Assembly (NCBI GenBank): GCA_963767925.1
Contig: CAVYGB010000009.1
Location: forward strand, 160,001-224,000
DNA length: 64,000 nt
DNA from: an uncultured delta proteobacterium
GTDB lineage: Bacteria; Myxococcota_A; Polyangia; Fen-1088
Reading direction: 5' to 3'
In this document: in pieces, positions 1-64,000 of the stretch
Numbering within the stretch: the first letter of the stretch is position 1
How the letters are laid out: every line of letters begins with the position of its first letter
Program-made: the position numbers and the translations under genes
The notes under the pieces: model-generated
Told to the model about the DNA's origin: nothing
Seen by the model: the letters and a program-made list of their open reading frames with translations, nothing else
The model's database searches: none

Positions 1-355
1 GCGCCGGGCGCTGGCCGGGTCGCGCGACGAACGCTTCGCCTCGGCGCGCGAGATGCTGGCCGCCATCCAGTCGTACATGCCGCCCTGGGAGGAGGGGGCC
101 CGCATGGTGTCGCGCTTCGCCCGCCAGCTCGCCCGCCACGCCCACGACGCCCTCGATTCGGTCGACACCCAGGCCCCCATGCAGTCCTTCGAGTCGGTCT
201 GGGAGCCGCGCATCGCGGGCGGCGACAGCGAGCCGACCGATCCCATGGCCGCCGTCACGGCGGTCTCCTGGACCAGCACCTACCAGCTCGCCGCCGCCAC
301 CACGGCGGCCGAGGAGAGCCAGAATTCCGCGAATTCCCCGGAAGCCAAGCACTGA
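1..355 (+). CDS. 3' part of a hypothetical protein (probably starts before the window)
   Basis: GC3-rich frame ending at TGA 353-355; no recognisable motif. Confidence 0.45.
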   Translation, partial: RRALAGSRDERFASAREMLAAIQSYMPPWEEGARMVSRFARQLARHAHDALDSVDTQAPMQSFESVWEPRIAGGDSEPTDPMAAVTAVSWTSTYQLAAATTAAEESQNSANSPEAKH

Positions 356-415
356 TTCGTCCGACCTGAACCGTCCACCAGATCATCCAACCCCAACCCC
401 AAACGGAGACAAGAC

Positions 416-1051
416 ATGAGAATAGTCCTGATCGACGAGCACCAGAGCTACCGTGAGGCCCTCCGGATCGCCCTGTGGCAGGAGGCGCGCATCTTCGTCA
501 GCGCTCACGGGGACTCGGTCCGGCCGCTCTACCCGCTGATCGAGAACCAGCATCCGGATCTGGTGGTGCTCGACGTGATCGTCAAGGACACCGACGCCAT
601 CTCGGCGGTGCGGGAGCTGCACCGGCGAGGCTGCGCCCCCCGCACCTTGATCCTCACCAGCCAGAGCAACACCGCCTTCGTGCGCGACGCCTTCCGGGCG
701 GGGGCCGACGGCTACGCCTTCAAGTCGCAGCCGCTCGACGAGGTGATGGACGCCATGCGGACGACGGCGGCCGGCGAGCGGTACCTGAGCCCCCAGCTTC
801 CGCCGAGCGAGGCGATCGACGGTCCGGTCGATCTGGCCGCCCCGGTGGGGCTGGAGAAGCTGTCGGCCCGCGAGCGGGAGGTCTTCTGTCGCATCATCCA
901 GGGTGACTCGACCCGGGCCATCGCCAGCGCCCTGTGCATCAGCCTCAAGACGGTGGAGACCCACCGGCTGCACATCAACCGCAAGCTGGGCATGCACTCG
1001 CCCGGGCAGCTCATCCGCTACGCCGCGGTCTCCGGGTTGATGGAGGTGTGA
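416..1051 (+). CDS. NarL/LuxR-family response regulator (REC + HTH)
   Basis: N-terminal RIVLIDEH and DLVVLD receiver motifs; C-terminal LSAREREV...IASALCISLKTVETHR LuxR HTH; GGAG RBS upstream. Confidence 0.93.
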   Translation: MRIVLIDEHQSYREALRIALWQEARIFVSAHGDSVRPLYPLIENQHPDLVVLDVIVKDTDAISAVRELHRRGCAPRTLILTSQSNTAFVRDAFRAGADGYAFKSQPLDEVMDAMRTTAAGERYLSPQLPPSEAIDGPVDLAAPVGLEKLSAREREVFCRIIQGDSTRAIASALCISLKTVETHRLHINRKLGMHSPGQLIRYAAVSGLMEV

Positions 1052-1122
1052 AGGGCCGCGCGAGGGAGGAGGGCGGGACCCGCCAGGGGTCCTGCCCCCT
1101 CGAGCTAGGGACTGTTTTCGAA

Positions 1123-1159
1123 CTAGTCGGGTTCCCTCGCTGCGCTCGGGCCCGACTAG
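1123..1159. terminator. Inverted repeat between convergent genes (possible terminator or REP-like hairpin)
   Basis: CTAGTCGGG...CCCGACTAG 9-bp arms; the right arm overlaps the stop codon of the convergent kinase. Confidence 0.35.
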
Positions 1160-4075
1160 CGTACCCGTTCGTTCACGAGGGCCCGCAGGCTGTTGGCGTC
1201 GAACGGCTTCTCCACCCGGATGTTGGGCACCCGATCCAGGAACTCGCGGGCCCGCACGGTGAAGGCGCCGCCCGTGAGGAACACGATGCGCTCGGCCTGC
1301 TCGGGCACCGTGGCCTGCAGGCTGTCGTGAAACTCCATCCCCGTCATGACCGGCATCATCATGTCGCAGAGGATGACGTCGTAGCGCGCTCCCGCGACGA
1401 GGGCGTCGAGGGCCTCCCCGGCGCTGGTGAGCAAGGTGACGTCGTGTTCGCCGGTGAGGAGGCGGCGGACGGCGTTGCCGATCAGCGGATCGTCGTCGAC
1501 CAGCAACACCCGGCCCCGCCGGCTGCTGCGCTTCACCAGCGGCGCCGCCACCGCGGCGGCCGCCGCCGCCCGGGCGGCCGGCAGGAAGACCTTGAACGAG
1601 CTGCCCACCCCCACCTGGGACTCGACCTTCATCTCGCCGCCCATGGCGGTGACGATGCGCTGGCAGATGGCCAGGCCCAGCCCGGTCCCGACCCCGGCGG
1701 CCTTGGTGGTGAAGAAGGGGGTGAACAGGCGCTGGAGCGTGTCGGGCGGGATGCCCGACCCGGTGTCGCGGACTTCGATCACCACCCGCCCGCCCGGATC
1801 GGTGCTGGTGACGATGGTGATCTCGTTGCGGTCGGCGTTGCCCTCGGGGATGGCCTGGGCGGCGTTGACAACCAGGTTCAGGAAGACCTGACCCAGGCGG
1901 GACTCGTTGGCGTCGACCGGCGCGACCTCGCCGAAGCGCTTGATCAGCCGGGCCCGGTGCCGGATCTCGTTCCAGGCCATGCGCAGGGTCGACTCCAGCA
2001 CCTGGCGCGTATCGACCGGTCCCCGCCGGTCCTCCTCGGCGCGCGAGAAGATCTTGAGGTCCTTGACGATCTGCCGCACCCGCTCGGCCGCCTCCTTGCC
2101 GTCCCGCAGGCAGTCGGGTAGCTGGTCCCCCAGGGTTCCCGGCTGGGGCGACTGGGCCCACAGGCGGGTGGCGTCCTGGAAGGCGATGTCGAGGTTGGCC
2201 AGCACGGCGGCCAGGGGGTTGTTGATCTCGTGGGCCACCCCCGCCGCCAGCATGCCCACCGAGGCCATGCGGTCGGAGGCCATGAGCTGGGTCTGGGTGG
2301 CCTTCTCGGCGGTGATGTCGCGAAAGGCCGCCACCGCCCCCTCGATGCGCCCGCCCTCGAGCCGCAGGGGCCGGGCGCTCACGCTTAGGCAGAGGCCGCC
2401 GTCGGTGGAGCCGGGGGGCCGCAGGAACAGCTCGATGTGGTCGGGCGCCTCGCCCCGCAGGGCCCGCACCAGGGGCAGGTCGCGGGCGGGCACCCGGGTC
2501 GTGCGGTCGTCCTGGTAAAAGCCGTAGCGCTCCGACCACTCGCTGGCGGGGGCGTCCACCCGCTGGCGGAACATCGCTCCGGCGGCGCTGTTCCACTGGG
2601 TCAGGTAGCCGCGGGCATCGACCGCCACCACCCCGTCGCCGATGCTGTCGAAGATCGATCGCAGCAGGGCCTCGGACTCCCGGGAGCGCCGCTCGGAGGC
2701 CGCCCGCTCGTCGAAGGCCCGGGCCAGGACCAGGGCCAGCGAGAGCTGGCTGGCCACCCCCTCGGCGAACTCGCTCCGCTCGGGCGGCGGCTCGAGGCCC
2801 GAGGAGGCGAGGTAAATCCCCCCCAGCAAGGTGCTCCCGTGCAGCAGGGGCACCAGCAGCCCCGACAGGGGGGCGGGCAGCTCCAGCTCGGGCGGGGCGT
2901 CGCGCGGCAGCTCCAGGGTCTTGCGCTGCTCGAGCAGGACCCGCAGGCCGTCGAAGCGTCCAAAGAAGGTGGCCAGATCGCCGGGGGCGGCCACCCTCTC
3001 GCCGAAGGCCCGGGTCGTGAGCGCCCCGGAGGGATCGAGGACGTAGAGCGCCCCCTGGGAGATCCCGCCGGCGTCCATGCAAGCGGCCAGGGCGGTGTCG
3101 AGGGCGGTCTGCACGTCGAGGCCATGGCAGAGGGCGCCCGAGATGCCGCTCAGCACCGACAGCTCGGCCGACAGGCTGGCGCAGCGCTGGGCCAGGCCGG
3201 CGTTGAGGTTGGCCTGCTTCTCGAGCTGGGCCAGCACCCGGCGGTTCCGCTCGGCCTCGACGTCGGCCCGGCGGGCTGCGGCGCCGTGCCCGAGGGGGGG
3301 CTGGGCGCGGGCCCGGGGCTGGGCCAGGCAGCGCTGGATGGCCTCCACCACCTCGCGCAGCTCGGGCGTGCGGATCACGAAGGCGTCAGCCTCGATCTGG
3401 GTGGCCAGGTCCCGGTCTTCGCGCTCGAGGTAGGTGTTCGTCGCCATGACGACCGGAATGGCGGCCAGCAGGGGATCGTCGCGCAGGGCCCGGCACAGGC
3501 CGAACCCGTCCATCCGCGGCATCATCACGTCGGTCAGCACCAGGTCGGGGCGCTCCTGCCGCACCCGCTCGAGCGCCTCGACGCCGTCGCGGGCCCCGAT
3601 TGTGTGAAAGCCCAGCCGCTCGAGGCGGTACAGGGTCAGCTTGAGCTGGATGGCATCGTCGTCGGCCACCACCACCTTGCGCCCATCCGGAGATCGTCGC
3701 GGTGGGGCGCTCGCCCTCGTGCAGGTGGGCCCGCACGATCTGCAGCAGGCGGGCGGGCTCGACCGGCTTGGTGATGACGTCGTCGAAGCCGGCCGCGCTG
3801 AGGCGGACCTCCTCGAGCTTGCTCACCATCCCCGAGCAGGCCAGGACGGCGATCTCCGGGCTGACCGCCCGCAGCTTGGGGGCCAGCTCGAACCCGCTGA
3901 TGTCGGGCAGCACCAGGTCGAGCAGGACGAGCTGCGGGCGCTCGGCCATGAGCGCCAGGGCGCTGGCCCCGTCGGGCGCGGCCAGCACCCGGTAGCCCTT
4001 GGCCTCGAGGGCGAAGGACACCATCTTCCGGGAGATGGCGTTGTCTTCGACGACAAGGATGGTGGGTCCGCTCAT
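1156..4075 (-). CDS. Hybrid histidine kinase REC-REC-GAF-PAS-HisKA-HATPase-REC, split by one frameshift near 3686-3690
   Basis: ORF 3386..4075 starts with a REC domain (ILVVEDN); a one-base shift gives DGRKVVVADD continuing into ORF 1156..3675, which has AHEINNPL (H box), NLVVNA, DTGSG, GTGLGL and a C-terminal REC. Confidence 0.85.
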
Positions 4076-4464
4076 GACGGAGCGGGGTGGCCGCTCGCGC
4101 CGAGGTGCCGCTCCAGGAGCTGGGGCAAAGCCCGGGTGTCGATCGGCTTGGTGACGTAGGCGTCGCAGCCGGCGGCGAGGGCCCGCTGCTCGTCCCCCTT
4201 CATGGCGTAGGCCGTGATGGCGATGATGACCACGCCCTTCATCCTGGGATCGGCCTTGATCCGGCGGGTGATCTCGAACCCGTCGATGCCCGGGAGCTGC
4301 AGGTCCATGAGGATGAGCCGGGGCCGGAAGTCGCTGAGGGTGGCGAAGACCTCGCCGGCGTCGACGGCGGTGCGCACTTCGTACCCCGACTTCTCCAGCA
4401 GGAAGGTCATCAGCTTCATGTTGGAGGGGTTGTCGTCGACGATCAGGATGGGCTCACCTGCCAT
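4072..4464 (-). CDS. Single-domain response regulator (DivK/CheY-like)
   Basis: ILIVDDN, LILMDLQLPGIDG, ITAYAMKGD, YVTKPI; overlaps both neighbours. Confidence 0.93.
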   Translation of the reverse strand: MAGEPILIVDDNPSNMKLMTFLLEKSGYEVRTAVDAGEVFATLSDFRPRLILMDLQLPGIDGFEITRRIKADPRMKGVVIIAITAYAMKGDEQRALAAGCDAYVTKPIDTRALPQLLERHLGASGHPAPS

Positions 4465-7278
4465 GAATCACTCCCTTTCTCGCGGACGTCTCGACGCCCA
4501 GGTGATCGGATAGAGTCTGGAGCAAGGTCTCTTTGCGGCCCTGACCCTTGGGGATGATGGCCTGGGCCCGGCTGAGGAGGCCGGTGCGCTGCTCGGAGGA
4601 GAGATCGGCCACCGTCCAGACCAGCACCGGTGTGCGGCTGCACTGGGGGCGCTCGCGGAATTCACGCAGGAAGGTGAAGCCGTCCATGCCCGGCATGTTG
4701 AGGTCGAGCACGACGATGGCCGGGCCGTCCGCCTCGCGGTCCAGCGCCGCCAGGGCCTCGCGGGCGTCGCTGAAGCAGAGGGGCCGGCAGCCCAGCCCCT
4801 CGAGGGTGGTGGCCATCAGCTTGAGTGACCCGGGATCGTCGTCCACGACGAACGCCGACTTGCGCTTGGGGGGCACGATGTACCGCGCGAGCGCGGCCAG
4901 CACCCCGTCGGGGTCGATGGGCTTGGACAGCACGTCTTGCACGACGAAGCCCGCGGCGACGCTCTCCGTCACCACGGTGATGACCACCACCGGCACCTGC
5001 GGGTTCCTGCTCTGCGAGCGGATGGCCTTGAGCACCTCGAGGCCGGCCATGTCGGGCAGCAGGAGGTCGAGGGTGACGGCGTCGAAGGACCGCTCCCGGC
5101 AGCGGGCCATCGCCTGGGCGCCGGTCGCCACCGCCTCTACCGAGAACCCGGCCGTGGAGAGAGCCTTGACCAGCATCTCCTGGTCGCGGGCGTCGTCCTC
5201 GACCACCAGGACGGCGGTGGCGTTGGCTCGCCCCTGGGCCACCACCCGGCTGCGCCCGGCCCTGGTCGAGGTGCTGGTAAAGCGGGGCAAGACGGCGTGG
5301 AAGGTGCTGCCCACCCCGACGGCGCTCTCGATGCCGACGCTGCCGCCCTGGGCCTGGACCAGGCGGCGGGTGAGGGCCAGCCCCAGCCCGGTCCCCTGGT
5401 GCCGCTTGGCCGAGCCCCCGTCGAGCTGCTGGAACTCGGTGAACAGCCGGCCGATCTCCTCGGGGGCGATGCCCATCCCGGTGTCCTGCACCTCGAGGCG
5501 GAAGCTGTCGGGCCCCTCCGGCCGGGCCCGCACGACGACCCGACCGCCCTCGGGCGTGAACTTGAAGGCGTTCGACAGGTAGTTGTAGAGCACCTGCTTG
5601 AGGCGCCCGGCGTCCAGCGTGACCTGGCCGATCTCGGGGTCGAGCTCGGTCTCGACGTGCAGGCACTTCCTGATGGCGGTGGGGCGCAAGATGGAGAGCA
5701 CCTCCGCCACCAGGCCGCCGAGCACGAGCGGCTCGGGATAGAACTCCATCTTCCCGGCCTCCACCTTCGACAGGTCGAGGATGTCGTTGATGAGCTGCTG
5801 CAGGTGCTTGCCGCTGCCGAGGATGTCGTTGAGGAACTCCTTCTGCCTGTCGCCGAGGGGGCCCGCCGCCTCGTCGTGCAGCAGCTCGGAGAAGCCGATG
5901 ATGGCGTTGAGGGGGGTGCGCAGCTCGTGCGACATGTTCGCCAGGAACTCGCTCTTGAGGCGGCTGGCCTCCTCGACCTGCCGGGTCTGCTCGGTCAGCT
6001 CGTCGGCCCGGTTGCGGGCCTTCTCCAGCTCGTGCCGCTCGGTCACGTCGATCACGGTCGAGACCCGCAGGGCCGCCTCGCCCGGCCGGGAGGGCAACAT
6101 GCTGGTCGAGACCATGACCGGGATGGCCGACCCATCCTTGCGCCGCAGGCGGGTCTCGTAGGTGTGGGAGCCCCGCTGCTCGACGAGGCGGGCCAGGGTA
6201 GGGTTGTCCGATCGGGCGTCGGGGGGCAACACCTCCTCGCCCACCCCCGGCACGATCTCGCCGACGTCGTAGCCCAGCAGCCGGGCGTAGGCCGGGTTCA
6301 AGCTGTGCAGGCGCCGCGACGACACCTCGGAGATGGCGATGCCGAACTGGGCCTGCTCGAACACCTGGGCCCAGATGGCCCGGGAGTGCTCGCCCTTCTT
6401 CTGGTTGGCGAGATCGCGGATGAAGCTCTTGAACATGTAGCGGCCGTCGGACCGCTTGCGGGCCACGACGGTGGCCTCGAGGGGCATCTCGTCGCCGTCG
6501 GCCCGCATGCCGACGATCTCGAAGCGCTTGCCCGCGACCTCGCCCGTACCCTCTCCCTCCTCGATGAAGCGGGCCAGCCCGGCCTGGTAGGCGGCGCGGA
6601 GGCGGGGGGGATGATCAGCTCGGCCAGGACCTGGCCGAGCGCCTCCTCCCGGCCATAGCCGAAGGTCAGCTCGGCGGCGGGGTTGAACTCGGTGACCCGG
6701 CCTTCGTGATCGGTGGCGATGATGGGATCCAGCGTGGCGTTGAGGATCAGGCTGTGGTGGGCCTCGGCGTCGCGGATCAGCTCTTCCTTGATCTCCAGGT
6801 AGCGGGCCCCGATGGTGACCATCGATCGGGACATCAGCTCGGCCACCACGACCAGCACCGCCGACAGCCGGGTCGGGCTGGCCCGGTAGGCCTGGACCAG
6901 CAGGGGGACGAGATCGATCTGCAGGCCGAAGAAGACCTCCGTCAAGGCCTCGAAGCCGACCCCCATGCGGGCGTACAGGGCGCCCTGTCCCCGCATGAAC
7001 GCCTCGAAGCCGGTCCAGTCGCCCGCCACCGCCCGGGCGAGCAGCTCGCGCGACCGCTGGCTATCGCGGGCCATCTGCTGCGGCGTCACCGACTCCGCGA
7101 TCGGGCCGAGCTCGGGGTGACGCTCCAGGCGCTGCAGGGTGGAGACCTGCAGCGCCTCGTGGTGCTTGTCGTAGACCGCCCAGAAATCGTCCAGCTCCGG
7201 GCGCCGGCTGGGCGGAAACCAGGGCTCCGACCGGCGGGGCTCGGTCCCTTGCTCCTGGTGTTGTGCGATGTCCTGCAT
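4454..7278 (-). CDS. Hybrid histidine kinase: globin-like sensor-PAS-PAS-HisKA-HATPase-REC-REC, split by a frameshift at the G7 run 6604-6610
   Basis: ORF 6298..7278 gives a helical sensor and the start of a PAS domain (FNPAAELTFGY); adding one base gives IPPRLRAAYQAGLARF, in frame with ORF 4454..6508 (SHELRTPLN, NYLSNAFKFT, GTGLGL, two REC). Confidence 0.85.
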
Positions 7279-7433
7279 GTCGCTCCCCCGCCTGCGGACC
7301 GCGGCCCCGAGCGGCTGACCATCAGGGGTCAGGCAGACTCACCGCCGCCCTGGATCCATCGCCGTTTCGCTGCGGGTCTAAATCGAGGCCGACCCTGAGT
7401 AACAGCCGCGTACACCGGCAACCGATGTATGCG

Positions 7434-7916
7434 ATGGAGCAGAGCGAGCCAGCGGGGCGGCCTTCTCGGGGGCCTGCCCGGAGGAGGAGGTGGCGGCGGA
7501 TGGCCGCGCTCGGGGTGCTGGGCCTGGCCGGCTGTGCGCCACCGGGCCCGGTGAACCGCCTCGACGCCAGCCTCTGGCATCCACCTCCCGAGCCGCCGCC
7601 CACGCCCATCTTCGATCCGCCGCCGCTGGATCCCCCCGCCGTCGCCCCGCCGCCCAGCGACGCCGCCCCGCCGCCCGCCAGCAGCGACGCGGCCTTGGCC
7701 CCCGGCAGCGCCGACCGGAACCTCGTCTACACCGTGGTCTTCCGCCCGGCCGACGCCGAGCGGGCCCTGCTGCTCGACTGGACCATCGACCCCGGCGAGA
7801 GCCCCGGAGCAGGTGGCGCCAGCGAAGGTGGGGGCGAAGGCGGGGGCCAGGGCGGCGGCGGCGGGGGCGAAGGCCGACACCGCGTCCGCCTGCAGGCCGT
7901 CACCGTGGGGGAGTAG
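7434..7916 (+). CDS. Hypothetical Pro/Gly-rich lipoprotein
   Basis: Lipobox-like LGVLGLAGC followed by a Pro-rich segment; start uncertain. Confidence 0.5.
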   Translation: MEQSEPAGRPSRGPARRRRWRRMAALGVLGLAGCAPPGPVNRLDASLWHPPPEPPPTPIFDPPPLDPPAVAPPPSDAAPPPASSDAALAPGSADRNLVYTVVFRPADAERALLLDWTIDPGESPGAGGASEGGGEGGGQGGGGGGEGRHRVRLQAVTVGE

Positions 7917-7925
7917 CGCGATCGG

Positions 7926-7977
7926 ATCACCTCTCCCGCTTGCGGCGAGGTCGGCGCGTCTGCGCGACGGGTGAGGG
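7926..7977. repeat. REP-like intergenic palindromic repeat (CCTCTCCC...GAGG...GGGTGAGGG family)
   Basis: Close match to the copy at 29546-29606 (ATCACCTCTCCC...GAGGTCGGCGCGTCT.CGCG.CGGGTGAGGG). Confidence 0.7.
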
Positions 7978-8055
7978 ACGCCCGACCTGGCAAACGGGCA
8001 GCGGGTCCAGACGGACGCCCTCGATCTGGCGCGGCGTTGTAGTAAAAACAGCGAG

Positions 8056-11000
8056 ATGGGTGTGTTCGGGTATGGTCGGCCGGGCGAGATCTACCGGGGC
8101 ACGCGCTACGTGGTGACGCGGCGAACCCGGGCCGGGCAGCAGGTGGTGGTGAAAGCGGTGCGGCCCGAGTGCCCCGATCTGGCCGGGGCCCGCGCGCGGC
8201 TGGATCACGAGCACGCGCTGCTCGTCGATCTGCGCCTGCCGGGCATCGTGCGGGTGGCGGGGCTCGAGGATGGGGACAGCGGGGCGGCCCTGGTGCTGGA
8301 GGACGCTGGCCAGCAGACCCTCGAGCAGTGGCAGGGCCGGCGGCCGCTGGCCCCCGAGCGGTTCCTGCCCATCGCCACCGGGCTGGCCGAGGCCCTCACC
8401 CGCCTGCACGACCGCCGCATCATCCACCGGGACATCAACCCCACCAACGTCGTCATCGGCGAGGGCGGGCGGGTCACTCTGATCGACTTCGACGCCGCCA
8501 GCGCGACCGACGGGCCCGCCGATCGCGGCGGGGTGCCGGCCCACCGGGGGACCGCCCTGGCCTACTGCTCGCCGGAGGAGACCGGGCGGGTGGGGCGCCT
8601 TGTCGACGGGCGCGCCGACCTGTATTCGCTGGGGGCGACCTTCTACGAGATGTTGACCGGGGCCCCGCCCTTCGTGACCCGCGACCCGGTCGAGCTGGTG
8701 CACGCCCACCTGGCCCGCTCGCCGCTGCCGCCCGCCCAGGCCAACCCGGCGGTGCCCGAGCTGCTGTCGGAGCTGGTGCTCAAGCTGCTGGCGAAGATGC
8801 CCGAGGCCCGCTACCAGAGCGCCGACGCGCTCCTGTGGGATCTGCGCGAGGCCGAGGCGCGCCTGCGCAGCGCCGGGGACATCGACCGCTTCGAGCTGGG
8901 GCTGGCCGACCTGGCGCGCGAGCTGGCCCTGCCCGAGACGCTGTACCAGCGCGAGCAGGAGCGGGCGGCCCTGCTGGGTGCCTGGGATCGCGCCGCCACC
9001 GGCGATCGAGGGGTGGTGGTGCTGGCGGGGCCCGCCGGGGTGGGCAAGTCGGCCCTGGCCGCCGAGCTGCGGGGGCCGGTCGGCCGCCGCAGCGGCCGGC
9101 TGCTCACCGGCAAGGCCGAGCTGCGCCGGAGCAGCACCCCCTACGCCCCGGTGGTGCAGGCCCTGCAGCAGCTCGCCGCCAGCCTGCACGCCCAGGCCGA
9201 GGCGGGGGAGGAGGGGGCGCGCACGGCCCGGCGGCTGCAAGAGGCGCTCGGCAGCAACACGCGCGTTGTCACCGACCTGTGCCCCGAGCTGGAGCCGCTG
9301 GCGGGGACGGCGCCGCCGCTGCCCGCGCTGGGGCCGATCGAGACCGAAAATCGCTTCTGCCTCACCCTGCGCGCCTTCGTGCAGGCGCTGGCCACCGCCG
9401 AGCGCCCGCTGGTGCTGCTGATAGAGGACCTGCAGTGGGTCGACCCCGCCTCCTTGCGCCTGCTGCGCGTGCTGGCCGATCGCCCGCACCTGCACCACCT
9501 GCTGCTGGTCGTGACCTGCCGGAGCGAGGAGGTGGGGTCCGAGCACCCGGCCCGCTCGACCCTCGAGGCCCTCCTCGCCGATGGCCCGCCCGCCGCGGTG
9601 GCCATCGAGCTGCCCGCTCTGACCGTCGAGGCGATCACCGCCTTCTGCGGCGCGGCCCTGCGCTGCGAGCCGGAGCGGGCCCGCCCGCTGGCCGAGCTGG
9701 TGCTGCGCAAGACGGGGGGCAATCCCTTCTTCGTGCGCCGGCTCCTGCGTTACCTGCACAAGGAGGATCTGCTCGGCTTCGATCGGGGGGCGGCGACCTG
9801 GAGCTGGGACCTGGCCCGGATCGAGAACGTCGGCGTCACCGACAACGTCGCCGGCGTGTTGCTGGCCACGCTGGCCCGGCTGCCGTTTGCCGTGCAGGTC
9901 GCGGTCCGCACCGTGGCCTGCCTGGGTCACCAGGCTCCCCTCGGCACGGTGGCGGCGGTGACCGGGCAGACCCGGGAGGCCACCGCGGGCGCGCTGCAGG
10001 TCGCGGTCAAGGAGGGGCTGCTGGTGGCGCTCGACGCCGAGGCGGGGCCCAGCGCGCCCGACGCCTCCTTCCAGTTCGTCCACGACCGGGTCCAGCAGGC
10101 GGCCTATTCGCTGCTGTCGGAGGCGGATCGGCGGGCGGTCCACCTGAGCGCCGGGCGGCAGCTCCTGCGCGAGCGGGCCGGCGGCCCCCTCGACGACCGC
10201 CTGTTCGCGGCGGTCGATCAGTTCGAGTCGGCGGCGCCGCTGGCCGACCCGGCCGAGCGGCTGGCGGTGGCCGAGCTGAACCTGCGGGCGGCCGATCGGG
10301 CCCGGGCCTCCTCGGCCTACGCCTCGGCCCTGGTCTATCTGCGCCGGGGGATCGCCCTGTTCCCCGCGGAGGCCACCCCCGAGCAGGCGGCGCTCGCCTT
10401 CACCTTGCACCGGGACGCCCTGGCCTGCGCCTGCCTGATCGCCGAGGGCGAGCAGGTGGACGAGCTGTTCCGGGCCGCGCTCGCCCTGGCCCGCAGCCCC
10501 GCCGACCAGGCGGAGCTGTACTGGATCCGGGCCCGGGATCGCATCACCGCCCTCGACAACCGCGACGCCCTGTACTGGGTGCAGGCGGGGCTGCGCCTGT
10601 TCGGGGCCGAGCTGCCCGAGGTGGCCCCGGGGGCAGCGCTCGGCGAGGAGCTGGCGGCCCTCGCCGCGGAGCTGTCCGGGCGCCGGGCCGACGACCTGCT
10701 CGCGGTGTCGGGTACGCCCGATCCCGATCACCGGGTGATCATGGACCTGCTGGCGACCGCCCTCACCGCGACCTACTTCGAGCGCCAGGACCTGTGGCCG
10801 GTGGTGCTGGCCCGCCTGGTGAGCCTCTCGCTGCGCCGGGGCCTGGCCCGCAGCTCGCCGTTCGCCTTCACCTGCTTCGGAGTGCTGCTCTCGCGACAGG
10901 GGAACTACCCGGCCGGGCTGCGGGTGGGCCGCCTGGCCATCGAGCTGGTCCAGCGCATGGGCGACCCGGTGGAGGAGTGCCGCACGGTCAACGTGTTCGT

Positions 11001-13659
11001 CTCCATCCTGAGCGCCTGGCTCGAGCCGCTCGACAGCCGCCTGCCCCTGCAGCGCGAGGTCCAGGTGCGGGGCCTGGCCGCCGGCGAGCTGACCTTCGGG
11101 TTCACCGCCTCGACAACCGTCGCCGTCTTCATGTTCCACCGGGGGGCCGAGCTGTCGCGGGTGCTGGCCGAGCTCGAGACCGGGATCGCCCTGGTGCGCA
11201 CCACCCGGATGACGGCCGAGCTGGAGATGCTGATCGGCTGCCAGCGCGTGGTCCACCACCTGACCGGGCTGTCCCCGGGCGGCGGCTGCGTCGAGCCGGA
11301 GGGGCAGCCCTGCCGGCACGTGACCCTCTGGCTGGCCAACGCCTACCTGTTCCGGGACTTCGCCGGGGCCCGGGGCCTGCTGGCGGCCTCGGAGGCCTCC
11401 CTGCCCACCGCGACCCGCTCGGTGACCATCGTCGACCACACCCTCTATGCCGCCCTCGTGCAGGCCGCCGGCTGGGAGGTGGCGGAGCCGGCCGAGCAGG
11501 CGCGGCTGCGCGCGGCCATCACCGCCGGCGAGCGGCAGCTCGCGGGCTGGGCCGCCGGCTGCCCGGAGAATTACCGGCAGAAGTGGCTGCTGCTGCAGGC
11601 CGAGCTGGCCCGCATCGAGCAGCGGCCGTTCGAGGCGGCCGAGCTTTACGACGAGGCGATCGAGACGGCCGGGCGGCAAGCGTTCCTGCGGGACGAGGCG
11701 CTGGCCGCCGAGCTGGCCGGGCGTTTTCACCGGGCCCAGGGGCGCAAGCGCTTCGCGGGCCTCTATCTCGGGCAGGCCCTCGAGGCCTACCTGCGCTGGG
11801 GCGCGCGGGCCAAGGCCGAGGCGCTGGAAGAGGAGTTCCCCGAGCTGCGGCAGGACCTGGGGAGCCCCGCCCCGGCGCGCGATCCGGATTGGGACGACGC
11901 CCGCGGGGCCGACCTGGATCTGGTGACCCTGCTGCGGGCGGCGGAGGCCATCGCCGGCGAGGTGGTGCTGAGCCGTCTGCTCGGCAAGCTGATGGAGGTC
12001 TGTCTGGCCACCGCGGGGGCCGAGCGCGGCGCCCTGGTCCTCGAGGAGGAGGGGGGACCGTTCGTGCGCGCGGTCGGCTCCATCTCCGACGGGGTCGCCC
12101 TCACGCGCGAGCCCGCCCTGTCCGGCCGCTACCTGCCCGCCGCGGTGGTCGAGCGGGCGCGCCGCGACGGCGAGACGGTGGTGCTGGCCGACGCCTCGGC
12201 CCACGAGGAGCTGGGCCAGGACCCCTACCTGGCGGCCGGGGCCATCCGCTCGGTGCTCGCCACCCCGATCGTGCGCCAGGCCAAGCGGGTGGGGGTGCTG
12301 TACCTGGAGAACAACCTCGCCACCCGGGTGTTCACCGCCGGGCGGGTGCAGATCCTGCAGCTCCTGTCGGCCCAGATCGCCATCGCCCTCGAGAACAGCC
12401 TCCTGTTCGAGGAGCTGACCCACGAGATCGAAGATCGGCAGCGGGCCGAGACGGCGCTCGGCTTCCTGGCCGAGGCGGGCGCCGCCCTCAGCGAGTCGCT
12501 CGACCACGAGCGCACGCTGGCCCGGCTGGCCCGCCTGGCCGTCTCCTTCCTGGCCGACTGGTGCGCGGTCGAGCTGTCGGGGCCGGTCCCGGGCCAGCGG
12601 GCCGCGGTGGCCCACCGGGACCCGGCCCGGGAGGTGGGCTTGCAGGGGCTGTTCCCCCGGCCGAAGGAGGAGGGGGCCCGCGAGGCCGTCCCGCGCACCT
12701 TCGAGACCAGCCGATCGGTGCTGTTCAGCGACCTCTCGGAGACGACGCTCGGCCAGTTCCTGCCCGACCCGGAGGTACGCGGACGCTTCAGGGCCCTCGG
12801 CGGGCGCAGCGGCATGATCCTCCCGCTGGTGGCTGGCGACCGGTGGCTGGGGGTGATCGCCCTGGTCTCGGACGATCCCGATCGCCGCTACGGCCCCAGG
12901 GAGCTGGCGCTGGCCGAGGAGCTGGCCCGCCGGGCGGCGGCGGCCATCGACAACGCCCGCCTGTACCGGGAGGCGCGTGAGGCGGTCCGGCTGCGCGACG
13001 AGTTCCTGTCGATCGCCTCGCACGAGCTGAACACCCCCATCGCCTCGCTGCAGCTCCTGGCCCAGGCGATCGAGCAGGGCGACCTCGATCCCACCCGGCC
13101 CACCATCACCGCCACCATGCGGATCATCTCCCGCCAGACCAAGCGGCTGGCCGGGCTGGTCAAGGAGCTGCTCGACGTCTCGCACATCCAGGGCAAGTGG
13201 CTGCACCTCGACCGGCAGCCGGTCGACCTCGGCGAGCTCGTGCAGGAGACGGTGGCCCGCTTCGCCGAGGACCTGCGGCGGGCCGGCTGCGCGCTAACCG
13301 CCGAGGTCGACGCCGGAGTGGTGGGGCGCTGGGACCGGGCCCGCCTCGACCAGGTGATCACCAACCTCCTCGGCAACGCGGTGAAGTTCGCCCCCGGCAA
13401 GACGATCGAGATCGAGGCCCGGGCCCGGGGCGGCAAGGCCCACCTGGCGGTGCGCGACCACGGCATCGGCATCCCCCAGGAGCGCATCCCCCACATCTTC
13501 GGGCGCTTCGAGCGCGCGGTGTCGGCCGCCCACTACGGCGGCCTCGGCCTGGGCCTGTACATCGTCCACGAGATCGTCGTGGCCCACGGGGGGACGGTGG
13601 CGGTGCAGAGCGCCGAGGGCAGCGGCTCGACCTTTTCGGTAGAGCTGCCGCTGGCCTGA
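8056..13659 (+). CDS. Multidomain Ser/Thr kinase-AAA ATPase-GAF-GAF-histidine kinase
   Basis: IIHRDINPTN and AYCSPE kinase motifs; GPAGVGKS Walker A, LLIEDLQW; KTGGNPFF; FVHDRVQQAAY; GAF (GVLYLENN); SHELNTP H box; GGLGLGL. Confidence 0.95.
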   Translation: MGVFGYGRPGEIYRGTRYVVTRRTRAGQQVVVKAVRPECPDLAGARARLDHEHALLVDLRLPGIVRVAGLEDGDSGAALVLEDAGQQTLEQWQGRRPLAPERFLPIATGLAEALTRLHDRRIIHRDINPTNVVIGEGGRVTLIDFDAASATDGPADRGGVPAHRGTALAYCSPEETGRVGRLVDGRADLYSLGATFYEMLTGAPPFVTRDPVELVHAHLARSPLPPAQANPAVPELLSELVLKLLAKMPEARYQSADALLWDLREAEARLRSAGDIDRFELGLADLARELALPETLYQREQERAALLGAWDRAATGDRGVVVLAGPAGVGKSALAAELRGPVGRRSGRLLTGKAELRRSSTPYAPVVQALQQLAASLHAQAEAGEEGARTARRLQEALGSNTRVVTDLCPELEPLAGTAPPLPALGPIETENRFCLTLRAFVQALATAERPLVLLIEDLQWVDPASLRLLRVLADRPHLHHLLLVVTCRSEEVGSEHPARSTLEALLADGPPAAVAIELPALTVEAITAFCGAALRCEPERARPLAELVLRKTGGNPFFVRRLLRYLHKEDLLGFDRGAATWSWDLARIENVGVTDNVAGVLLATLARLPFAVQVAVRTVACLGHQAPLGTVAAVTGQTREATAGALQVAVKEGLLVALDAEAGPSAPDASFQFVHDRVQQAAYSLLSEADRRAVHLSAGRQLLRERAGGPLDDRLFAAVDQFESAAPLADPAERLAVAELNLRAADRARASSAYASALVYLRRGIALFPAEATPEQAALAFTLHRDALACACLIAEGEQVDELFRAALALARSPADQAELYWIRARDRITALDNRDALYWVQAGLRLFGAELPEVAPGAALGEELAALAAELSGRRADDLLAVSGTPDPDHRVIMDLLATALTATYFERQDLWPVVLARLVSLSLRRGLARSSPFAFTCFGVLLSRQGNYPAGLRVGRLAIELVQRMGDPVEECRTVNVFVSILSAWLEPLDSRLPLQREVQVRGLAAGELTFGFTASTTVAVFMFHRGAELSRVLAELETGIALVRTTRMTAELEMLIGCQRVVHHLTGLSPGGGCVEPEGQPCRHVTLWLANAYLFRDFAGARGLLAASEASLPTATRSVTIVDHTLYAALVQAAGWEVAEPAEQARLRAAITAGERQLAGWAAGCPENYRQKWLLLQAELARIEQRPFEAAELYDEAIETAGRQAFLRDEALAAELAGRFHRAQGRKRFAGLYLGQALEAYLRWGARAKAEALEEEFPELRQDLGSPAPARDPDWDDARGADLDLVTLLRAAEAIAGEVVLSRLLGKLMEVCLATAGAERGALVLEEEGGPFVRAVGSISDGVALTREPALSGRYLPAAVVERARRDGETVVLADASAHEELGQDPYLAAGAIRSVLATPIVRQAKRVGVLYLENNLATRVFTAGRVQILQLLSAQIAIALENSLLFEELTHEIEDRQRAETALGFLAEAGAALSESLDHERTLARLARLAVSFLADWCAVELSGPVPGQRAAVAHRDPAREVGLQGLFPRPKEEGAREAVPRTFETSRSVLFSDLSETTLGQFLPDPEVRGRFRALGGRSGMILPLVAGDRWLGVIALVSDDPDRRYGPRELALAEELARRAAAAIDNARLYREAREAVRLRDEFLSIASHELNTPIASLQLLAQAIEQGDLDPTRPTITATMRIISRQTKRLAGLVKELLDVSHIQGKWLHLDRQPVDLGELVQETVARFAEDLRRAGCALTAEVDAGVVGRWDRARLDQVITNLLGNAVKFAPGKTIEIEARARGGKAHLAVRDHGIGIPQERIPHIFGRFERAVSAAHYGGLGLGLYIVHEIVVAHGGTVAVQSAEGSGSTFSVELPLA

Positions 13660-13678
13660 GCAGCGGAATACGGACACT

Positions 13679-13750
13679 GGCCCCATGGTCTAGCGGTCAG
13701 GACGGCGCCCTCTCACGGCGCACTCCCGGGTTCGATTCCCGGTGGGGTCA
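13679..13750 (+). tRNA. tRNA-Glu (anticodon CUC), CCA not encoded
   Basis: Acceptor stem GGCCCCA/TGGGGTC; anticodon arm GCGCC-CTCTCAC-GGCGC; T arm CCGGG-TTCGATT-CCCGG. Confidence 0.93.
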
Positions 13751-15408
13751 CGCGCAAAGGTACACCTGCTTCTAGGTGCGCCGTCCCGTGGATCGCCCAG
13801 ACCTTGCGGCCGTCGGCCACGGTCGGGCGGAAGCTGAGCGAACCAGGTGGGAAGAGGGCCTGGATCGCCTCCCGCGTCCCGGCGCGGTCGGTGGCGAGAG
13901 CCTGGCGAAGCGAGGCCAGCTTCTGGCGGGCGGAGGTTTGCGCCTGGGCGAGGAACTCGCGGCGCACCTGGGGGAGGCGCCCTGCCACGGCCAGGTCGGC
14001 CTCGATCTGCTTGATGCGGGTCGATCGGCGCTGCAGCTCGGCGACCAGCTCGCTGACGTCAGGAGCGGCCGCCAGGGCAGCCGCGTACTTCTTCTGCTCA
14101 ACGCGGAGCTGTACGAGCTCGGTTTCCAGCGCTGTCGATTCGCTTGGCGCCGCCACGGCGCGCTCGATCTCCGCGGTGACGTCGGCGACGATGCGGTCGA
14201 CGACCTCCTCAGTGAGCACGGTCGCGCACATGTAGCGGACGAGCGCCCCCTCCACCTCGTCCACCGGCTGGCAAATCGTCACGGGGCAGACGGCCTCGCC
14301 GCGCTTGTGGTGCCAACCGCACGCGTACGCCGTCACCCGGCCGCGGCTGGTCTTCGTGTTCCGCGTGCTGATCCCGCCACCGCAGTGATCACACTTCCCG
14401 ATCCCGGCGAGCGCGTGCTTCGCGCCGCGCCCGACCTGGTATGTGCGGGCGCCCCGGTTCGGAAGCTCCGCCTGCACGGCCTCCCAGGTCGCGTCGTCGA
14501 TGATCCGCCACTCGGCGACGGGCACCCGCATCACGTGGGCGGGATCGGCGACCTGGGCACTCCGCTTGCCGCCGCGCTTGATCCGGTCCTTGCGTCCGTG
14601 GACGTAGAACCCGATGTACCGTTCACGGCGGAGGATATCGCGGACGGTGCTGGGGTCCCAGGAGCGTGTGCCGCGACGACCACGACCGGGTGACGGAATC
14701 CCTCGGCGGTTGAGGTCCTCAGTCGTTCGCTTCAGACCCCAGCCCTCGAGGCACATGCGAAAGATCCATCGGACGACCTCCGCCTCGCCCTCGTCGACCA
14801 CGGCCGCGGTGTACTGGCGGCCGCTCGGGTCCGACCTGCGCTCGTTCCTGTACCCGAAGCAGGGTGCCGCCAGCGATCCGGCCAGCCCGCACCCGCTGAC
14901 GGAGCGCCTCTCGCGTCCGGGAGCGGATGGCTTCCAGCTCCATCTGGGCGCCCACGCCTTGGATGAAGGTCATCGCCGCGTCGATCGCGGTCTGGAAGGC
15001 AACCTCCTGGCCGGAGCTGTAGTAGAAAAGTCGCGCGCGGCGATCGCGGACCAGCTCTCGGACCGTGACCGCCGAGTCGATCGCGTCGCGCCCGAGCCGA
15101 AAGTGGTCCCGGCAGACCACTACGTCGCCCGGGCCAACCTCCGCCAGCAACTTGCGAAGCGCCACACGCCCGGCGAAATCGTCGCCGGCGATACCATCGT
15201 CGACGTAGTCATGGACTCCCTCCCAGAGAACGGGAGACTCGCGGCGGCGGAGCCCCTCCGCGAAGCGGAGCGCACCTTCGCGCTGGGTGTCGATGCTGAA
15301 CTCCTGGCCCTCCTTCTCGGACCGGCGCAGGAGGATCCGAAGCGCCGGCTGGGACCGGACGAGCTTGAGATTCGAGTTGCGAGAACCGGGGCCGCTCGGG
15401 GAGGGCAT
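13713..15408 (-). CDS. Large serine recombinase (resolvase + recombinase + Zn ribbon + coiled coil), frameshift at ~14862-14864
   Basis: N-terminal LLRRS...Q...SIDTQ, YVDDGIAG, DHFRLGR; removing one C restores GGTCFGYRNER in frame with ORF 13713..14801 (CDHCGG, YACGWH...C); the ORF ends inside the tRNA. Confidence 0.9.
13738..13766. other. attL: tRNA-derived core plus element arm GGGTCACGCGCAAAGGTACACC
   Basis: Arm 13745-13766 is the reverse complement of 22385-22406 at 20 of 22 positions. Confidence 0.85.
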
Positions 15409-15440
15409 GGTCGCCAGATTGCCAGAGTCGCCGGGCAGGA

Positions 15441-15554
15441 TCAGCGCCCTTCGCGCAGCTCGTGCAGGATCTGTCTTGCCAGGACGCGGGCCAGCGCGCG
15501 CGCTACCTCCACCTTCGCCTCATCGCTAGGCTCTGGGAGTTGAAGGATGGGCAT
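15441..15554 (-). CDS. 37-aa helical peptide directly upstream of the recombinase (possible accessory or directionality factor)
   Basis: MPILQLPEPSDEAKVEVARALARVLARQILHELREGR; co-oriented and ends 32 bp before the recombinase start; function inferred from position only. Confidence 0.4.
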   Translation of the reverse strand: MPILQLPEPSDEAKVEVARALARVLARQILHELREGR

Positions 15555-15559
15555 TGGGG

Positions 15560-16058
15560 CTACGTCCCTTGGAGGCGACCTCTTCCAGAGCACCGCCATC
15601 GATGATGAAGGCACGAAGGGAACTGCCGTCTCGGTCCAGGGCGACGTTGCCGGTGTGAAGGTCCCCGTGGCAGCTTCGCCTCTCGATCCAGACAGGCCTT
15701 TCGAGTGAAGCCAGCCGTTGGAAGACGTCGGCCGGCTGGAGTCCGGATCCACTCGATCCCCACTTGCGAGCAACCTCCAGCAGGCCGGCATGCCTGTCCA
15801 GTCGCGCGGGCGACCACAGGAGAGATCGTAATGGCACCTCCTGTGGGGCGGAGCTCGGAAAGGACCGCAGCTGTGTCGCGATATCCGCCGCGATTTGTGG
15901 GGCAGCTGCCACGACGGCCTCCGGCGGGGAGCGCAGGAGCTCCGCGATGGAGACGGGCGGGTTCTCGGACGGACCCGCCTTGCCGGTGACCAGCAGCGAG
16001 GTCGTGCCGGAGGCCCAGCGGCCGATGACCTTGATGTGGTGGAGTTTGCTGTCCAGAC
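15560..16058 (-). pseudogene. Internal fragment of an APH/phosphotransferase-like kinase
   Basis: CHGDLHTGNV...AFIID motif in the frame of ORF 15526..16263; no credible N- or C-terminus. Confidence 0.6.
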
Positions 16059-16064
16059 GGACGG

Positions 16065-16490
16065 CCGAGGCACTACCTGGTCCAGTTTCGCCAGCTGCTG
16101 AGCGCCACCCAGGACAGCCGCAGGACGCTGCTGGCCGCGTACGCCGGATTGAAGGATTGGCGCAACCTGGGCTGGGTCGACACGCTGGACCTGGTTCACG
16201 CTCCCTGGTTCGACGGCATCGACGGGATCGATGACCTGCGCATGGCCGCAGATCTGACCGCACTCAACGTCGAGCAGGCGCAGAAGGTGTTCGGAGAGCT
16301 GAAGGAGCTTGACCAGCTGGAGCAGCATCCCCGGTACCGCCGCGACGGGTGGTTCCGCACCAAAGTGGACTCCATCCGACGGATTGCACGTCGCGCCCGA
16401 TCACACCGCATGGCGATTCTCAGGCAGATGCAGCTCCAGAACCAGGCCTTGAGCAAGGACGTGGCCAAGATCCGTCGCCTCCGCGACCGA
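16065..16490 (+). pseudogene. Fragment of an unknown helical protein
   Basis: Protein-like stretch KDWRNLGWVDTLDL...AKIRRLRDR that becomes out-of-frame junk at the junction with the radical SAM fragment. Confidence 0.4.
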
Positions 16491-17335
16491 TCGTCTCCAA
16501 TGCCAAGTTCGGCTCCACTCAGGACAAGGCGAAGCGGATCCAGGGCTCCTGGCGGGAAGCGGGGCTGTGTGAAGTCAATTTCAGCTGCGGCGAGTTTCAC
16601 CAGGAGTTCGTCCCCATCGAACACGTGGCCAACGCCTATCGAGCGGCCTGCGAGCTGGGATTCAAGACCGTCCTGCTGGCCGGAAACTTCCTGGCGCCGG
16701 GGCGCGGAAAGCTGGACCGCCGGATGTTCGAGGAGGCCGTTGGACGCCCGCTCATCGATGTACAGGACATGAGCCCGTACAGCGGATATTCGCACGGGAT
16801 GTCCGTCTCCGAATCGATGCCCTATGGGCGCGGGCGCGAGTTCGTGAATCCAGGGGACATCACCTTCCATCCGGTGGACAAGATTCCCAGTTGCTGCGAC
16901 CACATCCTGGTTGGCATCACCGCCCACCCCAACGGAAACACCACGGCTTGCTGCGGGATCATGGTCCGCCAGGAGTCGCTCCTGAACATCGGAAACTGGC
17001 GGCAGCAGACCCTGGCTGAAATTGTCGGACGCGCCCACCAGGATTTCGTGCTCAACTGGATCAAGTATCGCGGCCTGCGCGAGATGAAGACCTGGCTGGA
17101 GGCGCAGGATCCGGGTCTGAAATTTCGCAAGGAATATCAGAACATCTGCGATCTGTGCGCGGAGATCGTCTATAACCCGCGGGCTCAGGCGTTGCTGGCG
17201 AAGGGCGACGAGGAGATGCGCAAGCAGATCGTCGCCACCAAGGTGGTGACGGACGCAGTCCTCAATGCGCCTGACTTCAAGTATGAACCGTCGCGCGACC
17301 CGCTGGGACCGCCTCATGCTGAATCTCACGGATGA
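16490..17335 (+). pseudogene. 5'-truncated radical SAM/SPASM protein resembling YydG-type peptide-modifying enzymes
   Basis: IVSNAKF...AGLCEVNFSCGEFHQEFVP; CDHIL...PNGNTTACCG; NICDLC; the CxxxCxxC N-terminus is absent. Confidence 0.65.
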
Positions 17336-18482
17336 GCGGGCCATCCGGTCGCTGCGGGAATTCCTGCGCGAAGTCGGTTATGGCCCCGCCAGCCGGGTCT
17401 TCGCAGCGGCGAACGACGACCTGGTGTTCCCGCCGTTCCGGGAATTGCAGACCCTCCTCAAGGCGGCGAGCCCCTTCCACCGACTTCTGTTGAGTGTCCT
17501 GCGGCTGGGCCACGCGGCCTCGGAGAACCAGCTGGTGCGGGCCTTTGGCCGGGAAAACCTGGACCTGCTGCTGGGGCTCAACCTGCTGGTCGCCGACGAA
17601 CGCGGCGAGTTTCACACGCCCAGCCTGGCTCTCGTGGAGACGGCCGGCCTGAGCCTCGTCGTGAGCCTGCCCGCACACTATCCGACCGGCACCGTGCGAC
17701 AGCAGCCGGTCCACCTGGGTCCGGAAGCAAACTTTCTCGCTCGATCGCTCCCCGCTTCGCTCCAGGGCCAGGATGTGCTCGACGCCTGCAGCGGCGCCGG
17801 CCTGCAGAGCCTGATCTGCGCGTCGCGGGGGGCACGCCGGGTCGTCGGTCTCGACCGATCGCCGCTGGCGGTCAACTTTGCCCAATTCAACGCCCTGCTC
17901 AACGGCTTCGGGAAGACCGTCGAGTTCCGACAGTCGGACGTGCTTTCTGCTCTGGATCCTTCGGAGCGGTTCGACTACGCCGTCTCGCTGCCACCATTCT
18001 TGCCCCTGGCGGACCTCCTGGAGACCGCCACCCGGGCCGCCGACGGGACTGCAGTACTGGCGCCGGTCCTCGAGCAGCTGCCCCGCCATCTGGCAGAGGG
18101 TGCGGCCGGCCTCATCTACTGTCAGGCGTTCGGGGATCAACATCGCATCTTCCTCCATGACCGGTGCAAGTCGGGTCTGAAGGCGGCAGGTGTTGAGGTC
18201 ACCGCATTCGTGCTGGCGAAGCTGCCGCTGCGGATACATTCCGATCGGGTGCTCGACACCCTGCGGCGCGCCGCCTTCGACGTGACCCGGGAAGACCGGG
18301 AACGAGCCGCCGCAACCTGGACCGCTCAGATGCAGGACGCGGGAGTCGAATTCGTCTACAGCGAGCTCCTCGACCTTCGGCGTACCCACGCCGAGCCGAC
18401 CTTCTCGCAGGTCCCGGTCTACGACGCCAAGATGACAGATCCTCTGGTGACCGCGGTCAAGATGAATCGCATGGCGGTATGA
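17316..18482 (+). CDS. Class I SAM-dependent methyltransferase (HemK/PrmC-like, long N-terminus)
   Basis: VLDACSGAG motif I, VVGLDRS, FDYAVSLPPF (NPPY-like); overlaps the radical SAM stop. Confidence 0.85.
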   Translation: MLNLTDERAIRSLREFLREVGYGPASRVFAAANDDLVFPPFRELQTLLKAASPFHRLLLSVLRLGHAASENQLVRAFGRENLDLLLGLNLLVADERGEFHTPSLALVETAGLSLVVSLPAHYPTGTVRQQPVHLGPEANFLARSLPASLQGQDVLDACSGAGLQSLICASRGARRVVGLDRSPLAVNFAQFNALLNGFGKTVEFRQSDVLSALDPSERFDYAVSLPPFLPLADLLETATRAADGTAVLAPVLEQLPRHLAEGAAGLIYCQAFGDQHRIFLHDRCKSGLKAAGVEVTAFVLAKLPLRIHSDRVLDTLRRAAFDVTREDRERAAATWTAQMQDAGVEFVYSELLDLRRTHAEPTFSQVPVYDAKMTDPLVTAVKMNRMAV

Positions 18483-18495
18483 AGCGAAGTCCGAA

Positions 18496-18969
18496 ATGGT
18501 GTCCGACATGATCTCCGAAAAAGCGTCGAGCCACGATCGCCCTCTGCACCACAACGCGGTCCACGTTGGCCGCCGCGTCGGCGCCGCCATCATCACGGCG
18601 GGTTTGCTGGTGGCGAGCATCGCCGTGGCGTACGACAGCCGGAATCCTGCTCATCTGATCGGACTTCTGCTTCCCGCCACCGTGTTCGCGCTGAGCTGGC
18701 CCACCATCTGGCGCTCGAGCCGGGTTTTTGCCTCGGATCTGGGGCTGCGGATCGAATCCGGCGGCGAAAGCCGATTCGTTCCCTGGCAGTCGGTCACGGG
18801 CGTCGCCGTACCCTCCTGGGTGATCAATCCGGTTGCCTGGTTCGAGCCCCGGGCTATCACCTTGCGTGACGGCTCGCGCGTGCTGTTTTTCCCGGCGCCT
18901 GGCGCGGTGGCCCTGGTGAACGCCCGGGTGCAGGCCGAGCCGGGCACCCCGGAACGAAGCCGGGCCTGA
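18496..18969 (+). CDS. Small membrane protein (2 TM + PH-like domain)
   Basis: Two hydrophobic segments then GLRIE...FVPWQSV, typical of bacterial PH-like tails. Confidence 0.6.
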   Translation: MVSDMISEKASSHDRPLHHNAVHVGRRVGAAIITAGLLVASIAVAYDSRNPAHLIGLLLPATVFALSWPTIWRSSRVFASDLGLRIESGGESRFVPWQSVTGVAVPSWVINPVAWFEPRAITLRDGSRVLFFPAPGAVALVNARVQAEPGTPERSRA

Positions 18970-18976
18970 AGACGTC

Positions 18977-19669
18977 GTGTCGCAAGACCCCAGTCCCGGC
19001 CCCCCGGCCTCCGCCAGCGATGGTCTGACGCCGGGGGCGGTCGCCGGCGTCGCTGCGGTTCCAGCAGTCATTGCGCTGGCCATCCGGGCCTTCGGATTCG
19101 AGCTCCATTTGGCGGTGGTGCTCGCGGGTGCATTCGGCTGGGTCATCGCCCTGGTGCTGCGCCCTGTGGTGGCGGCGCTCGCGAAGCGCATGGGCGTGAG
19201 AGGTCGGGCCTTGCAAGTGGTCGTGGTGGGCTCGTCGGGGCCGCTCGAAGAGGGCGTGCGCCTGCTGGTCCTGATGTCCTGTGCGCGATCGCCCGAAACC
19301 GCCCTTTCGGTCGGATTCGGGTGGGCGACCGTCGAGGTGGCTTTCACCCTGGTCGGCTCGATCATCACCCGGCTGGTGCGCAATCGGGCGGGCATTCCAG
19401 CGGAGAACGCGCAACCGACCAACGCACCTCGGCCGTCACCGGCCTGGGGCGTGCTCGAGCGACTCTGGGCGAGCGGCCTGCACCTGGGCTTCAGTCTCGC
19501 GATCGCGGCCTACGGCCTGCTCGTGGTCCCGGCCGCGGCGGCACACTCCGCGACCAACCTGCTGGTCTGGCGCGCGCTCTCCCGAGGCCAGGGGATAGCC
19601 CGCCTGGAAGTCGTCGGCACCGTCTGGAGCGTGCTCGTTCTCCTGGTGGCGAGCGCCCTCTGGTGGTGA
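18977..19669 (+). CDS. YhfC/PrsW-like intramembrane glutamic/metalloprotease
   Basis: Multi-TM; GPLEEGVR, GWATVE, LERLWASGLH, AHSATN motifs. Confidence 0.75.
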   Translation: MSQDPSPGPPASASDGLTPGAVAGVAAVPAVIALAIRAFGFELHLAVVLAGAFGWVIALVLRPVVAALAKRMGVRGRALQVVVVGSSGPLEEGVRLLVLMSCARSPETALSVGFGWATVEVAFTLVGSIITRLVRNRAGIPAENAQPTNAPRPSPAWGVLERLWASGLHLGFSLAIAAYGLLVVPAAAAHSATNLLVWRALSRGQGIARLEVVGTVWSVLVLLVASALWW

Positions 19670-19709
19670 GCATCCCGTGGAAAAACAACTCCCGATCTCT
19701 GGAGAGCCC

Positions 19710-21161
19710 ATGACTGATCTTGATCGTCGTCTTGCCCCCGGAAAACCCGTCGGCGCGCCATCGGTGGCTAGCTGGGTGCTGGCTTGTTGCCTTGCCGCTG
19801 CCTGTGCATCGCGGCCGGCGATCACGCCCGCGCCGATGGCGCCCGCTTCGCCGACGTCGGCGGTGTCCCCTTCGCCGGTCTCACCTCCTCCGGACGTGGG
19901 CGCGGCGGCCCGGTCGACGACCCCCGAACAGGTCGGCGAGCTGGTCTGGTCGGCCTTCCGGGCGGGAGACCTGGCGGCGGTTCGTTCCCGCTTCGATGCC
20001 CGGATGGCGGCTGCCCTTTCGCAGGAAAAGCTGACCCAGGTGTGGAGCGGAATGACGACGATGGTCGGCCGGCTCGAGAGCTGGACTCTCTCCGAGAACC
20101 GCCCGGAGGGCGAGGTCACGCTCCTCGTCTACACGTTGTCGCTGACCGGGGGTCATGTGCAGGGCCGCCTGGCGCTCGATCGTGAGCTGGCCATCGCGGG
20201 GCTTTTCTTCACGCCCCTTCCTCCCCCCGCAGTGAAGTCGGGCGCCGACGGACAGACGCCCGCTGCCCCACCGGGCGTTCGCTCCGAAGCGGTCCGCGTG
20301 GGCCAAGCGCCATGGGAGCTCGCGGGCGTGCTCACCGCGCCAGCCTCGCCAGGCAAACACCCCGCTGTGGTCCTGGTGGGCGGTTCAGGGCCTCTGGACC
20401 AGGACGCCACCGTGGGGCCCAACAAGCCCTTGCGCGATCTGGCGGAGGGCCTGGCCGTTCGCGGCATCGCGACGCTCCGTCATGAAAAGCGCACGTTCGC
20501 CCACCGGGACCGCCTCAGCAACGACATCACCGTCGAGCAGGAGGTGATCGCCGATGCGGTCCTGGCGCTCGCCCTGCTTCGTGCACGCCCCGAGGTCGAT
20601 CCCGACGCCGTCTTCGTCGTGGGCCACAGCCTGGGTGCCCAGCTGGCTCCAGTCATTGCCGAGCGAGACGGGAGCGTGGCGGGGCTGGTCCTGCTGGCGC
20701 CGCCCGCCCGGCGCATGGCGGACGCCATTGTGGATCAACTGCGATACCTCGGTCAGGCCCCCGAGCAGGACCTGGCGGCGCTCGCCAGCAAGGCAAAGGC
20801 CATCTACGACGGCGTGGCGCCCCCCGGGGAGACGTTCCTGGGTGCGCCGGCCGCCTACTTCGTGGATCTCGAGCGGCGTGACGCCATGGGGGTTGCGCGC
20901 AAGCTGGGCAAGCCGATGCTCGTGCTGCGCGGAGCACGCGACTACCAGGTCGTCGAAAGTGACTTTCGCGCGTGGCGGGCGCTGGTCCAGAAGGTGCCGG
21001 GCTCGACGGCGGCGACCCTGCCGGGGCTGAACCATCTCTTCATTGCGGGGAAGGGAAAGCCTGGCTCGGCAGAGTATGCCACGCCCGGTAAGGTGGCCGA
21101 CTCGGCGCTCGACCGGATCTCATCGTTCGTGAAACGGCACAAGCGCATGGCGCACCGCTAA
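19710..21161 (+). CDS. Lipoprotein alpha/beta hydrolase with DUF3887-like N-terminal domain
   Basis: LAAAC lipobox; FDARMAAALS; GSGPLDQD; GHSLG nucleophile; DYQV; LNH. Confidence 0.85.
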   Translation: MTDLDRRLAPGKPVGAPSVASWVLACCLAAACASRPAITPAPMAPASPTSAVSPSPVSPPPDVGAAARSTTPEQVGELVWSAFRAGDLAAVRSRFDARMAAALSQEKLTQVWSGMTTMVGRLESWTLSENRPEGEVTLLVYTLSLTGGHVQGRLALDRELAIAGLFFTPLPPPAVKSGADGQTPAAPPGVRSEAVRVGQAPWELAGVLTAPASPGKHPAVVLVGGSGPLDQDATVGPNKPLRDLAEGLAVRGIATLRHEKRTFAHRDRLSNDITVEQEVIADAVLALALLRARPEVDPDAVFVVGHSLGAQLAPVIAERDGSVAGLVLLAPPARRMADAIVDQLRYLGQAPEQDLAALASKAKAIYDGVAPPGETFLGAPAAYFVDLERRDAMGVARKLGKPMLVLRGARDYQVVESDFRAWRALVQKVPGSTAATLPGLNHLFIAGKGKPGSAEYATPGKVADSALDRISSFVKRHKRMAHR

Positions 21162-21612
21162 CGTCGACGATTCGTCACCGGGCGCCGGAGCAGTCGAAAG
21201 GCCCGGACTGGCCCGGGTTGTCACAGGCTGACCGGAAACGAGGGCGATCAGGTGCCGTGCGGCCGCCCCTCAAATGGGCTTCTCGCTGGCGCCGGGGCGC
21301 ACGGGTCGTGGAAACTTTTTGGCGTACCACCCCGAAGGATGGGGCATGGGAAACCCGCCCGCTTGGTCACCCGGCCGCTCCTCGACATCAGGGGCCTGAA
21401 CGGTGGACGCGCCAAACTTCGCCCTGAGAGAGTTGTCCTGAGGCGCCGGATCGCCGAACTGCTGGCCACGGTGGGTGCGCCGAGCGCGAGGTGAAGGCCG
21501 GCGGCGCTGTTCGTGGGGCCTAAGCCTGGCCTAAGCCCGCCGAAATCCAACTCCAATGGACCGGCGGTTTCCGCGTTGCCCAGGTGCCCCCGCAGCCAAC
21601 GGCTGGATCCGA

Positions 21613-21984
21613 TCACCTTCCGATCGGCAGACGTCGAACGCGGATGCGAGCCTGATCGAATACCACGATCGCTCCTGCTTGCAGGTCGGCGTCGACAGCC
21701 GAGAGATTCGCCAGCAGGAGCTGGAGCTGACGATCGGGTCGGCGTTCCGTGCCGTGGCGAAAGAGAATCACGGAGGGCAGGGCGATGTCGAGCGTTGCGA
21801 GGAGTGTCCCAAAATCGGTATCCGCGGAGATCACGACGCGTTTTTCGACGGCCGCACGAGTGAGGATCTCCCGGTCGGACGAGGTCTGCATGCCATAGTC
21901 GCGAACATGAACTGCGTCGTGCCCGGCATTGCGCAGGCCCTCGGCGACCGTTGGGGAGAGCGCGTTGTCGACCAGGAATCTCAA
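21613..21984 (-). CDS. DUF5615 PIN-like toxin (VapC45-like)
   Basis: [10 protein letters not shown]...HDAVHV...DREIL...ISADTDFG. Confidence 0.88.
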
Positions 21985-22211
21985 GCCACGGTCTTGAGAG
22001 GAAGCTCGCGCTCCCGCACGGCTTCAGCCGCGTACCGCAGAGCTTCGCCGATGTCGGCGCGCTCCAGGTCTGGGTAGGCGGCGAGGATCTCGTCATGAGT
22101 CATGCCGTCAGCGACCATGGCTACAACCGTCGCCACAGGTATGCGTAGACCGCGGATGCAGGGTTGCCCCCCCATCTGGTCCGGCTGGAGAGTGATCCGT
22201 TCGTACCTCAT
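21981..22211 (-). CDS. DUF433 antitoxin
   Basis: [22 protein letters not shown]...[10 protein letters not shown]; 4-bp overlap with the toxin start. Confidence 0.92.
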
Positions 22212-22384
22212 GACAAGATCCCTATTGTGCCACAGGTCAGCGGTGACCGTCCTGGCGCGCCGCCCAACGATCGGCGATCTTGCCGGTGCATCGGTGTCGA
22301 GCCCGGTTTCGGCTGCCTGGGCGGTGGCACGACCGTGCTGCCTCATGCCGCACGCCGCGCGACGAGAATCACCGGGATTTCCAG

Positions 22385-22417
22385 GGTGTACCTTTGCGGA
22401 TGACCCGGTGGGGTCAC
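22385..22417. other. attR of element 1, also the left junction of a second tandem element
   Basis: GGTGTACCTTTGCGGATGACCC arm plus core CCCGGTGGGGTCAC; followed by a related arm ACGCAAATGTGGAC. Confidence 0.85.
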
Positions 22418-23268
22418 ACGCAAATGTGGACGGCGAGATCTTCGCCGTGCCGGAGATTGCCCACACGCGTCGGCCGCCGGCCTCGGCGGGGGCGAAGCAG
22501 AGGGCGCCGGGCCCGAACAGAGCCTGGAACACCTCCCGCATGCCGGACGGGTCGCCGGCGAGGGCCTGCCTGAGGTCGGCCAGCTTGCTCCGTGCCGAGG
22601 CCTCCACCCGGGCCAGCAGCTCGCCGCGGACATGCGGGGCGCGCTTGGCGGCCGCCAGGTCTCGGTCGATCTGGGCGAGGCGCTCCCCGCGCCTTTTCAG
22701 CTCGACGATCAGCTCCTGAACGTCCGGCACCGCCGCCACTGCCGCGCGTACTTCTTCTGCTCCCCACGCAGGCGTTCGCGTTCGGCTTCGAGGGCGACGA
22801 CGTCCGACGGTTCCGCGGCCGCCCGCTCGACCTCCACCCGGATCTCGCGGAGTACCTGGCCGACCACGGCCTCGGTGAGGATGGTCGAACGGATGTAGTC
22901 GACGAGCGCGCCCTCGATCTCGGCGACAGGCTGGCAGAGGGTCACGGGGCAGACCGCCGAACCGCGGCGATGGTGAAAGCCACAGCCGTAGCCCTTGATG
23001 TGGCCTCGGCTGTCTCTCGTGTTCCGGACAACCATGCGACCGCCGCAATGGGCACAGGTGCCGATGCCGGCCAGGGGATGCTTCGAGGCCCGGCCGGCGG
23101 CGTAGTATGCGGCGCCCGGCTCGCTTCCTGCCCGCGGGCGTCCCGCTGGCGCTCGTTCCGGTATCCGAAACAGCGACCGCCGGCGACATGCCCCGCCCTC
23201 ACGCGCGCGCGGATGCCTTCGCGGGTCCGGGAACGAATCGCCTCCAGCTCCAACTGGGCGCCGACCCC
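22407..23268 (-). pseudogene. Decayed second large serine recombinase, paralogous to the first
   Basis: QGVGAQLELEAIRSRTRE...GGRCFGYRNER; YGCGFHHRRGSAVCPVTLCQPV; RRVWAISGTAK; lacks the catalytic N-terminus, has a large internal deletion near 23120 and a frameshift near 22740. Confidence 0.85.
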
Positions 23269-23274
23269 CTGGTC

Positions 23275-23655
23275 GACCTCCGGCATACCGGCCTGAGCTG
23301 GATGATCCGAAAGAAGGGCATCACGAAGGCCGCGCTCGACTTCGCCGGTCACAGCGCGCCGGCGATGATGGCGAAGATCTATGGGCACGCGTTGCCCCTC
23401 CAGCTCAGCGAGGTCGTGGATGACTTGGAGTCGATCGAGAACGAGCCCGAGGCGCCGGTAGATCTGAACCGAGCGTTACCTGTCGAGGGGCCTGGCCCAG
23501 CGCTCTCGTACCCCGATGCGGAGCCCGGCTTTCCGACGGCGACACCGGTCGCGGAGGATGCCTCGGGCCGCGGCTCCCGCGCTGGCGGTGAGAGCCAGGT
23601 GGCGCCCCGGGCGGCGCGAGGGGCGCCGGCCCCTCCGGTGCGCTCTTGTCGGTGA
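23275..23655 (+). pseudogene. C-terminal fragment of a tyrosine recombinase
   Basis: DLRHTGLSW...FAGHSAPAMMAKIYGH matches box II HxLRH...GH...Y. Confidence 0.7.
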
Positions 23656-24190
23656 GGCGCTGGCGAGACTGGAGGGCGACCCGCGCGCCGCCGCCAGCCC
23701 CCGCGGATTTTCCGTCTGGCGGGTGGCGCTCGAAAGACGCCGGCGAGGGCAGGGCGGCAGGCCGACTTGAAAGGGCCGGGCCCGGGCGAGGCACTCCCGC
23801 TCGCATCGGCCAGGTGGCGCCCGGCCGGCGCGTTCCCCGGGGGGGGCTCCGTCGGGGACGGCGGTGGCGAGCTGGAGGCCCGGGAGACCCGCGTGCGCCC
23901 CGCCAGCACCCCGGGATTTTCCCCGCTGGCGGCGGCCCTTGAAAAACGCCCCGGCGAGGGCAGGGGCAGGCCCCACTTGAAAGACCGGGCCCGGGCGAGG
24001 CCCGCTCGCATCGGCCAGGGTGGCGCCCGGGCGGCCCGCGCGGGGGTGCGCCTGCGCCGCGGAGCCCTTCTCCGTCGGGGACGGCGGTGCCGAGCTGGAG
24101 GCCGGAAGAGACCCCGCGCGCGCCCGGGGATTTTCCCGCTGGCGGTGGCCGCTTGAAAAACGCCGGGGCAGGTCCAGCGGTGGCGCTTGA
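23570..24190. repeat. About three imperfect tandem copies of a ~205-215-bp unit
   Basis: GGATTTTCC at ~23705, ~23914 and ~24128; GCCAGG(G)TGGCGCC at ~23594, ~23809 and ~24014; CTCCGTCGGGGACGGCGGTG at ~23847 and ~24070. Confidence 0.8.
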
Positions 24191-24192
24191 AA

Positions 24193-24515
24193 AAAATTGA
24201 GAGTGTGAGGGGAGATCAAAGAGCATCGGGTATCCACGCCAGGTCTTCTCAAGGAGCCGCGTGAGGAGGTCATCCAGGGTCTTGGGGTACTTAGGCGAGA
24301 GCAGGCGATCGAATTTACGGGCCCGAGCTAGAAGGTCCGGGGGGACGTCGAAACCAGCCACGATGGCGAGAAACTCTTCCAGCCGAGTGGGATCACGAAG
24401 GTCGATGATCCTCTCGACGGTGCCGCTGACCGAGAGATAGGTTACCGATTCTCTCTCTGTTAGGGCGATTTCCTCTCTGCTCAGGCCGGTTGGCTCTTCG
24501 AGCTTGTACCCGTAG
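24193..24515 (-). pseudogene. Internal fragment of a probable RES-domain protein
   Basis: Lower-GC frame EEIALTERESVTYLSVSGTVERIIDL...WRGYPMLFDLPSHSQ, cut at the repeat array; family recalled by eye. Confidence 0.5.
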
Positions 24516-24990
24516 GAGGCAAACCGCCACAGGAGTCCGAGACCTCGATCAGAAGGCGCCCCTCGTGTCGCCGCCCGGAGACCCTGACGCGTCCCTCGAG
24601 AGGGGTAAACTTGATTGCGTTCAAAAGCAGGTTCGTGACCGCTGAGCGCAGCAGCCGAGGGTCGGCCTCGAGAACCAGATCCTCAGGAACAGAGAGCTGA
24701 ATCTCGATGTCTTTGATCTGGGCCTCGCCGGCCGAGTCCAGTCGGATCTCTTCCAGGAAGTCCCGTACACGGAGCGCTTCGGGTCGGACCGTAACCCCCA
24801 GCTTCAGCGAAGCGTGGGTCAACGTGGTATCAATCATGTCGGCGGTGCGTTTGAGATTCCTTTCGAGGAGATCGACTGCCCGCCCGCCCTGGGAGAGCTC
24901 CTGCAATCGCAAGCGGTGCAGGGCCAACCGCGCGGCCGATATAGGGTCGCGTAGCTCATGCGCAATGAACCCGAGGTGCTCGGACGCCTG
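24516..24990 (-). pseudogene. Histidine kinase fragment (HisKA + partial HATPase)
   Basis: GFIAHELRDP, NLLLNAIKFT, VSDSCGGLP; ends before the G2 box. Confidence 0.75.
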
Positions 24991-25267
24991 ACGCTGGATC
25001 TCCAGGTTCCTTTCGAGGGCATACTGGGAGACTGTCTGGGCGATCCCGGTTGGTGCGCGACTGCGGGTGCTCGATGGTGCCGACGACCACGTCGCTCAGC
25101 GAAGGATGCCCGGTGTTGCCGGGACCCGGACCATCCGGGGCTCGGGACGGTCGATCGGTGTTCACGTCGGATCATCGAACGGTGCGCGGGCAGAATTGCT
25201 CCCTCCCCCGGCGCGATGGCCGCGCCGGGGTGGGGAGGGGACACGATGCCCAGGAGGTTCCGGGCGG

Positions 25268-28200
25268 CTACATCTGGATGGGGAGCTCGTTGCCGGCGTT
25301 GGCGGGCAGGTGCGAGAGGCCGAAGTGGCCGGAGGCCACGTAGATGTCCTGGTCGAACACCTCGATGTGGGTGGCGAAGCCGAGGGTGCGCAGGAAGCGC
25401 AGGCCCCTGGGCGCCTGGGGGTTGGACACGTCCACCACCAGGATGCCGTCGCCCCCGCCCGAGCCGCCGTAATACCCGCCGTTGCCGGCGAGGTTGATGA
25501 ACAGCTTGCCCTTGTCGGTCCCCATGAGCTGGATGTTGTACATCCGGGTGGCCTGGTCGTAGGCGGGGGTCAGCCGGGCGCTCGACAGGTCGAAGATCAT
25601 CAACCGGTCCGAGGTGGTCTCCCAGGTCGGCTCGGCGGCGAGCGCCTGGGGGCGCGGTCCCACCGGCGCCGTCGGGAGGGGCGGCGGGGTGGCCACGCCG
25701 ACACCGGGGAAGCCCCAGTAGTAGTTCTTCTGGGGCCGCCCGTTGATGAACAGGCGGTCGCCGTCGACGAGGAGGGCGGCGGGGTAGAGGTCGGTGAGCA
25801 CCCGGGCGTCGCGCAGCTCGGCCGCCGGCTGGCCCCCCACCGTCGCCTCGCGCAGCAGCGACAGGCGGTAGTCGCTGACCCAGCGCTTGTTCTGGTCCTC
25901 GGTGAGGATGCGGTAGTTGCTGTCCTGGGCGAGGAACATCCGCTCGCCGGCCCCGCTGCGCCAGGTGCGGATCAGCCGCCCCGGCGTGTTGATGTCATGG
26001 ACGGCGGCCCAGCCGGCGCCCTCGGGCTCCCAGCGCTGGGCGAAGTACTTGTAGCGGGTGTAGGTGACCCCGTCGGGCGTGCGGGTCTCGCCGATGCGCT
26101 TGCGGGTGCTGACGTAGAAGCCGGCCGGCTCGGCCGGGTCGGCCACCACGCCGAACGAGCCCCACTCGTACCCGTCGGGCAGCTTCTCCTCGCTGGCGGC
26201 GGGGGCGTCGGGGTCGCGCACGTCGAGGAACAGCAGCTTGCTGGTCATGCTCGACTGGCCGTTTTCGTAGCGCCACTCCGAGACGTAGAAGGCGAACCCG
26301 CGTTCGGTCATGGCGAAGTTGGCGACGTTGTCGAACCAGAAGCCGCCCCAGTAGGCCCCCATCCCGCACCAGTAGGGATAGTAGGGCACCGCCAGGGTGG
26401 GCAGCTCGACCTTGCCCGCCATCCGCGGGCTGGCCGGATCCCGCAGGTCGACGACAAGCGCCTCGCTGGTGGGGGGCACGTAGACGCCCGTGCGGGGGTC
26501 GATGCTCTGCTTCTGGCGGAACAGCACCAGGCTCCGGTCGTGCTTGAGCACCCGGTAGACCTGGCCCGCCTCGAAGGTGGCCAGGACAGGCGCGTTCTCC
26601 AGGTCACCCCCGGCGAGCTTGACCCGGAAGCTGGCCAGCTCCTGCCCGGGACCCCGGCCGGCGTTGGGCTTGCCCTGCACCTGCTCGACCAGGTGATCGC
26701 CGAAGCGGTAGATCTGGTTGTAGTAGGGGGCGAGCTCGATCTCCGACTCCAGGGTGGGGTTCTGCAGGTCCTGGATGTTGGCGATCGAGATGTGGGTGTC
26801 CGACAGGTTGACCATCATGCGGGCGGGGGCCGCCCCCTGGTGGGTGAAGACCACCGAGCGCTTCACCTCGCCGTGGGGGTGCACGAAGGTGCCGTAGTTG
26901 GCGATGACGTTCTGCTGGGTGGCGGGGCGGTTGGCGACGTAGCGGGTGAGGTCCCAGGTCATCAGCCCCACCGCGGTCTGCCACTGGTACCACCACCAGT
27001 CGCCGGCCGAGTCCATCCGCTTTGTGTAGTGGATGGGGACGGTGATGACGTTGAGCGAGCCGTCGGCGTGCATGCCGAGCATCTTGTGGGCCTGGTCGAG
27101 GTTGCTTGTCACGCCCGAGCCGATCCACTCGGCGTTCTTGACCGCCACGCACTGCCGCTGCACCAGCTTGATGGCGGCCAGGTCCTGCACGTCGATCAGG
27201 CTGACCGCGATCTTGGTGGGGCTCAGCCCCTCGTTGCCCTGCAAGCCGGCGCAGGTGGTGCTGTTGTCCTGCCCCACCGCCAGCAGGAACTTCTTGTCCC
27301 CCACCAGGCGGAACACGCTCATCTCGCCCGAGAGGCCGTCGATCTCCGAGGCCACCCGCAGGTTCCGGGGATTGGCGAAGCTGATGGCGTAGAGCGGGTC
27401 GATGCGCTGGGCGGTGATGGCGTAGACCACCTTGCGGTCGGCGTCGTAGGCGCTGGCCCGCACCACCTCGTTGCGCTTGCCGAAGTCGAGGCTGTCGAGC
27501 TTCTCGGGCTGGCCCCGCAGGCTGACGTCCCAGGACTCGAGCGTGTTGGCGGTGTAAGAGCTGCCCCTGGCAGCCGGACGACTCCCAGACCTGGCGGGCG
27601 AAGATGCCGTAGAAGGTGCCGGTGTTGCTGACCGGGTCATCGACGTAGGTCATCTTGAACTGGTCGTCGAGGTTGCCCCCGGTCTCGAAGCGAGCGTGGA
27701 GCTGGATGTCGCCGTTGGGGTTGCTGATGTCGATCAGCGAGACCCGGGCGAACTGGTTGTTGTTGTAGCTGCCGCAGCCGCCGAAGCCACCGGGCTGGGA
27801 CGGGCCGCGGGAGGAGGCCCAGACGTTCCAGTTCTCCACCACCATGAGGGCGTTGGCGGTGGCGGAGATGGCCACGCTCTCGAAGCGGCGCTCGTAGCTG
27901 TTGCCCTGCATGTCGCTGATGCTGAGGCTGCCGCCCTCGAAGACCTTCAGCTCGCCCACCTGGCGCGGGTTCTGGGCGTCGGCGACGTTGAAGGAGTAGA
28001 CGGTGGCCTGCTCCTTCTGCTGCTGGCCGGGCTCGGGCCGCCAGCCCCAGTAATACGACTGCGAGACGTAGGAGACGACGTAGATGGTGTTCTCCACCTT
28101 GCGCGAGACGCCCTCGCGCAGCTCACCCACGATGTCGATGGTCCTGAGCAGCTTGGGGTTGCGCAGGTCGGAGACGTCGATGGTCACGAGCTGCGAGACG

Positions 28201-28835
28201 TTGTGCCGCTCGAACTGCAGGTTGCCGCCCACCTGGCTCAGGTAGAGGGAGTCGCGCAGCAGGGCGTAGACGGTGTTGCCCGAGACGAACATCTCGACCG
28301 GGTAGCCGAACACGGGCAGCCGCCCCAGCCGCTGCGGCTTCTTGGGGTCGGTGAGGTCGTAGGTGACGAAGCCGCGGTAGGTGTTCAGGTAAAACAGGCG
28401 GTTCTGGTCGACCTTGTAGATGTCGCCCTCTTGCACCTCGCCGGTGCGGCCGCTGGGGGGCATGCCCGCCGCGGGGTTGCCGCCGGGGGCCTGGCCCGCC
28501 GGTGGGGGCGCGGCGGGGGCGGGGGCCGGGGCCGACGTCGGGGGCGGGGCGCTGCCGGGGGCGCCGGTCTCGGGACGGCCGGCGCCGCCGGGGCCCTCTT
28601 CGGTCGTGAAGTCGGTCTGCCCGGGCCTGGGCAGCGGCATGGTGCTGCCCGGGTTGGGCGCGCCGGGGTTGGGCGTGGGGTCGGGTCTGCCGGGACCCGT
28701 CACACCGGGACCGGGGCCGCCGGGCCCGATCGGAGCGGGGTCCCCCGCGCGCGGGCCGGCGCCGTCATCGTCGCACGCGGCCACGAGCAGCGCGGAAGCC
28801 AGTAGAAACAGTATGCGGTCCGGCGACTTGACCAT
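25268..28835 (-). CDS. Large secreted beta-propeller-domain lipoprotein, frameshift at the C4 run ~27564-27567
   Basis: LLVAAC lipobox, Pro-rich linker, VQEGDIYK, repeated D(L/V)S(D/N)P.P blades, IDPLYAI; removing one base joins ORFs 26604..29012 and 25268..27640 (CQGSSYTANT). Confidence 0.8.
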
Positions 28836-29078
28836 TGACGATACCTCCGACGGGGCGGTGAGCAAGAGGCGTGCCCCTCGGTGGGGCCCGTGGCCACAGG
28901 CTCGCACGTCCGGAACCGGCGGGGATCTGAAGAAGGGCGGGCAGCGATGTCGCGATCGCGTCGTGTCGAACCGCGCGCGCCGGGCCAGGTCGCGCGGGGC
29001 ACGGCACGTCACGGGCCGTGACTCCGAAAGTCACGCCCCCTGTTCAGGTAGCGAAAACCTGAAAGGAGCGATTGTCCC

Positions 29079-29480
29079 ATGTTCATTTCATCTCGCGCGT
29101 TGCTCGCCCCGGCGGTCCTCGGCCTGGCGCTGGTCTCCGGATGCGGGGCGGCCACCTCGCAGGTGCGGGGGGGGCGCGCGGCCCAGGCCCCATACTCGGA
29201 GGAGGTCCTCACCGATCCGATGGCGCGGCTGCAGGCCATGCAGCAGATGCGGACGCAGATCCTCCGCAAGACCGGCCGGATCGAGGAGGCGCGCTTCGCC
29301 GGGTCGGTGCGCCCCAGCCTCGCCGGCCAGCTCGTGCGCGCCGGCTTCACCGCCACCGAGGCCGAACACGTCCTGGCCTGGGTCGACGAGGCCCGCGCCG
29401 ACCACGCCCGCGTCTCCGCCTGGTGGTCCTCGCTGACGACCGAAGCTCCCACCCCCTCTCTCACCCACTCCATGCGCTAG
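29079..29480 (+). CDS. Hypothetical lipoprotein
   Basis: AAGGAG RBS; LALVSGC lipobox. Confidence 0.65.
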   Translation: MFISSRALLAPAVLGLALVSGCGAATSQVRGGRAAQAPYSEEVLTDPMARLQAMQQMRTQILRKTGRIEEARFAGSVRPSLAGQLVRAGFTATEAEHVLAWVDEARADHARVSAWWSSLTTEAPTPSLTHSMR

Positions 29481-29545
29481 CCACCCGACCATCACCTTCC
29501 CCCGCGGTCTGCTGCGCATCGGGGCCTGCCGTGAATCATTCCTCC

Positions 29546-29606
29546 ATCACCTCTCCCCGCGTCCGCCGTGGGGAGAGGTCGGCGCGTCTCCGCGCCGGGT
29601 GAGGGG
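29546..29606. repeat. REP-like palindromic repeat between convergent genes
   Basis: CCTCTCCCC...GGGGAGAGG hairpin plus CGGCGCG...CGCGCCG hairpin, then GGTGAGGGG. Confidence 0.75.
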
Positions 29607-29633
29607 CGGTCGCCCGGGCCGGAGCGCCCCGAC

Positions 29634-30683
29634 TCAAGGCAGGGCAGGCAGCAGATCGATCTTCGTCAGCGCCGTCAAGCTGGCGGCGAGCGCGGCGAAG
29701 GTCCAGAACACGCCGCGGTCTCCGGTCTCGGGCGCGCCCTTGCCGGCGGCGCGGGCGGTGGCGGCGATCGCCACTATCACGAGCAGGCCGTCGCTCGCCA
29801 GCAGGGCCAGCGCCCAGAGCAGCCCCGCGATCCAGGCCCGCTGCCGCCGGGACAGGGCGGCGAAGGCGCGGCCGCCGTCGAGCTGCCAGACCGGGAGCAG
29901 GTTGAACAGGTTGACCCAGGCCCCCACCCGCGCGGTGGCCAGCCAGCTCGGCCAGTCCCCCAGCAGCCCGCCGAGCAGGAAGGCGAGGGCGGCGCCGAGC
30001 CCCCAGATCGGTCCCGCCAGCCCCACCCGCGCGTCCTCGCCGGTGGTGGCGGGGTGCTGCTTGAGGCGCACGAAGGCCCCCACGCCCGGGATGAACATCG
30101 GCGCGCTCGCGGCGATGCCGTAGCGGCGCAGCCAGGCCACGTGGCCCATCTCGTGGATGTAGAGCGAGACGATCAGCCCGACCGCGAACTTCCACCCGTA
30201 GATGGAGGTGTAGGCGCCGATGGAGACCGCCATCGACAGGAAGGTCTTGCCCTTGGCCAGGCCGAGCAGCAGCAGCTTGCCCTTGCCGAGCAGGAAGGCG
30301 ATCACCCACTTGAACTTGAGCAGCAGCAGCCCGACCACCACCAGCGGCGCCAGCCAGCGGTAGCGGCGGCGCAGCGAGGCCCAGCGTCCTTCCCCCGGGA
30401 CGGCGGCCGGGGCGCTGGCGCTCCCGGGCGCCCCCGCGCGGGTGAGGGCGTCGCTCAGCCGGGCCACCGTCTCGCCGATGCGCTGGTGCTGGACCGAGCC
30501 GCCAGGCAGCAGATCCAGCGCCCGGCGCCAGTCGGCGAGGGCGGCGGTCGCGTTGCCCGCCTGCTCCGCCGCGGTCGCCTGGGCCGCCAGGCCCTTGAGC
30601 GCCTCGGCGTGCACCAGCCGGTTGCACGACGGGCAGACCAGGAACGTCGGCGGCAGCTCGCTGCCACAGCCCGGGCAGCTCAC
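29634..30683 (-). CDS. Site-2 protease (M50) with N-terminal Zn ribbon/TPR-like region
   Basis: CPGC...CPSC; HEMGH; LAGP; NLFNLLPVWQLDGGR; GTG start overlaps the upstream stop. Confidence 0.9.
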   Translation of the reverse strand: MSCPGCGSELPPTFLVCPSCNRLVHAEALKGLAAQATAAEQAGNATAALADWRRALDLLPGGSVQHQRIGETVARLSDALTRAGAPGSASAPAAVPGEGRWASLRRRYRWLAPLVVVGLLLLKFKWVIAFLLGKGKLLLLGLAKGKTFLSMAVSIGAYTSIYGWKFAVGLIVSLYIHEMGHVAWLRRYGIAASAPMFIPGVGAFVRLKQHPATTGEDARVGLAGPIWGLGAALAFLLGGLLGDWPSWLATARVGAWVNLFNLLPVWQLDGGRAFAALSRRQRAWIAGLLWALALLASDGLLVIVAIAATARAAGKGAPETGDRGVFWTFAALAASLTALTKIDLLPALP

Positions 30684-31351
30684 GCCGGCGGCGATCCCCC
30701 GGCTGCTGCCGGAGCGGGAGCGGGCGCGGCCTGCAGGCGGAAGGGGCCGCTCAGGACGAGGCGCTTGTTGAGCTTCCAGGCCTCGTACAGCGCCACGCCG
30801 ATGATGAAGATCCCGAGGATGTTCTTCACTCCGGCGAGGAAAGGCCCGGCCAGCGCCAGCCCCAGGACCAGCCCGAGCGCCAGCGTCGGGTCTCCGGGAC
30901 CAGCCCTCAGCCCCTCGAGCACCAGCGGCACGTAGCTGGCGGTGATCGAGAGGTAGGTCAGGGCCATGGCGATCGCCTGGAACCTCCAGCCGCCGGCGCC
31001 GTCCGAGCCCCTCCGCACCGCGTACCCCACGAGGTACCCGACGGCGATGGCGACGATCCCCAGCTCGAGCCCGGTGATCTTCATGATCAGCCACCAGACC
31101 AGGGTCCCCAGCAGCGCCGCCCCGAGGCCGTAGCCGATCGCCCGCAGGACGGCCAGCTTGCTCGCGCCCGCCCCCGACACCCGGTCGGCGCAGGCCGGGC
31201 AAACCACCATGTCCCCGGCCGCGAAGTATTCGAGCGCGATGTTCTGGCCGCACGAACCGCAAGCCCGGGTGGCCCGCGGCTGCTCGAACTCCGCCTTGTC
31301 GAACTGCAGGTTGTCCGGCGCGGCTGGCGGCGGAGCGCCCGAGGAGTCCAT
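30680..31351 (-). CDS. Membrane protein with Zn-ribbon N-terminus
   Basis: CGSC...CPAC followed by about 5 hydrophobic segments. Confidence 0.75.
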   Translation of the reverse strand: MDSSGAPPPAAPDNLQFDKAEFEQPRATRACGSCGQNIALEYFAAGDMVVCPACADRVSGAGASKLAVLRAIGYGLGAALLGTLVWWLIMKITGLELGIVAIAVGYLVGYAVRRGSDGAGGWRFQAIAMALTYLSITASYVPLVLEGLRAGPGDPTLALGLVLGLALAGPFLAGVKNILGIFIIGVALYEAWKLNKRLVLSGPFRLQAAPAPAPAAAGGSPPA

Positions 31352-31500
31352 GGCGGGATCGTAGGAGAACGCGTCGGGTCAATCAATGTACGCGTCCTGG
31401 ACCAACCACACCGCTGTCGGTCCCGCTCCCCACCTCGGGGCGGGCAACCGCCGCCGAGAGGTCGATCTCCCGGGGGCGGGACGCGGTGGCGCAGGATCGA

Positions 31501-32190
31501 TCAGGGGGGCGAGAGGCGTTCGGTCTCGGGGCGGGAGTGGCGGATGTCCTCGCCCTCGACCATGAACACCACCATCTCCGCCACGTTGGTGGCGTGATCG
31601 CCGATGCGCTCGATGTGCTTGGCGATCGACTGCAGGCGGGTCGCCTCGAAGATGGTGCTGGGGTCGTCCTTCATGCGGACGAGCAGCTCGCGCAGCACCT
31701 CGTGGTACAGGCCGTCGAGGTCGTCGTCGCTGTCGAGCACCGCCCGGGCCGCGACCGAGTCTCGCTCGACGAAGGCCTTCACGACCAGCCTCACCATGGT
31801 GCGGGCGCTGTCCATCATCTGGACGATCTTGCCGTCGGCCACCAGGCGCGGGACCTCGGCCAGCTCGACCAGACGCTCGCAAACGTTCTTGGCCAGATCT
31901 CCGATCCGTTCGAAGTCGGTGACCATCTTGAGCACCGTCATGACGAAGCGCAGGTCGGTGGCGACGGGCTGCCGGAGCGCGAGGATCTGCATGCACAGCC
32001 CGTCGACCGCCAGCTCGGTCCGGTTGATGTCCCGATCGGCCTCGATCATGCGCTGGGCCAGCCCGATCTCGCGATCCTCGAGCGCCCGGTGGGCCCCCCC
32101 GAGGATGGCCTCGAGCTGGCTGCTCATGTGCGTCACCAGGTCGGAGATCCGCTCGAGCTCCGCGTCGAATTCTCTGTCGATGTGTTTCAT
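31501..32190 (-). CDS. phoU: Phosphate signalling protein PhoU
   Basis: RQPVATDLR, DFERIGD, HIERIGDHATNVAE; GGAGG RBS. Confidence 0.95.
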   Translation of the reverse strand: MKHIDREFDAELERISDLVTHMSSQLEAILGGAHRALEDREIGLAQRMIEADRDINRTELAVDGLCMQILALRQPVATDLRFVMTVLKMVTDFERIGDLAKNVCERLVELAEVPRLVADGKIVQMMDSARTMVRLVVKAFVERDSVAARAVLDSDDDLDGLYHEVLRELLVRMKDDPSTIFEATRLQSIAKHIERIGDHATNVAEMVVFMVEGEDIRHSRPETERLSPP

Positions 32191-35100
32191 CGGAGGTTGC
32201 CCGCATCCTGCCCCCCCACCCGCGACGCCACGGAGACACCCCCGCCACATCTTGGTGACGCCTCCAGGTCACCAAAGTGTCCCTCTCCCCCTCCACCCCC
32301 ACCCGCCCCCTCGCCACACCGCCCCTCCCGTGCACCTTGCTGCTCGATCCCAGGGCCCTCGCTGACGTCGCGCCGATCCTCGCCACAGCAAGCGGGTCCG
32401 CTGGGGCCGAGCGGGGCGGCCGGTCGGGGGCGGCGCCAGCGCCGGAGGCAGCGGGCGAGCGCGAGGGCCAGGGCGGACGCGATCGGGGCGAGCGAGCCGG
32501 TGGGGGCCGAGGGGCCGCCGAGCTGGCAGCCGCAGCCGCCGTCGCTGGCCGGGACGGCGCTGTCGCCGTCGGGGGGCAAGTCTTTCGACGTGTCGGGGGC
32601 GGCGTCGGGCCTGGGCCAGGCGTCGGGGGCGGGGTGGCCCGGGATCCGGTCGGCCCCCGCGTCGGGCAGGTCGGCGCCACCCGCGGTCGCCGGCGCGCAC
32701 GGAGACTCGGTGACGAACGGCAAGGGGGCGTCCGGCGATGGGGGCGTGTCGCCCGCGTCGCCGGCGACGGCGTCCCCTGCGTCGGCGCGGCTGTCGTTCC
32801 CGCTGGCGTCGGTGACGCCCGCGCCGTCCCCGTTCCCGTCCCATCCACCGACGTCGGGGGTCGCGGCTCCGTCCGGGGCCTCACCATCGGCGGCCGCGTC
32901 CCGGTCGACCGGGGCCGGGTCGAGGTCGAGGTGGACGGTCACGGCCCCGGCGACTCCCAGCTCCAGGAAATACTCGCCCACCCCGTGCGGTTCGGGCGCC
33001 ACCGCGCTCGTCGCGACCGTGGCCCGGGGCGCCCGGGGCGCGCCGAGGCAGAGGCAATCGGTGGTCCGGCCGGCGGCCAGGTCGACGCTGGCGGTCCGGC
33101 CGGTCCCCCGCACGGCCAGGATGCGCCGCTGCGAGCCGGTGATGGCGAGGTCGGGAGGACCCGGCAGCGGGCTCACCTCGAAGCCCGGGGCGGGTGAGCC
33201 GAACACGAGCCGGCCGCAGGTCTCGTCCCCGGACGGGGCGTACTGGTCGGCGCCGAGCACCACGTGGCCGGGCGGGGGCACGAGACAGAACCGCGTGAAC
33301 AACCCCGGGCTGGCCAGATCGATCCGCAGGGACCCCGGGCCGGTGGTCAAGGTGGCGAGGGCCTTCGACAGGTAGGTCACCCGGGGGATCGCCGCGGCGC
33401 CGTCTCCGGTCGCGGCCACCACGGTCAACGCCGCCTCCGCGGCGGGCGGCAAGATAATGGTATCGGCGCTGAAGGCGGGGTGGCGGGCGCCGTTCACCGT
33501 CACCTCGACGATCGGTCTGGTCGTGTGGAGGCGCAGGCCCATGCCCGCCAGGTGCACCCGCTGCTCGCTGGTGAGCCGCGACAGGTCCAGCGCGGTCGTC
33601 ACCACCCCGGCGCTGGTCTGCGCGGAGAGGGACGTGCGCTGGGCCAGGTGGATCTTGGCGGTCAGCTCGCCGATGCCGGGCGCGTAGACGCGCTCGCGGG
33701 CGAAGTGCGCGCGGGTGTCCGCGAAGAAGGTCGCCAGCGGCTGATCGATGGGGCGGCGGTGGGGAGGCGCGTTGTGGAGGGCGTAGTCGTGCCACATCTG
33801 GCTGTAGAGGGCGCCGCGCCCGACGCGTTCCTGGTAGTAGCGCAGGAGCTGGCGCTGGTAGGTCGTCGCTTCGGAGACGCGGTAGTCCCAGTCCGGCTCG
33901 TAGAACCACAGGTAGTCGGGGACCGGGCTGTCGCCCAGCAGCGCCACCGGCGCGGTGCCCGCGGGGAGATCGAACGCCGATACCCCGGAGGTGTAAGGAA
34001 CCCGCGTCTCGAAGCCGTGGGTGAAGAAGGTGTCGATGCCCTTGAAGAACCGGCGGTAGTCGACCCAGTCGATCCCGATGCCCGGGTTGATGAACACCTT
34101 CACCGGGGGCGAGGACGGGGACGCGCGATGGCTCCGGAAGTGGCTCTGGACGATCGCCACCGACTGCCCGACCTCCACGTCCCAGGCGGGATCGCTCAGC
34201 TCGACGCTCATGTTGTAGGGGTGGTTGTGCGAGTGGGAGGCCAGCGCCCCGCCCAGGCGCTCGAGCTCGGGGGCCAGGGGCAGAAAGCCGGCCCACCGGG
34301 ACTCCTGGGCGAAGGCGCTGACGATGGCGTAGGCGGTGGTCACCCCGGTCTCGCGCCCCAGCCGCACCAGGTGATCGAGCGCGGCGGCGGTGGCGACCGG
34401 CGAGTCGCTGCGATCCGCGTCCAGGCGCACGACGGCGGTCATCGGCGCGTGCGAGAGCAGCAGCCCGACGCTGGGCCCGTCGGGTGAGAGCAGCCAGGTG
34501 GCGGCGTCGACGAGGCGGGGCAGCAGCAGGTTGTCGAAGAACCCGCGCGGCAGCTCGTTGCGGAAGGGGGTGGCCACGCCAGCGTCGTTGGCGTAGGTCG
34601 AGATGGCCAGCACCCGGCCCGGGCTGACGCCGCCGCCGCCATCCGGCCGGGTGGTGACCAGGTAGGGGAACGTCGCCGCCCCGTGCGCCACCTCCAGCAG
34701 GACGTGCGAATCAGGCTGGGACCCATCGGCCAGCCGCACGATCTCGATCCCGCTGGCCAGCCCCTGGGTCAACACGGTCCCGGCGGCCCAGCCCGGCCGC
34801 GACGCCAGCGGGTGCGCCCCGGCGCCGGCGCGCACCACCCAGTCGGTCACGTTCTGCCATCCGACCGCCAGCAGGTTCAAGATGGGGGCGGTGTCCGCCG
34901 AGCCGCGGTACACCAGCGCGCTCGACCCGGCCGCCGGTGGCCCGAAGCTCCCGAGGGGACCGTCGAGCAGCACCGACCCGCTCAGCGCCAGGTGCGCCCG
35001 GAGAAAGGCGGCCAGGGCCGGCATGGTCGCGCTCTGCAGGACCATGCAGGTGCTGAACCAGACGCTGCTGTAGGTGCCGGCCGGCCGGGCCAGCAGCTCG

Positions 35101-35324
35101 TCCAGCATCACGGTCTCGTAGGGCGTCCCCACCAGCCCGGCCAGCCCGACCAGCGCCTGGCTGCTCATCTGGGCGTACCGCCGCATGTCCCGCACGTCAT
35201 AGGTGTCGCGGCACAGGACCACCGCGACCTTCGGGGCGTATTCGGCCTCGACCCGGGGTGCGGACAGCACCAGCGACAGGGCAAGGGCGGCCGACACGGC
35301 AAGGCCCAGCGGGCGATGTCGCAT
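32187..35324 (-). CDS. Secreted polysaccharide-deacetylase-like protein with MYXO-CTERM-like tail
   Basis: Signal peptide; VRLDAD, ASHSHNHP (NodB-like); Asp/Ala/Gly linker; GCGCQLG + TM + RRWRR. True 3' end uncertain. Confidence 0.7.
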   Translation of the reverse strand: MRHRPLGLAVSAALALSLVLSAPRVEAEYAPKVAVVLCRDTYDVRDMRRYAQMSSQALVGLAGLVGTPYETVMLDELLARPAGTYSSVWFSTCMVLQSATMPALAAFLRAHLALSGSVLLDGPLGSFGPPAAGSSALVYRGSADTAPILNLLAVGWQNVTDWVVRAGAGAHPLASRPGWAAGTVLTQGLASGIEIVRLADGSQPDSHVLLEVAHGAATFPYLVTTRPDGGGGVSPGRVLAISTYANDAGVATPFRNELPRGFFDNLLLPRLVDAATWLLSPDGPSVGLLLSHAPMTAVVRLDADRSDSPVATAAALDHLVRLGRETGVTTAYAIVSAFAQESRWAGFLPLAPELERLGGALASHSHNHPYNMSVELSDPAWDVEVGQSVAIVQSHFRSHRASPSSPPVKVFINPGIGIDWVDYRRFFKGIDTFFTHGFETRVPYTSGVSAFDLPAGTAPVALLGDSPVPDYLWFYEPDWDYRVSEATTYQRQLLRYYQERVGRGALYSQMWHDYALHNAPPHRRPIDQPLATFFADTRAHFARERVYAPGIGELTAKIHLAQRTSLSAQTSAGVVTTALDLSRLTSEQRVHLAGMGLRLHTTRPIVEVTVNGARHPAFSADTIILPPAAEAALTVVAATGDGAAAIPRVTYLSKALATLTTGPGSLRIDLASPGLFTRFCLVPPPGHVVLGADQYAPSGDETCGRLVFGSPAPGFEVSPLPGPPDLAITGSQRRILAVRGTGRTASVDLAAGRTTDCLCLGAPRAPRATVATSAVAPEPHGVGEYFLELGVAGAVTVHLDLDPAPVDRDAAADGEAPDGAATPDVGGWDGNGDGAGVTDASGNDSRADAGDAVAGDAGDTPPSPDAPLPFVTESPCAPATAGGADLPDAGADRIPGHPAPDAWPRPDAAPDTSKDLPPDGDSAVPASDGGCGCQLGGPSAPTGSLAPIASALALALARCLRRWRRPRPAAPLGPSGPACCGEDRRDVSEGPGIEQQGAREGRCGEGAGGGGGGEGHFGDLEASPRCGGGVSVASRVGGQDAGNLR

Positions 35325-35712
35325 GGGGAAACCAACGGCAGGTGCGCCGCGAATCTCGAGTACCCACCCCTCCGACCCCCCCCGCTGCAGCAGGCCCCTC
35401 TCCCACCCGTGCAGAAGAGCGACGACACCGAAGTCGCCGCCCCGCCTCATCTCCTCCTCTCTCTTCACTGCATCGAGGACGCGGTGAAGCGGGCGACCTT
35501 TCCGGCCGGCAGAGGCCGGATGTTCGACTGGGGCGGGGTGTCGGCGTCCCAAGAAAAAATCGAAGCAAGCCTCACCGAGAAAACAGCCCTCGATCTCCAG
35601 AACGAGGCGCTCTCATTGTCCACGTCCACCGCCCACGGCGATCGCCCGCGATCTTCCCGGTTAGGTGTTCGTGTCGTTCAATCGACCGGGATTTGCTGCT
35701 TCAACGGGCAAC

Positions 35713-35734
35713 GATAATGATGAAATTCATTTTC
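35713..35734. promoter_or_regulatory. Fur-box-like AT-rich operator in a divergent intergenic region
   Basis: GATAATGATGAAATTCATTTTC resembles the Fur consensus GATAATGATAATCATTATC. Confidence 0.4.
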
Positions 35735-36016
35735 TTAATCACATTGGCGGCGGGTTTGCCAATCACCGGGAGACGTCGCTGTGGGATCGAGCACCCGTGG
35801 ACGCCGAGATTGTCCCTATGGCCTACCGATCGTTGTGGGCTTTTCCCTGATTTGCGGCCCGGCCGGCAGGGATCCATGGGGCTTTCCAGCGTGGGTAAAA
35901 CGTTGGTCTGGACGGGGGCCGGCGATCGGCTCGATAATAGCCTCGCTTTGTGGGGTCCCTAATCAGCCAACGTTGGCCCCGCTCCGGCAGGGCCAATCCA
36001 GCTACGGAGGCAGCTC

Positions 36017-37846
36017 ATGTTCCCACGGCTCCTTGTGCTCACCGTCGGATCGATCGCTTGTTTGTCGTCCGTCGGGACGCCGGCTTTTGCCAGACCGTCT
36101 CGGGTGAACCAGATACCGAATGGATCCATCCGCGGGTGCTTGAACTGCCACGTCAGCCCCGAGGCGGGTGGCCCGCGCAACCCCTTCGGTCAGCAGATCG
36201 AATTCGGGTTCTTGAATCCACCCGGGCCCACCGGGGTCGTGGTCTGGGGCGCGTCGCTCGCCGGCCTCGATGCCGACGCCGACGGCGCGACCAACGGCGC
36301 CGAGCTTCAGGATCCAACCGGCGCCTGGAGCGTCGGCCAGCCGCAGCCGGGGGACCCCGCGCTGGTCAGCAATCCGGGCTTCGCGGAGTCTGACCAGACC
36401 ACCTTCGCCCCGATCGCCCCCCTCAGCGGTGTTTCGCTCAGGCTGAGGCTGATCGCCGACGGGCTGAACGCCCCGCTGGAGGCGAAGATGGCGCCGGGCG
36501 AGCCCGGACGCTTCTATGTGGTGAGCCAGGGCGGGCAGGTGACGGCCGTCGATCGACGCACGGCCGCGAAGACGCCGTTCGTCGACGCGGGCAACCGCCT
36601 GGTTCCGGTGGGCATCCTGGGGCCGGGGAGCTTCGACGAGCGCGGGCTGCTGGGGCTGGCGTTCCATCCCCGCTACCGGACGAACGGAAAGTTCTACCTC
36701 TACACCTCCGAACCGGTCGCGGGCGCGCCGACCTTCCCGACCACCTTGCCGGCCGGGGCCACCGCCGACCACCAGAACGTGGTCTCGGAGTGGCGGGCCA
36801 ACTCCCCGGGCGACCCGGCGGCGGGCGCGACCTTCGTCAAGGAGCTGATGCGCATCGACTGGCCGCAGTTCAACCACAACGCCGGTGATCTGGAGTTCGG
36901 CCCCGACGGCAAGCTCTACATCGCGACGGGCGACGGCGGCGGCTCCGACGACCAGGACGGTGACCAGAGCATCAACCCGCCCCCGGGTGTGATCGGCCAC
37001 CCCAATGGTGGCAACGCCCAGAACCTGAACGTCGTGCTGGGGAAGATCCTCCGGGTCGACGTCGACGGGAACCCGCCGAACGGGCGCTACCGCATCCCGA
37101 CGGACAACCCCTTCGTCGGTGTGCCCGGCGCGGCCGGCGAGGTGTGGGCCTACGGCCTGCGCAACCCCTTCCGCATGTCGTTCGACAGCGAGACCGGGCA
37201 CCTGTTCGCCGGCGACGTGGGCCAGAACGACATCGAGGAGGTCGACTTCATCGTCAAGGGGGGCAACTACGGCTGGAACAAGAAGGAGGGCACCCTGTGC
37301 TTCTTCCTCAACGGGATCTTGCCCGGGTTCGCTTCGCTGACCTGCCCGCCCGGGGTGCCCAGCGGGCTGATCGACCCCATCGCTCAGTTCGATACGCGCA
37401 TCGAGGGGTTCTCGGTGATCGGCGGCTTCGTCTACCGGGGCAACCGCTTCAAGGAGCTCAAGGGCCGGTACGTCTTCGGTGACTACTCGCGCATCTTCAG
37501 CTTCCCCAACGGTCCCGACAACTACGGCCGCCTCCTGTACCTGGAGGAGAAGAACCTCAGCGTGCCCGGGCTGAAGACCATCAAGGAGTTCAAGGGGCTG
37601 GCCGACGAGGCCACCCGGATCGGGCTGACGGACACCACCCGGCCGCCGCAGGCGTTTCCCCAGACCCTCTCGCTGATGGGGTGGGCCGAGGACCGCCAGG
37701 GCAACCTCTTCGCCCTCGGCAGCCGGAGCGGGCGCACCTTCGACCTGGAAGGTAATCGGCGCCAGGACGGCTTCATCGTCCTGCTCCGCCCGGACGACGG
37801 CGACGACGGCGACGAGCTGGAAGACGGCGACTGCTCGAAGGACTGA
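36017..37846 (+). CDS. Secreted glucose/sorbosone dehydrogenase-family (PQQ-type) beta-propeller with N-terminal CxxCH
   Basis: GGAGG RBS; signal peptide; CLNCH; ERGLLGLAFHP; NHNAG.L.FGPDG; AYGLRNPFR; DVGQ; GGNYGW. Confidence 0.9.
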   Translation: MFPRLLVLTVGSIACLSSVGTPAFARPSRVNQIPNGSIRGCLNCHVSPEAGGPRNPFGQQIEFGFLNPPGPTGVVVWGASLAGLDADADGATNGAELQDPTGAWSVGQPQPGDPALVSNPGFAESDQTTFAPIAPLSGVSLRLRLIADGLNAPLEAKMAPGEPGRFYVVSQGGQVTAVDRRTAAKTPFVDAGNRLVPVGILGPGSFDERGLLGLAFHPRYRTNGKFYLYTSEPVAGAPTFPTTLPAGATADHQNVVSEWRANSPGDPAAGATFVKELMRIDWPQFNHNAGDLEFGPDGKLYIATGDGGGSDDQDGDQSINPPPGVIGHPNGGNAQNLNVVLGKILRVDVDGNPPNGRYRIPTDNPFVGVPGAAGEVWAYGLRNPFRMSFDSETGHLFAGDVGQNDIEEVDFIVKGGNYGWNKKEGTLCFFLNGILPGFASLTCPPGVPSGLIDPIAQFDTRIEGFSVIGGFVYRGNRFKELKGRYVFGDYSRIFSFPNGPDNYGRLLYLEEKNLSVPGLKTIKEFKGLADEATRIGLTDTTRPPQAFPQTLSLMGWAEDRQGNLFALGSRSGRTFDLEGNRRQDGFIVLLRPDDGDDGDELEDGDCSKD

Positions 37847-37867
37847 GCGGCCCGCCCGACCAGGCCA

Positions 37868-38028
37868 CCCCCCTCACCCTCCCCTCTCCCCACGGCAGAC
37901 CGCGGGGAGAGGGCAAACGGGCAACGGGTAGCCCAACCACGGCGGATCTGCCCATGATGTGATCACCGCTCGCATGAGGATTGTTCGCCCTCGCCCCGCG
38001 GCAGCGGGGAGAGGGCGGGGAGAGGGGG
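37868..38028. repeat. Inverted pair of REP-like repeats between convergent genes
   Basis: CCCCTCACCCTCCCCTCTCCCC...GGGGAGAGGG (37868-37913) and CCCTCGCCCC...GGGGAGAGGGCGGGGAGAGGGGG (37988-38028). Confidence 0.7.
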
Positions 38029-38035
38029 CTGGGCG

Positions 38036-38749
38036 TCAGCCGACCAGGGCGAGCTTGAAGTCGGAGGTGGTGAAGGCGCCGGTGAGGACGGCGTGGGGGG
38101 CGCCGACGGTCATCGTCGCGGTGGCGTCCAGCAGGTCGAAGCGGCTGAGCGTTGTCGACATCAGGATGCGGCGCACGCCCGGTTGTTTGCTCGCGAGGTG
38201 CTTGAGGAGCTCGCGACCGTCGTCGGCGCCGAGGTAGAGGTTCACGATCGCGGTCCGGACCCGGGCGGCGATTTCCAGCACCTGGATCGCGTCCATGACC
38301 GAGGTCACCGCGAAAGAGGCGAACCCACAGCGCTGCGCCCGCTCGCGCAGGTTGCGGCAGGTCTGCTCGCTTCGATCCACGAAGACCACGTAGGCCTTTC
38401 GCATCTCTTCCAGCGCGGCCGCCACGACGGTCTGGATCGCCTGCTGATCACCTGCGGCCACGCCCAGGAAGACCACCGCGAAGACGGTCCGGTCGTGCTG
38501 GCGCCCCTCCCGGATCACCAGGGCGGGCGTCCGGATGAGCTCGCCGGTCGGGAGGGAGAAGGTCAGGGTCATCTCCTCACCCACCTCGACGGGACGGGCG
38601 CCCAGGAACAACGCGCCGTTCGCCGAGATGTTGACGGCCCGAAACTGCCCCAGCTTCGAACCGTCCCTGACCGCCGCCGCGCTGACCGCGATGGGGGCCC
38701 GTTCGTGCTGTCGCCTCTGATCGCTGACGGATTCGCCGAGCACCTTCAC
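38036..38749 (-). CDS. PilZ domain + degenerate receiver domain protein
   Basis: QRRQHER (RxxxR) and NISANG (D/NxSxxG); C-terminal REC-like region lacking the canonical Asp (IVNLYL). Confidence 0.8.
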   Translation of the reverse strand: MKVLGESVSDQRRQHERAPIAVSAAAVRDGSKLGQFRAVNISANGALFLGARPVEVGEEMTLTFSLPTGELIRTPALVIREGRQHDRTVFAVVFLGVAAGDQQAIQTVVAAALEEMRKAYVVFVDRSEQTCRNLRERAQRCGFASFAVTSVMDAIQVLEIAARVRTAIVNLYLGADDGRELLKHLASKQPGVRRILMSTTLSRFDLLDATATMTVGAPHAVLTGAFTTSDFKLALVG

Positions 38750-38938
38750 CTCAGGAAACGTTTTCTCTCAGCATGCATGGAGCCTGAACAAAGGCGACGG
38801 TGCCGCCCCACCGGCACCCCACCAATACAGGTTCTCCCCGAGGCGTGCGGCGTGTAGCGGAAGACCACACCTGCCGGTACGCCCACCTGTCCGCGTCGCT
38901 CCCGTGCACATTCGGCGCGTGGCTCAGGGGGCCGGCGA

Positions 38939-40088
38939 TCAGGGGACGGCGCCCAGGCGAGGGAAGACCGCCGTGAAGGTGGTGCCCGCCTCCAGCGACG
39001 ATCGCACGGAGGCGCGGCCACCGTGGGCCCTGGCGATCTCGTTCACGATGTAGAGGCCGAGGCCGACGCTGCGGGCCGGGTTGGCGTCCAGGGCACCGCG
39101 GGTCATGGGCTGAAACAGGCCCGGCTGAGCCTCGGGCGGGATCGGCGGGCCGAGGTTGTGAACCTCGACGGAGAAGGCGTCGGGCTCGACGCGCGAGCGC
39201 ACCGTCACCAACTCGCCGGGCTGGCCGTATGCGACGGCGTTGGACACCAGGTTGCCGATGAGCTGGGCCAGGCGGTTGCTATCCGCCGAGCAGAGGCCGC
39301 TGCCCGCGCGGACGTGTCGCAGGAGGCCGGGGTGGGAGAGGGCCAGCTCCTCGACGGCCTCCCCGACGGCCTCGTGCAGGTCGATCGGGGCGAGCGCGAT
39401 CTGGAGGCCCTTGCCGAGGCGGGCCTGGGTGAAGTCGAGCAGGTCGGCGATGAGGTGGGTGGCCCGCTCGGTGGAGCGGGTGATCCGGCTCAGCGTGCGC
39501 TGGTGGCTGGCGCTGAGATCCCCCCGAGCCAGCAGGGCCGCTCCCATCTGGATGCTCGAGAGCGGGTTGCGCAGATCGTGGCTCACGATCCCGACCATCT
39601 GCTCGGCGAAGACGGCGCGGTCCTTGGCCTCCGCCTGCAGCCGGGTGGCCTCGGCTACCAGCTCCTCGAGCCGCTTGCGCGAGAGCACCAGCTCCCGCTC
39701 GTATTTGTCGCGGTCCCGGGCGATGAAGGCGGCGATCTCGCAGACCCGGGCGCCCTGGTGCTCGCGGAGGAGGGCGTTGAACACGACGGGGATGGTGGTG
39801 CCGTCGCGGTGGAGCAGCTCGAGCTTCACCTCGGAGACGGAGCCTTGCATCTGCAGCAGGGGCGCCCAGTGCGTCTGATGGAAGATGCGCCCGCCCATGG
39901 TGAGCAGGTCCTGGAACCGGCGCTTCCCCACCAGCGCGTCGGCCGGCCGATCGATCCAGTTGCAGAACAGGCGGTTGACCCGGAGGATGGTCCCGTCGGC
40001 GGCGGTCTGGAGCAGGCCGCAGGGCGACGCCATCGAGCACCTCGAGCTGCTCGGGCGACAGCGGGCCCGGCCCGGAGGAGCTGTTCAG
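38939..40088 (-). CDS. PAS sensor histidine kinase with RsbP-like PAS (start uncertain; possible extra base near 40030)
   Basis: PCGLL...FHQTHWAPLLQMQG; SHDLRNPL; NLVSNA; VGLGL. Confidence 0.88.
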
Positions 40089-40892
40089 AGCCCTTCCTTG
40101 CGCAAGAAAGCGTCGATCGCCGCCGAGCAGGCGCCGGGCGAGCTGAGGTGGGGGCAGTGGCCGACGTTGTCGATGACGCTGAGGGTGCTGTGGGGGAGCG
40201 CGCGCTCGAGGTAGTCGCCGACCGTGAGGGGCGCGATCATGTCGTCGTTGCACTGGACGATGAGGGTCGGCGTGCGCAACCTGGGCAGCTCGGCCCGATG
40301 GTCCGAGAGGAAGGTGGTCCGGGCGAAGCGCCGGGCGATCTCGGGGTCGGTCCGGCAAAAGCTGTTGATCAGCTCCTGCGCTCAGCTCCGGCTGGTCGGG
40401 CGCCCCCATGATGGCGGGGGCCATGTTGCTCGACCAGCCCAGGTAGTTGCTCTCCAGGGTGTCGAGCAGCGATTCGATGTCCTGGCGGGTGAAGCCCCCC
40501 ACGTAGTCCCCGTCGTTGATGTAACAGGGGGAGGGGCCAATCATGAGCTGCGCGCCGAAGCGGCCGGGCGCCTTGAGGTCGGCCAGCATCCCGATCATCG
40601 CGCTCACCGAGTGGCCCACGAAGAGGGCGGGGCCCTGCCCGAACTCCTCGACGATCTCCAGCACGTCGTCGGCGTAGCCCTGCAGGGAGTCGTATTTCTT
40701 CGGGTCGTAGGCCGAGAGGTCCGACGCCCCGCTGCCCACGAGATCGAACAGGACGGTGCGGTAGCGGCCGGCGTAGGCCGGGGCCAGCAGTCGCCACATG
40801 TTCTGGTCGCAGCCGAAGCCGTGGGCGAAGAACACGGTAGCTGGCCCGCTGCCGGCCACCCGAACGTTGTTGCGAGCCTGGACCGTTGTCAT
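40085..40892 (-). CDS. rsbQ: RsbQ-like alpha/beta hydrolase, frameshift near 40380
   Basis: FAHGFGCDQNMW, GHSVSAMIG, SPCYIND; frame change restores ELINSFC...GHCPHLS. Confidence 0.85.
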
Positions 40893-40976
40893 CGGGGGCA
40901 AGATAACGCGAAAAGGCCAGCGCGAAAGCGCCATCCCGAAAAGACCAGGGGAAGAGCCGCCCCGACCGGCTGCGTC

Positions 40977-41462
40977 TCAGCGGGCGGTCTTGTCCTTTTG
41001 CCAGCGCTCGAGCTGGCCGCGGGCGGTCTGGCGGGCCCGGGCCATCTGGGCGTCGTGGTCGTCGCGCTTGGCGGTGAGCTCGATGACGTAGCCGCTGGGA
41101 TCGCGGAAGTAGATCGAGTCGATGAAGTCGTGGTCGGAGATGCCCCGGGGAGACATCCCGGCCTGCTTGCCCTTCTCGAACATTGCCAGCAGGTCGTCGC
41201 GGCTGACCTCGACGGCGATGTGCAGGTCGAAGTCGTGCTGCTCCTTGAAGTCGAAGGGGCGGTCGGGCGCCTCGAAGAACGCCAGGCAAGACCCGTCGTC
41301 CATCCCGTAAAACGAGTGCAAGGTGTGCGTGGGGCGTCCGCTCTTGGTCTCGGTGATCTCGAAGGCGTTGACCAGGGGCAGACCCAGGAAGTCCTCGTAG
41401 AACCGCCGCGTCTCCTCGGAGTCGCGGCAGCGGTAGGCGTTGTGGTGCAATCCCTTGATCAT
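40977..41462 (-). CDS. VOC/glyoxalase family protein
   Basis: GLHHNAYRC, LHIA, SIYFRDPSGYVIEL. Confidence 0.9.
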   Translation of the reverse strand: MIKGLHHNAYRCRDSEETRRFYEDFLGLPLVNAFEITETKSGRPTHTLHSFYGMDDGSCLAFFEAPDRPFDFKEQHDFDLHIAVEVSRDDLLAMFEKGKQAGMSPRGISDHDFIDSIYFRDPSGYVIELTAKRDDHDAQMARARQTARGQLERWQKDKTAR

Positions 41463-41665
41463 GATCAGATCGCGTTGAAGGGTTGGGCCTTCACGGTCCA
41501 CGAGACGCCGGCTCGGCGCGCAGACGATCAGCGCGCGGGTGGCACCCAGCTCGCCCAGCCGACCGGCCAGGCGGGCCAGCCCCTGGCGGGCGACGATCCT
41601 CTCCCGGCTGTGCGCCCATCTCGGTCCGCATCATGGCAGGACTGGCCCGGCGACACCACCGGCGC

Positions 41666-42694
41666 TCAGCCGCGCCGGGGGGGGCCCGGCGCGCGGGACG
41701 ACTCGGGGTGCACCTGGTGGCGGTTGCGTCCCTCGCGCTTGGCCACGTAGAGCGCCTCGTCGGCCATGGCGATGAGGCGGGCGCCGACCGCGCTCGGGTC
41801 GGGGACCAGGGTGGCCACCCCCTGGCTGATGGTGACGAGCGGTCCGGCCTCGGGGTGGCCGTGGGGCAGGGCCAGCTCGGCCAGCTTGTCGCGGATGCGG
41901 ACGGCCACGTGGGCGCTGCCGTCCACCGGCGTGTCGGGCAGCAGGGCCACGAACTCCTCACCTCCGTAACGGGCGGCCAGGTCGGCGGTGCGGGAGAGCG
42001 CCTGCCGGAGGCAGGAGGCCACCTGGCTCAGGCACGCGTCGCCCTTGAGGTGGCCCTGGGCGTCGTTGAACTTTTTGAAGTGGTCGACGTCCATCAGGAC
42101 CATCGACAGCGGGGCGCCGGTGCGGCAGGCGCGTGCCCACTCGCTGGCCAGCACCTCGTCGAAGTGGCGCCGGTTGGCCAGCCCGGTCAGCCCGTCCTGG
42201 TTGGACAGGCGCTCGAGGGCGGCGTTGCTCTCCTCGAGCCGCTTGCGCAGGTCGTCGAGGGCCCGGTAGGCCTCGTCCCGCTCGCGCTGGAGCAGGTAGG
42301 TGCGGGAGTGGGCCCGGATGCGCGCGGTCAGCTCGATCTTGTCGGGGATCTTGACCAGGTAGTCGGTGGCGCCCTCGCCGAAGGCCCGGCTCTTTTCCAG
42401 CGGTTGCTCCCTGGACGACAGCACGATGACCGGGATGTCGGAGATCTGGGGCTGCCCGCGGTACACCCGGAGCAACTCGAGGCCGTCCACCCCCGGCATC
42501 ATCAGATCCTGGAGGATGACGGTGGCGCCCACCGAGCGGATGAGGTCCACCGATCTGGCCGGGTCGGAGCAGTAGTGAAAGCTCATGTCGGTCTGGTCGG
42601 CCAGCATGTAGCGCAGCGTCTCTCCGACGATGGCCTGGTCGTCGATCATCACGACGACGATCTTGCGCGGCGGCATCGCCTCCGGGCGGGGCAT
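41666..42694 (-). CDS. wspR: WspR-like REC-GGDEF diguanylate cyclase
   Basis: MIDDQAIVGE, VILQDLMMPGVDG, DYLVKIPDKIEL, RTAD I-site, RYGGEEF. Confidence 0.9.
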   Translation of the reverse strand: MPRPEAMPPRKIVVVMIDDQAIVGETLRYMLADQTDMSFHYCSDPARSVDLIRSVGATVILQDLMMPGVDGLELLRVYRGQPQISDIPVIVLSSREQPLEKSRAFGEGATDYLVKIPDKIELTARIRAHSRTYLLQRERDEAYRALDDLRKRLEESNAALERLSNQDGLTGLANRRHFDEVLASEWARACRTGAPLSMVLMDVDHFKKFNDAQGHLKGDACLSQVASCLRQALSRTADLAARYGGEEFVALLPDTPVDGSAHVAVRIRDKLAELALPHGHPEAGPLVTISQGVATLVPDPSAVGARLIAMADEALYVAKREGRNRHQVHPESSRAPGPPRRG

Positions 42695-42805
42695 CGCTGC
42701 AGGCTTCGACGGCCCGCGCCCGATCCTTGAGGGGCTGCTCGCCCCGCGCTCAAGCCGGGGATCGATTCCACCGACCGAGTCAGCGTCAAAAGCACCGAGG
42801 CCCAC

Positions 42806-43291
42806 TTGGCAACGCTGGCACCGCCCGAACCAGGCTCTACTCGATTTCTCATCGTCCGGGCTGCGGACCGGCTGTGTGGGCTACCGCTGGCCAGCGTCGT
42901 GGAGATCATGCGCCCCCTGCCGCTGCAGGAGCTGGCGGGGCTGCCGGCCTACCTGTGTGGCCTGGCGGTGGTGCGGGGCGAGCCGACCCCGGTTGTCGAT
43001 GTGTCGACCCTGCTCACCGGCGTCGCCGACGGCCGCATCGGCCTCTTTCTCAGCATGCGTTCGGAGGGCCGCCCGTTCGCCCTGGGGGTCGAGGCGGTGC
43101 TGGGCATGCGGGCGGTCGAGCAGGCCAGCCTGCGCGCCTTGCCCGAGCTGCTGGAGCCGGCCCGCGACCTGGTCGACAGCGTCGGCGCGGTGGGGGCCGA
43201 GCTGCTGACCGTCCTCCGCTCGAGCCGGGCCTTCGCCGACGATGTGTGGGCGGGGGTGGAGCGGGCGGCACAACGCTCGGCGGGGCCATGA
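42806..43291 (+). CDS. cheW: CheW-like adaptor (WspB-like)
   Basis: VVEIMRPLP...GLAVVRGEPTPVVD. Confidence 0.85.
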   Translation: MATLAPPEPGSTRFLIVRAADRLCGLPLASVVEIMRPLPLQELAGLPAYLCGLAVVRGEPTPVVDVSTLLTGVADGRIGLFLSMRSEGRPFALGVEAVLGMRAVEQASLRALPELLEPARDLVDSVGAVGAELLTVLRSSRAFADDVWAGVERAAQRSAGP

Positions 43292-44847
43292 CCGACGCCG
43301 ACCGCGCAGCGCTGGAGCGGTTCCGGTCGTTCGTCGCCGAACGGATGGGCTGGGAGATCCCCGACGAGAAGCTGCCCGAGCTGCACGAGCTGCTGCGCGC
43401 CCGCATGGCGGCCACCCGGGCCGACGGCTTCGAGAGCTACCTGCGCCGCCTGGTCGCCCCCGACACCACCGCCGACGAGATCCGGGAGGTGGCCCGGTTG
43501 CTCACCGTGGGGGAGAGCTACTTCTTCCGCAACCTGCACCACTTCCAGGCGCTGCTCGAGGTGGTGCTGCCCGCCCGGGCCGCGGTCCGCCCCCGCACCC
43601 GGGGGCTGACCGTGCTGTCGGCGGGGTGCTCGTCGGGGGAAGAGGCCTACACCATCGCCATGTTGCTGCGCGAGCACCCGGCCTTGACCGGGCACCTGCC
43701 CCCGCCGGCCATCACCGGCATCGACGTGAACCCGACCGTGCTCGACAAGGCCCGGCGCGGCCGCTACACGGAGTGGTCGTTGCGGGCCACCCCGCCCGCC
43801 GCCCGGCAGCGCTGGTTCCGCCGGGAAGGCGGCGAGCTGGCCCTCGACGACAGCCTCCGCAGCATGGTGCGCTTCGAGCTCGGCAACCTGGCCGACAACG
43901 CCACCGGTCCGGCGGCGCCAGCCAGCCTGGACATCATCTTCTGTCGCAACGTCTTCATCTACTTCTCGCGCGAGACCATCCGCAACGCGGTGGACTGCTT
44001 CGCCCGGGCCCTGGAGCCGGGGGGGTACCTCTTTCTCGGCGAGGCCGAGTCGCTGCGCGGGATCTCCACCGCCTTCGAGCTGTGCCACACCCACGAGACC
44101 TTCTATTACCGCCTGCGCGGCAAGCCCGAGCGCCGGGGCGCCGCTCCGCCGCCGGTCACGCCGGCGCCCGAGTGGCTGGCCCGCCCGCAGCCGGCGGCGC
44201 CCGCCGCCGCCGAGGTCCCCGGCAACGAGGCCTGGATGGACGCCATCGGCAAGGCCTCCCGCCGGGTGGCCTCGCTGAGCAAGGGGGCGGCGCGCGCGCG
44301 GGCGGGTGAGCCGGCGGCGCCGCGCGCGCGTGCTCGCCCGGCGGCCTGGGACCTGCAACCCATCCGGGCCCTCGTCGAGCAGGAGCGGGAGGCGGAGGCC
44401 CTGGCCGCGGTGGCGGCCTTGCCGAAGGAGGCCCAGGCCGATCCCGAGGTGAAGCTGCTGGCGGCCGCGCTGCAGACGAACCGGGGCGATCTGGCGGCGG
44501 CCGAGCGCACCTGCCGCGAGCTGCTGGCCCTCGACGAGTTCAACGCCGGGGCCCACTACCTGCTGGCGGTCGGCTGCGAGCAGCGGGCCGCGCTGGCCCA
44601 GGCCCTCGAGCACGACCGCATCGCCACCTACCTCGACCCGGCCTTCGCCATGCCCCGCCTGCAGATGGGGCGGCTGGCCCGCCGGTCGGGCGATCTGGCG
44701 GTGGCCCGGCGCGAGCTGCTCCGCGCGCTGGAGCTGCTCGAGGCCGAGGACGCCAGCCGCCTGGCCCTGTTCGCGGGCGGGTTCTCCCGGGAGGGGCTGC
44801 GCCAGATCTGCCGCACCGAGATCGGCGCCTGCGGAGGTGCCCCCTGA
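43288..44847 (+). CDS. cheR: CheR methyltransferase with C-terminal TPR (WspC-like)
   Basis: TVGESYFFR, SAGCSSGEEAYT, DIIFCRNVFIYF, GYLFLGEAE; TPR tail. Confidence 0.93.
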   Translation: MTDADRAALERFRSFVAERMGWEIPDEKLPELHELLRARMAATRADGFESYLRRLVAPDTTADEIREVARLLTVGESYFFRNLHHFQALLEVVLPARAAVRPRTRGLTVLSAGCSSGEEAYTIAMLLREHPALTGHLPPPAITGIDVNPTVLDKARRGRYTEWSLRATPPAARQRWFRREGGELALDDSLRSMVRFELGNLADNATGPAAPASLDIIFCRNVFIYFSRETIRNAVDCFARALEPGGYLFLGEAESLRGISTAFELCHTHETFYYRLRGKPERRGAAPPPVTPAPEWLARPQPAAPAAAEVPGNEAWMDAIGKASRRVASLSKGAARARAGEPAAPRARARPAAWDLQPIRALVEQEREAEALAAVAALPKEAQADPEVKLLAAALQTNRGDLAAAERTCRELLALDEFNAGAHYLLAVGCEQRAALAQALEHDRIATYLDPAFAMPRLQMGRLARRSGDLAVARRELLRALELLEAEDASRLALFAGGFSREGLRQICRTEIGACGGAP

Positions 44848-44876
44848 GCGCAGGCGAGCCGCGCGCCGCCGCCGGC

Positions 44877-45371
44877 GTGCTGGCCCTGCGGCGGGCCTTC
44901 GACGAGGGCTTCTCCGCCCCGGCCACGGCGGGGACGGCGCTGCAGGTGGACATGCTGGCCATCGGGGTGGCCGAGCAGAACCTCATCGTGCGGCTCGACG
45001 AGGTCGGGCGCATCGCCCGCCTGCGCAAGCGGGTCCCGGTGCCGGGGGCGCGCCCGCAGCTCCTGGGCCTGGTGGCGATCCAGGATCGCCTGCTCGCGCT
45101 GTTCAGCCTGGCCGCCCTGCTGGGGCAGCGGGGCAGCGAGGCCGAGCCCTGGCTGCTGCTGCCGGCGGGCGACCAGCCGGTGGCCCTGGCCTTCGATCGC
45201 TTCGACGGCCTGGTCCGGGTCGGGCAGGCCGCCCTGGCCCGGGGCGACGGGGCGGAGGGCGACCGGTCGCTGGCTGGCGGGCTGGTGCGGGTGGGTGACC
45301 TGGTGCGGGGGGTGCTCGATCTGCGGGCGGTGCTCGAGGAGATCGGGCGGTCGTCCGGCGGGGCGGGGTGA
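44877..45371 (+). CDS. cheW: Second CheW-like adaptor (WspD-like)
   Basis: [29 protein letters not shown]. Confidence 0.8.
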
Positions 45372-45388
45372 GGAAAAGGAGCCAAGGC

Positions 45389-46855
45389 ATGGACGGGTCG
45401 TGGTCGGTAGGAAGAAAGATCACCGGGAGCTTCGCGGTGGTGCTGGCGCTGGGGGCGTTCGTCGGGGCGGTGGCCATCGTGGCCACCGGATCGATCGTGT
45501 CCCACCAGGACCGCACCGCGCGCGAGCAGCAGGCGATGGTGGAAACCGTCCGCTTCGAGGCCCTGGTCCAGGCCAAGGTGTCCGAGGGGCGGGGGTACAT
45601 GCTGATCGGTGACCCGGCCATGTTGACCCGGCTGCAGGCCTACGAGGACCAGGGCAGCCGCCTGCTGACCGAGCTGCGCACGGGGGCTGACGATCCGGAG
45701 CTGCACCGGCTGATCGACGCCGTCGACCAGATGGACAAGGATCACACCGCCTTCACCTCCCGCTTGCTGGAGGCGCACAAGGTGGCCGGCGGCTCGGTGG
45801 CGGCGGTGCGGGAGCTGCTGCGCGAAAAGGCGCTCCGGGTCGAGCGGCTGACCGCCGCGATCCGCGCGGTGGTCGAGCAGGAGGAGCGCACCCTGGCCAG
45901 CGAGGAGAAGGCCAACGCCGCCAGCGTGTCGAGCTGGCGCACGGTGTTGCTGGTGTCCACCTGTGCCGCCATCCTGCTCGGCATCGCGCTGGCGAGCGTG
46001 CTCCGGCGCAGCCTGATCCGGGAGCTGGGGGTTGCCGTGCAGAACGTGCGCAACTCGTCGACCGAGCTGCAGGCCGCCGCCAACCAGCAGGCCACCGCCT
46101 CCAAGCAGCAGGCGGCGGCGACCAACGAGACCACCACCACCTTGCGCGAGCTGTCGGCGACCGCCCGCCAGATCGCGGAGAGCGCGCAGCGGGTGTCGGA
46201 GATCGCCGGGCAGACCACCGACGCCGCCCAGGAGGGGGATCGCACCATCCAGCGGGCCCAGGACGCGCTCGGCAGCATCAAGCGGCAGGTCGACCAGATC
46301 GTGAGCCACATGCTCGACCTCGGCAAGAAGTCGCAGCAGGTGGGGGGCATCCTCGACGTCATCAACGAGCTGGCCGAGCAGACGAACATCCTCGCCATCA
46401 ACGCCACCATCGAGGCGGCGGGGGCGGGCGACTCGGGGCGCCGGTTCGCGGTGGTGGCCGACGAGATCCGCAAGCTGGCCGACCGGGTGGGCGGCTCGAC
46501 CAAGGACATCCGGGTGCTGATCGACGAGGTGCGCACCGCCGTCAACACGACCGTGATGGCCACCGAGCAGGGGACCAAGGCGGTGGACTCGGGCATGCGC
46601 CAGGTGGGCGACGTGGCCGCCGCCTTCGGGCGCATCGCCGGCATGGTCGGGACGACGACCGAGGCGGCCAGGGAGATCGAGCTGTCGACAAAGCAGCAGA
46701 CGACCGCGGTCGACCAGGTCAACACCGCCATGGTCAACGTCTCGCAGGCGGCCAAGGAGACCGAGGCCTCGGCCAGCCAGACCCTGGCCACCGCCTCGCA
46801 GCTCGCCGGGCTGTCACGGGATCTGAACCGCCTGGTCCAGACCACGGCGGCCTAG
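45389..46855 (+). CDS. Methyl-accepting chemotaxis protein (WspA-like)
   Basis: Two TM segments around a helical sensor; [17 protein letters not shown]...[12 protein letters not shown]. Confidence 0.95.
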
Positions 46856-46870
46856 CCGGTCCGGCCACCG

Positions 46871-49087
46871 ATGGGCAAGGACCCGTACAAGTACTTCCGG
46901 ATCGAAGCGCGCGAGCTGCTGGAGGGGCTCACCCAGGGCGTGCTGGCGCTGCAGGAGCGTCCGGGCGACAAGGAGCCGCTCGCCAGCCTGCTGCGGCTGG
47001 CCCACACCCTCAAGGGGGCCTCCCGGGTGGTCAAGCTGACCGCGATCGGGTCGGCCGCCCACGACATGGAGGAGCGGCTGGCTCCCCACCGCGCGGCCGG
47101 CGACGCCGTGCCGATGGCCACCACCCAGGAGCTGTTTCGCCTGATCGACGCCATCACCGGCGAGGTGAACGTCATCGCCGCCCCCGGGGCCGAGGCGCCC
47201 GCGCCGGCCGCCAGGGCGCCGGTCGCGGCGGGCAAGGGGCCAGCGGCCGGGGCCGCCGCGTCCGGGCCCAGCGCGGCGACCGACGCGGTGGCGGCTGGGG
47301 CGGCGCCCCGGTCCCTCCCGTCGGTCACGACCAAGATGACGGTTCCCGAGCGGCCGGCGGCGCCCGCCCCGACGCCCCCGCCTGCCGCGCCCGCCCCGGC
47401 CGCGCCTCTGCAGATCGCCGACACGGTCCGGGTCGAGATCGCCGACGTGGACGCGATCCTCAGCAGCCTCTCGGAGGCCACCGCCCAGGTGTCGGCCCTG
47501 CGCCAGGGGGCGCTGGCGGGCAAGCGGGTGCGCGACCTGGTCAACGCCCTCGGGCTGGCCCTGGGCCGGGCGCCGCCGGGCGCGCTCGAAAGCGTGCGGG
47601 GGCTGCTCGGCGATCTCACCGCCGCCTCGACTCAGAGCGAGCGGCCGCTGGCCGCGGGGGTCGACCGCCTCGACCGCGAGCTGGGTCAGGTGCGCGACAA
47701 GGTCAGCCAGCTCCGGCTGTTGCCCGCCCAGACCATCTTCGCCCCGCTGATCCGGGCGGCCAACGACGCCGCCGATTCGCTGGGCAAGCGGATCGAGGTC
47801 AGCAGCGCGGGCGGGGAGGCCCGGCTGGAGGCCCACGTCCTGTCGCGGGTGCGGGCGGCGCTGCTGCACATGGTGCGCAACGCCGTGGCCCACGGCATCG
47901 AGCCGGCGGCGGCCCGCCTGGCCGCCGGCAAGCCCGCCGCCGGCCGGGTCGAGATCCGGGCCCAGCGCCGGGGCAACGAGGTCACCTTCGTCTGCCTCGA
48001 CGACGGCCGGGGCATCGACTGGGAGGCCGTGCGCCGGACCGCCGTCGAGCGCGGCCTCTGCCCGCCCGAGCAGGTGGGGACCCTCGACACCCGGCGGTTG
48101 ACCCAGGTGCTGCTGGGCGGGGGGGTCAGCACCACCCGGGTCGTCGACGAGGTCTCGGGCCGCGGCGTTGGCCTCAACGTCGTCGACGAGGTGGTACGCG
48201 AGCTGCGCGGGACCTTCGTCCTCGAGAGCACCCCGGGGGCCGGCGCCCGCTTCGCCCTCACCATCCCCATCTCCATGTCGGCGCTGACCGCCATCGCCCT
48301 CGAGGTGGGCGGGCACCGGGTCTGGCTGCCGCTCGAGGCGGTTGGCCACACCGTGCGCGTGCCGGCCGACCAGATCGTCCGCTCGAGCGACGGGGAGACC
48401 ATCTTGTACGAGGAGCAGGCCATCCCCTTCGCCGCCCTCGACCGGGTGCTGAACCTCCCCTCCCCGACCGGGGCGGCCAGCTATTCGGCCGCCCTCATCG
48501 AGGTGGACGGCCGCTGCGCCGCGGTCGGCGCCGAGCGGCTGGGCGAGGTGGCTACCATCGTGGTGCGGCCCATCCCTCCGGTGGCCGGCGCCCCCGCCCT
48601 GGTGGGCGGCGCGACCCTCGACGCCGAGGGCAACCCGGTGCTGGTGCTCAGCCCGGCCGGCCTGGTCGAGGCGGTGACCGCCGCCCGGGCCCGCCGGGAG
48701 GAGGCGCCCCGCAAGGTGGAGAAGCAGCCCATCCTGGTCATCGACGACTCGCTCACGACCCGCATGCTCGAGCAGAGCATCCTCGAGGCCGCCGGCTACG
48801 AGGTCGACACCGCGGTCTCCGCCGAGGACGGGCTCAAGAAGGCCAACGAGCGGCGCTACGGCCTGTTCCTCGTCGACGTCGAGATGCCCGGCATGAACGG
48901 CTTCGAGTTCGTGGCCCACACGAGGGCCCAGCCTGCGTTTCGTGACATCCCCGCCATCCTCGTGACGTCGCTGTCGTCGGCGGAGCACCGGCGGCGGGGC
49001 GCCGAGGTGGGCGCCTATGCCTACATGGTGAAGGGGGAATACGACGAGGGGAGGCTGCGGCAGCTCATCCGCAGCGTGATCGGGTGA
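46871..49087 (+). CDS. cheA: CheA-REC hybrid kinase (WspE-like)
   Basis: LAHTLKG Hpt; HMVRNAVAHGIE; DDGRG; SGRGVGL; CheW domain; C-terminal REC. Confidence 0.95.
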   Translation: MGKDPYKYFRIEARELLEGLTQGVLALQERPGDKEPLASLLRLAHTLKGASRVVKLTAIGSAAHDMEERLAPHRAAGDAVPMATTQELFRLIDAITGEVNVIAAPGAEAPAPAARAPVAAGKGPAAGAAASGPSAATDAVAAGAAPRSLPSVTTKMTVPERPAAPAPTPPPAAPAPAAPLQIADTVRVEIADVDAILSSLSEATAQVSALRQGALAGKRVRDLVNALGLALGRAPPGALESVRGLLGDLTAASTQSERPLAAGVDRLDRELGQVRDKVSQLRLLPAQTIFAPLIRAANDAADSLGKRIEVSSAGGEARLEAHVLSRVRAALLHMVRNAVAHGIEPAAARLAAGKPAAGRVEIRAQRRGNEVTFVCLDDGRGIDWEAVRRTAVERGLCPPEQVGTLDTRRLTQVLLGGGVSTTRVVDEVSGRGVGLNVVDEVVRELRGTFVLESTPGAGARFALTIPISMSALTAIALEVGGHRVWLPLEAVGHTVRVPADQIVRSSDGETILYEEQAIPFAALDRVLNLPSPTGAASYSAALIEVDGRCAAVGAERLGEVATIVVRPIPPVAGAPALVGGATLDAEGNPVLVLSPAGLVEAVTAARARREEAPRKVEKQPILVIDDSLTTRMLEQSILEAAGYEVDTAVSAEDGLKKANERRYGLFLVDVEMPGMNGFEFVAHTRAQPAFRDIPAILVTSLSSAEHRRRGAEVGAYAYMVKGEYDEGRLRQLIRSVIG

Positions 49088-50189
49088 GCGCGGCCAAGAT
49101 CCGGGTCCTGGTGGCGGAGGACTCCCTCACCATCCGCAAGCGGCTGTGTGAGGTGCTGTCCTCCGATCCCGCCCTCGAGGTGGTGGGCGAGGCGGCCGAC
49201 GGGGCCCAGGCGGTGCACCTGTGCCGCACGTTGCGCCCGAGCATCATGACCCTGGACATGATGATGCCGAAGATGAACGGCCTCGCCGTCACCGAGGAGG
49301 TGATGGCCTACGCCCCCACGCCGATCCTCATCGTGTCGGCCTCCGCCAACCGGGGCGAGCTGTTCACCACCTTCGAGGCGCTGGCCGCCGGCGCCGTCGA
49401 CGTGCTCGACAAGCCGAGCGGCGACGAGGCGGCCGAGGCCTGGGAGCGCAAGCTCATCGCCCGGGTCAAGCTCGTCTCCCGCATCAAGGTGATCACCCAC
49501 CCCCGGGGCAAGCTGCAGCCGCGTGAGCCGCAGGCGCCGGCGGTCAGCAGCAGCAGCGCCAGCCTGCCGATCGCCGGCGGGGTGACCTTTGAGTCGATCT
49601 CCGGGGGTCCGCGCCCCCGCCTGGTGGCGATCGGCGCCTCGACCGGCGGCCCCAGCGCCATAACCACCGTGCTGCGCCAGCTCCCCGCCAGCTACCCGCT
49701 GCCGATCCTGTTCGTGATCCACATCGGCCAGCCGTTCGGGCAGTCCTTCGCCGAATGGCTCGACAGCCAGTCGCCCATCCGCGTCCGCATGGCGACCGAC
49801 CGCCAGCCCTTGCCCCAGCCGGGCCAGCCCATCGTCCTGGTGGCGCCCCCCGACAAGCACCTGACCGTCGAGCGGGGCTACCTCCGGGTGCAGGGGGGGC
49901 CGGAGCGCCACTCCTGCCGCCCCTCGGTCGACGTGATGTTCGAGTCGCTGGCCCGGGAGATGGGGCGCGACGTGGTGGCCGGTCTGCTGACCGGCATGGG
50001 GCGCGACGGCGCCGACGGGCTGCTGGCCCTGCGCAAGGCGGGGGCCCTCACCCTGGCCCAGAACGAGGAGACCTCGGTGGTGTGGGGCATGCCGCGCGAG
50101 GCGATCGAGCTCGGCGCCGCCCGCTACGTCGTGGGGCTGGACGAGCTGGCGGCCAAGCTGGTGCAGATCGCCAACGGGAGCCCGCTGCC

Positions 50190-50193
<4 letters not shown>
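49084..50193 (+). CDS. cheB: CheB methylesterase (WspF-like)
   Basis: REC domain; [26 protein letters not shown]. Confidence 0.95.
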
Positions 50194-53669
<3,476 letters not shown>

Positions 53670-53853
53670 CTCCGAGCGCGCCTGGCGCGGGTCGCATCAT
53701 CCCGGCACCGCCCGCAGGGACCCGGCAGGCACGACCTGGCTGTCGTGCTTCGGTTGCTGACGCAAGCCAACAGCCGGCGCGTTCGGCGGCCTACCGGCTG
53801 GATCCTCTCTTGCTGATCAGCTGATCACCTCGCAGTGACCAGTCCGTCATCGG

Positions 53854-54440
53854 GATGCCCTTGGGTGTCAGCGGCGGTGGGCACCGACACAACCGCAGGT
53901 GGGATCGCCAGACGCGGACGCGGGCGATGCAGGAGAAGACGCCTCGCCGGATCTCTTCCCGGCGGATCGAGCATCGGAAGACGTGAATCCAGGCCCGGAT
54001 GAACGCCAAGCGGATGCTGGAGACGATGATGGTCTGAGCCTGCAACAATGCGCCCCTTTCACAGAGGCCCGGCCGGCTGCGTTCGCTCATCATCCCCACA
54101 ACGCCCTGACCATGGAAGGCGGTTGGGCCCCCCAGGATTTCTCCGGCCCCGGACGGGTCACGGTCATCAACCGCTCCGACAGAATTGACTTCATCGGGTC
54201 GAATTGATGACCTCAGGTGCCTGTCCTGACCTTCCTGACAAAAAACCGTACCTGTACATTCTTCGGCCGAACGTCGATTGGGGCCTCCAGCTGGGCGATG
54301 AAGTGAAGGTTAGCCTGATAGGGAACGGTGTCTTTACCGACCTTTGGCGGGCAGGCATGAATGGAGCCGTCGTCTTTGATGAAGGAGGAAACCTCACCGA
54401 AGAGACAAAACTCCTCCGGAACCATCCGTCGCCAAGCTGA
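53854..54440 (+). pseudogene. Lower-GC broken or hypothetical lipoprotein-like ORFs
   Basis: LGC plus DAGD-rich linker (53854-54207) followed by overlapping ORF 54204..54440. Confidence 0.35.
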
Positions 54441-54539
54441 AGTGCTCGATGAAAAGACCCGCGCTACGACGTACACGGTCCTTGCCTGCCAGCGGAGCGG
54501 CGTCGGCCTCGCTGGCTGGACGCCGGACGCCGGTCGGTT

Positions 54540-54770
54540 CGAGTATCCCGGCCGAGGCCCTTCCGGCCGCGCTTCGCGACCTTTTCTGGAGTTACGACTT
54601 CGCGCAGTTGCGGCTTCCGGACGATCTCGACCTCGTCATGCTCCACGTCCTCAACTACGGGAAGCCCTCCCATCGTCGGTGGCTAGAGCAGCGCTTCGGT
54701 GACGTTGGCATCCGCCGCTGGATCCTCCGGCAGCGTGGCAGAGGACTGACCGTCAAGCAGATGTCTCGGT
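54540..54770 (+). pseudogene. DUF6922-like fragment (usually the partner of AbiEii-type nucleotidyltransferases)
   Basis: LPAALRDLFWSYDF...VLNYG...WL..RFG; no clear start or stop and no toxin gene adjacent. Confidence 0.55.
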
Positions 54771-55310
54771 CTAGTTGTCTGCGGCGGCGTCCCTGTTCCC
54801 GCCGCCGAAACAACCTCGGAGCGGAACGCCCAGGCACCGACCCTCCGCGCACCGTGCCTCGTTGTGTCCGCAGTCGAAATGTCCGGTTGTCCGCCGACAG
54901 CCAGCGCGCGAGAAGTCTTCGCGGAGGCTTCCGGCAGACGACCTGGCAAAAGCCGCTCGGTTCACTGTCGCCCTGCAGGTGTCGTCGATGTTTTCGGCCT
55001 TGTAGAGCGCTTCGCAGGTGTCGTTGTTACCCGCCATCAAGAGACAGTCCGAGTCTCTTGCGCAGGAGCGATCCATCGCGGCGACCGTTCGCCTCCATTC
55101 CGCTTCCAGGTCGGAACAATCCTGGTTCCTGCAGGAAGTCTGGCCTGCAAGCACAAGCCAAACCGTGAGGCTGGAGATCGTGGCGCGATAGGATCGTCTC
55201 ATCGATAGCCCCATCCTGTCCTCGGGCCGCACGTTGGCTGGGTGAATCACATGACCACATCCCAGTAGATGTGCGACTGCGAATCCAAGGAGAGCGAAGC
55301 GAAGGCGCAT
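54771..55310 (-). CDS. Cys-rich hypothetical secreted protein or lipoprotein (possibly chimeric)
   Basis: LLGC lipobox; SCARDSDC, CAEGRC myxobacterial-type Cys motifs. Confidence 0.45.
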   Translation of the reverse strand: MRLRFALLGFAVAHLLGCGHVIHPANVRPEDRMGLSMRRSYRATISSLTVWLVLAGQTSCRNQDCSDLEAEWRRTVAAMDRSCARDSDCLLMAGNNDTCEALYKAENIDDTCRATVNRAAFARSSAGSLREDFSRAGCRRTTGHFDCGHNEARCAEGRCLGVPLRGCFGGGNRDAAADN

Positions 55311-55601
55311 CCAGCCCGATCCTTAGCCTGGCGGAGACTCCAGAGAGCTCGACAGCTTCGAATCTCGAATGTGCTGTTCCCGGGGCATTTCCGTGCAAGC
55401 CAGGAGTCGGTGGCGGTAGCCGGATTCCTTCAGGGTGGGCCTTCGGGTCCTGGCGATCGTGGCTCTCCCTGGAACCTCGCACGAGCCCGCAGCAGCGGGC
55501 GGGGCAGGGTGGGGGGTGGGCTTGCCCTACCCGGGGCGGGGGCTGTGCGGGTGGGGCCTTCGGTCGGGGCGGGGATCGTCCGAAAAGGGGGACGGGGCCA
55601 C

Positions 55602-56438
55602 ATGCCGGGGCAGCCATCTTCGAGCCATGCGGATGAACCGTCGGGAGTGGGCGGGCAGGGGCGGCGGCGGGCGCCCGATGAGGCCCTGCGCCTGCTGGTG
55701 CGGCACCAGTGGGTGCGCGAGCACGACACGCCCCGGGTCACGGTGCTGGCCGGGGCGCCGCGCAGCGGCCGGGCCCTGTGGGAGGAGTGGCTGGCGCTCG
55801 CCGGTCGCCCGCGTCCGGCCCACCCCGTGTTCGAGCAGCCGGCGCGGGTGGACGGGGCCTGGCTGGATCGCACGGCCCGCCGCGCGGTCGAGCTGGCGGT
55901 AGCGGCCCCCCGGGCGCCGATTGCCCTCGCCGTGGCGCCCACTCTGCTCGATGGCTGGCTGGGCACCCGGGAGGATCGCCTGGCCGCGGTTGTGCGCGAG
56001 GGGATCGTCCGCCTGCGTGGCACCACCCGCCGCACCCGACCGGTGCGGGTCGCGGCGCCCGGCGGGGACCCCCGGTTTCTCCGCAAGGCCCGCAGCCTGG
56101 GCGAGCTGACCCTGTTCGAGGCGCTGGAGGCCACCCCGGCGACCCGGGGTCGCTTCGAGCTAAACGCCCTCATCAGCGTCGACTTCGGGGGGCGCCCCGC
56201 CGAGGTCGACCTGCTGTCGCGGGCCGACGAGATCGCCATCGAGATCGACGGCTACCACCACTTCACCGACGAGCGCGGCTACCGCCGCGACCGGCGCAAG
56301 GACCTGGTGCTGCAGGCCCATGGCTACGCCGTCCTTCGCTTCCTGGCCACCGACGTCCAGAGCAACACCCGCGATGCCGTCCGCACGGTCATCGAGCTGA
56401 TCGGCCAGCGCCGCCGCCACAGGAGGATCCAACGATGA
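55602..56438 (+). CDS. DUF559/Vsr-like endonuclease-domain protein
   Basis: ARSLGELTLF...EVDLL...IAIEIDGYHH...YRRDRRKDLVLQAHGYAVLRF; start uncertain. Confidence 0.85.
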   Translation: MPGQPSSSHADEPSGVGGQGRRRAPDEALRLLVRHQWVREHDTPRVTVLAGAPRSGRALWEEWLALAGRPRPAHPVFEQPARVDGAWLDRTARRAVELAVAAPRAPIALAVAPTLLDGWLGTREDRLAAVVREGIVRLRGTTRRTRPVRVAAPGGDPRFLRKARSLGELTLFEALEATPATRGRFELNALISVDFGGRPAEVDLLSRADEIAIEIDGYHHFTDERGYRRDRRKDLVLQAHGYAVLRFLATDVQSNTRDAVRTVIELIGQRRRHRRIQR

Positions 56439-57604
56439 CCGAGACCCCGCAGCTCTCCAGCGAACACCCGCCCCTGCCGGCCGCCGCGCCCGACGTGATC
56501 CCGCAGCGCCTCGACGATCTGATCGTCGTGCGCCTGGCCTCGCTCAAGGAGCCCGACTCGCCGAAGGACCTGGCCCGCACCCTGCGCGCGCTGGCCCCGC
56601 TGGGCTACAGCGACGCCGACTGGCGCGCGCGCATCGAGGAGGCGCTGGCCCGGCTGCAGGCGGCCGGGATCGTCGACGGGCGCCGGAAGGCGCCGGGCGC
56701 GGAGGCCAGCCTGGCCCGGATGGGCCTGCGGCCAGCCGACGCCTGGCGGTACATCCAGGGCCGCTTCTTGCCGGGGATCGGCCTGGGGATCGAGCCCCAC
56801 GACAAGGCCACGCACGACCGTCTCACCAAGCCCGAGCACTGGGCCGCCGCGGTGGTCGCGCGCGTGCACGGCCTCTGGCGCGAGGGGCGCGTGCCCTCGT
56901 TCCCCGACACCTGCGACGCCCTGGTCTGGCGCTCGTTCCAGCTCACCGGCAAGCCCAAGCGCTCCCCCAACCAGGTCCGGGCCTACGTCCTGGCCCGCAT
57001 GCTGGGCCAGCCCGGCCCCTCCGCCGAGCGCCTGATGTGTTACCTGGCCGCCCGCGACGTGGGCGCCGTCCGCGCCGACGCCATCAAGCTGCGCGAGGCC
57101 CTCTGCCGCCGCTGGCTCGCCGGCGCCGACTGGCCGCCCGCCGACCGCCCCGCCGCGCCGGCCGCGTCGCCGCCGCCCCGCCTGGCGACCGTCCCCAACG
57201 TCGCCCTGGTGCCGCCGCTGGCGCCGGCCGGTGGGACCCCGCCGGTCGCGTCCATCTCCTCGGCCGGAGAGGCCGCTGCTCAGCCCGCCGCCGGAAGGCC
57301 GCTGGCCCTCCCCGAGTTCGCCGCCATCGTTCGCCAGGCGGCGGCCCGCGCCACCGAGGGCGTCTTCGGCCGCTACAAGGTCTTCATCGCTCCCCTGTGG
57401 CGCGCCCTGCGCACCCACCCGGCCCTCGGCGACCTCTCCCTCGACGCCTTCAAGCGCGAGCTGGTAGCAGCCAACCGCGCCGGCCTCCTCACCCTGGCCC
57501 GGGCCGACATGGCGGCCGTCCTCAGCCCGCGCGAGATCGCCGAGTCGGAGACCCGCCACCTCGAGGCCGAATATCACTTCGTCGAGCGGGAGGAGACGCC
57601 GTGA
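56435..57604 (+). CDS. Hypothetical 389-aa protein (possible N- and C-terminal winged-helix domains)
   Basis: AGGAGG RBS, ATGA overlap with the upstream stop; two globular regions around a Pro/Ala linker; C-terminal FGRYKVFI...FKRELV...LARAD...SE...YHFV. Confidence 0.8.
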   Translation: MTETPQLSSEHPPLPAAAPDVIPQRLDDLIVVRLASLKEPDSPKDLARTLRALAPLGYSDADWRARIEEALARLQAAGIVDGRRKAPGAEASLARMGLRPADAWRYIQGRFLPGIGLGIEPHDKATHDRLTKPEHWAAAVVARVHGLWREGRVPSFPDTCDALVWRSFQLTGKPKRSPNQVRAYVLARMLGQPGPSAERLMCYLAARDVGAVRADAIKLREALCRRWLAGADWPPADRPAAPAASPPPRLATVPNVALVPPLAPAGGTPPVASISSAGEAAAQPAAGRPLALPEFAAIVRQAAARATEGVFGRYKVFIAPLWRALRTHPALGDLSLDAFKRELVAANRAGLLTLARADMAAVLSPREIAESETRHLEAEYHFVEREETP

Positions 57605-60600
57605 GCCCGGCGCGGGAGCCGATCGCCGCGGCCGACCTGGACCGCTGGCTGAACGCCGCCGTCCAGCGCATGAACGCCGCCCTGACCGGCGCCCGGCGCG
57701 ACGAGGTCATCGCCGCCCTGAAGAAGGAGCTGGGCGTCGACGCCTCGTTTCGCCTGATGGCCTCCCTGTCGTTGCTGTCCGACTGCCTGCGCGTGGCCCA
57801 CCTGGCCATCGAGGCCGACGGCCAGGCCGACCCCGAGGAGATCGTCCGCGTCTCCCCGGTCGTCGCGGTGGCGGCGCCCCGCTATTTCCAGGTGGTCTCC
57901 GGCTACGAGCCGTTCGGCGAGGTGGAGCCCGGGTCCTCCCACGTGGTCGAGTTCCTGCGGGCCCACAAACACGACCCGGGCCCCTTCGGCAACGGGAGCA
58001 CGAGTGAATGGCGCGGCTTGCAGCTGTGCGAGCGGGTGGGCGACCTGGCCCGGGACGAGACGCTGGTCCGCGACCACGAGCGGATGCTGGTGCGGATCAT
58101 GGAGACCGTGTTCGCCGGCCGCGACACCGAGGTCGAGCGGAGCGCCCACCAGGAGCTGGCGGATCTCTTCGAGCGCACGCGCAGCGCCGGCCGCGACCCC
58201 CGCGTCTCCGCCTTCTGCCGCCCCGACGGCCCCGAGGTGTTCTCCTCCGTGGCTCACGGATCCCAGGTCTTCCAGCGCGACCCCTTCGACGTCGAGTCGA
58301 TCCACGGCGAGGCCCGCTCCGCCTTCATGACCCAGATCGAGCGGGTGATCGCCCCCCGCAGCGCGGGCGCCGGCCACGGGCGCCTGATGCTGGTCAGCGG
58401 CCGGGCCGGCAGCGGCAAGACCCACCTCCTGCGGGCCTTTCGCACCGCGGTCCACGAGGTCGGCCTGGGCTACGTCGGCTACCTGCAGATGTCCTCCGAC
58501 GTCGGCGACTACGCCCGCTACGTCCTCATCAAGCTGATCGACTCGCTCGAGCGCCCCTACGATCCCCCGTCGGTGTCGGAGCCGGCCCTGCTCTGCCTGT
58601 CCGACAGCCTTGTCGAACACGCCGGCGCGCTCCCCCGGGCGGCGGTCGACCGCCTGCGCTCGGCCGAGATCCCGCCGGCGGAGCTGTCGACGTTCGTCGG
58701 TGGCCTCGTCGATCGGCTATCCCGGGTGCCGGCGCTGGCCAGCGCCGACAGCGATCTGCTGCAGGCCCTCCTGCTGCTGCAGCGGCGGGATCCGGCCGTG
58801 CAGCGCCGGATCGTGAAGTTTCTGCGCTGCGAGTCCCTGACCGCGCACGAGCAGCAGCTCCTCGGGGGCCTGGCGTCCCGCCTGCAACCGGAAGATCCCG
58901 GGCGCACCATCGAGCAGATCGGCCAGCTCGCCTTCGCCCTCGACGGCAAGGCGCTGGTTCTGCTTGTCGACCAGATCGAGGACGCCATCCCCGACGCCAG
59001 CAACCACGCGCGGATCCAGCGGGCGATCAACGTGCTCCGCCGGATCGCCGACGCCGTCCCGTCGACCCTTGTCGTCCTGGCCTGCCTCGACGACATGTAC
59101 GAACGGATCCGGGGCAAGCTCGAGCCGTCGGTCATCGACCGGATCGAGCGCGATCCCCCGCCGGTGCGGCTGGTGGCCCACCGCAGCCGGGCGGAGATCG
59201 AGAAGATGCTCGTGGTCCGCCTGGAGCACCTGTACGAGGCGCTCGACGTCTCCTGGCGCGACGAGGAGCCGCTGTTTCCCTTCAACGCCGATCAGCTCGA
59301 CGAGCTGGCCAACCAGCGGGCCCGCGACTGCCTGGCGTTCTTCCACAAGTACCAGCAGCAGTGCATCGCCGCGCGCGACCTGGTCACGGCTCCGCTGCCG
59401 CCGGTGGCGGGAGATCCATTGGCCCCTACCGAGAAGTTCGACTTCGATCGCGCCTGGAGCGATGCCCTGGTGGCGACGACCTCCGGACCGGACGACGATC
59501 TCGACCTGCTACGCACCATCGAGCGCGGGCTCCTGGCCGGCAGCGACGAGGCTACAGTCGAGATCGCCACCCGGTTGACGACCGAGTCGGCGCCCCGGCT
59601 GTCGCTCAAGTTCGGAGATCGCCCGCTGTCGCCGCGGGTGATCGAGCTGTGCAACAAGCAGGCGCAAGGCGGCGGCCTGGGCGGGCAGCTCGAGAAGCTG
59701 CGCAAGAGCGTCAAGCCGGGCGAGATCGCGGTGGCCCTGCGGACCTCCGGGTTCTCCTTCGGGTCGAAGACGGCGGTGGCGCGGGCGGTGGGCGAGTTGG
59801 TCAGGGCCGGCGGCCTGGCCGTCACGGTGGAGGACGGCGACCTCCGCGCGATCGCCGCCCTCGAGGCCTTCACGGCCGCCCACGGCGGCGAGCCGGGTTT
59901 TCGGGAATGGCGACGCCGGGCGCGGCCTCTGACCGGCTCGAACCTCTTCCAGAAGCTCCTCGATATCGAGGGCGTGCGGCCGGTCGCGCCGCCCCCCGTT
60001 TTGGGCGACGGTCAGAAGCGAGTCTCCGGTAACCCCGCCCCCACCTCCTCGGCGACCAACGGCCACCCACCGATCGTGCATCCCGAGGCAACGCCGCCCG
60101 GCCGGCAGATCCGCCTGGGCGCCACCCTCACCATGCGCGCGGACCCGGTCACCCTCGACGTCGAGGCGCTGAAGATGCACGCCGCCTTCCTGGGCGGCAC
60201 CGGCAGCGGCAAGACCACCCTGGTCCTCAACGTCATCGAGCAGCTCCTGGAGCGGGGCGTCTCCGCCCTCATGGTGGATCGCAAGGGCGACCTCGCCCGT
60301 TACGCCAGCGCCGCCTGGTGGGACGAGGTCCCGGCCGACCCCGAGGCGGCCCGCCGCAAGGCCGCCCTGCGCGCCCGCGTCGACGTCGACCTCTTCACCC
60401 CGGGCGACGCCAGCGGCCGGCCCCTGCGCATTCCCCTGATCCCGCCCGGGATGGCCGAGATGCCCAGCCAGGAGCGCGATCAGATGGCCAAGATCGCCGC
60501 CAGCGGCCTGGCCGCGATGCTCGAGTACCGTAAGGGCGCCGGCTACAAGTTCCGGGAGGCCATCCTCAAGAAGGCCATCGAGCTGCACGCCGACAACGGT

Positions 60601-61389
60601 CCGGCCTCCCTGCGCGACCTGCAGGACACCATCTCCCGGCCGGATCCCGAGCTGATCGCCCAGGTCGGCAACCTGACCAAACACTTCAGCAAGCTCGCCG
60701 AGGACCTCGATTGGCTCGGCATCCAGCGGGGCAGCTTGCTCTCCGGGGACGGCGAGGTCCTCGACCTCTCCACCTTGCTGAAGCCGCAGCCGGGGCGGTC
60801 GCGCCTGGTGATCATCAGCGCGGTGGCCTTGACCGAGGCGTCGATCCTGCAGTTCTGGGTCTCCCGGCTGCTGGTCGAGCTGGCCCGCCTGGTGAAGCGC
60901 GACCCCAGCCCCACCTTGCGGGCAGTGGCCTTCTTCGACGAGGCCGACCTGTACATCCCGGCCGTCTCCTCGCCGCCCACCAAGGAGCCGATGTTCGATC
61001 TGCTGCGCCGGGCCCGGTCGGGTGGGGTGGGGATCCTGCTCGCCTCGCAGAACACCGGCGACTTCGACTACAAGGCCCGGGACAACATCAACACCTGGTG
61101 CCTGGGCAAGATCGCCCAGGACCGGGCCATCGAGAAGATGCGCAACCTCCTGTCGGGTTACCCCAACGTCGCCACCCGCCTGGCCAGCCAGAGCACCGGC
61201 AGCTTCTTCCTCCTCAACCCCACCCTGGTCCCCGCCACCCGCGAGCTGCGCGCCGACCGCTCGCTGATGAAGACCGAGCAGCTCCCCGACCACGAGGTAG
61301 CCGCCATCGCCCAGGCCAGCCGCCCCACCCCCCCACCCCCCACCGGCCGCCCCAGCTCCCGCCAAACCCCCACCCGCCGCGCCGCCTGA
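57601..61389 (+). CDS. 1262-aa double P-loop ATPase: TerB-like N-terminus + AAA-like ATPase + HerA/FtsK-like (DUF87-type) ATPase
   Basis: GTGA overlap, GGAGG RBS; EADGQADPEE; GRAGSGKT and LLVDQIE; GGTGSGKT, MVDRKGD, FFDEAD, RRARSGGVGILLASQ. Confidence 0.88.
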   Translation: MSPAREPIAAADLDRWLNAAVQRMNAALTGARRDEVIAALKKELGVDASFRLMASLSLLSDCLRVAHLAIEADGQADPEEIVRVSPVVAVAAPRYFQVVSGYEPFGEVEPGSSHVVEFLRAHKHDPGPFGNGSTSEWRGLQLCERVGDLARDETLVRDHERMLVRIMETVFAGRDTEVERSAHQELADLFERTRSAGRDPRVSAFCRPDGPEVFSSVAHGSQVFQRDPFDVESIHGEARSAFMTQIERVIAPRSAGAGHGRLMLVSGRAGSGKTHLLRAFRTAVHEVGLGYVGYLQMSSDVGDYARYVLIKLIDSLERPYDPPSVSEPALLCLSDSLVEHAGALPRAAVDRLRSAEIPPAELSTFVGGLVDRLSRVPALASADSDLLQALLLLQRRDPAVQRRIVKFLRCESLTAHEQQLLGGLASRLQPEDPGRTIEQIGQLAFALDGKALVLLVDQIEDAIPDASNHARIQRAINVLRRIADAVPSTLVVLACLDDMYERIRGKLEPSVIDRIERDPPPVRLVAHRSRAEIEKMLVVRLEHLYEALDVSWRDEEPLFPFNADQLDELANQRARDCLAFFHKYQQQCIAARDLVTAPLPPVAGDPLAPTEKFDFDRAWSDALVATTSGPDDDLDLLRTIERGLLAGSDEATVEIATRLTTESAPRLSLKFGDRPLSPRVIELCNKQAQGGGLGGQLEKLRKSVKPGEIAVALRTSGFSFGSKTAVARAVGELVRAGGLAVTVEDGDLRAIAALEAFTAAHGGEPGFREWRRRARPLTGSNLFQKLLDIEGVRPVAPPPVLGDGQKRVSGNPAPTSSATNGHPPIVHPEATPPGRQIRLGATLTMRADPVTLDVEALKMHAAFLGGTGSGKTTLVLNVIEQLLERGVSALMVDRKGDLARYASAAWWDEVPADPEAARRKAALRARVDVDLFTPGDASGRPLRIPLIPPGMAEMPSQERDQMAKIAASGLAAMLEYRKGAGYKFREAILKKAIELHADNGPASLRDLQDTISRPDPELIAQVGNLTKHFSKLAEDLDWLGIQRGSLLSGDGEVLDLSTLLKPQPGRSRLVIISAVALTEASILQFWVSRLLVELARLVKRDPSPTLRAVAFFDEADLYIPAVSSPPTKEPMFDLLRRARSGGVGILLASQNTGDFDYKARDNINTWCLGKIAQDRAIEKMRNLLSGYPNVATRLASQSTGSFFLLNPTLVPATRELRADRSLMKTEQLPDHEVAAIAQASRPTPPPPTGRPSSRQTPTRRAA

Positions 61390-61519
61390 CCCCGGGTCTC
61401 CCGCGGAGCGGGTCGTCGCGGTGCAACCGGAGTCGCTCCGCAGGTGCCCTCGTGGTCATGTGCACGAAGACCGGCTTTCACCCCTGATCCACGTCTCCGG
61501 ATCGGCTCAAGGGGCGAAA

Positions 61520-61806
61520 GGACCCAGGTCTTCGTGAGCGCGGCCTCTGCGTGGGAGATCGCGACGAAAGTCCGACTGGGGAAGCTCGTCTGGAAGCCCT
61601 CCGAGTCGGTGCAATCGTATTGTTCGAGTCAGAGTTTCGACCTCCTGCCCGTGACGTTCGCCCACGGCGAAAAGGCCGGGGCCTGGCCCCAGCCGCACGG
61701 CGATCCGTTCGTTCGGATGCTCGCCGCGCAGAGCGCCCTCGAGAACCTTCCGCTGGCGACCGACGATCCGAAGGTCGAAGGATTCGGGGTCGAGACGATC
61801 TGGTAG
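61520..61806 (+). pseudogene. vapC: 5'-truncated VapC/PIN toxin
   Basis: VFVSAASAWEIATK...HGDPFVRMLAAQ...LATDD; lacks the N-terminal LLDT motif and any antitoxin. Confidence 0.7.
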
Positions 61807-61808
61807 CG

Positions 61809-62270
61809 CTACTGCTTCTGGGCCACGGGGGTGGGGGGCTTCAGCTCGGTGGATTGGCGGGCGATCATTTGCCAGCCGCGGGGGGTCTTGGCCCAGACGC
61901 TGAGGGTGACGAGGTTCTGGTGGAGGACGGGGGCGCCCTTGGGGTGCTTCTCGTAGCGGGCCTTGCCGGTCACGACGGCGGTGTCGCCGCGCACGTCGAC
62001 CTTCGTGTCGCTGAGCTCGACGGCCTTGTAGACGGTGGTGCTCTTCATGACGTGGTCGGTGGCCTGGGTCTTGTTCTCCACCAGGCCGATCGAGTGGCCG
62101 TAGCTGAGGGCGGAGTGGAAGACCTTGTCGAACTTGGCGGCGTCCTTGGTCAACATGGCCTGGCGCCAGGTCTCCAGCGCGGCCAGGACCTCCTTCTCCT
62201 CGGGGGAGCCGGCGAGGGCCGGGGAGACAGTCAGGGTCAGCAGGGCGAAGGCCAGGACGAAACGCCTCAT
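61809..62270 (-). CDS. Secreted NTF2-like (DUF4440) protein
   Basis: AAGGAG RBS; signal peptide; LSYGHS.G; VRGDTAVV; VWAK...WQMIARQST. Confidence 0.85.
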   Translation of the reverse strand: MRRFVLAFALLTLTVSPALAGSPEEKEVLAALETWRQAMLTKDAAKFDKVFHSALSYGHSIGLVENKTQATDHVMKSTTVYKAVELSDTKVDVRGDTAVVTGKARYEKHPKGAPVLHQNLVTLSVWAKTPRGWQMIARQSTELKPPTPVAQKQ

Positions 62271-62690
62271 GGGGAGCTCCTTGGGCAGGGTGGACCTGGC
62301 GACCATCCGCGTCGCGCAGGGAAGGGGCCACTCTAGAAGAATCGCCCGCCGCCGACAATGAGGCGCACCTGGCCGTCGGGCCGGGTAGGGGGGCGTGGGC
62401 CGGGGGCGCCGCCGCCGGGACAGCCCCCCCGAGGCGGCCGGGCCATGTCGGTGGGGCGCGCGCACCGCAGGGGGCGCCGTGGCCTGCGCCGGTGACACGG
62501 ATCGGTCGAACCCCCGCGGAGCCTTGCCCGCCACGGCAGCGCGGCGTCGCCCGGCGCTGGCGCTGGCATGTCCTTCGCTGAGACGGCAGCGCCACGGTGG
62601 CCGGCCGCGCGTCGGTCCACACGTCGCGACGGAAACCCGGTGGATCGTCCGGATCGGTGGGCGGCCGAGCTCGAACCAGGGAGGAAAGAT

Positions 62691-64000
62691 TTGCGAACAC
62701 GTTCAGGCGTATTGCTGGTGCTGGTGCTGGCGCTGGGGCTGACGGCGGGGATGGTCCTGCCCGAACGCGCCCCCGCCATGAGCAACCCGACCGCCGCGCA
62801 CTGGATCGGCGCTGCGGCTGCGCTCGATCCCAGGGGGGGCTGGAGCTTCGTCGCCGGCGACTTCAACGGCAGCGGCCGCGACGACGTCGCCGGCTATCAC
62901 CCCAACGGAACGATCTGGGTGGGACAGAACGGCGGCACCAGCTTCGGCTTCGGCGGCACCGCCTGGGCGACCGGCCTGACCCCCGCCACCGGCTGGAGCT
63001 TCCTGGCCGGCCGCTTCGCCGGCGACGCAAAGGCCGACGTCGTCGGCCACCACCCGGGCAACGGCACCATCTGGGTGGGTCGCAGCACCGGCACCACCTT
63101 CGACTTCGGGCCCGCCGCCTGGGCCACCGTGAGCACGGGCGGGAGCTGGCGCTTTGTCGCCGGCAACGTCGCCGCCGATGGCGCCGGCGGCGAGCACACC
63201 GATCTGATCGGCTTTTACTGGGCCAGTGGCGGCGCCCACGACGGCACCTTGTGGCTCGGCATCAACGTCGACGCCACCCCCCCGCGCTTCGACTTTTACC
63301 AGTGGGGCGGCGCCCTCCCGGGCAACGCCGCCACCTGGCCGAACCTCCGCTTCGTCGCCGGTGACTTCGCGGGCGACGCGAAGGTCGACGTCCTCCGCTA
63401 CGACCCCGGCACCGGCGAGCTCTGGGTGGGGCAGAACACGGGCGCCGGCCACCCCGCCTGGACCGCGCCGAGCTGGGGAGCGACCGCCTGGTACGAGCTG
63501 CAGGCCCCCGAGCCCCTGGCCGGCTGGACCTTCGTGGCCGGCAACTTCGACGGCGCCGGGAAGGACGATCTGCTCGGCCACGATCCGGCGAGCGGCCGCC
63601 TCATGCTGTTCATCAACACCGGCAGCAAGTTCCTCGCGAGCTGGGAGGACACGCTGGCCCCCCACGTCCCCCAGAGCGGCCAGCCCGCCTCCGAGGCCCC
63701 GATCTGGAGCCTGGTGGCCGGCAACTTCCAGGGCGCGGCCGCCGACCCCCGCACCGACGTCGTGGCCTACGCCGCCCCCGGCAGCGCCGGGGTGGCCCGG
63801 GATCACCTCACCGGCGACGACTACGCCGGCCGGCTCTACGTGATGAGCCCCGGCGTCGCCCGGATCGGCATCCCGCTCTACAAGCACCCCACCCCGGGCA
63901 GCTTCTGGGACACCTTCGCCAGCAGCGATCTGACCGCCCGCTTCGCCGTGCACAACCCCAGCGGCCCCGAAGAGGCGCGCCAGTGCCCCCCCGACCCCAA
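62691..64000 (+). CDS. Secreted FG-GAP/VCBS repeat protein (runs off the window; not in the ORF track)
   Basis: GGAGG RBS + TTG at 62691; signal peptide; repeats WSFVAGDFNGSGRDDV, FVAGDFAGDAKVDV, FVAGNFDGAGKDDL. Confidence 0.8.
   Translation, partial: MRTRSGVLLVLVLALGLTAGMVLPERAPAMSNPTAAHWIGAAAALDPRGGWSFVAGDFNGSGRDDVAGYHPNGTIWVGQNGGTSFGFGGTAWATGLTPATGWSFLAGRFAGDAKADVVGHHPGNGTIWVGRSTGTTFDFGPAAWATVSTGGSWRFVAGNVAADGAGGEHTDLIGFYWASGGAHDGTLWLGINVDATPPRFDFYQWGGALPGNAATWPNLRFVAGDFAGDAKVDVLRYDPGTGELWVGQNTGAGHPAWTAPSWGATAWYELQAPEPLAGWTFVAGNFDGAGKDDLLGHDPASGRLMLFINTGSKFLASWEDTLAPHVPQSGQPASEAPIWSLVAGNFQGAAADPRTDVVAYAAPGSAGVARDHLTGDDYAGRLYVMSPGVARIGIPLYKHPTPGSFWDTFASSDLTARFAVHNPSGPEEARQCPPDP

Follow-up and report, generated by a model that had tools for sequence, protein, structure and literature searches.

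A large serine integrase gene that runs across its own attP at tRNA-Glu and exchanges a short C-terminal tail on integration

Myxophage Mx8 has myxobacteria as its hosts and a tRNA gene as its target. Phage-type large serine integrases, among them phiC31, Bxb1, A118 and SPbeta SprA, keep attP outside the integrase gene and use protein-coding targets. Large-cargo genome insertion relies mainly on serine integrases, and a coiled coil and a separate directionality factor are regarded as the basis of their control. As the cited passages describe it, the attP of Mx8 lies inside the integrase coding sequence; integration gives the gene a new 3' end, and the altered enzyme is active with changed properties (PMC6070905; cited in PMC4383910). 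In the integration-dependent immunity of mycobacteriophage BPs, according to the cited part of the text, attP lies in a gene with a C-terminal proteolysis tag and integration removes the tag of Rep, while Int too bears a C-terminal tag and responds to proteases such as ClpXP (PMC3694055). SSV-type archaeal integrases, in the sections cited, also have the recombination site within the integrase ORF (PMC7253208; PMC4383910). The first-pass annotation of the present locus had named Mx8 and BPs as precedents, and what it said of them matches these passages.

The window, the whole 64,000-nucleotide stretch of DNA that was analysed, contains an 8.7-kb mobile element that abuts the end of a glutamate tRNA gene (Table 1). 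Positions 13743-22408 are an integrated element of 8,666 bp at the 3' end of tRNA-Glu(CTC), whose final ~9 nt come from the element. The enzyme that mobilises it is int1, a large serine integrase whose ORF crosses its own attP. In the integrated state, this ORF passes attL, reads the antisense of the 3' part of the tRNA gene and terminates in ...RVTPPGIEPGSAP (stop 13713-13715); the first-pass annotation had reported this readthrough, and translation reproduced it. That annotation had also proposed a second tail on joining attL and attR at the core, and a script join returned the same result: 19 residues ending RRAA, with a TGA stop at 22343-22345. The stored codons (22346-22403) join the int1 frame only through attL x attR recombination, and roughly the first seven of them are the P arm of attP. 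With the crossover about 26 codons upstream of the free-form stop, integration trades the last 19 residues for 7 residues from the antisense tRNA. Because the recombination site lies inside the integrase gene, the free element would encode a protein with a conserved AA tail, and the inserted element one that has a few tRNA-derived residues instead. This state-dependent tail swap is well supported.

Table 1. Positions of the tRNA gene, the element and the neighbouring integrase remnant in the window
Feature	Position	Strand	Basis
tRNA-Glu, anticodon CTC, intact	13679-13751	+	ARAGORN
int1 C-terminal part: Recombinase domain, zinc ribbon, long helices, integrated-state tail	13713-14861	-	translation; Pfam
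attL core, common to attR	13738-13751		repeat search; centre of in-silico attP palindrome
int1 frameshift site, where the intact paralogue has one C fewer (GGCACCCTGC vs GGTG-CCTGT)	14862-14866	-	paralogue alignment
int1 N-terminal catalytic (Resolvase) domain, frame differs from remainder	14866-15408	-	translation; Pfam; frame plot
Cargo, five ORFs on one strand	16349-21161	+	Pfam; GC3 frame analysis
Cargo class I methyltransferase	17265-18482	+	Pfam
Cargo DUF3887/alpha-beta hydrolase	19677-21161	+	Pfam
DUF433 (21981-22214) and DUF5615/PIN-like (21613-21984) pair	21613-22214	-	Pfam, E 5.8e-25 and 9.5e-25
Stored free-form int1 tail, 19 codons and TGA	22343-22403	-	script join
attR	22385-22417		P arm (14-nt arm 22385-22398, mirror of 13753-13766) and core 22404-22416
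int2, remnant of a second, related serine integrase	22437-23271	-	tblastn; translation

The attachment sites are defined by repeat and symmetry. The exact 13-nt core, CCCGGTGGGGTCA, occurs in the window only at 13738-13750 and 22404-22416; a search allowing up to one mismatch gave two matches, a number also reached in 2 of 100 shuffles. The probable crossover dinucleotide is GT on the plus strand, at 13742-13743 in attL and 22408-22409 in attR. Joined in silico, the two sites give a palindromic attP of ~50 bp that scores 20/24 around one dinucleotide, while 2000 random 98-nt stretches of the window reach 17/24 at most. The 14-nt arm, GGTGTACCTTTGCG, has exactly three copies in the 9.3-Mb genome: both arms here and the arm of a paralogous element. 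int1 itself has the features of a large serine recombinase, with a Resolvase domain (PF00239, 61.5 bits on ORF 14719-15408), a Recombinase domain (PF07508, 83.9 bits) and a zinc ribbon with coiled coil, besides the short palindromic attP. The Recombinase and zinc-ribbon domains lie in the minus-strand ORF 13713-14801; the zinc ribbon (PF13408) scores 24.2 bits, slightly under the 25.3 cut-off, and precomputed annotation places it on most full-length relatives. All of these Pfam domains are of the serine-recombinase type rather than that of tyrosine recombinase chemistry.

Compared with Mx8 IntP/IntX, the likeness is that attP lies within int and integration rewrites its 3' end. Mx8 Int, however, is a tyrosine recombinase, whereas the present element encodes a large serine recombinase, and the swapped part is a short disordered AA tail, not a large C-terminal segment. 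The integrase thus works like that of Mx8 in having attP inside int, but stands outside the Mx8 family. With BPs and its relatives it shares an attP inside a tail-bearing gene, upstream of the tail, although here the tail is a tag only putatively. The crossover at 13742-13743 precedes the tail codons, and the gene crossed is the integrase and no repressor, whereas in BPs it is the repressor. BPs Int, a tyrosine recombinase, keeps its tag in both states, while the integrase here would lose its tail because its own gene is crossed by attP. SSV-type enzymes are tyrosine recombinases whose gene is split and inactivated by integration; here integration swaps no more than a tail and leaves the folded protein intact. 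phiC31, Bxb1, A118 and SPbeta SprA have the same order of Resolvase, Recombinase and zinc ribbon with coiled coil, and likewise a short attP that is symmetric about a central dinucleotide. Relatives in the searched phage and plasmid collections all fall below 30% identity, so these collections offer no characterised close homologue. A literature search found no paper describing this tail-swap architecture in a serine integrase.

Surveys of relatives show that tRNA targeting and tail exchange extend well beyond this locus. Antisense tRNA T-arm-like C-terminal peptides, in all three frames, occur in 86 of the 120 listed homologues of the intact paralogue. A tRNA lies on the opposite strand at the integrase stop in 29 of the 41 genome loci examined (28 tRNA-Glu, 1 tRNA-Lys) and in 20 of 29 metagenome or viral loci, all tRNA-Glu. 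The 234 relatives with the C-terminal region aligned, which are representatives of clusters at 50% identity, fall into 139 with tRNA-antisense tails and 95 others, classes set by peptide patterns and not by DNA. AA closes 26 of the 95 non-tRNA tails and 1 of the 139 tRNA-type tails, against a background of 1.4-1.7%, so that the non-tRNA class has a 16-fold excess over background (binomial P = 5e-24; Fisher P = 1e-10). The first-pass annotation had suggested asking whether homologues keep an in-frame AA tail, and its idea survives this count. A further 13 non-tRNA tails end in [VLIFSTC]A; 56 end in neither way, and many of these could come from tandem junctions or broken genes. In a tree built from the proteins with their tails removed, the A-type state takes 24 changes over 37 tips, and tail types are therefore interspersed, not clade-specific.

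The A-ending profile comprises 41 tails: 39 of the 95, the window tail and that of L123, a relative on a phage-like contig. R occupies position -3 in 12 of them, L in 10 and V in 5, and the window tail ends RAA. The motif [VILFMA]P[VILFMCW] is found in 18 of the 41 A-type tails and 6 of the 139 tRNA-type tails. Free-form tails are 10-41 residues long and diverge widely in sequence with residue classes kept; a search of the C-terminal region with P0012 returned two proteins only. The tail-swap design is the norm among the tRNA-targeting serine integrases of a large clade, which are of Myxococcota type or more distant and sit mostly at tRNA-Glu. Selection acts on the free-form tail, which is short, is predicted to be disordered and carries alternating hydrophobics (often [IVL]-P-[FV]), with Ala-Ala as its usual end.

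Several relatives were verified at the DNA level. L123 is in the attP form, and its tail ends TAA (Thr-Ala-Ala). L026 is an integrated element of 47.6 kb, with a 17-nt repeat 47.6 kb upstream, and its in-silico join ends AAAA after an IPF motif. The integrase ORF extends past the crossover in L026, L041 and L028 as well, and integration rewrites its 3' end. Three relatives have non-AA tails, ending LALS in L050 (free form), PAG in L041 and GDG in L028. Symmetric arms stand at the same core position in all five, including the palindrome of L123; at the three newly found attR sites (L026, L041, L028), the 7-nt outer arms differ and each is symmetric. These three sites came from longer upstream stretches of five loci, of which L023 and L043 gave no attR. 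Up to 10 kb upstream of integrated relatives, exact repeats of at least 12 nt and a symmetric-arm scan revealed no attR above control, and 12-nt matches in L030 and L037 were judged to be chance. An AlphaFold2 model of the L123 integrase has a mean pLDDT of 91, long helices at 393-499, and values below 50 at residues 540-564, the core-encoded part and tail, which are predicted to be disordered and accessible.

The same genome contains an intact int1 paralogue, 87% identical, at another tRNA-Glu on contig C8. Its core repeat 20.1 kb away gives, in its own frame, a four-residue non-AA tail, LLSW. The P arm of this element is asymmetric to its P' arm, and the attR is therefore treated as decayed or as belonging to another element. 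The first-pass annotation had proposed a serine integrase whose stability or directionality is set by its own recombination state. The AA tails across the family and the regained AA of L026 favour that proposal; the frameshifted int1, the LLSW tail on C8 and the non-AA tails of L041, L028 and L050 speak against it.

The best overall explanation, at a probability of about 0.55, joins the integrated element, the tail swap, a selected free-form tail and a putative proteolysis tag. The integrase of the free element would carry a regulatory tag that the integrated form lacks, most likely an ssrA-like proteolysis signal, which would make the free-form integrase short-lived and the prophage form stable. 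An ssrA-like degron has a nonpolar, L-A-A-type C-terminus at the end of an unstructured tail. The role of protease tag is plausible, and the enriched AA ends, the predicted disorder and the BPs precedent point toward it. Against it, R and not the L of ssrA is the most frequent residue at position -3 (12 of 41), and conservation covers a hydrophobic strand-like motif as well as AA; instead of a degron, the tail could be a docking peptide. Proteolysis and an effect on directionality are inferences here. An unlikely though credible alternative has the tail act on recombination itself rather than on stability, with the free form suited to attP x attB and the tail-less prophage form to excision with a directionality factor or to less re-integration, as reported for Mx8 IntP/IntX. 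The cited part of the Mx8 work describes an integrase whose 3' end and specificity change on integration without inactivation (PMC6070905), the alternating-hydrophobic motif before AA resembles a binding peptide more than a bare degron, and each isoform arises exactly in the state that needs its reaction. AlphaFold2 nevertheless leaves the tail undocked on the monomer, AA enrichment is a hallmark of C-terminal degrons and not of known serine-integrase control elements, and no directionality factor was identified at this element. The use of all three antisense frames, the variable free-form length, the predicted disorder and the tails without AA would also suit a neutral by-product of genome compaction, in which attP overlaps a dispensable disordered end and the tails are functionless; the AA excess across cluster representatives and the recurrent hydrophobic motif make this improbable. 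It is very improbable that the conserved thing is DNA rather than peptide, whether a site beside the P arm or a following gene whose start overlaps the stop of the integrase. Such overlaps do exist, since the free-form stop in the window overlaps an ATG (ATGA) opening a frame into the DUF433 gene and the L123 stop overlaps a GTG opening ORF 3991-4440, and the C8 element retains the homologous stretch (common CCCGGTGAT) out of frame with its integrase. An overlapping start, however, constrains the last codon only, not the penultimate Ala or the hydrophobic pattern, and tail sequences diverge while residue classes persist, a comparison for which DNA covers a handful of cases.

Whether any switch operates at this particular element is a separate matter. 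int1 has a one-base frameshift at ~14864, between the catalytic domain and the remainder when read against the intact paralogue, and the switch may therefore be dead in this copy. int2, to the right of attR, is heavily degraded: the catalytic domain and ~125 internal residues are missing, the frame changes several times, and the core is crossed in a different one. The first-pass annotation mentions neither this frameshift nor int2 nor the intact paralogue. This decayed second integrase makes the locus a tandem array, and the array and the integrated state together point to integrase activity (attP x attB). That the element is a dead relic in a decaying array is quite possible, if short of even odds; public contigs on the region show no excision junction, but they do not cover the sites. 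In assembled contigs of three soil-metagenome runs, the best match contains 0.14 of the words; its pieces are at least 99% identical to parts of the element, and none extends over the frameshift or an att site. Listed joints in these contigs were rejected as junctions, having sides of 20-24 nt that look like chance or other organisms. Against a relic, the frameshift is the sole internal indel in 1.69 kb aligned to the paralogue, dN/dS against the paralogue is 0.16 in both halves, the attP arms are near perfect, and the stored tail remains an open, in-frame sequence. The extra base also lies within a C run, and the assembly (13 contigs, 83.8% completeness) could carry indel errors. This copy is either recently inactivated or mis-assembled.

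Extended to the whole family, the proteolysis-tag explanation becomes a more tentative and somewhat doubtful proposal: in an undescribed large clade, recombination would be a covalent switch in which an Ala-Ala tail marks the free-form integrase for rapid proteolysis and integration deletes the tag. Integrase lifetime, commitment and excision readiness would then be set by the physical state of the element, as a serine-recombinase counterpart to BPs that arose independently of Mx8. A tRNA-targeting clade, unknown for serine integrases according to a 2014 survey, would add a regulatory layer, with members that change their own C-terminus at every recombination and a swapped tail that is conserved and tag-like. 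It would also offer a simple design principle, a protein tag dependent on recombination state, and would mean that elements of myxobacteria arrived at the Mx8 solution on two occasions, using unrelated enzymes. Within the element, the DUF433 and DUF5615/PIN-like genes near attR form a putative toxin-antitoxin-like pair.

The integrase gene of element 1, int1, runs through attL into tRNA-Glu(CTC), reading antisense through the final third of the tRNA and ending in ...RVTPPGIEPGSAP at a stop at 13713-13715. This reading, made in the first-pass annotation, was confirmed by translation. The same annotation had claimed that excision would give int1 another end in the same frame, and joining the two core copies by script reproduced it: a free-form tail of 19 residues past ...TPPG, ending in RRAA, with a TGA at 22343-22345. 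It is well supported at the sequence level that recombination exchanges the last residues of the integrase, and that the free-form version is conserved and tag-like.

Features of element 1 and its surroundings
Feature	Position	Strand	Remarks
Open frame, 1,894 residues	7975-13659	+	ends just short of the tRNA
tRNA-Glu(CTC)	13679-13751	+	ARAGORN; sole tRNA found in 64 kb
attL copy of direct repeat	13738-13761		central dinucleotide 13742-13743
Element 1	13743-22408		8,666 bp
int1, C-terminal ORF	14801 to 13713	-	Pfam: Recombinase PF07508, 83.9 bits; zinc beta-ribbon PF13408, 24.2 bits, just below cut-off
int1, Resolvase catalytic domain	14719-15408	-	PF00239, 61.5 bits; different frame from rest of int1
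Cargo operon, five ORFs	16349-21161	+	includes methyltransferase and DUF3887/alpha-beta hydrolase (Pfam)
DUF5615/PIN-like	21613-21984	-	4-nt overlap with DUF433
DUF433	21981-22214	-	pair adjoins attR
Upstream extension of DUF433 frame	22215-22348	-	ATG at 22346-22344
attR copy of direct repeat	22404-22427		central dinucleotide 22408-22409
int2 remnant, related serine integrase	22437-23271	-	right of attR
HATPase_c fragment	24481-24927		beyond int2

A direct-repeat search identified the attachment sites as a 24-nt repeat with 2 mismatches, whose exact core, CCCGGTGGGGTCA, occurs just twice in the window, at attL and attR. In the integrase reading direction, the joined attP is a 20-of-24 palindrome about a single central dinucleotide, GT on the + strand. 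On the same scale attL scores 12, attR 16 and the reconstructed attB 11, and 98-nt stretches drawn at random from the window, 2000 in all, reached at most 17. Additionally, the 14-nt outer arm GGTGTACCTTTGCG has three exact copies in the 9.3-Mb genome, namely the two arms here and the arm of an int1 paralogue. By sequence, the joined site looks like a genuine serine-integrase attP.

The window copy of int1 is frameshifted and may be inactive. A GC3 frame plot places the switch at about 14850, and comparison with an intact paralogue reveals one extra C at about 14864, within a run of Cs. Since this is the sole internal indel in 1.69 kb, and dN/dS against the paralogue is 0.16 and similar in both halves, either int1 broke very recently or the assembly (13 contigs, 83.8% completeness) is in error here. 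The paralogue, on contig C8 of the same genome (1959731-1961425), encodes 564 residues at 86.8% nucleotide identity, runs into a second tRNA-Glu and ends in ...TPPGIEPGIAP. The two elements have only the tRNA and integrase in common, with unrelated cargo. The stretch C8:1941267-1961472 spans that tRNA, the paralogue and a core repeat 20.1 kb off, but the P arm there lacks symmetry; the in silico tail is LLSW in its own frame, and a homologous stretch ends ...RRRMAV in another.

With the intact paralogue as query, 199 proteins were retrieved. Among the 120 listed, 86 have C-termini resembling an antisense tRNA T arm, in all three frames, as judged by pattern rather than DNA (G[FILV]EP, xRTR, DSNP, or a stop within the T-loop). 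At the DNA level, the integrase stop faces a tRNA on the other strand in 29 of 41 genome-collection loci (28 tRNA-Glu, 1 tRNA-Lys); among 29 metagenome or viral loci this is so in 20, each time with tRNA-Glu. Close relatives are named in their records as Myxococcota MAGs. Farther ones, from phyla that include Acidobacteriota, are found at tRNA-Leu, Phe or Met. Searches of phage and plasmid collections gave no match with 30% or more identity to the window integrase. Judged from these sequences, an integrase gene reading into an antisense tRNA is the rule across a large family.

Free-form tails were surveyed by adding a second search, with the integrase of L123 (a phage-like metagenome contig) against cluster representatives at 50% identity, which listed 150 proteins. 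Pooling both listings without the window product gave 265 proteins, of which 234 had an aligned C-terminal region and 31 truncated ones were left out. An AA end occurs in 1 of 139 tRNA-antisense tails and in 26 of the 95 others, 13 more of which end in [VLIFSTC]A, a class counted only there. Against a background of 1.4-1.7% of all stop-terminated frames in the window's genome, the AA excess among the matches listed reaches P = 5e-24 in a binomial test and, when compared with tRNA-type tails, P = 1e-10 in a Fisher test. In A-type tails hydrophobic residues alternate at -3, -5, -7 and -9, and an [IVL]-P-[FV] motif is present in 18/41 of them versus 6/139 tRNA-type tails. A FastTree of protein bodies (215 rows, 480-640 residues, last 45 removed) requires 24 changes of state for 37 A-type tips, so the tail types are interspersed, as would be expected if they were two states of the same lineages and not two clades.

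Relatives were also checked in DNA. L123 is in attP form, with its palindrome centre at the same core position and a tail ending ...ILTAA; it carries an N6 methylase, a Mom-like gene, the integrase, an HTH gene and Bro-N. L050, likewise in attP form, is a MAG contig of 9.2 kb with an 18/26 palindrome and a tail ending ...DFLALS, not AA. For five integrated relatives, 50-60 kb of extra upstream DNA was examined for attR. In L026 a 17-nt repeat 47.6 kb off gives a join ending ...IPFNLLAVAAAA; in L041 a 16-nt repeat 20.7 kb off gives one with IPFRF, ending PAG; and in L028 a 12-nt repeat 39.6 kb off gives ...IDFVALR followed by 9 further residues. These attR calls are supported by the outer arms, 7 nt long and symmetric, which differ from join to join; L023 and L043 showed no convincing attR within that DNA. 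With the doubtful C8 case left aside and the window included, the verified free-form tails have the hydrophobic motif in 6/6 and an AA end in 3/6. The first-pass annotation had proposed checking homologues for such a tail: a tag-like one is conserved, with the AA end in half of the DNA-verified set. As a separate observation, L123:70-13558 resembles a small temperate phage or plasmid, with an N6/N4 DNA methylase, an Xre-type HTH and many small same-strand ORFs.

An AlphaFold2 model of the L123 integrase (81-row alignment, mean pLDDT 91, pTM 0.82) gives pLDDT below 50 for residues 540-564, the core-encoded part plus tail. The crossover is thus predicted to fall in a disordered extension past the last folded element, so integration should leave the enzyme undamaged and the tail exposed. 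Most likely the tail serves as a regulatory tag that only integrase expressed from the free element would bear. An ssrA-like proteolysis signal is the best candidate, given that AA closes a disordered C-terminus and given the precedent of mycobacteriophage BPs, where both Int and the repressor carry C-terminal tags, ClpXP and similar proteases provide the input, and the repressor loses its tag on integration (PMC3694055). On this reading the free-form integrase would turn over quickly, and the prophage form would be stable and on hand for excision. This protease-tag mechanism is a plausible candidate. The first-pass interpretation, in which recombination state sets the integrase's stability or directionality, is supported in part: the exchange of the tail with recombination state, and its conservation, are well supported.

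The main rival, by analogy with myxophage Mx8, is that the tail acts directly on integrase activity or specificity. In Mx8, the 3' end of the integrase gene is replaced on integration, and the enzyme changes specificity yet stays active (PMC6070905). The frequent arginine at -3 and strand-like hydrophobic motif keep this explanation alive beside the proteolysis signal. It is less likely that the swap is a neutral by-product. Constraint on DNA instead of peptide is also less likely; it draws on a start codon that overlaps the free-form stop, ATG in the window and GTG in L123. The P arm makes up the first ~7 tail codons, and the other ~12 lie outside the ~50-bp site.

By its domain order and att-site form, the window enzyme belongs with the large serine integrases. 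Tyrosine integrases with attP inside int are known from Mx8 and SSV (PMC4383910), and we rate the window's system, by analogy, as Mx8/BPs logic carried by a serine rather than a tyrosine integrase. A full-text literature search found neither a serine integrase gene spanning attP at a tRNA nor a degradation-tag-like tail of such an integrase, and passages of PMC12884075 and PMC12424338 contain nothing on either.

Right of attR lies the int2 remnant rather than plain chromosome, indicating a tandem array at tRNA-Glu. int2 lacks a catalytic domain and some 125 internal residues, contains several frame changes, and crosses the core in a different frame (...CDPTG) that two intact relatives, P0007 and P0025, share exactly. 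From this arrangement, element 1 would have entered a tRNA end rebuilt by an older element 2. No third core copy was found that would mark where the older element stops on its other side; low-GC DNA continues beyond int2 to about 25250. Elsewhere, L017/L036 and L024/L037 are pairs of related integrases, each pair on one contig in the same orientation and 27-28 kb apart, with the downstream integrase abutting tRNA-Glu and the upstream one bearing a non-tRNA tail. These pairs suggest that such arrays are common at tRNA-Glu. On a viral-collection contig (L084:7981-8070), the integrase tail is non-AA in its own frame, and another frame across the same core ends ...VVPAA, as might be seen if the core were joined to the P arm of a neighbouring element.

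Neither conjugation genes nor genes for phage structural proteins were recognised in element 1. Besides the two annotated members, its cargo operon includes an ORF with a weak SPASM match (E 0.0016) and two without Pfam matches. The DUF433 and DUF5615/PIN-like pair looks like a toxin-antitoxin system. The DUF433 frame stays open upstream to an ATG overlapping the int1 free-form stop (ATGA), and GC3 supports this frame across 22200-22500; it could provide an N-terminal extension or translational coupling in the free form. Left of the tRNA, the final 660 nt of the long open frame have many paralogous matches in this genome and its relatives, a spread typical of sensor-kinase family expansion.
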